From an uncultured Clostridia bacterium (GTDB taxonomy: Bacteria; Bacillota; Clostridia; TANB77; CAG-508): a DNA stretch of 37,940 bases. Of the stretch, positions 1 through 37,940 are shown piece by piece. A model generated the notes under the pieces. That model was not told the DNA's origin, made no database searches, and worked only from the letters and a program-made list of their open reading frames with translations. Location: NCBI GenBank assembly GCA_947628015.1, contig CANQYG010000003.1, positions 1-37,940 of the forward strand. The letters run 5' to 3'. The translations under genes and the position numbers were made by a program. The first letter of the stretch is position 1. Every line of letters begins with the position of its first letter.

Positions 1-186
1 TGTTCCGGCACTACAACCTTCACTTACATCTTTTGCCTCTATTCCTATTATCTTTACATCCCACTGACCTGTAATTTCAGCATTTCCATTTATTTGTAAT
101 TGAGTAGCAAATTCTGAATAAGCAACTGCCATAGATGTTATTACAACTATTAATATAATTGTTATTATATTTTTTCTATTCTTCAT
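1..186 (-). CDS. Secreted/surface hypothetical protein, N-terminal part only (runs off the window)
   Basis: ATG at 186, open to position 1: MKNRKNIITIILIVVITSMAVAYSEFATQLQINGNAEITGQWDVKII...; basic N-terminus plus hydrophobic signal-like segment; GGAAGG RBS upstream. Confidence 0.7.
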   Translation of the reverse strand, partial: MKNRKNIITIILIVVITSMAVAYSEFATQLQINGNAEITGQWDVKIIGIEAKDVSEGCSAGT

Positions 187-304
187 TTCCTATTTCCTTC
201 CACAATATAGCTTATTTCCTTTAGTTTTAGATATAATTATATCTATATTTATTATATGATTTTTAATTATTTATGTTAATTTGTCTTTTTCCATATCTAA
301 AAAT

Positions 305-345
305 AAAAAAGAGAAGTATATCTATAAGATTTCTTCCCTCTTTTT
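305..345 (-). terminator. Probable intrinsic terminator after the MNT gene
   Basis: Imperfect inverted repeat AAAAAGAG-AAG...CTT-CCCTCTTTTT, followed by a T-run on the minus strand. Confidence 0.45.
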
Positions 346-405
346 ACTTATTAATTTTTTATTAAGCTTTCATAATTTCTTTTTATTTTAAGTATATTTT
401 AATTT

Positions 406-741
406 TTATGCAACCTTTATGCCTGTATTTTTCACTTCGACTACAAAAGGCGTTTCATCATTTTCATAATCTGCAACTGTTATAATATGTGGCTCTATCC
501 TTTTGTCAATTGTCCTTCTTAATAAAGTCATCTTTACTTCTTCATCAAATGTATCTGTTTTTATATCGTCTGTAATAACTGCTATATCTATATCACTATC
601 TTCATGTTCTGTTCCTTTTGCATAAGATCCAAATAATATTATTGCTACTACATCATAATTTTCTTTTATAATAGCTATATATTTTTCTATTATGTCGGCT
701 ATTTCTTTTTTTATTTTTCTTTTATCATTGTTTCTAACCAT
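406..741 (-). CDS. Minimal nucleotidyltransferase (MNT/MntA-like antitoxin family)
   Basis: 111 aa with the LFGSYAKG-x5-SDIDIAV polymerase-beta-like motif and a RIEPH segment. Confidence 0.85.
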   Translation of the reverse strand: MVRNNDKRKIKKEIADIIEKYIAIIKENYDVVAIILFGSYAKGTEHEDSDIDIAVITDDIKTDTFDEEVKMTLLRRTIDKRIEPHIITVADYENDETPFVVEVKNTGIKVA

Positions 742-752
742 AGTTTTACCTT

Positions 753-1637
753 TTAATTTTTTATCAATCTTTCATAATTACTTTTTAGTATTATATCATA
801 TCTTAATTTTAATATTTTCCTATAAAATTCTTTTCTAATATCTGATATTAATGGAGTTTCATTAATAATATTATTAACTTTTTCTAAATCTATCTTTGGA
901 AATATCTTTAATAATGCTCTATTACAGTCTTCATTTTCTAAACTACTAATATACTCATAATAGTTAATCTTTTTATCATTTATTTTTAAGCTAGATGTTG
1001 GAAAAACATACACTCTTGCTTTCATTTCTTCTTCATTGTTTACAATATCTTCAATCATATCATCTGTTAGTTGTGGATACAAACAAGATGCACAAGCATA
1101 TATAGGAGCAATTTCAATATTTTTTGAATCTTCATTTATTAAAAATCCCCAATTGCCATTATGTCTATCAAAGTTTCCAACGAAACTATCTGCTATAAAC
1201 ATTTGCCAAAAAAATTCTTTTAATTTATTAACATCATATATTGATTGATTTTCAATTGTTTCTATTACTTCACTTAATTCTGTACCATATCCATTTTTTG
1301 AAGTCTCAACTTGACTATTTTTTAATTCTGCAAATTGTTTCAAAATACTTCCTTTTGATGTGAAATCTTTACACGCTACTACAATTTTTTCATTACCTTT
1401 TATATTATAAGTTCCTAATATAGTTTCTTGTGTATTTAACCCTAATGTTTTTAAAATTTTACAAGAAACATACTCTGAAATACAATTATTTGAATATTCA
1501 TGTTCTGTTGTTCCTTCTTTTATGTTTGGAAATTTTAACATATAATCTTCATTATTATATTTTATACATATCTTTCCTCCATTTTTTCCTCCATAATATT
1601 TATAATTGTTTATTTCGCAATTTGTAAAATCTATCAT
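753..1637 (-). CDS. HipA/CtkA-like kinase (Mg-binding Asp appears replaced by Ala)
   Basis: YGGKNGGK Gly-rich loop, YMLKFP, SEY, GNFDRHNGNWG catalytic loop, IAPIYACAS (usually APxYDxxS). Start moved to ATG 1637 (MIDFTNC), which has a GAGGTG RBS. Confidence 0.8.
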   Translation of the reverse strand: MIDFTNCEINNYKYYGGKNGGKICIKYNNEDYMLKFPNIKEGTTEHEYSNNCISEYVSCKILKTLGLNTQETILGTYNIKGNEKIVVACKDFTSKGSILKQFAELKNSQVETSKNGYGTELSEVIETIENQSIYDVNKLKEFFWQMFIADSFVGNFDRHNGNWGFLINEDSKNIEIAPIYACASCLYPQLTDDMIEDIVNNEEEMKARVYVFPTSSLKINDKKINYYEYISSLENEDCNRALLKIFPKIDLEKVNNIINETPLISDIRKEFYRKILKLRYDIILKSNYERLIKN

Positions 1638-1671
1638 TCTTACTTCACCTCTTTCTTTTTTTTGTTTTATT

Positions 1672-1884
1672 TTAAATTTCAACATAAACATATTTTTCAT
1701 ACAAATAATCACATTGTTCTTCGGTTATATCTCCATCTACAAATGCACTATTTATTGACCCTTGTAATTCATTTATTAAACAATCTAAATGTAAAACCTT
1801 ATTTTTTTTACCTTCTTTTAATCTCTTTAAATCCTCTTCTAAATATTTTGGTAAACACTTTTCTAAATACCCTTTATCTTCCAT
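1672..1884 (-). CDS. Small acidic protein, putative antitoxin partner of the HipA-like kinase
   Basis: 70 aa directly upstream of the kinase. YLEKCLPKYL...DCLINELQGSINSAFVDGDITEEQCDYLYEKY resembles, from recall, the small proteins/domains that precede Firmicutes HipA/CtkA-type kinases. Confidence 0.6.
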   Translation of the reverse strand: MEDKGYLEKCLPKYLEEDLKRLKEGKKNKVLHLDCLINELQGSINSAFVDGDITEEQCDYLYEKYVYVEI

Positions 1885-1996
1885 CTAATTTATTTTTCCT
1901 TCCATCTATCTTTTAAATCTAATTTTTATTTTTATCTTATTTTATTAAATTTTTTATAAATTATCAATCACATATCTAAAAAAATATATTAATTTT

Positions 1997-2027
1997 AAAA
2001 GAGGCTCTTAATTTTAAGAACCCCTTT
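1997..2027 (-). terminator. Intrinsic terminator
   Basis: Minus strand GGGGTTCTTAA-AA-TTAAGAGCCTC-TTTT, just after the stop at 2044. Confidence 0.7.
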
Positions 2028-2043
2028 CACATTTTTTCAAGAA

Positions 2044-2844
2044 TTACACATCCATTACAATCCAAGCAAGGCTACTTTTATGAAAATTTCCAAGCTTATG
2101 GTCACCTATTATGAATGACAATGTACAGAAATTTCCACTAAAGTTGTAATTACTTCCTTCAAGAGCAAAACTTTTTTCGTTATGTTTTGTTATTTTGTAG
2201 ACATTTCCTAAGTCTGCCCATTGGCCTATTTTTCTGCTTCCTGTAGGTTCCATATGTTTCTTGCCGTGAATCGTATCTGAACAATTACATATTTCCCTAC
2301 TTTGGTCGCATATTGTCCTCCAAGCGTCTTCTATTGTGTAATTATAAGCGTTGACAAGTTCTCTCATTAATACTGCCAAGAAAATTATTCTTTGATTTGG
2401 AGAACCCATCCGACTTCTTTTTTGCGGGAAATAATGCTGTAACTGTAAATCCCACCACATTGTTGGCTGACCAATTGCTGGCTTTTCTCCTGCCTTAAAA
2501 ATAATATTTCCATCTTTGTCTAAACTAGGATCCATCACTTGAGCTCTAAAATTGTATATGTTCATATTTAGTGCATGCTCAAGTCTCTGTTTGAAAAATG
2601 CCTGTTTTACCGTTTCTGGCTTATGCTTGAAAATTTCATCATCTAATGAAATCGTTCCAGCATGTACCACTGGAAAATACTTGTCTAGCCACTCATTTGT
2701 GCCTTTTATTTCTTCCAATGCCTCTTTAAAAGAATGGTCGAAATAAAAATCATACATTACATACGGCTTTCCATTAATCATCCGCACATCAACATTTTTT
2801 GCTCCTTTTGGAATTTGAATTTCCTGTTTAATTCTTTTTTCCAT
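2044..2844 (-). CDS. Hypothetical protein
   Basis: 266-aa ORF with strong RBS (AGGAGGGG), its own sigma-A promoter and terminator; no function recognised. Confidence 0.75.
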   Translation of the reverse strand: MEKRIKQEIQIPKGAKNVDVRMINGKPYVMYDFYFDHSFKEALEEIKGTNEWLDKYFPVVHAGTISLDDEIFKHKPETVKQAFFKQRLEHALNMNIYNFRAQVMDPSLDKDGNIIFKAGEKPAIGQPTMWWDLQLQHYFPQKRSRMGSPNQRIIFLAVLMRELVNAYNYTIEDAWRTICDQSREICNCSDTIHGKKHMEPTGSRKIGQWADLGNVYKITKHNEKSFALEGSNYNFSGNFCTLSFIIGDHKLGNFHKSSLAWIVMDV

Positions 2845-2898
2845 GTTTTTCCCCTCCTACTAAAATTATTTTTATAAGATTTTTGCATTGATACTTTT

Positions 2899-2927
2899 AT
2901 TATACTACAAAATTACTTATTTTTCAA
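2899..2927 (-). promoter_or_regulatory. Sigma-A-type promoter
   Basis: Minus strand TTGAAA-17 nt-TATAAT upstream of 2844. Confidence 0.7.
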
Positions 2928-2994
2928 GTGTTTTCGTTTTTATTTTTAAAACATTCGTTTCTTTTTTATCTTTTTGCCTTACCAATATATGTTT

Positions 2995-3453
2995 CTAATT
3001 TAGAATATAAAATGATAAATTTAAGTATGATGCAAATAAAATCCATAATAAATATGGTATCTGTAAAAGTCCTGCTACTTTATCTTTTTTATAGAATTCA
3101 ATTATCATCCATATTACAAATACAATTAACAATAAAATCCAGAAAAATGAAAATAATCTCCATTTAAATACAAAGAAAAATATTGACCATAACGCATTAA
3201 TTACCAGTTGTGTATAGTATATAAAATCTATTTTTTCATTCGTAAGCTCCTTTACTTTCAGTCTTCCATAAGAAATCCCCATCAAAATATAAATAATTGT
3301 CCACACAATTGGAAAAACAATAGCTGGAGGAGCTAAAGGTGGCTTTTCTAATGAATTATAATCCATAGCGCCTGAAATAACAATTCCAACTACTCCTCCT
3401 ACTATTAATGGAACAAGTATCGCTTTAATATACGTCCATACATTTTTATTCAT
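2995..3453 (-). CDS. tspO: TspO/MBR tryptophan-rich sensory protein
   Basis: YNSLEKPPLAPPAIVFPIVWTIIYILMG, QLVINALWSIFFF, LLQIPYLLWILFASYLN; GAGGTG RBS. Confidence 0.92.
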   Translation of the reverse strand: MNKNVWTYIKAILVPLIVGGVVGIVISGAMDYNSLEKPPLAPPAIVFPIVWTIIYILMGISYGRLKVKELTNEKIDFIYYTQLVINALWSIFFFVFKWRLFSFFWILLLIVFVIWMIIEFYKKDKVAGLLQIPYLLWILFASYLNLSFYILN

Positions 3454-3522
3454 ACACTTTCACCTCTAACTCTAATATATTGGTTAAGTGTTAAAATAGA
3501 ACAAATTTAACGTATTTAAAAT

Positions 3523-3549
3523 AATAAACAGAGCAATGCCCTGTTTATT
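3523..3549 (-). terminator. Intrinsic terminator overlapping the stop codon
   Basis: AATAAACAG-agcaatgcc-CTGTTTATT inverted repeat at the 3' end of the large surface-protein gene. Confidence 0.6.
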
Positions 3550-6500
3550 TTTTAGTTCTTTTATAAATAATTATTCCATTAAATATTAATATTATTATAA
3601 TCATAATTAATATAATCTGTGCTAAATTATTTTCTCCTGTTTTTGGTATTACATTTGTTGCTAATTTATCTTCATCTGGTTTATTTATCTCTTGTTCTTT
3701 CTTATTTGGTTCATCTTCACTTGGAGTGTCTATTTCTGGTTTATTCTCACTTGGTTTATTTGGATTTTCTATTTCTGGATTATCTTCTTCTGAATCATTT
3801 TCATCTGGTTCTTGTGTTCCTGGTGTGCTTGTTCCCGGTTCTTCAGTCTCTGGTATATTTGTTTCTGGTTCGTTTGTTCCCGGTGTATCTTCACTTGGTG
3901 TATCTGCTCCTGGTTCGTCTATTTCTGGTATATCTTCGCTTGGCTTATCTTCTTGTTTCATTTCTTCTAGCTCTACATCCATACTTGCAATTTCTAATTC
4001 ATTAAAAATATCATCATCTTTTTGATATGTTATAGTTTTTGTAACTGAATAATTTTCACTTTCTATTTTTAATTCATATTTTTTTCCATATTCTAATCCA
4101 TAGAAAATTACAACATTTTTATTACTATCATTTACACATATTGGCTCATCATTTCCATTTTCACTTATTTGTGCTTTTTCTGCTTTAACATTTATTCCGT
4201 CTATATAAGGCAATACTTGTAATTCATACTTATTTTCTATACCTACTTCTGTATCTCTTTCTAGTAATGGTAAAAGTGGTTTATAGTAATGATATGATAT
4301 TCCTAAATTTTCATAATTATATTTTTGCACAATATTATTTAATGTATCCATACATTGTTCTAATCCATCATTATAAAATGTATCTTCTTCTCCAACTGTT
4401 CCAAACTTTGGATCTTGTACTTCTGCTATTGATACTATATTTATATTATGTTTTTTTGCTATTTCTATTTCTTGATCCATATTTTCCATTATTGTTTCTT
4501 TAAAATAATTCATAAATGCTATATGGTCATAGTTATAGTTCATTAAGTCTTCTAACACTTCTTTTGATAATTTATCTAGCCATACTGGAAGTGCCATTGA
4601 ATATTTTAATCCTAGATTTTCTGCATAATCACAACATTTCTTTGTATTTTCTGTAAATTGCCTAAATAGTGCTAATGTTTTTTCTGTTTCTCCATTATTT
4701 GCCGCTTCTTGATATTCTTCTGTTAAATAAAATTCTACATCTAAGCTAACTCCTTTTAGCTTATAGTCTAATATCTTATTTAGCTCATTTGCCTCATCTA
4801 TTACTTCTAATACATTATTCATATCTCCTTCAGTTAGCCAGTCTCTTGCACCTTCTAACAAAAATACATCTAATTCATATTTTTTTGCAAATTCCATTAT
4901 TTCTTTTAATCTACTAATTTGTTTATCGTTAGCTGGTCTTTGAATATACAATGTATTTATTTCTAAATAATCTATTTCGTCTTTTAATTTTGATATATTA
5001 AAATCATCTATATCCCAGCAATATAGTGATACTATGTTTTTCTCACTTAATGATTTTTTTGTTGCAGATTTTACATCTAATATTTTGCTTATTTCTTCTG
5101 CTATTTTTTCTCCAAAATATTTATTTCCTTCGACTGACAAATGCACTCCGTCTTCAAGCACATATTTATCTGCATTTCCATCATTTTTAGGATTCCCCAT
5201 GTCTCCTGTTCCTGTAATATATCCTTCTTTTCCTATTGTTATTTGCTCGCCATATTTATCATATGTATCACCATTTAATAAGTCTATAAATGGTACTTCT
5301 TTTTCTTGTGCTTGCTCTTTTAATTGATTATTAATCTCTATTAAATCTTCTGGTACATTTTCATCTGGATAATATGCTCCTATTGTAATTATTTTTGCGT
5401 TTGTATAATCTTTTATATAGTCTATACATTTTTCTGCCTCTTTAATTACTTCTGGTGCTTTATAGCCACTCCAATAATCGTTTGGTCCTGCTTCTAAAAC
5501 TACTACATCTGGATTTAATTTTAATTGCTCTATTAATATTTCTAATCTATCAGAATATATATCATTTTTTCCACTTGTATCTGCTAAATATCCTGTTCCT
5601 CCAACTCCATTATTTATACATTCTAGATTTAAAATATTTGATGCAACATTTGGCCATGAATAGTATGCTGGAAGACTTCCTCCTCTTGTCATACTTGAAC
5701 CTACATACAATACTTTTGAATTACTTGGTCTTTCTATGGCTTTTATTTCATCTTGATTACTTATTCTAATTCCATTAAATACGCAATCTGTTAATTCTAC
5801 TTTAATGTTTCTTTGTTTCTTTTCATTAAATTCTACTTTATACCATACACCTTTAAATGTATCTGACTTACTTCCTGTCTCTTCTGTCGTTTGCTCTATT
5901 CCATCTTGATATGTTAATTCATATCCATTTCCTTCATCTACTAATATTCTAAATGATGTACATGTATTTACAAAAAACTCTTTACAATCAACTACAAATT
6001 CTACTGAATATAATTGTGGCCATTTACTTTCTTCTGAATATATACTGTTTTGACCTATTATTGAGTTTCTCCAAGAAACTGGCTCTAAGTTTGCATTATA
6101 TGATTTATATAATGGATTTACCTTTCCATCTTCTGTTTTTGGAGCATAAAAAGTTGTTGTTTCTTCTAAATTGTTTTCATCTTCTACTTTAGTAATTGAT
6201 GGTGGATTTTCCATTATCTTTTCTTGATAATCATATACAGAAGTATATTTATTATTTCCTTTTAATTCTATATCACCAAAAACATACCAATTATTTTCTG
6301 TTTTTCCTTCACTTCCTAGCAAGTATGTTGGATTTTGGTCTTCATCATTTTCATATAATCCTATGGCTAATTTATAATTTCCACTATCTACATTTTCAAA
6401 AGTAACTGTTGCATCATTTTTTGAAAGTGTATCTGGTTCCCACTCTTTAGGATCTATATCTGTTTTATATCTTTTTACTAGATTGTTATTTTGGTCTAAA

Positions 6501-7693
6501 AGACCAACATATACACTACACTTTTCGCTTATTGGTGTAATACCATCATTCTTAAATTCAAAAGACATTTGTGTTGGTACATTTGCCTCTATTTTCTCAT
6601 TATAAGTTACTTTTTTTAGTCTAAAATAATATCCAATTTTATTTGCTAACTCTTTGCAATATTCTTGATTTCCATCATTATACCAAGCTTTATCAAGTTC
6701 AATATATGATGGTTTTGCAATTTCAATTGCCTCTTCTAATTTTTTATTAAAATATTCTCTTCCACCATTTTCTTCATACTTTTCGTAATTACTAGCATAC
6801 TCATATATCATTGGAAGTTTTCCATAAGTTTTTGAGCAAGTTTCTAACCCATTTGTATATGTAATTATTCCATCTCTTCTTAATGAAACACCTTCATCTA
6901 TTAGTTCTTCATAAACATCATTAAATTTATCTTCTCCCCATGGAATAATTAATTGTGTATCTGGAAAAGCTTCCATATATGGTTTTATATATTTTTCTTT
7001 CAAAAATTCAGGCTCTACTCTATTTTCTTTAATATATTCTTGTATATCTATTTTTTCACCTGATTCATCAAAACCATTTAATCCAAATAAATGTTGTTCT
7101 CCATAATTTCCATAAGTCCTAATATCAATAAATGCAATATTAGGATCTCCATTATATTTTTCTCCTAATGCTTTAGTAAACTCATCTACATATTTTAAAA
7201 ATGTTTCATCCATCCAATCTGGAATATATTGCTTTCCATTAGTTCCACCTAAATTATATTTAGCACCTTTATCAAATACAAATTTTGGTGTAACATAAGG
7301 TTCTTCTGTTGATGTATTTGCACACATTACGCCAAAAGCAAATTTTTTATTATACTTTATACAATCTTTTATTCCTTCATCAATTAATGTAAAATCAAAT
7401 ACACCTTCTTCTTTTTGCAATTCTGACCAATCATATCTTGTGTAAAGTACATTAGATATGTCTAGCATTTCTTGTGAAAACCAATCAAATGTATATTTGT
7501 GCTCACTATCATAAGTTAATCTTCTTGCATAATAAACAAAACCCTTACCCGGATTTATTAAAACATCATTATTATCTTGTATTGTTTTTTCAACTATTTT
7601 CCCATCTTGTCCTACTACTCCAAAAACTTTTGTTACTGAAGAAGTTAACATTATTACTAAAACTAATAGTATAATTTCAATTTTTTTTAACAT
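3545..7693 (-). CDS. Large sortase-anchored multidomain carbohydrate-active protein (GH-A/GH42-like + DUF4832-like, SGNH hydrolase, second TIM-barrel-like domain)
   Basis: Signal peptide; NPGKG, W..LQKEEGVFDF, DIRTYGNYGEQH, IGYYFRL; SGNH blocks GSSMTRG / NNGVGGTGY / GPND / DGVH; LKGVSLDVEFY domain; P/E/T/D-rich linker; IPKTG + TM + KRTKK. Start is 7693 or 7717. Confidence 0.75.
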   Translation of the reverse strand: MLKKIEIILLVLVIMLTSSVTKVFGVVGQDGKIVEKTIQDNNDVLINPGKGFVYYARRLTYDSEHKYTFDWFSQEMLDISNVLYTRYDWSELQKEEGVFDFTLIDEGIKDCIKYNKKFAFGVMCANTSTEEPYVTPKFVFDKGAKYNLGGTNGKQYIPDWMDETFLKYVDEFTKALGEKYNGDPNIAFIDIRTYGNYGEQHLFGLNGFDESGEKIDIQEYIKENRVEPEFLKEKYIKPYMEAFPDTQLIIPWGEDKFNDVYEELIDEGVSLRRDGIITYTNGLETCSKTYGKLPMIYEYASNYEKYEENGGREYFNKKLEEAIEIAKPSYIELDKAWYNDGNQEYCKELANKIGYYFRLKKVTYNEKIEANVPTQMSFEFKNDGITPISEKCSVYVGLLDQNNNLVKRYKTDIDPKEWEPDTLSKNDATVTFENVDSGNYKLAIGLYENDEDQNPTYLLGSEGKTENNWYVFGDIELKGNNKYTSVYDYQEKIMENPPSITKVEDENNLEETTTFYAPKTEDGKVNPLYKSYNANLEPVSWRNSIIGQNSIYSEESKWPQLYSVEFVVDCKEFFVNTCTSFRILVDEGNGYELTYQDGIEQTTEETGSKSDTFKGVWYKVEFNEKKQRNIKVELTDCVFNGIRISNQDEIKAIERPSNSKVLYVGSSMTRGGSLPAYYSWPNVASNILNLECINNGVGGTGYLADTSGKNDIYSDRLEILIEQLKLNPDVVVLEAGPNDYWSGYKAPEVIKEAEKCIDYIKDYTNAKIITIGAYYPDENVPEDLIEINNQLKEQAQEKEVPFIDLLNGDTYDKYGEQITIGKEGYITGTGDMGNPKNDGNADKYVLEDGVHLSVEGNKYFGEKIAEEISKILDVKSATKKSLSEKNIVSLYCWDIDDFNISKLKDEIDYLEINTLYIQRPANDKQISRLKEIMEFAKKYELDVFLLEGARDWLTEGDMNNVLEVIDEANELNKILDYKLKGVSLDVEFYLTEEYQEAANNGETEKTLALFRQFTENTKKCCDYAENLGLKYSMALPVWLDKLSKEVLEDLMNYNYDHIAFMNYFKETIMENMDQEIEIAKKHNINIVSIAEVQDPKFGTVGEEDTFYNDGLEQCMDTLNNIVQKYNYENLGISYHYYKPLLPLLERDTEVGIENKYELQVLPYIDGINVKAEKAQISENGNDEPICVNDSNKNVVIFYGLEYGKKYELKIESENYSVTKTITYQKDDDIFNELEIASMDVELEEMKQEDKPSEDIPEIDEPGADTPSEDTPGTNEPETNIPETEEPGTSTPGTQEPDENDSEEDNPEIENPNKPSENKPEIDTPSEDEPNKKEQEINKPDEDKLATNVIPKTGENNLAQIILIMIIIILIFNGIIIYKRTKK
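3700..3950 (-). repeat. Low-complexity Pro/Glu/Thr/Asp linker with degenerate PSED-x-P and EPGT repeats
   Basis: DKPSEDIP, DTPSEDTP, DTPSEDEP, NKPSENKP and (T/E)PGT units in the protein; recurring tcttc(a/g)cttgg in the DNA. Confidence 0.7.
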
Positions 7694-7752
7694 TTTTGCA
7701 CTATATCTCCTTACCATTTTTACTTGTGATATATTTTACTCTTATACTATGT

Positions 7753-7782
7753 ATTTTAACATTTTTCGTGTTTTTATGTCAA
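7753..7782 (-). promoter_or_regulatory. Sigma-A-type promoter
   Basis: Minus strand TTGACA-18 nt-TAAAAT with extended -10 TG. Confidence 0.55.
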
Positions 7783-7825
7783 CTTTTTAATAATCTTCAA
7801 CTATCTTTTCTGATTATTTTCTAAA

Positions 7826-8410
7826 TTAATATTCAATATCTCTGTGCTTCGATTGAAATTCTCTTTCTTTTAATTTCATTTTTTCTTTTATAATATCTAA
7901 TCTTTCAAATACTTGATTCGTATATTTAGGATTATATGCACTAGCATCATAATATTGAATAAGTAACAATTTTTTCATAATATCAATATTATTCATATTA
8001 ATATCTTGCACATCAATAGTCTTTGCGTGATTTTCAATCAAAAAGCAAATATTTTTTACTTCATCTTCGTTATATCCTAATCTTTCCAAAATATTTTTTG
8101 CAATTTGTGCTCCTTTTTCTGGATGTTTTTTAAAGTGTCTCACATTTCCATCATCTTGATAACTATAAGGCTTTCCTATATCGTGTAATAATAAAGCTAA
8201 CCTTATTTCTAAATCTGGTTTTGAATTTTTTAATGCTACTAATGTATGATTCCATACATCATATATATGCCATGGATTTTTTTGTTCAAAACCATATTCA
8301 TCTTCTAATTCAGGAATCATCTGAAAAATTTGCTTTCTATTCTCTTGCAAACTTTTTACCATTTCTTTACCATTTAAATTAAGAATATCTTCTAAGTTTT
8401 CCCTATTCAT
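7826..8410 (-). CDS. Stand-alone HD-domain phosphohydrolase (like the HD part of CCA-adding enzymes)
   Basis: QKNPWHIYDVWNHT, ALLLHDIGKP, HFKKHPEKGA, LIENH. Confidence 0.85.
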   Translation of the reverse strand: MNRENLEDILNLNGKEMVKSLQENRKQIFQMIPELEDEYGFEQKNPWHIYDVWNHTLVALKNSKPDLEIRLALLLHDIGKPYSYQDDGNVRHFKKHPEKGAQIAKNILERLGYNEDEVKNICFLIENHAKTIDVQDINMNNIDIMKKLLLIQYYDASAYNPKYTNQVFERLDIIKEKMKLKEREFQSKHRDIEY

Positions 8411-8460
8411 TAGATACCTTCCTTTTTTTATCTATTATTAGATTTTATAATATTCTTATT

Positions 8461-10027
8461 TTAATTTTCTTTAGATTCATGATATGATTTTTCTGTGTTT
8501 ACATTCCAAATATTATCTTTGCTTTGTATTCCATTTTTTATATTTTTTACTGTTTCCATAGCTGTTAACATAGAGTGGTCCATATTATTATACTTATGTT
8601 GTCCATTTCTTCCTACACAGTATAAGTTTGTAAATTTGTTTAGATATTCTATTAATTTATCCATTTCAGAATAAGTATCAAAATATGCTGGATATGCTTT
8701 TTTTACTTTTTCTCTGTGGGTATCTAATACATCTTCTTTATTTATTATCCCCATTTTTTCTAGCTCAGAAATTGCAAAAATTGTAAATTCTTCATCTGTC
8801 ATATTCCAATATTCATCATTTTCATTGCAGAAATATTCTAGTCCTATCCATACTGTATTTTCTGGGTCTTTTAGCATATATGGTGACCAATTATTAAAAA
8901 TTTGGATTCTTCCCATTTTTACATCTGGTTCTTGAACATATATCCAACAGTCTGGAACAATATTACCTAATGTTGGTATATTTGTTTTATTTTCTAATTT
9001 TAGTTTTTTAACTAATACTCCTACTGTTATAAAATCTCTATATGGAAGGCCTGAAGCAATATTTAAATATTTTTTTGGAACTTTATCTCCTTTAAATCCT
9101 TCTACTAAATCTTTAACTGGCATTGATGATACAAAAATGTCACCTTTTATTTCTATTTCCTTATCATTTACTATGCAAATTACTGATTCTACTTTATTAT
9201 CTTTTATATTTACATATTTTACTTTATGGCTTTTTAATATTTGTCCACCTTTTTTCTCAAATTCTTTTGCAAGTTTTTCCCATAATTCTCCTGGTCCATA
9301 TTTTGGATACCAAAACTCTTCAATTAATGAAGTTTCGACTTTATTTCCTTTTATCTTGAAAAGTTTCATAAATGAATCTTTTATAATAGCAATTATTGAA
9401 AGTCCTTTTACTCTTTGCGCTCCCCAATCTGCTGATATTTTTGACGGATGTCTTCCCCATAATTTTTCTGTATATTTTTCAAAGAACATACTATATAACT
9501 TTTTTCCAAACCTATTTATGTAAAAATTTTCTAGAGATGTTTCTTTCTTTTTTATGAATACTGATTTTAAATATCTAAATCCTACTTTTATAGTTCTTAC
9601 TAAACCTAGATTTGCAAATGTTTCTTTTTTCATTGTTATTGGATAATCAAAAAATTTTTTTAAGTAATATATTCTGGAAATTCTATTTCTAACTAGCATT
9701 ACATTGTTTTCTGTCTCTGGATCTGACCCCCCCCTTTTTTAGTTTCTTATGTCTATGTAGTTTTTTATCATCAAATGAATCTTTTCCTTGAAGTGGCATT
9801 AATTCTTCCCAAAATTCCATTACTTCATTATTTTTTGAGAAAAATCTATGGCCTCCTATATCCATTCTATTTCCTTTATAATTAATTGTTTTAGATATTC
9901 CTCCTATTTCCTCTGTCTCTTCTAAAATAACAACTTCATATTTTTTATCTTCATCTTTTAGCAATTCATATCCTGTAGTTAGGCCCGCTGGTCCTGCTCC
10001 GATAATTACTACCTTTTGTTTCTTCAT
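8461..10027 (-). CDS. NAD(P)/FAD-dependent oxidoreductase (protoporphyrinogen oxidase / UDP-Gal mutase-like superfamily), split by a +1 frameshift in a G8 tract
   Basis: N-part [25 protein letters not shown]; C-part [33 protein letters not shown]. Removing one G at 9727-9734 gives one ~521-aa ORF (..[19 protein letters not shown]..). Confidence 0.85.
9727..9740 (-). repeat. A6-G8 homopolymer (minus strand) at the frameshift junction
   Basis: Plus strand C8 at 9727-9734 followed by T6; the longest G/C run I saw in the window. Confidence 0.9.
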
Positions 10028-10043
10028 TTTTGATTTTCCTTTC

Positions 10044-11348
10044 TTAATATATTTTTTTCTCTTCATTATATTCTGTTTTGAATAAATTATATATTATTAA
10101 AAATATACATACACATATTAAAAAGGTATATCTATATGTGAAAAACATATGCTGAAAGAAATGTTGTCTTAATACTATTATCCATAAGAGTACTAATAAT
10201 TCAATGAAAAAATATATAGATATTTCTTTTATATTTAGTTTAACATTTTTTATATCTTTAAATTTGATTATTTTTATTATTGTTAATAAACTTAATACTA
10301 TAAGTGATATAGATAATGGCTTTAAAATAAATTGAATTAGTTCTAATAAATTGTCTATGCTTATATTAGTTGTCGTTGTAGATCTGTAACTAAATTGGCT
10401 TATTGATGTTTGTATTAATCCTCTATTAAATAATAAATCTACTAATATCCATTTTATAAGAAAAACTCCAAAATAGCCTATACCCCACATAACACAATAT
10501 TTAAACATTTCTATAAATAATTTTTTTATATTATATTTATTTTTATTTTGAAGCAAGCCATATATTAATAATGGAACTCCTAATGTTAGCATCGGAACTG
10601 TTAATAAATCTGTAAAACTTGTTAATCCTCCTATTATAAGAAATAGCAAACCTTTGTCTTTTATATTTCTTGATAATATTAAGATAGATGAAATCATTGT
10701 TATTAAAAATACAGGTGCTCCTTGTGTTGATAATCCTATATAGAAATAATCACACATTAGCAATCCACAAAAAAATATAATCGCTGTCCCTAAATTTATT
10801 TTCTTATATATCATGTAAATTAATATTATGGATAATATTAAAAGTATAACAACTAATATGGCTCTTATTTGAGAAATATTAAATAAAGCGAGTAATGGTC
10901 TTAAGAAGACTAAATATCCATGCCAGTATCTAGCATATTCAAAGCTTTCAGTTGTATCATTGTTTACAGTATCTCTTAAATCTCCAACCTGATTTACCTC
11001 TTTATATTTCGAAGATGATTTAAGCTCTCCTGTTGTGTCTGGATAAATTACTTCTGTTTTTCCTTTTATGTAATTTTTTCTTGCTAACATACTTGAACAA
11101 AATGGATCTGTATCATCAATAGAATATGCAGTATTAATCATAAGTGCATCTGAATAATTGTCAAATTTTGTTGCTCTTCCATTTATAATAATTATTCGTG
11201 AATTATGTTGACCACATAATATTTCTGAGCTTTCTTTCACTTTTTTCGTTAAAGCATCTCTTGGTATTAATGATGTGACTGTTAATAAAATACAAAATAC
11301 TATTATCATTAATATAAATGTTACTACATATTTTAATATATTTTTCAT
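10044..11348 (-). CDS. Polytopic membrane protein, putative GT-C-type glycosyltransferase
   Basis: 434 aa; N-terminal TM, extracellular loop with DNYSDALM and YARYWHGY, then many TM segments. Confidence 0.55.
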
Positions 11349-11360
11349 AATTTTTATCCT

Positions 11361-12410
11361 TTATTCGTAAGTTGTTGTATCAATTTCAAAAATATCAATA
11401 CCTTTTTCATTTAAAACAAAAAATCTAACCATATAATTTTCTTCATCTCTATAACAAGTTTTTGGAATTTCTATCCAAGGTTCTACTACATAATGATTAT
11501 CTGTTATTTTAATATAATAATTTTCATATACTGTTCCATCGGTATCTTGAGTCCTATTGTGTTTTTTATCATATACATAACATTCAACTAAATACATCTT
11601 TCCATTTATTATTTTTTTAATTAAATCTTTATTTTTCATCATTGCTTTATTAGATTTTTTCCAAAAATAGAATGAAACTGCAATCATAAAAATATATCCT
11701 AACCAATCATTTCTTGTATATTCTGTTGGTTCCGTAATTACAAATATTATTCCAATTACCCAAAACATAAGATTTAAAAATAAAACTATAGATAGTATTA
11801 AAAAAAATATTCTAGGCTTGTTTTTAATATTTTTTCTAGTAATATATTCTTCTTTTTCTTCTAATGATAGTTCTTTTACATTATTAAATTTATTTATAAC
11901 ATCTGATTTTGATATAATATTATCTTTATTAATTTTCCTTTCTGTCATATCTTTATATTTATACATAATATAATTATAAATCTGATATCCTCTAGTCATT
12001 GAAACAAATTTTTTATTTTTATCTCTAAAAAATAAATCAGTTGGGCTAAAAGTTTCTTTCTTTACATGAAATTCATTGTTTTTAAATTTAATGTTAATAT
12101 AGTTTTCATCTGATTCTACTTCATAATCTGAATCATCTTGCGATTCTGGTATATTGCGTGGCATATACACTAATCCAATATATATAACATAAATTCCAAG
12201 AATTGATAGTCCAATATTTGTTATTCCAAACATTCCAATAATTCCATTATTTATAACAACATAGGTTGATATATCACTAAATTTTATGTTATTTATTATC
12301 ACATCAATACAATTAAAGTAGAAACATACAAAACCACTTAAAGCTATTATTAAACAACTTAATAATTTTCCAAATTTCTTTTTTATAATTAAATTTTTAT
12401 AATACTTCAT
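11361..12410 (-). CDS. Hypothetical membrane protein
   Basis: 349 aa with about four hydrophobic segments; AAAGGA RBS. Confidence 0.7.
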   Translation of the reverse strand: MKYYKNLIIKKKFGKLLSCLIIALSGFVCFYFNCIDVIINNIKFSDISTYVVINNGIIGMFGITNIGLSILGIYVIYIGLVYMPRNIPESQDDSDYEVESDENYINIKFKNNEFHVKKETFSPTDLFFRDKNKKFVSMTRGYQIYNYIMYKYKDMTERKINKDNIISKSDVINKFNNVKELSLEEKEEYITRKNIKNKPRIFFLILSIVLFLNLMFWVIGIIFVITEPTEYTRNDWLGYIFMIAVSFYFWKKSNKAMMKNKDLIKKIINGKMYLVECYVYDKKHNRTQDTDGTVYENYYIKITDNHYVVEPWIEIPKTCYRDEENYMVRFFVLNEKGIDIFEIDTTTYE

Positions 12411-12630
12411 TTTTTATTTCCTTTCATTTTGAACTACTCTAATTTTTTGAGTAGTTCGATTTTTTTCTAATTCTCCAGTTTTAAAATGCTATTTTTTAAT
12501 TTCTTTAAAAAACCCAAGAATAATATATCATATTTAATAAAATTTTTACACAAATTATAAAAAATAATGTAAAAAATAAATAAAAGGATTTTTATTCAAT
12601 ATTTCATATAAATATTTTTTACTTTAAAGT

Positions 12631-12684
12631 AAATAAAGAAGTGGTACAAGATATTTAAATTTTCTTATTACCACTTCTTTATTT
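12631..12684 (-). terminator. Long-stem terminator
   Basis: AAATAAAGAAGTGGTA...TACCACTTCTTTATTT inverted repeat at the stop of 12683..13948. Confidence 0.7.
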
Positions 12685-13948
12685 ATTTTTTTCTTTTTAA
12701 TATTGAAATTACTAAAAAAGAAACTATCAATACAATTACCATTATAGCAGGTAAATTATTTATACCAGTTTTTGGTGTGTTATCTAATTTACCAGTTTTA
12801 TTAGCTTTATCTATTAATTCTAGTGAATCAATAGCATCATTAATAGCATCTGCCATAGCATCTACTTCGCTTTGCTCTAATACATTTTTACCTCTAATTA
12901 CTGCGTTAATTGCTTTTTCAACAGCACTAAAATCTTTATAATCAGCTTTATTTAATTTGTTAGCCCTAGCAATTGCTTCTTCAACTTCGCTATAATCTGC
13001 CTCAGCGAATATTATTTCATTTCCATCACCTTCCGCGACTTTAAATGCTTCTTTTTTTATATTATCAGTATTTAAGCTATTCACGTGATATACTTTAATA
13101 CTACCTTTTTTTGTATAAAATCCGTAATCACCAGCAAGGGTTATATTTCCACCATCAATTATTATATTTTTATTTTTTAATATTCCTGTTGCTATTACTG
13201 CTGAATTAGAGGCTTGAGAGCTAAGAAACATATTCCCACCACTTATTACTATTCCTTCATCTTTGGTATCCCAATCGCCAGGCGTTCCAGAAACAAGGAT
13301 TGCTGAATCGTTTGATTTAATATCTATATTTCCACCAGTAATTTTTACTTGTACCAAAGCATAAATACCATTTACCTTTCCTAAACTAGTTTCCATATTT
13401 TCAGTATTAATATTAACATTTCCACCATTTATAGTTATAGTTCCATCTACCCAGAACCCACCCCTACTGTTTATAGTTCCAGATTCAATGTTTAAGTCAT
13501 ATGCATAGTGAATGGTATTTCCTAGATTAAACCCTCTTCTTGCATCTGCCTTGGTTACTTCTAAATTTAAAATACCATTATTTGAACTTTTTAAAGTAAG
13601 GCTTCCGTGAGTACCTTCTGTATTACTCCCTACTCCGTAGAATATAGGTTTAGATTCCGACTTTAGAGTATTTATCCCTTCATATTTTACTATTATGTTA
13701 TCATTTTTGTTAAAAATAAAACATGGCTGGTCACCTAGCACTTCAAAATTTGCATTTTTTAAAGTTAGTGTTTTTGTTTGACTATCCCATTTCCATCCAT
13801 GAGTGTCAAGCTTATCTTCTGTTGTATGAGTTCTTAAATCTAGTGTTACAGTTTGTTTTTCTATATTTGCTGCTGAAACAAAATTTGGTATCACACAAAA
13901 TATAGAAATTAAAAATAAAATAATAAATATTTTTGATTTTAACATCAT
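12683..13948 (-). CDS. Sortase-anchored surface protein with beta-helix carbohydrate-binding-like repeats and a FIVAR-like domain
   Basis: Signal peptide; repeated (L/I/V)xIxGGxIxI turns; ADYSEVEEAIARA...QSEVDAMADAINDAI; TPKTG + TM + KRKK. Confidence 0.75.
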   Translation of the reverse strand: MMLKSKIFIILFLISIFCVIPNFVSAANIEKQTVTLDLRTHTTEDKLDTHGWKWDSQTKTLTLKNANFEVLGDQPCFIFNKNDNIIVKYEGINTLKSESKPIFYGVGSNTEGTHGSLTLKSSNNGILNLEVTKADARRGFNLGNTIHYAYDLNIESGTINSRGGFWVDGTITINGGNVNINTENMETSLGKVNGIYALVQVKITGGNIDIKSNDSAILVSGTPGDWDTKDEGIVISGGNMFLSSQASNSAVIATGILKNKNIIIDGGNITLAGDYGFYTKKGSIKVYHVNSLNTDNIKKEAFKVAEGDGNEIIFAEADYSEVEEAIARANKLNKADYKDFSAVEKAINAVIRGKNVLEQSEVDAMADAINDAIDSLELIDKANKTGKLDNTPKTGINNLPAIMVIVLIVSFLVISILKRKK

Positions 13949-14053
13949 AATCTCCTTTTACATTATAATTATAAATAAAATATAATATTATTATTTTTCA
14001 TTATAATATAAAATATACACGAATAATCTTGAACTCATAATTCTTTATCTTTT

Positions 14054-14368
14054 TTAATTTTCTATTTTATATACATTTTTTGCAAATAATTCTACTATGT
14101 TTTTTACTAAAGGATATTCATCAAATTTGTATTCTTTAATAGGTTCTTCTCCATAATATTGAGGATAAACATCATTTGCACTTCCTGTTACTATTAATCC
14201 ATCACAAATACTACATATATCTCTTAAATTCTTTTCTGATATAACAGGGATAAGCAGAATTCCTAAATCATCAAATATTTCTTTAAAAGCATTATCTAAA
14301 TAATATCTTTGATTAAAAGGCTTATGATTATCATCATTTTCTATTCTTTCAATTATTGCTATTTTCAT
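14054..14368 (-). pseudogene. Truncated peptidase C26 / gamma-glutamyl-GABA hydrolase (class I GATase), N-terminal half only
   Basis: CDGLIVTGSANDVYPQYYGE motif present, but the ORF ends just before the expected KPILGIC nucleophile motif and no C-terminal half follows. Confidence 0.65.
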
Positions 14369-14592
14369 ATTTTGCTCTCCTCCATATATTTTAATTTAAT
14401 CATTTTTTATAGTATACTCATAGATTTTGCAATTCTCACATGTAAATAATATACTCCTTAAAGATATTATAATAACAATGTTTGAAGTTTATTTGGATTT
14501 ACCAAAGTTGAGTTTTCTGCCTTATTCAAAAGTTCTTGTTTTCCTTTATATTTAAAGTTTTGTCCGTTTTTGGGGTTAAAATATATAACATC

Positions 14593-15621
14593 CTATTTCT
14601 TATTGTCTATTTTTTTAGTTTCTATTGTCAGCTTATCAAAATCTGATATGTAATTTCTATCTTGTGTTACTTTAAACTTTTCATATTCCTTTGATGCCTT
14701 TGTATCTGCATCTAATTTAGAAATTTTTCCTTTACCCTCTAAAATTTTATAACGTCTTATTTTTAACACATTATCCACTTCTTCTTTCCAGTCCTTCATA
14801 TACATTGGTATGTTTCTTTGTGCACTATCTTCAGCAATGTCAAGAAAAATATTTACAATATTATTTAAATTCCTTAGTTCTTGTTCATCTAAGTAGTTTT
14901 TAGCAATAGTAATATCTGATTTTAATATTTTACCATCTGGCGACTCTTTCCAATTTGTTAATCCCATATTAGGCTTTTTACTATCTACTCTATTATAAAT
15001 TATTTCTGCTGCAGTCTCTCCAGTAATTGCATAGTGAAATTTATTTTGTATACTGGCATAAAAGTCTTTAGCTAATTCACTCGTATTATCATAATCAATT
15101 GAACATTCTGCAAAAATATCAGTTATTTTCTGATAAAACATTCTTTCACTAGTACGAATTAATTTTATTCTTTCTAATAATCTTTTAAAGTATTCTTGAT
15201 CAGATTTTCTGCCTTTCATAAATCTATCATCATCTAGAGCAAAACCTTGAATCATATAATCTTTTATAATTTTATTTGCCCATGTTCTAAATTTAATTGC
15301 AGGTTTTGAATTTACTCTAAATCCTATAGAAATAATCATATCTAAATTATAATAAGCAATATTTCTTGTAACGCTTCTTATCCCTTCTGTTTGAACTTGT
15401 GCAATTTTTGCACAAGTTGAATTCTCTTCTAATTCTTCTTCTTTATAAATATTATTTATATGTCTAGTTATACCTGTTCTATCTATCTTAAATAGTTTAG
15501 TCAATGACTCAATATTTAACCATACATTTTCATTTTGTAATATAACTTCTATTCTAGTTTTTCCTTCTTCATCATTGTAAAAAATTATATTATTTTCATT
15601 TCCTATTAATTTATTGTCCAA
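14593..15621 (-). CDS. rhuM: RhuM-family DNA-binding protein
   Basis: YYNLDMIISIGFRVNS, FRTWA, QGFALDDDR, IRTSERMFYQKITDI, QNKFHYAITGETAAEII, KPNMGLTNW; TTG start after AGGAG. Confidence 0.88.
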   Translation of the reverse strand: MDNKLIGNENNIIFYNDEEGKTRIEVILQNENVWLNIESLTKLFKIDRTGITRHINNIYKEEELEENSTCAKIAQVQTEGIRSVTRNIAYYNLDMIISIGFRVNSKPAIKFRTWANKIIKDYMIQGFALDDDRFMKGRKSDQEYFKRLLERIKLIRTSERMFYQKITDIFAECSIDYDNTSELAKDFYASIQNKFHYAITGETAAEIIYNRVDSKKPNMGLTNWKESPDGKILKSDITIAKNYLDEQELRNLNNIVNIFLDIAEDSAQRNIPMYMKDWKEEVDNVLKIRRYKILEGKGKISKLDADTKASKEYEKFKVTQDRNYISDFDKLTIETKKIDNKK

Positions 15622-15685
15622 TAGCTTCTCCTTCCAATATATATTTTTTATTTGTTTAATAATATGATGGCAAACTAAACACCAT

Positions 15686-16732
15686 TTAAATATTAACTTT
15701 TGCTTTTTTCAAATCTTTTGAATAATAATACATATCAACACATTTTAAATCTCTATCCCATATTTCTTCTTCATAGTTATCTATAAAGTAATTTTTTATT
15801 GTCTTCTCATATTTATCAAAGCCTTGTTTTACATAGAAGGGAATATTATTCTCTGATGTTCCCACTAACATCTTATCATATTTTTGTTTATAGTTGCCAC
15901 ATAGGGATTTTAATAACTTTTTAGCATAACCTTTTCCTCTATATTCTTTTTTAGTAACTAGATTTTTTAGTTCTAATGTTTTATTATCAATGTGCAAAAT
16001 AACAGCTAATGAAACTATATTTTCTTCCACTTGTAATCCATAAACATCAGAGTCGCTTAAATACTTGTTAATACTTGCTTTTGATGGATTTGCCTCTAAT
16101 AATAAATCAATGTAGTCGTTTTTATTCTCTATTCTTTTTACACATAAAGACCATCTTCTTGTGTCCTCAAAGCCTTCTGGTAATACTGGTTTTGGTGGAT
16201 TGGGGTTATTATATCTACTTTCCTCCGAGAAAATACACCCACAGTATTTTTGCATATATAAACCTAACTCTTTTGCTTTATTATGACCTTTCCAAAAACC
16301 TTCTCTAAAGTCTCTATATAAAAATTCTATTCCATATTCTTTACTTAACTTTTCCATATAATTTTTTATAAAGTCATGTTTTTGATAGATACTATACAGT
16401 AATGTTGTCGATACTGCATCATATCCATTTTCTTTAGCATATTCAAATGTTTTTCTTAATCTTACTGGATAGCAATAATTTACGCACCTATTATTTAAGT
16501 CTTTTACCGCTTCTTTGCAAAAATTATCTAGTCCATATTCTTCTTCAAATATTGCTTTTACATCTATACTTTTACTATACTCTTTTAAGCAATCTCTTCT
16601 TGCTTTATATTCTGTGTATGGATGAATATTAGGATTATACCAATACAATGTTGGTTCTATTCCTTCTTCTCTTAATTTATCTATACAATACACACTACAA
16701 GGTGCACAACATGTATGTAATAATAATTTCAT
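15686..16732 (-). CDS. queH: Epoxyqueuosine reductase QueH fused to a C-terminal GNAT acetyltransferase
   Basis: LLHTCCAPCS, YNPNIHPYTEY, RC..CY..RL, TTLLYS, LYMQKYCGCIFS; then LLLEANPS, ELKNL, EYRGKGYAKKLL, FYVKQGF (GNAT motif A). Confidence 0.88.
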   Translation of the reverse strand: MKLLLHTCCAPCSVYCIDKLREEGIEPTLYWYNPNIHPYTEYKARRDCLKEYSKSIDVKAIFEEEYGLDNFCKEAVKDLNNRCVNYCYPVRLRKTFEYAKENGYDAVSTTLLYSIYQKHDFIKNYMEKLSKEYGIEFLYRDFREGFWKGHNKAKELGLYMQKYCGCIFSEESRYNNPNPPKPVLPEGFEDTRRWSLCVKRIENKNDYIDLLLEANPSKASINKYLSDSDVYGLQVEENIVSLAVILHIDNKTLELKNLVTKKEYRGKGYAKKLLKSLCGNYKQKYDKMLVGTSENNIPFYVKQGFDKYEKTIKNYFIDNYEEEIWDRDLKCVDMYYYSKDLKKAKVNI

Positions 16733-16774
16733 TTTTCTCTTATAATCAATCTTTTTTTGATTAATCCCTTTCTT

Positions 16775-18649
16775 TTAATTTTCTATATTATATTTTAATA
16801 TTCCTCCTGAGCCATTTTCAAAGACTACTTCTGCATTTTCCCACAATTTTTCTTTATAAAATTGATAATATTCTCCTCTATTAAAATATACTAAATAATC
16901 TATTTTTCCTACTCGATTTCCTAAATACATCATTTTATATTTTATTTTATTTCCACCTGTATGTTCATCATCATCATTTATTATTCTAGTCATCGAGTAC
17001 GCCCATGCTCCTTGTTCTATATCTCCTGCTATTTCTGTTTTACTATCTTCTGGAATCATTTTTAAACTCATTTTCAATATTTCTATTTCTTCTAAATTTA
17101 AATCCTTTGGATGTTCATATATTGTTTTATTTGCTCCATATATATCTGCAACTTGCAATATATTTTCTTCCCTATCTATTACTCCATGTGATATATTTGT
17201 TTCAAAAAATAATAAGTTTACTACTATAGCAATTATATATGTTGCAACTATAGCAAATGGAATTATTTTATTTTCTTCATACAACGCTAGCAATCCCTTA
17301 TATGCTAAATAATATAATAAAAGCCAAATAGCATAATAATTCTTTGACAAATAGTAAATTGACACTTTTTGAAAAAAGTGACCTATAAAAAGTATTATTA
17401 TAAATACTACTGCTAATATAGTAATTATTGATACTCCCTTATTTTCTTTCTCATTTTTATACATAGCTATTATTACAAATGGAATTAATGGTAATATATT
17501 TGAAAACAAATTAACATATATGTATCCAAATGCTGCTAATCCTTGGCTTATTAATTTGTTTTGTTGACTTAGAGCTTTTTGAAAGTCTACTGACTTTCGT
17601 ATGATTACTCCATATATTTCTGGTGCAATATGATAAATATATCCTAATAAAAATGGAATTAGAAGTGTTACTAATAGTTGTATAATTAATTTTTTATTAA
17701 ATAGTGATTTTAGTTTACTTTTTGAATCTGCTCTATTTTTTCTATATTCATTAATACAAAAATATATCCACAATCCACTATACACAAATGGAACAAACAT
17801 ATAATATGCGCAAAATACTCCAAAATTTAGCAAAAAGAATACTATCAAATTTTGTTTATATCCTATTTCTTCTTTTTGATATACATCTATACTTGCAATT
17901 ATTGCACTTATTATTAATATTCCCATGCTTAGATATTCAAATCCAAACAGCATACTATTTAGTGGATATCCCATCATATATAGCAAAGATACAATAAATG
18001 CTAAAAATCTTGTTTTTCCATCTTTTGCAAATCTTGAAATTGTACTATAAAACATCCATCCACTTAAGAATAAAATGAACATTCCAAACAATATAAATAT
18101 TTTGTAATTATCAAAAGAATCAATTACATTTTCAAATAATTTCATAATTAGTCCAGAATTTACATATGATACTGTTTTTCTATTATCAAATATTCCAAAT
18201 ACTTCATCTGCCTCTTTTTGATTAGCAAGTAATGTGTCTTGTTCTTTAAAAAGTTCTGATGTTAGATAGTGTGTTGCAGGATCTCCTGTCTCATATTTAA
18301 TTTCAAATGGAAATCCAAAGTTTAAGTATCCTGCTCCTATTGTTGCAATAGCTAATAAACTTATATATAATAAATCTATTTTTTTGAAACAAAATTTTTG
18401 TATTTTCTTTGTTTTTACCAAATAAATAATTATAATGATACTAAATACATAATTAATTATACTTAAATTCAATAAACTAGATGAAATTGTAAAGAATGTT
18501 AATACATAACAAATAAATGTATTATAGCAAAATAGCAATACTATTGTTAATGCTATTTGTTTTAATATGTCAACTTTTTTATCTGCCTTTTTTATTAACA
18601 TATATGATATAAATAATATAACTACTGATAATACATAAATTATTCCCAT
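16775..18649 (-). CDS. Polytopic membrane protein, putative GT-C-type glycosyltransferase
   Basis: 624 aa with more than 10 TM segments; acidic loop motif TGDPATHY; soluble C-terminal tail; sits next to the glycosylation cluster. Confidence 0.5.
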   Translation of the reverse strand: MGIIYVLSVVILFISYMLIKKADKKVDILKQIALTIVLLFCYNTFICYVLTFFTISSSLLNLSIINYVFSIIIIIYLVKTKKIQKFCFKKIDLLYISLLAIATIGAGYLNFGFPFEIKYETGDPATHYLTSELFKEQDTLLANQKEADEVFGIFDNRKTVSYVNSGLIMKLFENVIDSFDNYKIFILFGMFILFLSGWMFYSTISRFAKDGKTRFLAFIVSLLYMMGYPLNSMLFGFEYLSMGILIISAIIASIDVYQKEEIGYKQNLIVFFLLNFGVFCAYYMFVPFVYSGLWIYFCINEYRKNRADSKSKLKSLFNKKLIIQLLVTLLIPFLLGYIYHIAPEIYGVIIRKSVDFQKALSQQNKLISQGLAAFGYIYVNLFSNILPLIPFVIIAMYKNEKENKGVSIITILAVVFIIILFIGHFFQKVSIYYLSKNYYAIWLLLYYLAYKGLLALYEENKIIPFAIVATYIIAIVVNLLFFETNISHGVIDREENILQVADIYGANKTIYEHPKDLNLEEIEILKMSLKMIPEDSKTEIAGDIEQGAWAYSMTRIINDDDEHTGGNKIKYKMMYLGNRVGKIDYLVYFNRGEYYQFYKEKLWENAEVVFENGSGGILKYNIEN

Positions 18650-18728
18650 TTTTTCTCCTAATTCTTAGGTTATTTTACTAATTTTAAAATTATTTTATCT
18701 TTTTGTTTTTATTTTTTATTTTCATCTT

Positions 18729-19736
18729 TTATCTGTTATATTCTAGTCCTAAATGTTTATATGCTGCTGGAAGAGCTATTCTTCCTCTAGTTGTCCTCGA
18801 TATAAAACCAATTTGTATTAGATATGGCTCATATACATCTTCTATTGTTGCTACTTCTTCTCCTAATGTTGTTGCCAAAGCGTCTACTCCTACTGCTCTT
18901 CCATGATACTTATTTATCAATGTATCTAATATTTTTTTATCTATTGCATCTAATCCCATACTGTCAATATCTAGTTTATTTAATGATACTTTTGCTATTT
19001 CTAATGTTACTTCTCCATTTCCTAAAACTGATGCATAGTCTCTTACTCTTTTTAAAAGTCTATTTGCAATTCTTGGTGTTCCTCTAGACCTTCTCGCTAT
19101 TTCTATTGTTGCTTCATCATCAATTTTTATATTTAAAATACTTGCTGACCTTTTTATGATTACGCTTAAATCTTCTACATCATAAAGTTCTAATCTTTCA
19201 ACTATTCCAAATCTATCTCTTAGTGGCGTAGTAAGTGAACCTACCCTTGTTGTCGCTCCTATTAATGTGAATTTTGGAAGATTTATTCTTATTGATTTTG
19301 CTGTTGGTCCTTTTCCAATAATTATGTCTAAGTTAAAGTCTTCTAATGCTGGATAAAGTATTTCTTCAACATTTTTATTTAATCTATGTATTTCATCTAT
19401 AAAAAGCACATCAAATTGTGACAAGCTTGTAAGAAGTGCTGCTAAATCTCCTGCTTTTTCTATTGCTGGGCCTGATGTTATTTTTATATTTGAGTTCATT
19501 TCATTTGATATAATGTTTGCAAGAGTAGTTTTTCCAAGTCCCGGTGGGCCATATAATAAAACATGGTCAAGTGGCTCACCTCTTTTTTTTGCCGCTTCTA
19601 TATAGACTTTCATATTTTCTTTTACCTTAGTTTGTCCGAAATATTCATCTAATTTTTTTGGTCTTAAAATATTTTCTTGTTTTTCTTCATAATTATTTTC
19701 TAAACCAGGATTTGTTATTTTATTATCTTCTTCCAT
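18729..19736 (-). CDS. ruvB: Holliday junction branch migration helicase RuvB
   Basis: [65 protein letters not shown] 19736 preferred over TTG 19745 by RBS spacing. Confidence 0.97.
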
Positions 19737-19750
19737 TTGACTCAATCCTT

Positions 19751-20872
19751 TTATTTCTTATCTTCTTTGTTTGTTTCTTGTAGTAACATTTCTTTTCTCT
19801 TATTTTCTTCAAGCATTTCTTTATTATATTTTTTTATTTGTTTACTGCCTACTCCTAGCATTACTGCTGTTATTAGTATTAGTGATAAGGCTTTCCATAT
19901 ACCGTCATTTATTAATATTACTGTAAATAGTCCTATTGTTGCACTTATACAGTACAATATATATACTGCTTGTTTTTGTGTATAGCCTTTTTTCATTATT
20001 CTATGATGCAAATGTCCTCTATCTGCCTTAAATACTGCCTTTAGTGATTTTCCTTTAATTATTCTTCTTATTATTGCAAATATTGTATCAAATATTGGTA
20101 GTCCTAAAATTAATATTGGTGCAACTAGCACTAATGCTGTTACTGTTTTAGCTACTCCTAATATTGCAATTACTGATAAACTGTAACCTAGAAATTGCGC
20201 TCCTACATCTCCTATAAATGTCTTTGCTGGGTTTGCATTATATGGTAAAAATCCTAATATTGCACCTGCTAACGCTGTTATTAATACTATTGATATTACT
20301 GGTGAATCATTTGTTGCAAATATCAATAATAAAAATATACATGATATTAAAGTTATTCCTGAAGACAAGCCATCTAATCCATCTATTAAATTAATTGCAT
20401 TAGTAATTCCTACAATCCATCCAACTGTTAATATAAAGCTTACTGGCTCTGGTAATATTAAGCCACTTATATCTTCTATTCTTATTCCAAATGCAAATAT
20501 TATTATTGCTGATACTATCTGCGCTAATAGCTTTTGTATCGGTTTTAAAGTTTTTATATCATCTAAAAGTGCAAATATTCCTAAAACAATTATTCCTAGC
20601 AAAAATCCTATTAATTTGACTTTATAGTTTTCTGTATCATTTAAGTCTATTTTTCCTTCTAATGACATTGTTATTACCAGATAAACAGCCGATACAATAA
20701 AGCCAGAGATTACTGCTATTCCACCTATTCTCGGCATAGGCTTTTTATTTACTCTCCTATCTTCTGGCATATCTATTGCACCAACTTTTTTTGCAAGTTT
20801 AATAGTGTATGGTGTAACTACAAATGATGTTAAACATGCTAGCAAAAATGCTATTGCAATATCCCCCCACAT
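19751..20872 (-). CDS. tagO: Undecaprenyl-phosphate GlcNAc-1-P transferase (WecA/TagO, MraY family)
   Basis: [39 protein letters not shown]; start ATG 20872 after GGAGGT. Confidence 0.9.
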
Positions 20873-20939
20873 AAATTTACCTCCATTTTTATTGTAACCC
20901 ATATAATCGTTAGCAAGAAATTGAAATTTCAACAACGAT

Positions 20940-22529
20940 TCACTTATATAAAATATAATAGCGTGTATATTTTTCCTTTTTAAATCCCGTTTCTTCTATT
21001 TTATTTGCAGTATCTTTATTATAAGTTATATATACTGCATCATCTTCAAGATTTTCTAAATCTATATATCTTATATAATTACCATATCCAATTACCTCTA
21101 TTCCATCAGGAACTTTGACAACTTTTATATTTTCATAAAATTCATAAGGTGATATTGGATTTGCATACAAACTATATATATAATTTATATCTGTACATAA
21201 TTTTCTATCTTTTAATTCTGTACTACGAACATATTCTATAACATCTATATCTCCATTATCAAAATATGCATAATATTTGTTTGCAAATGTCATAAAATAT
21301 TCTTTAATAAACATTACAAAATACATAACTAATATAAATGTTATTATTGTAAAAATAGTTTTAGCTTTTTTCTTGATAGCCATTAATGTAACAAATATAA
21401 AATATGTTGCTGAGATGTATATTCCATTAGCTTTATTTATATTTAATTCTGTTAAATAGCATAATATAAAATTAGAAATAAATGCAAATAGCATTATTAC
21501 ACTTAAATCTATCTCTTTTGATTTTTCTACTTTCTTTTGTGCTATTAATATATTATTTCTTATAATTTTTACTATTGTAATGATTAATCCTAAACCCATA
21601 AGTATTGTTCCTAATGGATATAAAGGGCCAAATCCTTCTATTCCATTATAATCTATAAGTGGATTTATAAATACATATTTTAAATATTTTATATTGTGTG
21701 ATATTCTTGAAATACTTATTTCTCCTAATCTATTTTTATGTAGCTTTGGTATGGTTATAAATCCATCTATTTCATCTATCCATCCTCTTTGCACCATAAG
21801 CATTAATATTAGTGGAAGTGCAAGTATTATTAATGGAATGCAAAATACTATTATTTGTTTAAATTTTACTTTTTTCTTTATTAGTAAATAAATCAATGTT
21901 AATAGCAAAAATACAGGAATAATTATATAAGATAAAGCATAAGTATATAGAGTTATACCAAATATTAATCCCGATAATGCATATGACCACATTTTTCCGC
22001 TTTTTACTGCTTTTACTAAGCTATATATAGAAAATAGAAACATTGGTGAAAGTAAGTATGATTCTAATCCCCATCTTGATTTCATAATGTGCCATGGCAT
22101 TATTGTTACTAAAAACATAAAGAATAGCCCCTGCTTTTTTCCTTTAAATTCTTTTACTAAAAAATATGCTATTATTACTTCTATTACACTTAATATTAGC
22201 GCTGGTATCCTTATAATTGTTTCATTATAAAATCCTACTATTTTTATGACAATTGCTGTTAAATATGTATAAAGTGCATTTTGTCCTCCACCAAAGTTTA
22301 TAAAATAAACTGGAAGATGTTTCAAAAATCTATCTACTCCGTAGTTTGCTATACAATATGCATCATATGTCATACCTGCTTCATCAACATGGACACCACT
22401 TGGTACTTCACCTAGTCTATATGTATTTAAAATTATCGCAAGCATTAGTATTGCAAAGAAAATTATTTTATAATATTTTTCTATTAAATTTGTTATTTTC
22501 TCATATAATTTTATTTCTACATTTTTCAT
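20940..22529 (-). CDS. ArnT/PMT-like (GT39/GT83) GT-C glycosyltransferase
   Basis: PSGVHVDEAGMTYDAY loop with DE motif, PWHIMKSRWGLES, many TM segments; ends in TGA. Confidence 0.85.
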   Translation of the reverse strand: MKNVEIKLYEKITNLIEKYYKIIFFAILMLAIILNTYRLGEVPSGVHVDEAGMTYDAYCIANYGVDRFLKHLPVYFINFGGGQNALYTYLTAIVIKIVGFYNETIIRIPALILSVIEVIIAYFLVKEFKGKKQGLFFMFLVTIMPWHIMKSRWGLESYLLSPMFLFSIYSLVKAVKSGKMWSYALSGLIFGITLYTYALSYIIIPVFLLLTLIYLLIKKKVKFKQIIVFCIPLIILALPLILMLMVQRGWIDEIDGFITIPKLHKNRLGEISISRISHNIKYLKYVFINPLIDYNGIEGFGPLYPLGTILMGLGLIITIVKIIRNNILIAQKKVEKSKEIDLSVIMLFAFISNFILCYLTELNINKANGIYISATYFIFVTLMAIKKKAKTIFTIITFILVMYFVMFIKEYFMTFANKYYAYFDNGDIDVIEYVRSTELKDRKLCTDINYIYSLYANPISPYEFYENIKVVKVPDGIEVIGYGNYIRYIDLENLEDDAVYITYNKDTANKIEETGFKKEKYTRYYILYK

Positions 22530-22541
22530 TTTTTATTCCTT

Positions 22542-23486
22542 TTAATCGTTCGTTTCTTTTTTTCCGTTATATTCATTTACTAGATATAAAGGTCTATTTT
22601 TTGTTTCATTAAATATTCTTCCTAGATATTCTCCAACTATTCCAAATAAAAGTATCTGGATTCCTGAGAAGAATAATACCAACAATATAATTGCTTGAAA
22701 GGCTTGAATTACTTCACCTGTTATAACACATTTTGCAATTACATATATGAAATATATAAATAGTGCCATAAATGTTGGAATCGCAATATATGTTGATATT
22801 CTAAGAGGAGATGTTGTAAATGATGTTATTCCATCTATTGCAAGATTTACTAATTTTCTATAGTTCCATTTTGTTTTTCCTGCTACTCTTGGATCTCTAT
22901 CATAAAATATTGCTTTCTTTTTATACCCTATCCAACTAAAAATACTTTTTGAACATCTTTGTGATTCTCTTAATTTTTTAATTGCATTTACACATCTTCT
23001 ATCTAATAATCTAAAGTCTCCTGTGTCTTTTTGTATTTCTACATTAGTTAATGACTGAAGAACTCTATAATACATTTTTGATGTGAACTTTTTTAAGAAA
23101 GTTTCACCTTTCCTAGACTTTCTTTGTGCATATACATCATCATAACCTTCTTCCCAGTATTTAATCATTTCTGGTATTAGCTCTGGTGGGTCTTGAAGGT
23201 CTGCATCTATTAATATCACTGCATCTCCTGTTGCATAGTCTAAACCTGCTATCATTGCTGTTTCTTTTCCAAAATTTCTTGAAAAATCAACATACGAAAT
23301 TCTATTATCTTTTTCTCTATATTCTTTTATAAGGTCTAAAGTTTTATCTTTTGATCCATCATTTACAAAAAGTATTTCAAATTCATAATTTTCTATACTA
23401 TTAATTAGTTTTTCTAATCTTTCATATAAAAATGGTAGTGAATCTTGTTCATTGTATGCTGGTACAATAATAGATATTTTTTTCAT
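22542..23486 (-). CDS. GT2 polyprenyl-phosphate glycosyltransferase (GtrB/CsbB-like)
   Basis: IIVPAYNE, NDGSKD, FSRNFGKE, DADLQDPP, GDFRLLDR, two C-terminal TM, GEYLGRIF.ETKNRP. Confidence 0.92.
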   Translation of the reverse strand: MKKISIIVPAYNEQDSLPFLYERLEKLINSIENYEFEILFVNDGSKDKTLDLIKEYREKDNRISYVDFSRNFGKETAMIAGLDYATGDAVILIDADLQDPPELIPEMIKYWEEGYDDVYAQRKSRKGETFLKKFTSKMYYRVLQSLTNVEIQKDTGDFRLLDRRCVNAIKKLRESQRCSKSIFSWIGYKKKAIFYDRDPRVAGKTKWNYRKLVNLAIDGITSFTTSPLRISTYIAIPTFMALFIYFIYVIAKCVITGEVIQAFQAIILLVLFFSGIQILLFGIVGEYLGRIFNETKNRPLYLVNEYNGKKETND

Positions 23487-23509
23487 TTTTTATTTACTTC
23501 CTTTCATTT

Positions 23510-24565
23510 TTATTCTACTATAAAATACTTTTCAAATTTTAAGTCTAATTTATTAATTAATTTATCTGTCTTTTTATTAAATATAATTTTTTCTATTAAC
23601 TTTCTAACTATTTCACAAAGACATGCAATTATCCATATAGCTAAAACTACCAAAATTATATATTTCAAATTTTGTACTTTTCCTATATCAAAATATAGTG
23701 TCCTCCAAAGAAAATATCTTACCATATAATTTTCATGGATTAAAAATACTGCTAAACTGCATTTTGCAATCCAATTTAATATGTAATTGTTTCCTAATTT
23801 TATATTTTTAAATAAGTAAAATATTAATATTGAAAATGCTAATATTGTAATTTGCATTTCTCTAGTATCAAAAGTTACTACTTTCGATAAAAGATTTGTT
23901 GAAGACCATATATACATACAAGAATAAATTAATGCAGAAATAATCATATACATAAATATTTTTGTTTTATTTTCGTTCTCTAAAAATTTAATTCCATAAA
24001 GTTGTATATATGCGCCTATAAAATAAAAGATAATAAATTTGCTTATTCCACTAATTAAATTGCTTATATATGTAAAACTACATAAACAAGATATAAATAT
24101 AATTACTTTAAAGAAATTATCTAGATTTTTCTTTTCTACACTTTTTATTGCTTTATTCATAAATGGTGAAAGTAAATACATTATAAAGTAGTTAGAGATA
24201 AAACCATATCTAGTAAATATAATAGGTAAAAAATCACCAATTGATATTTCTATATTAGGAATGAATATTTTTAACACACATATACAAGATACTGAATAGA
24301 AAAATACTTCAAACCATAATTTTAATAATTTTTTTAAGGTAATTTTTTTATTTATTAAATAATAACCTGAAATTATTACAAATATATTATTTCCTAACGG
24401 TCCTAATGGTAGAAAAATATTATATAAAAAATTGTTATCATCTATAAGATTAGTGTATAAGCCAAGATGATGCAATATAATAAATATCATAGACACAATT
24501 CTTAATAACTCTATATTTGAATTTCTAACATTTGTTTGTTCATTTAATGATATTTCTTTTTTCAT
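23510..24565 (-). CDS. Acyltransferase-3 family (OafA-like) membrane O-acyltransferase
   Basis: RNSNIELLRIVSM..IILHH, FVIISGY, SLAVFLIHEN; about 10 TM segments. Confidence 0.88.
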   Translation of the reverse strand: MKKEISLNEQTNVRNSNIELLRIVSMIFIILHHLGLYTNLIDDNNFLYNIFLPLGPLGNNIFVIISGYYLINKKITLKKLLKLWFEVFFYSVSCICVLKIFIPNIEISIGDFLPIIFTRYGFISNYFIMYLLSPFMNKAIKSVEKKNLDNFFKVIIFISCLCSFTYISNLISGISKFIIFYFIGAYIQLYGIKFLENENKTKIFMYMIISALIYSCMYIWSSTNLLSKVVTFDTREMQITILAFSILIFYLFKNIKLGNNYILNWIAKCSLAVFLIHENYMVRYFLWRTLYFDIGKVQNLKYIILVVLAIWIIACLCEIVRKLIEKIIFNKKTDKLINKLDLKFEKYFIVE

Positions 24566-24577
24566 CTTTTCTTCTTT

Positions 24578-26104
24578 CTATTTTTTCTTTTTTATTATAA
24601 CTTTAATTTTATTTATTTCAATTCCTACTATTGGTATTAAAACTACAATATATGGAATAATGTATCTAGATTTTGCTTCCCATATAGTATGAAATAAAAA
24701 TCCTCCTATAAATATTGTCAGTAACAATATAATTTCATTTGATAAATTTTTTCTATTTTGATATATAACTAATATGCTACAAATAAATATTATCAAAATT
24801 AAAGCTTTTTGATATAACATTATTTTTCCATTTATTTCATTCAAGTATTTATCTATTTTTTCTGCTCCATTTTCTTGAGATAAAAAGTTTTTTGACATAT
24901 TATATCTTACTGCTCCAAATGTAGTTTCTGTCCACATTGAACAATTTTTTTCTATAAAAAAGCTTGCTGTATAATCTGGATTTTCTTTCAAATATTTTAT
25001 CCTATCTTTTAACATTGGTAAATATATTTTTTTACATTCATCTATATTTTTATATGCAATGTTTGCAATCTCAAAATTATATCCTCCTGGAACTGGCGAT
25101 TCATCATTCAAACCTATTAACACATAACCTATAGCTGGAATGCTTTTATTTGTGCCTAAGTTGTATTTATTTAATAAACTATTTTTTATCAAAGTCGCTG
25201 GTACAATTGATATTATAATAAAACTTACTATAATTAATATTTTAGACAATATTTTATCTTTTTTACTTATTAAATCTAAAAATAAATATATAATCATTGC
25301 TATTATAAAAATTAATATATTCATTCTCATCATATAAGAAATTGCCATTAATAATGCAGAGTATATTGCATATCTAATTTTGCCCTCTCTTGTATATCTC
25401 ATTATGAAATATACTCCTAGCATTGCAAACGCCATTCCTGAGAGATCTCCATAAATAAAAGTTGTAAGTAATGGGATTGTAAAAAATGTAAAATATACTA
25501 CCATTGCTAAATATTTATTTACTTTGTATTTTTTTTGCAGTTCTTCACATATTAAAAATATTGCAATAGCCAAAATTAAATTACAAAGCACATTAAAATA
25601 TTCTATTATAACAAAGCTTGTGCTATTGAATATTTTAAAAAGTAAACTCCAAATAAAAGCAAGTGTAAATTGTTGATTGCATCTTTCAAAATATGTATCA
25701 GTCGATAATGCTCCTCCATAGCAACTTGTATTTGTAATATATTCTTCTACTCTATCTTCTGTCATTGTTTGTGCTAATTTATATACAGCTTGTTGATCAG
25801 ATACTGGAGATGATTGTCTTACATTAATCCATACTATTTGAACTGCAACATATAAAAATAAAACTATTCCAAATATTATATATTTCTTTTTTATATTTTT
25901 GCTATTTTTCTTAATCAATTTGCATGCCCAATATATTGCTCCAGATAAAAGTATTAGTCCTACTAAATATGGTATTTTATTTATTTGTATGTTTACATCT
26001 TCTGTTATATCTATTGTAGAATTAAATAAGACATTAAGCATTACAACAATTGTTAATAAACAAATTCCTATTATACATATTACATTTTTTAAAAATTTAC
26101 TCAT
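24578..26104 (-). CDS. GT-C-type membrane glycosyltransferase (putative)
   Basis: 508 aa polytopic; SPVSDQ loop, FIYGD, RMN, FHTIWEAKSRY. Confidence 0.7.
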   Translation of the reverse strand: MSKFLKNVICIIGICLLTIVVMLNVLFNSTIDITEDVNIQINKIPYLVGLILLSGAIYWACKLIKKNSKNIKKKYIIFGIVLFLYVAVQIVWINVRQSSPVSDQQAVYKLAQTMTEDRVEEYITNTSCYGGALSTDTYFERCNQQFTLAFIWSLLFKIFNSTSFVIIEYFNVLCNLILAIAIFLICEELQKKYKVNKYLAMVVYFTFFTIPLLTTFIYGDLSGMAFAMLGVYFIMRYTREGKIRYAIYSALLMAISYMMRMNILIFIIAMIIYLFLDLISKKDKILSKILIIVSFIIISIVPATLIKNSLLNKYNLGTNKSIPAIGYVLIGLNDESPVPGGYNFEIANIAYKNIDECKKIYLPMLKDRIKYLKENPDYTASFFIEKNCSMWTETTFGAVRYNMSKNFLSQENGAEKIDKYLNEINGKIMLYQKALILIIFICSILVIYQNRKNLSNEIILLLTIFIGGFLFHTIWEAKSRYIIPYIVVLIPIVGIEINKIKVIIKKKK

Positions 26105-26117
26105 TTATTTTCCAATC

Positions 26118-27050
26118 TTAAAAATTTATTTTTTTATCTATTATGTATTCTGGTCTATCTTTAGTTTCATCATATATTCTTGCAATATATTCACCAATCA
26201 TCCAAAGTGAAATAAGTATTGTTCCACATAAAAATGTTACTGTAATCATTATTGAGGTCCAGCCTGCTGTTAAATTATTCCACTTAAATACAAATGATAA
26301 TATTGAATATATTAATATTGCTAATGATATAATTACTGACATTATACCTAATGTACCTACTAATTTTAATGGCTTTATTGAAAAACTTATAATTCCATCT
26401 GATGCTAATTTTAACATCTTTTTTAATGGATACTTTGTCTTTCCTGCAAAACGCTCTTTTCTTTCATATTCATAGGCTTTTTGCTTAAATCCTACCCAGC
26501 TAAATAATCCTCTTAAAAATTTATTATGCTCTGGAAGGCTATTTACTACATCTACCACTTTTCTATCAACTAGTCTAAAGTCTCCTGTATTTTTTGGTAT
26601 TTCAATATCTGATAATTTATTTATCATAGAATAAAATGCTTTTGCTGATAAAAGCTTAAATGCTGACTCGCCTTCGCGTTTTTTTCTTTTTCCATAAATT
26701 ACTTCATATCCTTCTTCCCATTTTTCTATCATACCAGGAATTTCTTCTGGTGGATCTTGAAGGTCTGCATCTATTATAACTACTGCATCTCCAGTTGTAG
26801 CCTTAAGTCCACTCGTTACAGCTGCTTGATGTCCAAAGTTTCTTGAAAATGATATTATTTTTATTTTCTTATCTTTTTTTGCTTTTTCTTCTAAAATTTC
26901 TAGAGTTTTATCTTGTGAGCCATCATTTACTATAATTAGCTCATAATCATAATCTTTTAAATTTAAAAATACATCAGATACTTTTTTCAAGCACTCATTT
27001 GCTACACTTTCTTCATTATACATTGGTATAACAACAGATATCTTTTTCAC
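26118..27050 (-). CDS. GT2 polyprenyl-phosphate glycosyltransferase (GtrB/YkoT-like)
   Basis: VVIPMYNEE, NDGSQD, FSRNFGHQAA, DADLQDPP, GDFRLVDR, GEYIARIYDETKDRP; GTG start. Confidence 0.92.
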   Translation of the reverse strand: MKKISVVIPMYNEESVANECLKKVSDVFLNLKDYDYELIIVNDGSQDKTLEILEEKAKKDKKIKIISFSRNFGHQAAVTSGLKATTGDAVVIIDADLQDPPEEIPGMIEKWEEGYEVIYGKRKKREGESAFKLLSAKAFYSMINKLSDIEIPKNTGDFRLVDRKVVDVVNSLPEHNKFLRGLFSWVGFKQKAYEYERKERFAGKTKYPLKKMLKLASDGIISFSIKPLKLVGTLGIMSVIISLAILIYSILSFVFKWNNLTAGWTSIMITVTFLCGTILISLWMIGEYIARIYDETKDRPEYIIDKKINF

Positions 27051-27071
27051 CTTTTTTAGTCCTTCCTTTTA

Positions 27072-28532
27072 TTAGAATTTGCATAAATGAATTGTATTTC
27101 CTACAAATATAACTTGTTCTTTATTAAAACTATCCCAATCTTTTTCTGCAAATTGATTTTGCAACTCTTCATCTTTCTCTGCTCTTACTAATTTTAATCC
27201 ATTATAATAATTAATCATTTCAACATCTGACCAATCTGGTCCGAATCCTGAAACATTCATATCTCCGGAAGTAAATATATTTTGATATGAAAATGCGTGT
27301 GATGCATCTACATAAATACATATATTTGTTACTTCTATTCCTGTTTCTTCTTGATACTCATTTATCATTTTTCCAATTTCAATTGAATTCATTTTATCTG
27401 TGTAATTTAAGTTGTAGTGAGCTATTTCTATATTGTTGAAACATATAAATTGTACTATTGTAAAAATCACACAAATTGTATTAAATAATGTATTTTTCAA
27501 ACCTTCTTCTTTTTCAATATTTACACAAGTATATAAAATTATTAAACCAAAAAGAGAGGCAAAAGCATAACTTGACCTTGCGACAAACCATATTGAATCT
27601 GTATTTTGCATTGCAAAAGGAGCAAGTGTTATTAATACATCTAATACTGCAACATAAATTAACCCCAATATTTTACTAATTTTTTTACTCTTTATCATTA
27701 TAATTAGTGATATTAAAATTGCTATTGTAGTCATTATTAAAAAGAAATATTTTGGAAGAATGTTGTATGTAAATAACATTTTTTCGCATCCTTCTGATAT
27801 CTTTTCTAATGTATCTGCAAAGTTTACAGCACCATTTACTCTGGCATTTGAGAAAAATATTCTAATTATTAAAAGATTTATTATAGCTGGCAAACCATAG
27901 CATAAAAACATCCATATATTATTTACTATAAAATCTTTAATGTTTTTCGAATATTTAACAATAAATATTGATGCAATTGCTATATAAATTGCAACTGTTC
28001 CTTGATAACTAAATGTTGAAATAAGCATAAAAATAAATGAAAATACTAAGTGTTTTCTTCCTTTTTCTTTATCTTCTAGATATTTTACAAATTGCTCTAC
28101 TGCACATACAGCCATAAGAATTGAAAGTAAAAGTACACCTTTTTCTAGATACATAAAATATTCTACCGAAAATGGATTTATAATAATCAAAGTAGTAACA
28201 ATAATACTTAGAAAATTATTTTGTATAAACTTTTTTACTATCAAATTTAGCTTGTAAAGTGCAATTGTAGTTGATAATATTGCAATTGAATATGTTAATA
28301 TATTTTTTGATGTAATACCTAGTCTTAACACTCCAACTAAAGCAAACCACATTGCACTTAAAATTCTTCCAGATGAAAGAAAATGATTTACTATATCTCT
28401 TGTTGGCATTGCAAATACACTATAAGTATCAACAGCAAATTGCATTTTTGCATAAGTTCCAAAAAATACTATTGTAATTAAAAAGAATATATATAATTTA
28501 TAGTCTTTAAATATGTTTTTTATTTTTTCCAT
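27072..28532 (-). CDS. Glucosyltransferase GtrII-like membrane protein
   Basis: FAVDTY...SSGR, SYQG motif, about 10 TM segments; adjacent to a GtrB-like gene. Confidence 0.75.
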   Translation of the reverse strand: MEKIKNIFKDYKLYIFFLITIVFFGTYAKMQFAVDTYSVFAMPTRDIVNHFLSSGRILSAMWFALVGVLRLGITSKNILTYSIAILSTTIALYKLNLIVKKFIQNNFLSIIVTTLIIINPFSVEYFMYLEKGVLLLSILMAVCAVEQFVKYLEDKEKGRKHLVFSFIFMLISTFSYQGTVAIYIAIASIFIVKYSKNIKDFIVNNIWMFLCYGLPAIINLLIIRIFFSNARVNGAVNFADTLEKISEGCEKMLFTYNILPKYFFLIMTTIAILISLIIMIKSKKISKILGLIYVAVLDVLITLAPFAMQNTDSIWFVARSSYAFASLFGLIILYTCVNIEKEEGLKNTLFNTICVIFTIVQFICFNNIEIAHYNLNYTDKMNSIEIGKMINEYQEETGIEVTNICIYVDASHAFSYQNIFTSGDMNVSGFGPDWSDVEMINYYNGLKLVRAEKDEELQNQFAEKDWDSFNKEQVIFVGNTIHLCKF

Positions 28533-28543
28533 GATTACCCCTA

Positions 28544-30805
28544 TTATCTTTTAATCTTCCATAAAAAATCTTTGATTCCAGTCTTTTTTATTAACTTTAT
28601 CATACCTCTATACCATCTATGTTGCCACATTACTTCTTTAAATAGTTCAAATTTATAATTAATTGCTTTAAAGCCAAAGTATTTATTATATTCTTCACAT
28701 TCCCATTCATACTCTATTCTATCAGTTATAAAGTATTTATTAATTAATTCTTTTGTAACTGATATATTTTTACTTAAGGCTTTTCCATTTTCTATTTTTT
28801 CTTCATTTGGATTTTTACATACTTCTTCAAAAATACTACTCATTTGCTCTGTCATTTTTTCTAATGTGAATCCATCTAATATTCTTTTTCTACATTTTGA
28901 TTTATATGAATCTAAATCACTTAATATTTTTTGAATTGCGTCTACATATAAATTTATTTCTTCTTTTTCATAATTAATATTTCTAATATCTTCTTCCTCT
29001 TGAAGGCAAGGAACTATTACTCCTACTTCATCATTTATTAACTCTTTTTGTCCTCCAACATCACTTGAAATTACTGGTATTCCCATACTTAAAGATTCAT
29101 AAGATGTTAGTGCTAGACCTTCTTTTATTGAGCAATTTATTGTTATATCACTTACACTATATATTTCTTGTGTTTTATCTGTTGAATCTAAGAAACATAT
29201 ATAATCCATAATTTTAAGTTTTTTTGCTTTTGCCTTTACTTCATTTAATAATAAGCCTCCTCCTACTATCAAGAATAATATATCTTTTCTTAATGTAGAA
29301 ATTTCTTTTATTATGTCTAGCAATAAAAATGGTCTCTTTTGCTCTGTAATTCTACATATATAGCTTATTATAAATTTATCTTTTGGCAAATTGTATTTTT
29401 CTATTAATTCATTTTTATCATAATTTTCTGGATTAAATTTTTCTTTATCTACTCCAATATATACTGTTTGCGTTTCTTTTTCTTTTCTTTTAAAGTAGTC
29501 TATTAATATTTTTCTACTATTTTCATTGCAAATTAAAGTTTTATCTATTACAGATTCATTTGCACTTGAATCTCTTGAATATCCGCCATTTCTGTTATAC
29601 CATTCTTCCATATGAACATAATCTATTATTGGAATAGATGGATTTTTTGCTTTTAGATATGGCAAAATAGAATATCCCATTTCACTATTTGTATTAAATA
29701 CTAAGTTTATATTGTTTTTTCTTATTATGTATTCTATAAAAGATGGCCAGTATTTCTGGTCTATAAATGTTGTTAAATCATATACAGTACAATATTTTTC
29801 AAACTCTTGTCTAAAACCATTTTTTTCTGGTTCTGTACTTATTACTGTAAAGCTAAATTTTTCTTTATCTAATCTTTTTAAAAGCTCTAAATTAAATCTG
29901 TCAGCTCCTCCCATTACCATCCAAGGAACTATCATAAGTATATTTATTTTCTCATTTTTTTCTTGACTTATTTGTGGCATTTGGTCAAAAATATCTTTTA
30001 ATTGCCAATTATAGTTGTACATTGGGTATTGAATTGCTTCTACTCTCTTTTTAACAGTTTCACCTGTTGCTTTTATTACTTCTAAGGCTCTTTTTTTATT
30101 TTCTTTTGCCCTTGTAAGTTCACTTCCTTCTTTTTTTCTCCTGTACCACATACCATAAAAGTTCATCCTAACAGGAAATTTGCCCAAAGCAAGTAGTTTA
30201 AGCCAAAAATTCCAATCTTCATATACCGCTTTTTCTCTTAGAGTATATCCATTTACCTCAAAAAAATCTTTTTTCCTAAGTATTCATGTACTTACCAAAT
30301 CATTTTCTTTTTTCATTTTTTCGCTGTCAAACCATTTATTCCATGTATATTCTATGCCTTCAAATCCAACAGAATCAGTATATGCCCAAGAAGCTTCTTT
30401 GTTTGTTTCTAAAGTCCAATATCCACACTCTAGATATGTTTTTTCTATTAAATCATCATCATCTATAAACATTAAATATTTGGCACTTGCAATTGATTTA
30501 CTTGCCCCAAAATCTCTAGTTGCTGACAATCCTTCATTTTTTTTGTGAAATACTTTGATTCTATTATCTAATTTTTTTATATTTTCTAATTCTTTCAATG
30601 CTTCTTTGTCATCTGAACCATCATCTATAATTAAAAGTTCAAAGCAAGGAAATGTTTGATTTAATAGTGAATTTACAGTTTGTCTTATATATTTTTTGCT
30701 ATTATAAAATGGCATAATTATTGATATAAGTGGCTCTTCATTGTTATATTTTATCTTTTCTAATTTTTTTCCTGGTTCTTGTGTAAAATCAAATAGTTTA
30801 TTCAT
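28544..30805 (-). CDS. Bifunctional GT2-GT4 glycosyltransferase interrupted by one in-frame TGA (30284-30286)
   Basis: ORFs 30284..30805 and 28544..30187 share a frame. Read-through gives ..DLVST*ILRKKDFFEVNGY...YEDWNFWLKL (GT2), then GGADRF, QKRP, EGLALTSYESLSMGIPVISSDVGG (GT4); about 753 codons. Confidence 0.85.
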
Positions 30806-30859
30806 AATTCATATGCTTTTTTTTTAGCATTCTCCTTTCATAATTTTAAAATTATTGCA

Positions 30860-31633
30860 TTATAATTCTTCTGCAAATCTCTTTTGTAATTTATTAAATA
30901 TTGCATATCCAATAAGTACAACTAATATTCCAATTGCAATTATAACAAAAATACTTTTCATATTAGGCATTTGTTGATAATAAAATATGTCTCTATACCC
31001 TTCTATAATGTGAGTCATTGGATTTATATTTAATATCCATCTAAATCTTTCTGGTATTGTATCTATTGAATATACTATTGGAGTTCCATAAAAAAGTAAT
31101 TGTAAAAATACTCCAATAAAATGTTGCAAGTCTCTAAAATATACTGTTACACAAGATACTATCAATGAAATTCCTATTAAAATAATATATTGTGCAAGTA
31201 ATAAAAGTGGATAAAATAATATAAGTGTTGAGATTCCTACTCCTGTTATTAATACAAATCCAATTATTATTACTGTTGATATTAAAAATGTAATTGTTTC
31301 ACTTGTTACTAAAGAAATCGGCAAAATTTCTCTTGGGAAATATACTTTTTTAATAATATTTCCATTTTCAATCATAACACCGGCTGACCTATTTATAACA
31401 CTTGCAAAATATGTCCAAGGAATAAGTCCACATACCATAAATACTGTGTAATTTTCTATATTATTTCTCATAATTAGTGGAAATACAATAGCATATACAC
31501 ATATTTGAAGTAGTGGATTTATAAATGACCATATAACTCCTAAAAATGAATTTTTATATTTTCCACCTATGTCTTTTTTTATACTTGTTTTTAACAGTTC
31601 CCTATATTGATATAATCTTTTAAAAATACTCAT
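30860..31633 (-). CDS. wzm: Polysaccharide ABC exporter permease (Wzm/TagG/RgpC-like)
   Basis: KYKNSFLGVIWSFINPL, KKVYFPREILP, YFRDLQH, TPIVY, NPM, FAEEL. Confidence 0.92.
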   Translation of the reverse strand: MSIFKRLYQYRELLKTSIKKDIGGKYKNSFLGVIWSFINPLLQICVYAIVFPLIMRNNIENYTVFMVCGLIPWTYFASVINRSAGVMIENGNIIKKVYFPREILPISLVTSETITFLISTVIIIGFVLITGVGISTLILFYPLLLLAQYIILIGISLIVSCVTVYFRDLQHFIGVFLQLLFYGTPIVYSIDTIPERFRWILNINPMTHIIEGYRDIFYYQQMPNMKSIFVIIAIGILVVLIGYAIFNKLQKRFAEEL

Positions 31634-31692
31634 CTATGTTTCCTTTCAAATTTAGACATTTTTTTATTCTAATTATAGCTTTTTTTCATAAG

Positions 31693-32430
31693 CTAAGTTG
31701 TTTGTTTTATATATTCATCTATTACTTCGTTTGTATCTCCATCCATCTGAATTATACCTTTATTTAGCCATACTGCTCTGTCGCATAGCTCTCTTGCAGA
31801 TTCTAAACTATGAGTAACAAAAACCATAGTTTTGCCTTCTTTTTTTAGTTCCTTCATTTTGTTAATACATTTTTCTTGAAAATGTTGGTCTCCAACAGAT
31901 AATATTTCATCAACAAGTAAAATCTCTGCATCAACATTTATAGCAACAGAAAACGCAAGCCTCATATACATACCTGATGAATATGTTCTAACTGGGTTAT
32001 CTATATAACTTCCAAGCTCAGAAAACTCAATTATTTGGTCTAGCCTTTTGTCAATTTCTTTTCTTGTTAGTCCAAATATTGAAGCATTAAAATATATATT
32101 TTCTCTTCCAGAAAAATCTGGGTGAAAACCTGCTCCAAGCTCTAAAAGTGATGTTAACTTTCCATTGGTAACTATCTTTCCTTTATTAGGATATATAATT
32201 TTAGTCATTAATTTTAAAAGAGTTGACTTTCCGCTTCCGTTTACTCCAATAAGAGCAACAGCTTCACCATTTTTTATCGTTAAATTTATATCTTTTAATA
32301 CTTCTCTTGTTTCTTTTCTGTTTCTCTTCCAAAATAAAAGCTTTTCTTTTATGCTATTTGCTTTGTCTAAATATACATTAAAAGTTTTGTAAACATGTTC
32401 TACAATAATTCTGTTTTCTTTACCTTGCAT
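31693..32430 (-). CDS. wzt: Polysaccharide ABC exporter ATPase (Wzt/TagH/RgpD-like), without a C-terminal carbohydrate-binding domain
   Basis: GVNGSGKSTLL, LELGAGFHP, YSSGMYMRLAFS, LLVDE, VTH; start ATG 32430 after GAAAGG. Confidence 0.93.
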   Translation of the reverse strand: MQGKENRIIVEHVYKTFNVYLDKANSIKEKLLFWKRNRKETREVLKDINLTIKNGEAVALIGVNGSGKSTLLKLMTKIIYPNKGKIVTNGKLTSLLELGAGFHPDFSGRENIYFNASIFGLTRKEIDKRLDQIIEFSELGSYIDNPVRTYSSGMYMRLAFSVAINVDAEILLVDEILSVGDQHFQEKCINKMKELKKEGKTMVFVTHSLESARELCDRAVWLNKGIIQMDGDTNEVIDEYIKQTT

Positions 32431-32446
32431 AATCTTAAACCTTTCT

Positions 32447-33376
32447 TTAATAACCTTCATCCATAAAATCGTTTGTTACTTTTTTTCTCTTGAAGTTCTT
32501 TCTAGTAAGAATTGAAATAGGAATCCATAAAAATATTATCATTATTTTATTAAAGCTACCTTTTACATTTTTAATTGCATCACTTCTTGCTGATAAAATT
32601 GCAAACATTATGTAATATTTGTATATATACATCTTTTTGCTAAAAGGTATTCCTTTTAAATTCATCTTTAAAATTTCTTTAAAATATTCGTAAAAACCTA
32701 AAGGAGCTAGTTCAAAAACTCTTTTTTTATTTTTTACATAGCCATCATCTTTGTAGTCTCCAATAATTATTGCCTCATTTACGCAAATTACATCATAGTC
32801 TGCATCAATTTTGTTATACATTCTAAACTCTGTAACAAACTTTTCATCTGCCTCTAATATGTGCTTGTATTTTTTTCTAATCTCTGTTTTATAAACTAGT
32901 ATTTTTTCTCCTGTCATTTTTTCTTTGTAATATAAGCTAAACATATCACTTCTATGATTGTCTTCTATAAATTCTGTTCCATCAATTTTTCCACTTTCAT
33001 TTTTCTTCAAAAAAGCAAGTGCATATACTGTTTCATCACTTAATAGCTTGTCTATGTTTTTGTTAATAATATCAAATGCGCCAGTTACAAAGTAATCATC
33101 TGAATCACATTCTATTATTACATCTCCTGTAACAAATTTCATTAAGTTGTTAATTGCTGACATTTTTCCTTGATTTTCTTGGTAGTGATATTCTATTTTA
33201 ATTATGTTTTGTTTAATAAAATTATCTATAATTAATTTAGTTTTATCAGTAGAACCATCATCCATAATGAGCCATTCATATTCTATGTTAGAATTACTAT
33301 TGATAACTAAACTTGTATATAATCTTTCTAAATCATGCGCTCTATTATATGTAGCTGTTAGTATTGAAATCTTCAT
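32447..33376 (-). CDS. GT2 glycosyltransferase
   Basis: ILTATYNR, DDGSTD, ENQGK, CDSDD. Confidence 0.9.
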   Translation of the reverse strand: MKISILTATYNRAHDLERLYTSLVINSNSNIEYEWLIMDDGSTDKTKLIIDNFIKQNIIKIEYHYQENQGKMSAINNLMKFVTGDVIIECDSDDYFVTGAFDIINKNIDKLLSDETVYALAFLKKNESGKIDGTEFIEDNHRSDMFSLYYKEKMTGEKILVYKTEIRKKYKHILEADEKFVTEFRMYNKIDADYDVICVNEAIIIGDYKDDGYVKNKKRVFELAPLGFYEYFKEILKMNLKGIPFSKKMYIYKYYIMFAILSARSDAIKNVKGSFNKIMIIFLWIPISILTRKNFKRKKVTNDFMDEGY

Positions 33377-33402
33377 TAAAAGTCTGTTTCCTTAATTTGA
33401 TT

Positions 33403-33468
33403 ATTTAGGTTTTTAAAGGTTACCCATAAACCTTTACATATAATATCATAAATTACTATTATAAACAA
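33403..33468 (-). promoter_or_regulatory. Promoter plus conserved leader motif, copy 1
   Basis: TTGTTT (33468-33463)-17 nt-TATTAT (33445-33440) with extended -10 TG, then AAAGGTTTATGGGTAACCTTTAAAAACCTAAAT; near-identical copy at 36458-36547. Confidence 0.7.
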
Positions 33469-33491
33469 TAATTTGATTATATTTTAATTTT

Positions 33492-34455
33492 TTAATACGG
33501 ACTTCTAATATGTGTTAATAGTTTTAGTACTCTATAATTTTCATTGCATACTAAGTTGCAAAATAGTTTGAATAATAGTGGTTTATTTTTATAATATTCA
33601 TTGTTTTTCCAGTTTGGAAATTTTATATTCACTTCTTCTGCACATTTTTTTATATCTTCATATTTATTAAATTTTAAAAATTTAAAACTTGAAAAATATA
33701 TAAGTTGGAAAATGTATAAATATTCAATTTCCTTTTTAAATTCTGTATCTTTTAGCTTTTCATATAAATAATTGCAAGCTTTGATAATGTCTAAAAATTT
33801 TTTATTATATTCTATTTTTTGCATTGTAGAATTTTCTCTTTGTCTATAAAAATATAACTCTTCATTAATATATCCAATCTTTTTTGTGTACTTTGGCATT
33901 GCTGGTATTATTGCAAAATCTTCATATAAAATATCTTCTGGAAATTCAATTTTTTCATTTATCCATATATCTCTTTTATAAATTTTATTTACAGGACCGT
34001 GGGTTTGACAATATATATGTTGAATAATTAAATTCTTTTAAAAATCTAGGTAATGTCTCCCTTGACTCTTTTCTTCCATCTTCATAAACCCAAGCCATAT
34101 CACAAACTACAACGTCTAACTTCTTTTTTATTCCTTCATTATATAAAATTTCATACATATCATTTTCAATGTAATCATCTGAATCTACAAAGCCTATATA
34201 TTCTCCACTTGCCTTTTTTACACCATAATTTCTAGCTGAACCTTGTCCACCATTTTCTTTTATATAACTTTTAAATAATTCAGGATATTTTTCTACATAT
34301 TCATCAATAATATTTTGACTTTTATCTTTAGAGCCATCATTTACTATAATTACTTCTAAATCATCTTTAATTGTTTGATTTACCAACGAATCAAGACATT
34401 CTCTTAAATATTCTTGAACATTATATACTGGAATAATAACGCTTACCTTTGGCAT
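33492..34455 (-). CDS. GT2 glycosyltransferase, split by a +1 frameshift at CGG-T (33999-33996)
   Basis: VIIPVYN, NDGSKD, NGGQGSARN, FVDSDD; skipping one base gives ..SNP-G-PVNKIYKRDIW...FPEDIFYED.. and a 320-aa product like the 319- and 314-aa neighbouring paralogues. Confidence 0.88.
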
Positions 34456-34470
34456 AAATTTACCCTTTCT

Positions 34471-35430
34471 TTATTTTATTAATCCAAAAATTTTGCAATA
34501 AATTTTATAAGTATATTTATTTACTTTTTTCATGTAAAAATCTTTTAAAGATTTTCTTTTTTTCAATATTTCATTTTGTCTCCAATTAGGAAATTTTTCA
34601 TTTAAGTTTTTCCAAGTTTCATATAATATTTTTTCTTTTAGCTTTTTATCTTTTATTTTTGCAACCCTTTTTAAAGAACTGCAAAGTAAATATCTTGTGT
34701 ATACATATTCTAGCTCCATTTTATATTCATCATAAATTTGGTTTGATTTATAATAATTTAAAACATTGTCAAGTACTGAAAAGATATCTCTTGTTTTCTC
34801 ATTGTATTCATACGAAACTGAAGACTTTCTTTGCACATAATGTACTAATGGTTCTTTTATAAATGAAACTTTATCACAATAAGGTACTAATTTATATGTA
34901 AACTCTACATCTTCATATCTAAGCCCTTTTGGAAAATATATTTTATTTGATTGTACTACCATTCTTTTAATCATTTTGTTCCAAGGAATTACTCTGGCAT
35001 ATAAAAGCATTTCTTTTTTATTTGCATAAATAGCGCCTGTATCTAGCTTTTTCTTGTGTGGATATTCCCAATAAAAATCACATTCAACAATACTGCTATT
35101 TTCTTCTTTTGCTTTATTATACATTTTTTCATACATATTAGGCTCTGCATAATCATCTGCATCTAAAAAAGCTATGTACTCTCCTGTAGCATAAGGTATT
35201 GCATAATTTCTTGCATCAGCCGCTCCACCATTTTCTTTTTCTAGATATTTTATTTTATCTTTGTACTGTTCTTCATACTTTTTTATTATTTCCTTTGAGC
35301 CGTCTTTTGAGCCATCATTTACTATTATAATTTCTATATCTTGTAAAGTTTGATTTAATAAAGATTCTAAACTTTTTTCGATATAATTTTCTGCATTAAA
35401 AACAGGCATTATAATACTAACCTTTACCAT
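34471..35430 (-). CDS. GT2 glycosyltransferase
   Basis: IIMPVFN, NDGSKD, NGGAADARN, FLDADD, PWNKMIKR, FPKGLRYED. Confidence 0.93.
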   Translation of the reverse strand: MVKVSIIMPVFNAENYIEKSLESLLNQTLQDIEIIIVNDGSKDGSKEIIKKYEEQYKDKIKYLEKENGGAADARNYAIPYATGEYIAFLDADDYAEPNMYEKMYNKAKEENSSIVECDFYWEYPHKKKLDTGAIYANKKEMLLYARVIPWNKMIKRMVVQSNKIYFPKGLRYEDVEFTYKLVPYCDKVSFIKEPLVHYVQRKSSVSYEYNEKTRDIFSVLDNVLNYYKSNQIYDEYKMELEYVYTRYLLCSSLKRVAKIKDKKLKEKILYETWKNLNEKFPNWRQNEILKKRKSLKDFYMKKVNKYTYKIYCKIFGLIK

Positions 35431-35490
35431 ATAAAATTTCCTTTCTAAATTTGTATGCTATAATATTCTTTATCTTATTTTAAATAAACT

Positions 35491-36435
35491 TTATCTTAGT
35501 TTCAAATACCAATTTATATTAATATTTAAAAGTAACTTTTTTAAGAGCTGTTTAAGATTTCTTGCTTTTATATTTTTCAACATTTTTCTTCTTTTTATCT
35601 CTTTTATATAAAGCTTTCTATCTTCTCCTTCAAGTTCTTCAACTTTTAAAATAATATTATTTGTGTAGTATATTTTTATATTTTCTTTTGTTTTTTTCGC
35701 TAAATCTATATTTTTTATTTCTTCTTCCATAGCAGTATAATGTTCTAACATATCCATTGCTCTTTTAAGAGTTTTTTCTTTGTCATTTCCTCTAGTTATG
35801 CTCTCGTTTGACTGGTAATAATAATATCCATAAATATCTGTTGAAGTAATACTTTTGGCTTTTACCATAAGAAGAACAGTTGTTGCAAAATCTTCGTGAT
35901 ATTTTCCTACTGGATATTTAAAATTATTTTCATCTAAAAAAGATTTTTTGTATAAATAAAGCCACGCTGGTTGAAGCATTATATCTGTACTATATAAAGT
36001 ATTAAAAGCATCTTCTCCCATTAGCTCATCAAAAGTAGGACCATCTATTTTTTCTATTTCTTTGTAGTTCTCATCTACCTTTATCATTTTATATTTTATC
36101 ATATCTATTTGCAATAAAATGTATTTTTCAAGCTTTTCAAATAAACTTGTATCTATATAATCATCAGAATCTACAAAACATATATAATCTCCACTTGCTT
36201 TTTCTAAGCCATAGTTTCTTGCATCTGATAATCCACCATTTTCTTTAATATAGCTTTTTATGTTAGAATATTCTTTTACATATTCATCAATTATATCTTG
36301 GCTTTTGTCTTTTGATCCATCATTTACTACTATTATTTCTATATCCTTTAATGTTTGATTAACTATTGAATTAAGACATTTACCTATTGTATTTTCTACA
36401 TTATAAACAGGAACTATTACACTTATTTTTGTCAT
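35491..36435 (-). CDS. GT2 glycosyltransferase
   Basis: VIVPVYN, NDGSKD, NGGLSDARN, FVDSDD, YPVGKYHED. Confidence 0.93.
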   Translation of the reverse strand: MTKISVIVPVYNVENTIGKCLNSIVNQTLKDIEIIVVNDGSKDKSQDIIDEYVKEYSNIKSYIKENGGLSDARNYGLEKASGDYICFVDSDDYIDTSLFEKLEKYILLQIDMIKYKMIKVDENYKEIEKIDGPTFDELMGEDAFNTLYSTDIMLQPAWLYLYKKSFLDENNFKYPVGKYHEDFATTVLLMVKAKSITSTDIYGYYYYQSNESITRGNDKEKTLKRAMDMLEHYTAMEEEIKNIDLAKKTKENIKIYYTNNIILKVEELEGEDRKLYIKEIKRRKMLKNIKARNLKQLLKKLLLNININWYLKLR

Positions 36436-36457
36436 ATTAAAATTTATTCCTTTATAA

Positions 36458-36547
36458 TATTTAGGTTTTTTAAGGACTTACCTATAAACCTTTTATAGCT
36501 TCATTTTTAATTATGCATATAATATCACATAATCCCACTATAAACAA
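36458..36547 (-). promoter_or_regulatory. Promoter plus conserved leader motif, copy 2
   Basis: TTGTTT (36547-36542)-17 nt-TATTAT (36524-36519) with extended -10 TG, then AAAAGGTTTATAGGTAAGTCCTTAAAAAACCTAAAT ahead of the RBS of the first GT2. Confidence 0.7.
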
Positions 36548-36694
36548 CAATTTAATTAATTTTTTATATCAATTAATGCTTGGTGCAGAATAATTTGTAA
36601 ACATAATTTGTATAAAAATTTTATTTGCTTTCCATAATATATTTCAAATTATTTTTTATGTATTTTTTCGTTCTTGTAAAATCACTATTTAAAG

Positions 36695-37007
36695 TTATTC
36701 ACAGAGTTATCCACATTATCCACAGCCTAAAATGTGATTTTATTTTTGCAATTCAATTCTACATAATGTCTTATATTATTACAAATTTGTAAACCTATTA
36801 TTTCGTTTTTGTAATATTTTACAAATTTTTATTTTACTGTTTTTCTTGATTTTTCTTTATTTTTAAGCTTTTTTCTGTTTATCAAATTTATTACTATACA
36901 TTTTTACTTTTTTGCGTTTTTTTTACACTAATATTTCAAACTATCTATTTTTACTTAATTTTTTTAGTTTACATTTTAAAAAAGTTATCCACATTTTTTG
37001 TGAATAA
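36695..37007. promoter_or_regulatory. DnaA-box cluster (5 boxes)
   Basis: TTATTCACA 36695-36703, TTATCCACA 36707-36715, 36716-36724 and 36985-36993, and inverted TGTGAATAA 36999-37007; all match TTATNCACA. Confidence 0.8.
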
Positions 37008-37027
37008 CTTTTTTATAAATTTTATAT

Positions 37028-37940
37028 TTAATTCTTATTATTTAAGTAATTATGATAATTTACACTCTCATGATAATTCTTATCAACTTCCGTCGTACTC
37101 AAACACCTTGTATATAACCTACAAGCATAAACGCTCATGCTCGAATACGATGGCAAACCAACACCTCCATATGATGCCCCAACGCAAAATGAGGATCTGC
37201 TTAAACTATTTAATCCACTAGTCAAATATGTCGTATTGCATTTAGTACTTTTTTTCGTCAATCCACCACCGCTCATCCATATAAAACAAATTAACATTTC
37301 CTGTACTGTAATCAATAGATACTGACATATATAAGTCTTTTTCTGGTTCCAGTCCACTAAGCTTTCCAAATCTAAACCAATGAGTAGCATCCAGACGTTT
37401 TAGGTCACTTCCACAATCTCCAGCACCTAAACACATCTGTAACCCAGTAGTCGAATAAATATCTACCCTAAATCCTCGATATCCACAAGGAATCTTCTTG
37501 TCATCTATTTCCAATGCCTCTAATGGTTCTGCAACAAGTCCATAATATTTTCCATAAAATTCAAATGTAAGTTGCTTATCTTCTCCTATATCTACATTAT
37601 CTATTCTTAAATAATCATCTTTTCCGTCAAATTTTAATTCTGTTCCATGTACTCCTGAATTCTCAGATTCTTCTTCCTCGCCATATACAAATGAAACATC
37701 TGTTCCCCATGATGCTTCATCACTTAAATTTATCGGATTAATATTTAATGATAAATTGTCTATTACTGATATTCCTGCATTTCCATCTAATACTGTATAT
37801 TCTTCTATATTTATTACTTCTCCTGTTTCATAGTTAATTACCCAATTATATTTGGTCTGTCCATAATCTGCTATCTCTTTCCCTTTGGGTACATAGTAAT
37901 AATTCGTTCCATAATTTTTGTCTGAATTATTTAATTGGAT
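37028..37940 (-). CDS. Pilin-like/surface protein with a C-terminal LamG-like domain (5' end outside the window), split by a +1 frameshift, inferred at CGG-T (37271-37268)
   Basis: Frame open from 37940: ..WVINYETGEVI..LKFDGKDDYL..TFEFYG..YMSVSIDYSTGNVNLFYMDE. The LamG-type end (SFCVG..VYACRLYTRCLSTTEVDKNY) exists only in the +1 frame. Confidence 0.75.

Follow-up and report, generated by a model that had tools for sequence, protein, structure and literature searches.

Our analysis of a 37,940-nt stretch of DNA from an uncultured Clostridia bacterium ("the window") reveals that two leaders in it, each upstream of a GT2-family glycosyltransferase gene, are copies of a lineage-specific, dispersed cassette of ~60 nt. 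The cassette is a structured, multi-copy leader for which neither a matching Rfam family nor, in full-text searching of the literature, a published description was found. It comprises an H-type pseudoknot (stem P1, loop-to-tail helix P2, and A-rich linker L3), an AU-rich spacer, and a Shine-Dalgarno sequence (SD), and it has RNA-level structure, a fixed orientation and spacing relative to the start codon, a generic association with genes, a lineage restriction, and a quick turnover. We tentatively propose, with a probability of roughly 45%, that the cassette folds on itself to form a 5′ boundary of the translation initiation region, acting in cis and with no specific metabolite required.

The two copies in the window are laid out as follows.

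33436/33437-33488 (-): AT-rich block upstream of copy 1, containing TTGTTT-17-TATTAT, with a counterpart at copy 2
33468-33463 and 33445-33440 (-): hexamers TTGTTT and TATTAT upstream of copy 1, separated by a 17-nt spacer and followed by ATGT
33406-33435 (-): whole knot of copy 1 (hairpin and pairing tail), before a GT2 gene
33429-33435 (-): P1 5′ strand of copy 1, AAAGGUU, read from the sequence, with covariation of the two G-C pairs in the family
33422-33428 (-): hairpin loop of copy 1, UAUGGGU, in which UGGGU (33426-33422) is the P2 5′ strand
33415-33421 (-): P1 3′ strand of copy 1, AACCUUU; the P1 hairpin is the centroid fold
33414-33411 (-): L3 of copy 1, AAAA
33410-33406 (-): P2 3′ strand of copy 1, ACCUA
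33394-33405 (-): AU-rich 12-nt spacer between knot and SD of copy 1, AAUAAUCAAAUU, assigned by length and partial conservation across copies
33393-33389 (-): SD of copy 1, AAGGA
33376-33374 (-): start codon ATG of the GT2-family gene 32447-33376
30860-33376 (-): genes downstream of copy 1, by Pfam: GT2 (32447-33376), ABC ATPase (31693-32460), and ABC-2 permease (30860-31633)
36516-36567 (-): counterpart of the upstream block at copy 2, with a 21-nt insert between block and knot
36462-36492 (-): pseudoknot of copy 2, with loop UUUAUAGGUAAGU and L3 AAAAA
36492-36489 with 36475-36472 (-): P1 of copy 2, AAGG/CCUU, four pairs
36484-36480 and 36466-36462 (-): P2 of copy 2, loop UAGGU and tail ACCUA
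36433-36461 (-): spacer, SD AAGGA (36452-36448), and ATG (36435-36433) of copy 2, before the GT2 gene 35491-36435
33492-36435 (-): genes downstream of copy 2: GT2 (35491-36435), GT2 (34471-35430), and a split GT2 (33985-34455 and 33492-33899)

On direct reading, the ACCUA tail of copy 1 is complementary to its loop UGGGU, and the stem with loop-to-tail pairing that the initial annotation had described is present at this locus. Its second observation, that the loop of copy 2 reads UAGGU and replaces a G-U pair by an A-U pair with pairing preserved, is likewise borne out. A 2-nt GU insertion in copy 2 shortens P1 to AAGG/CCUU. The 30-mer of copy 1 has 0.00 expected matches in shuffled sequence, and copy 2 is the top own-genome match of our covariance model R1 (61.4 bits). 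The upstream blocks of the two copies extend over 52 nt with 79% identity, and a BLAST search of the rest of the genome returned no comparable match to this block. The block of copy 1 may be a promoter; the hexamers and the spacing on which the initial annotation had called a TTGTTT-17-TATTAT promoter are present, and the promoter itself is not established, TTGTTT matching TTGACA at 3/6 positions. In particular, the hexamer pair is absent from the output of a consensus promoter scan, and the 28 promoter-like sites in 33300-36800, against a shuffle mean of 30.6, amount to no enrichment in this 26%-GC DNA. No terminator-like sites were detected in the same interval.

Three further features of the window were observed. 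First, the split GT2 paralogue at 33492-34455 (-) comprises a 156-aa ORF (33985-34455) that carries the GT2 domain and a 135-aa ORF (33492-33899) that has no Pfam match and resembles the 3′ halves of the full-length GT2 genes 34471-35430 and 35491-36435; it is probably a broken gene between the two leader copies. Second, a short frame starts at the AUG within the loop in copies that read UAUGGG there, with AAAGG just 3 nt upstream: in copy 1 (33426-33400, -) the frame reads AUG GGU AAC CUU UAA, 4 codons, and in TAACCTTTTA variants it comprises 7 codons and stops at the UAA of CCUAAAU. This frame is probably meaningless, because the majority of copies read AUA instead. Third, a 1390-aa protein encoded at 3545-7717 (-) has a signal-like N-terminus, proline/glutamate-rich repeats, and, at the C-terminus, IPKTG and then a hydrophobic tail, an arrangement, as read from the translation, like that of sortase-anchored surface proteins.

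Comparison of the copies defines a consensus, the 5′ part of which is (A)AA-GG-UUUAU-[U-R-G-G-U]-A-L2 (total 3 or 5 nt)-CC-(U/A-rich, 2-15 nt)-AAAA-[A-C-C-U-A], and the 3′ part of which, after ACCUA, is AAU-AUAUUAUAC-AAGGA-about 7 nt-start. Almost no variation is seen in L1 (UUUAU), in the A-run of L3, or in the AAAU that follows the knot, and L2 varies among copies in both length and sequence (counts in 155 copies: TAAAT, 24; TAA, 23; TAAAA, 21; TAT, 8; TAAAG, 8; TAG, 6; TAC, 2; TAAAC, 1). Conservation has a sharp upstream edge: across 159 copies, three A-rich positions precede GG and nothing is conserved beyond position -3. At the other end, conservation declines 3′ of the SD. The SD lies 11-13 nt past the knot, behind the AU-rich spacer, with a peak 13-17 nt after CCUA, and the distance from the knot end (CCUA) to the start codon is 22-30 nt in 111 of the 130 copies for which a start was found, the start-finder having returned no start for 34 further copies. 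In one relative, L3 of one copy (L183:483-563, -) is interrupted by 35 nt of inserted, partly palindromic sequence (GAAAATATTTTC) that separates the A-run from the P1 3′ strand, and the covariance model splits this copy into two weak matches.

Both helices of the H-type pseudoknot are supported by compensatory changes. Among 111 model-aligned copies, most of which come from pattern searches that fix GG and CCUA and all of which stand in an alignment fitted to a P1-containing model, P2 is 98.7% paired and the whole pseudoknot has 85.2% of cells paired. Double-sided changes occur in 44 cells, compared with 25.3 ± 3.5 in shuffled alignments (0/500 shuffles reach 44); the covariation score is 0.129 compared with 0.100; and slid controls drop to 11-51% pairing. 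Because the searches fix GG and CCUA and the model contains P1, the variants found by the model are the telling cases. Specifically, P2 is found as UAGA/UCUA at six loci in four genomes, and also as UAGU/ACUA, UGGG/CCCA, UGGG/UCCA, UGAG/CUCA (two pairs co-changed), and UAGGC/GCCUA (twice), while the GG/CC of P1 is found as AG/CU at nine loci, as GA/UC at two, and as UG/CA at one. For the first C of CC, the partner is G (GC, 108; AU, 2). The covariation check on collected leaders that the initial annotation had proposed thus comes out in favour of both helices.

Since the element contains two GG and two CC, a nested fold is conceivable. We considered GGUUU:AAACC combined with AGG:CCU, for which 94.8% of cells are pairable, and rejected it as the structure under selection: it has 0 double changes, and every variant listed above breaks it. 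The outer AAA/UUU pairs of P1 are weak, with a mean helix of 4.0 compared with 3.81 ± 0.08 when strands are randomly re-paired and with mixed per-position tables, and nested folding energies are ordinary (z of -0.4 to +0.8). Because the outer A-U pairs are barely above chance and the nested energies unremarkable, we take the core to be a short P1 stacked on a P2 of 4-5 bp with an A-rich L3.

A degenerate pattern derived from the two window copies matches 53/201 genomes of the same family, representing 21/50 genera; a reversed control pattern matches 0/201. The own genome, a metagenome-assembled genome (MAG) of 1.55 Mb in 161 contigs and 83% complete, contains 25 copies (20 found by the pattern, and 5 diverged but complete copies found by covariance model R1), and two relatives contain 61 and 35 covariance-model matches. 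Across the order of uncultured gut Clostridia to which the family belongs, 52/151 genomes have matches (39/52, 10/33, 2/52, 0/9, and 0/4 genomes by family), in a scan that scored 42 candidates per genome, so that per-genome copy counts from it are to be read as "at least". Outside the order, 0/145 genomes of Clostridia have a match at E <= 1e-4, a result that doubles as a specificity control. A scan with one genome per species yielded at least 120 loci, and, among the matches listed, all are in uncultured Clostridia-type or other Bacillota MAGs or in genomes labelled uncultured bacterium (e.g., Clostridium sp. CAG:492 and CAG:389). Certain species of carrier genera have zero copies, indicating that the element is dispensable.

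The genes that follow the element are diverse. Pfam scans of 119 downstream proteins and one operon identified translation and RNA genes, namely MetS (2), PheS (2), PheT, HisS, ThrS, ProS, ArgS, GltX, an Asp/Lys-type synthetase, GatB, NusA, RimP, a release factor, YchF, an RlmB-type protein, and Dus; envelope and secretion genes, namely SecA (2), FtsY, FtsW (2), MurC, a PBP, FemAB, TagF, several GT2 proteins, UppS, and CdsA; and others, including SufB/SufS, CdaA/DisA, many sporulation genes (SpoIIAB, SpoIIIAB, SpoVAC, SpoVAD, GerAC, SleB, and YpeB), surface proteins, transporters, and proteins without known function. In low-copy genomes (22 matches in 10 genomes) the downstream genes also differ (they include dodecin, HIT, CdaA, DUF1294, signal peptidase, TatD, FtsY, ArgS, Dus, and a MacB-type permease), and there is no "home" gene. 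The initial annotation had regarded the leader as peculiar to GT2 and wzt/wzm genes; the same type of element precedes more than 100 unrelated genes. The presence of one element before dozens of unrelated genes indicates a general gene-expression module rather than a sensor for sugar-chain genes.

The element is found in operons, at contig ends, and in phages. In the own genome, 16/25 copies begin between -5 and +21 nt from the stop codon of the upstream gene, such that the element fills the intercistronic gap, and in one relative's fab/acc operon 6/9 genes carry individual copies. Such proximity to an upstream stop codon does not hold in general: in a wider set, a stop lies within 80 nt for 48/99 copies, at distances spread from -9 to 80. 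Seven viral contigs carry the element; the next gene matches phage HTH-type regulators (2), a DNA methyltransferase (one gene, two contigs), or families without known function (2), and for the remaining contig (1) no downstream gene was found. In one subfamily, several copies per genome are identical over ~50-110 nt, lie at contig ends, and follow a block with inverted repeats ACTGTGG...CCACAGT; by its sequence, the block looks like an invertible promoter switch. The conserved inverted-repeat block ACTGTGG...CCACAGTGTTAAC is seen ~40-110 nt upstream of the element at L082, L110, and L201. Assembly breaks occur at the element: in the own genome, uppS ends one contig (C124) and the element with cdsA starts another (C25), and in relatives several contigs (L202-L204, L206-L210) begin 8-35 nt before identical copies. 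A search for T-boxes and other known leaders near 20 motif loci found one T-box and nothing else. This T-box (L009:1970-2197, -; 119.9 bits) is in one relative and precedes its pheS copy by ~430 nt, with an ORF between the two whose stop codon overlaps the P1 5′ strand.

The reading we propose is that the compact, probably triple-stranded knot would mark the 5′ edge of the ribosome landing site. Upstream RNA would be packed away by the knot and kept from pairing into the ribosome-binding site, and, where the knot lies at a transcript start or at a processed 5′ end, RNase J-type 5′-to-3′ decay would be blocked, such that each carrying cistron would be translated and stabilised on its own terms. 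5′ mRNA stabilisers are established in Bacillus, as described in passages of PMC3997798, and RNase J and RNase Y genes are encoded in the genome, making the decay step plausible. Four observations weigh against the cis-acting boundary. By partition-function folding, genes with the motif show no gain in predicted SD accessibility over other genes (0.59 vs 0.55, p = 0.45, n = 13 vs 400); the nested folding energies are ordinary; the near-invariant L1, A-run, and AAAU are unneeded by a plain barrier and fit a bound ligand or protein at least as well; and the element is dispensable, with zero copies in some species of the same genus.

The last but one of these observations leads to a competing reading, which we consider somewhat unlikely: the knot would be the receptor of one ligand, or of one lineage-specific RNA-binding protein or sRNA, by which ~1-4% of genes would be co-regulated at translation. 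Loop and tail nucleotides are nearly invariant and stems covary, as in aptamers and protein operators. The preQ1-I riboswitch is the nearest structural relative; its P1 ends in GG followed by UU, and its loop UAG pairs with the tail CUA. The present element shares with it the GGUU start, the UAG/CUA pairing, and the A-run. It further shares the H-type topology, the A-rich L3, and the size of ~34 nt, this being the fold of the smallest known riboswitch, as described in passages of PMC11625349, and REP2 of Neisseria, reported in passages of PMC3184786, is a precedent for a dispersed RBS-carrying repeat by which a set of co-regulated genes is defined. The resemblance to preQ1-I is real and may stem either from shared ancestry or from convergent evolution towards a stable, very small fold.

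The preQ1-I-like architecture noted in the initial annotation stands as H-type topology (P1, loop-to-tail P2, A-rich L3) and falls as membership of the preQ1 family. Rfam at gathering thresholds returned 0 matches in the whole window; PreQ1 at E <= 10 had no match in 33300-33560 (261 nt); and a whole-genome search with RF00522 gave a best score of 15.8 bits (cut-off 39), at none of the motif copies, so the suggested Rfam check for PreQ1 was negative for the window and for every copy in the own genome. According to passages of PMC11625349, preQ1-I invariably has UC or AC directly before the P1 3′ strand, and this cytosine reads the ligand; here nearly every copy has A, U, or G at that position. 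Of the 119 downstream proteins, none belongs to queuosine synthesis or transport. We accordingly rejected the preQ1-I riboswitch RF00522 as an identification, there being no Rfam match, no specificity cytosine, and no link to queuosine genes. The element also differs from preQ1-I in that its SD is outside P2, 11-13 nt beyond, and in that genomes have 25-61 copies, not one or two. A 348-aa protein encoded in the window at 15686-16732 (-) combines an epoxyqueuosine reductase QueH domain (residues 3-171) with a GNAT acetyltransferase domain; the organism thus handles queuosine, yet its genome contains no PreQ1 riboswitch above the cut-off.

Several further results bear on the receptor reading. 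The downstream genes, which range from tRNA synthetase, fab, and cell-wall genes to secretion, sporulation, surface, and phage genes, have no common metabolic theme, and no shared pathway that would point to a ligand was found among them. We found no competing pairing by which the SD could be gated; predicted folds leave the SD largely open, and the SD lies beyond P2 by the distance given above. The translational switch postulated initially, with CCUU pairing to the SD, lacks support on two counts: the P1 3′ strand is CCA, not CCU, in 46/155 copies, and SD accessibility is ordinary. A 16S rRNA for a complementarity check is absent from this MAG. L2, which carries the specificity base in preQ1-I, is variable in length and sequence here; membership of the gene set shifts even within a genus; and no candidate partner was identified. 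An extended form, in which the knot would be the shared receptor of a translation-level regulon of 1-4% of genes that recruits members by self-copying, we consider unlikely.

The element does not keep its positions from genome to genome. It lies between uppS and cdsA and ahead of ftsW in the own genome, and none of five same-genus genomes has it at either locus (0/5 and 0/5); at the pheS loci of the family it is present at 1/30. In two species with a PheS 84-85% identical to a carrier's, the element is absent there, and the intergenic stretch, similar in length, may be a G-to-A decayed copy. Copy number ranges from 0 to 61 within one genus, and low-copy genomes share only two loci, solely between two close species of one genus. 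A metagenome scan with CdsA gave 8 loci, none of them close (<=70% identity over part of the protein). The motif is thus not kept in orthologous leaders, so that the conservation expected at the outset is found not locus by locus but as covariation across the family as a whole. Because its positions differ among related genomes, the element behaves as a spreading leader cassette; with positions unconserved and copy number variable, it is gained and lost quickly, and its pairings are kept once it is in place.

This turnover could also be that of a selfish or neutral dispersed repeat, which would spread as DNA or via an RNA intermediate, with a structure that serves propagation, and which would be tolerated for its working SD. 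We regard this as improbable, even though, beyond the variable copy number and the unconserved positions, some genomes contain several identical copies at which assemblies break and one relative's site resembles a G-to-A decayed copy. All inspected copies point at a start codon at a fixed distance, and the loop-to-tail pairing is maintained by compensatory change, which points to selection on a folded single strand in the mRNA sense. Known mobile elements were tried and rejected. Specifically, the logo of 159 copies has sharp ends and lacks the terminal inverted repeats of a MITE, as well as extended conserved flanks; and an REP/RAYT or IS200-IS605 derivative is disfavoured by the Y1 transposase (PF01797), which is present in 5/5 genomes having 61, 35, 1, 0, and 0 copies. 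Reverse transcriptase genes, present in all 5 genomes tested, do not track copy number either, such that both gene types occur at 61 or 0 copies alike.

The fixed distance between knot and SD raises the question of a pause or processing signal, which we consider quite improbable. In the pause form, the knot would stabilise an RNA polymerase pause ~11-13 nt downstream, at the SD, and thereby time ribosome loading; in the cut form, it would direct an intercistronic endonuclease cut of the RNase Y, RNase III, or RNase P type. Passages of PMC11625349 describe pseudoknot-stabilised pausing for the preQ1-I riboswitch of Bacillus and suggest that such pausing is more widespread, many copies of the present element are intercistronic, and RNase Y is present; however, the fixed spacing is perhaps merely inherited with the cassette. 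Finally, a preQ1-I-derived switch dedicated to glycosyltransferase and polysaccharide-export genes and sensing a nucleotide or nucleotide-sugar is extremely improbable: both window copies do precede GT2 genes, and GT2 or TagF genes recur downstream elsewhere, but glycosyltransferases are a small minority of the more than 100 downstream genes, RF00522 matches no copy, the specificity cytosine is missing, and nothing was found that points to the nucleotide-sugar ligand suggested initially.

The element has the hallmarks of a dispersed RBS-carrying repeat: it occurs in many copies, lies adjacent to ORFs, and contains an internal ribosome-binding site. In this it resembles Neisseria REP2 and Borrelia IR-A/IR-B, which passages of PMC3184786 describe as dispersed, intergenic, located directly upstream of ORFs, and containing an RBS and stem-loops. 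According to the same passages, REP2 and IR-A/IR-B are 120-150 bp long and contain a promoter and an ATG, with no pseudoknot or covariation reported there, whereas the present element is ~60 nt, is often intercistronic, and lies behind a shared promoter-like block in one subfamily only. MIRU (mycobacterial interspersed repetitive units) and REP/BIME sequences are likewise short repeats in operons; passages of PMC3184786 state that MIRUs abut adjacent genes with their ends and that the stability of mRNA can be influenced by REPs. MIRUs differ in having small ORFs inside and in occurring in tandem, and REPs in being G+C-rich palindromes often located between convergent genes; unlike the present element, neither has a fixed distance to the next start or a pseudoknot. 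Firmicute 5′ stabilisers (the ermC stall site and hbs-type strong-RBS leaders) protect messages from 5′-dependent decay (PMC3997798 and PMC5737220), the function that the present element would share if our reading is correct; they are single-gene elements that act via bound ribosomes or simple hairpins, with no multi-copy pseudoknot family described.

If the cis-acting boundary is correct, one portable, structured RNA module supplies many of the translation start regions in a whole lineage of uncultured gut Clostridia, at gene junctions within essential operons, downstream of switchable promoters, and in phages. The element would be a natural counterpart of the insulator and RBS parts of synthetic biology and would help in annotating or engineering these organisms. 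It also serves as a warning for riboswitch hunting, in that a covarying, preQ1-I-like small pseudoknot need not sense a metabolite, and it breaks metagenome assemblies. If a common ligand or protein is bound, the copies would constitute a new and unusually large post-transcriptional regulon; in particular, a protein-binding leader, as the initial annotation had envisaged for glycopolymer synthesis, would be genome-wide rather than glycopolymer-specific. Were the knot a shared receptor that recruits genes by self-copying, the regulon would span essential operons, phase-variable surface genes, and prophage regulators, and the element would represent a new class of global riboswitch or operator and, at the same time, a mobile ribosome-binding-site cassette.
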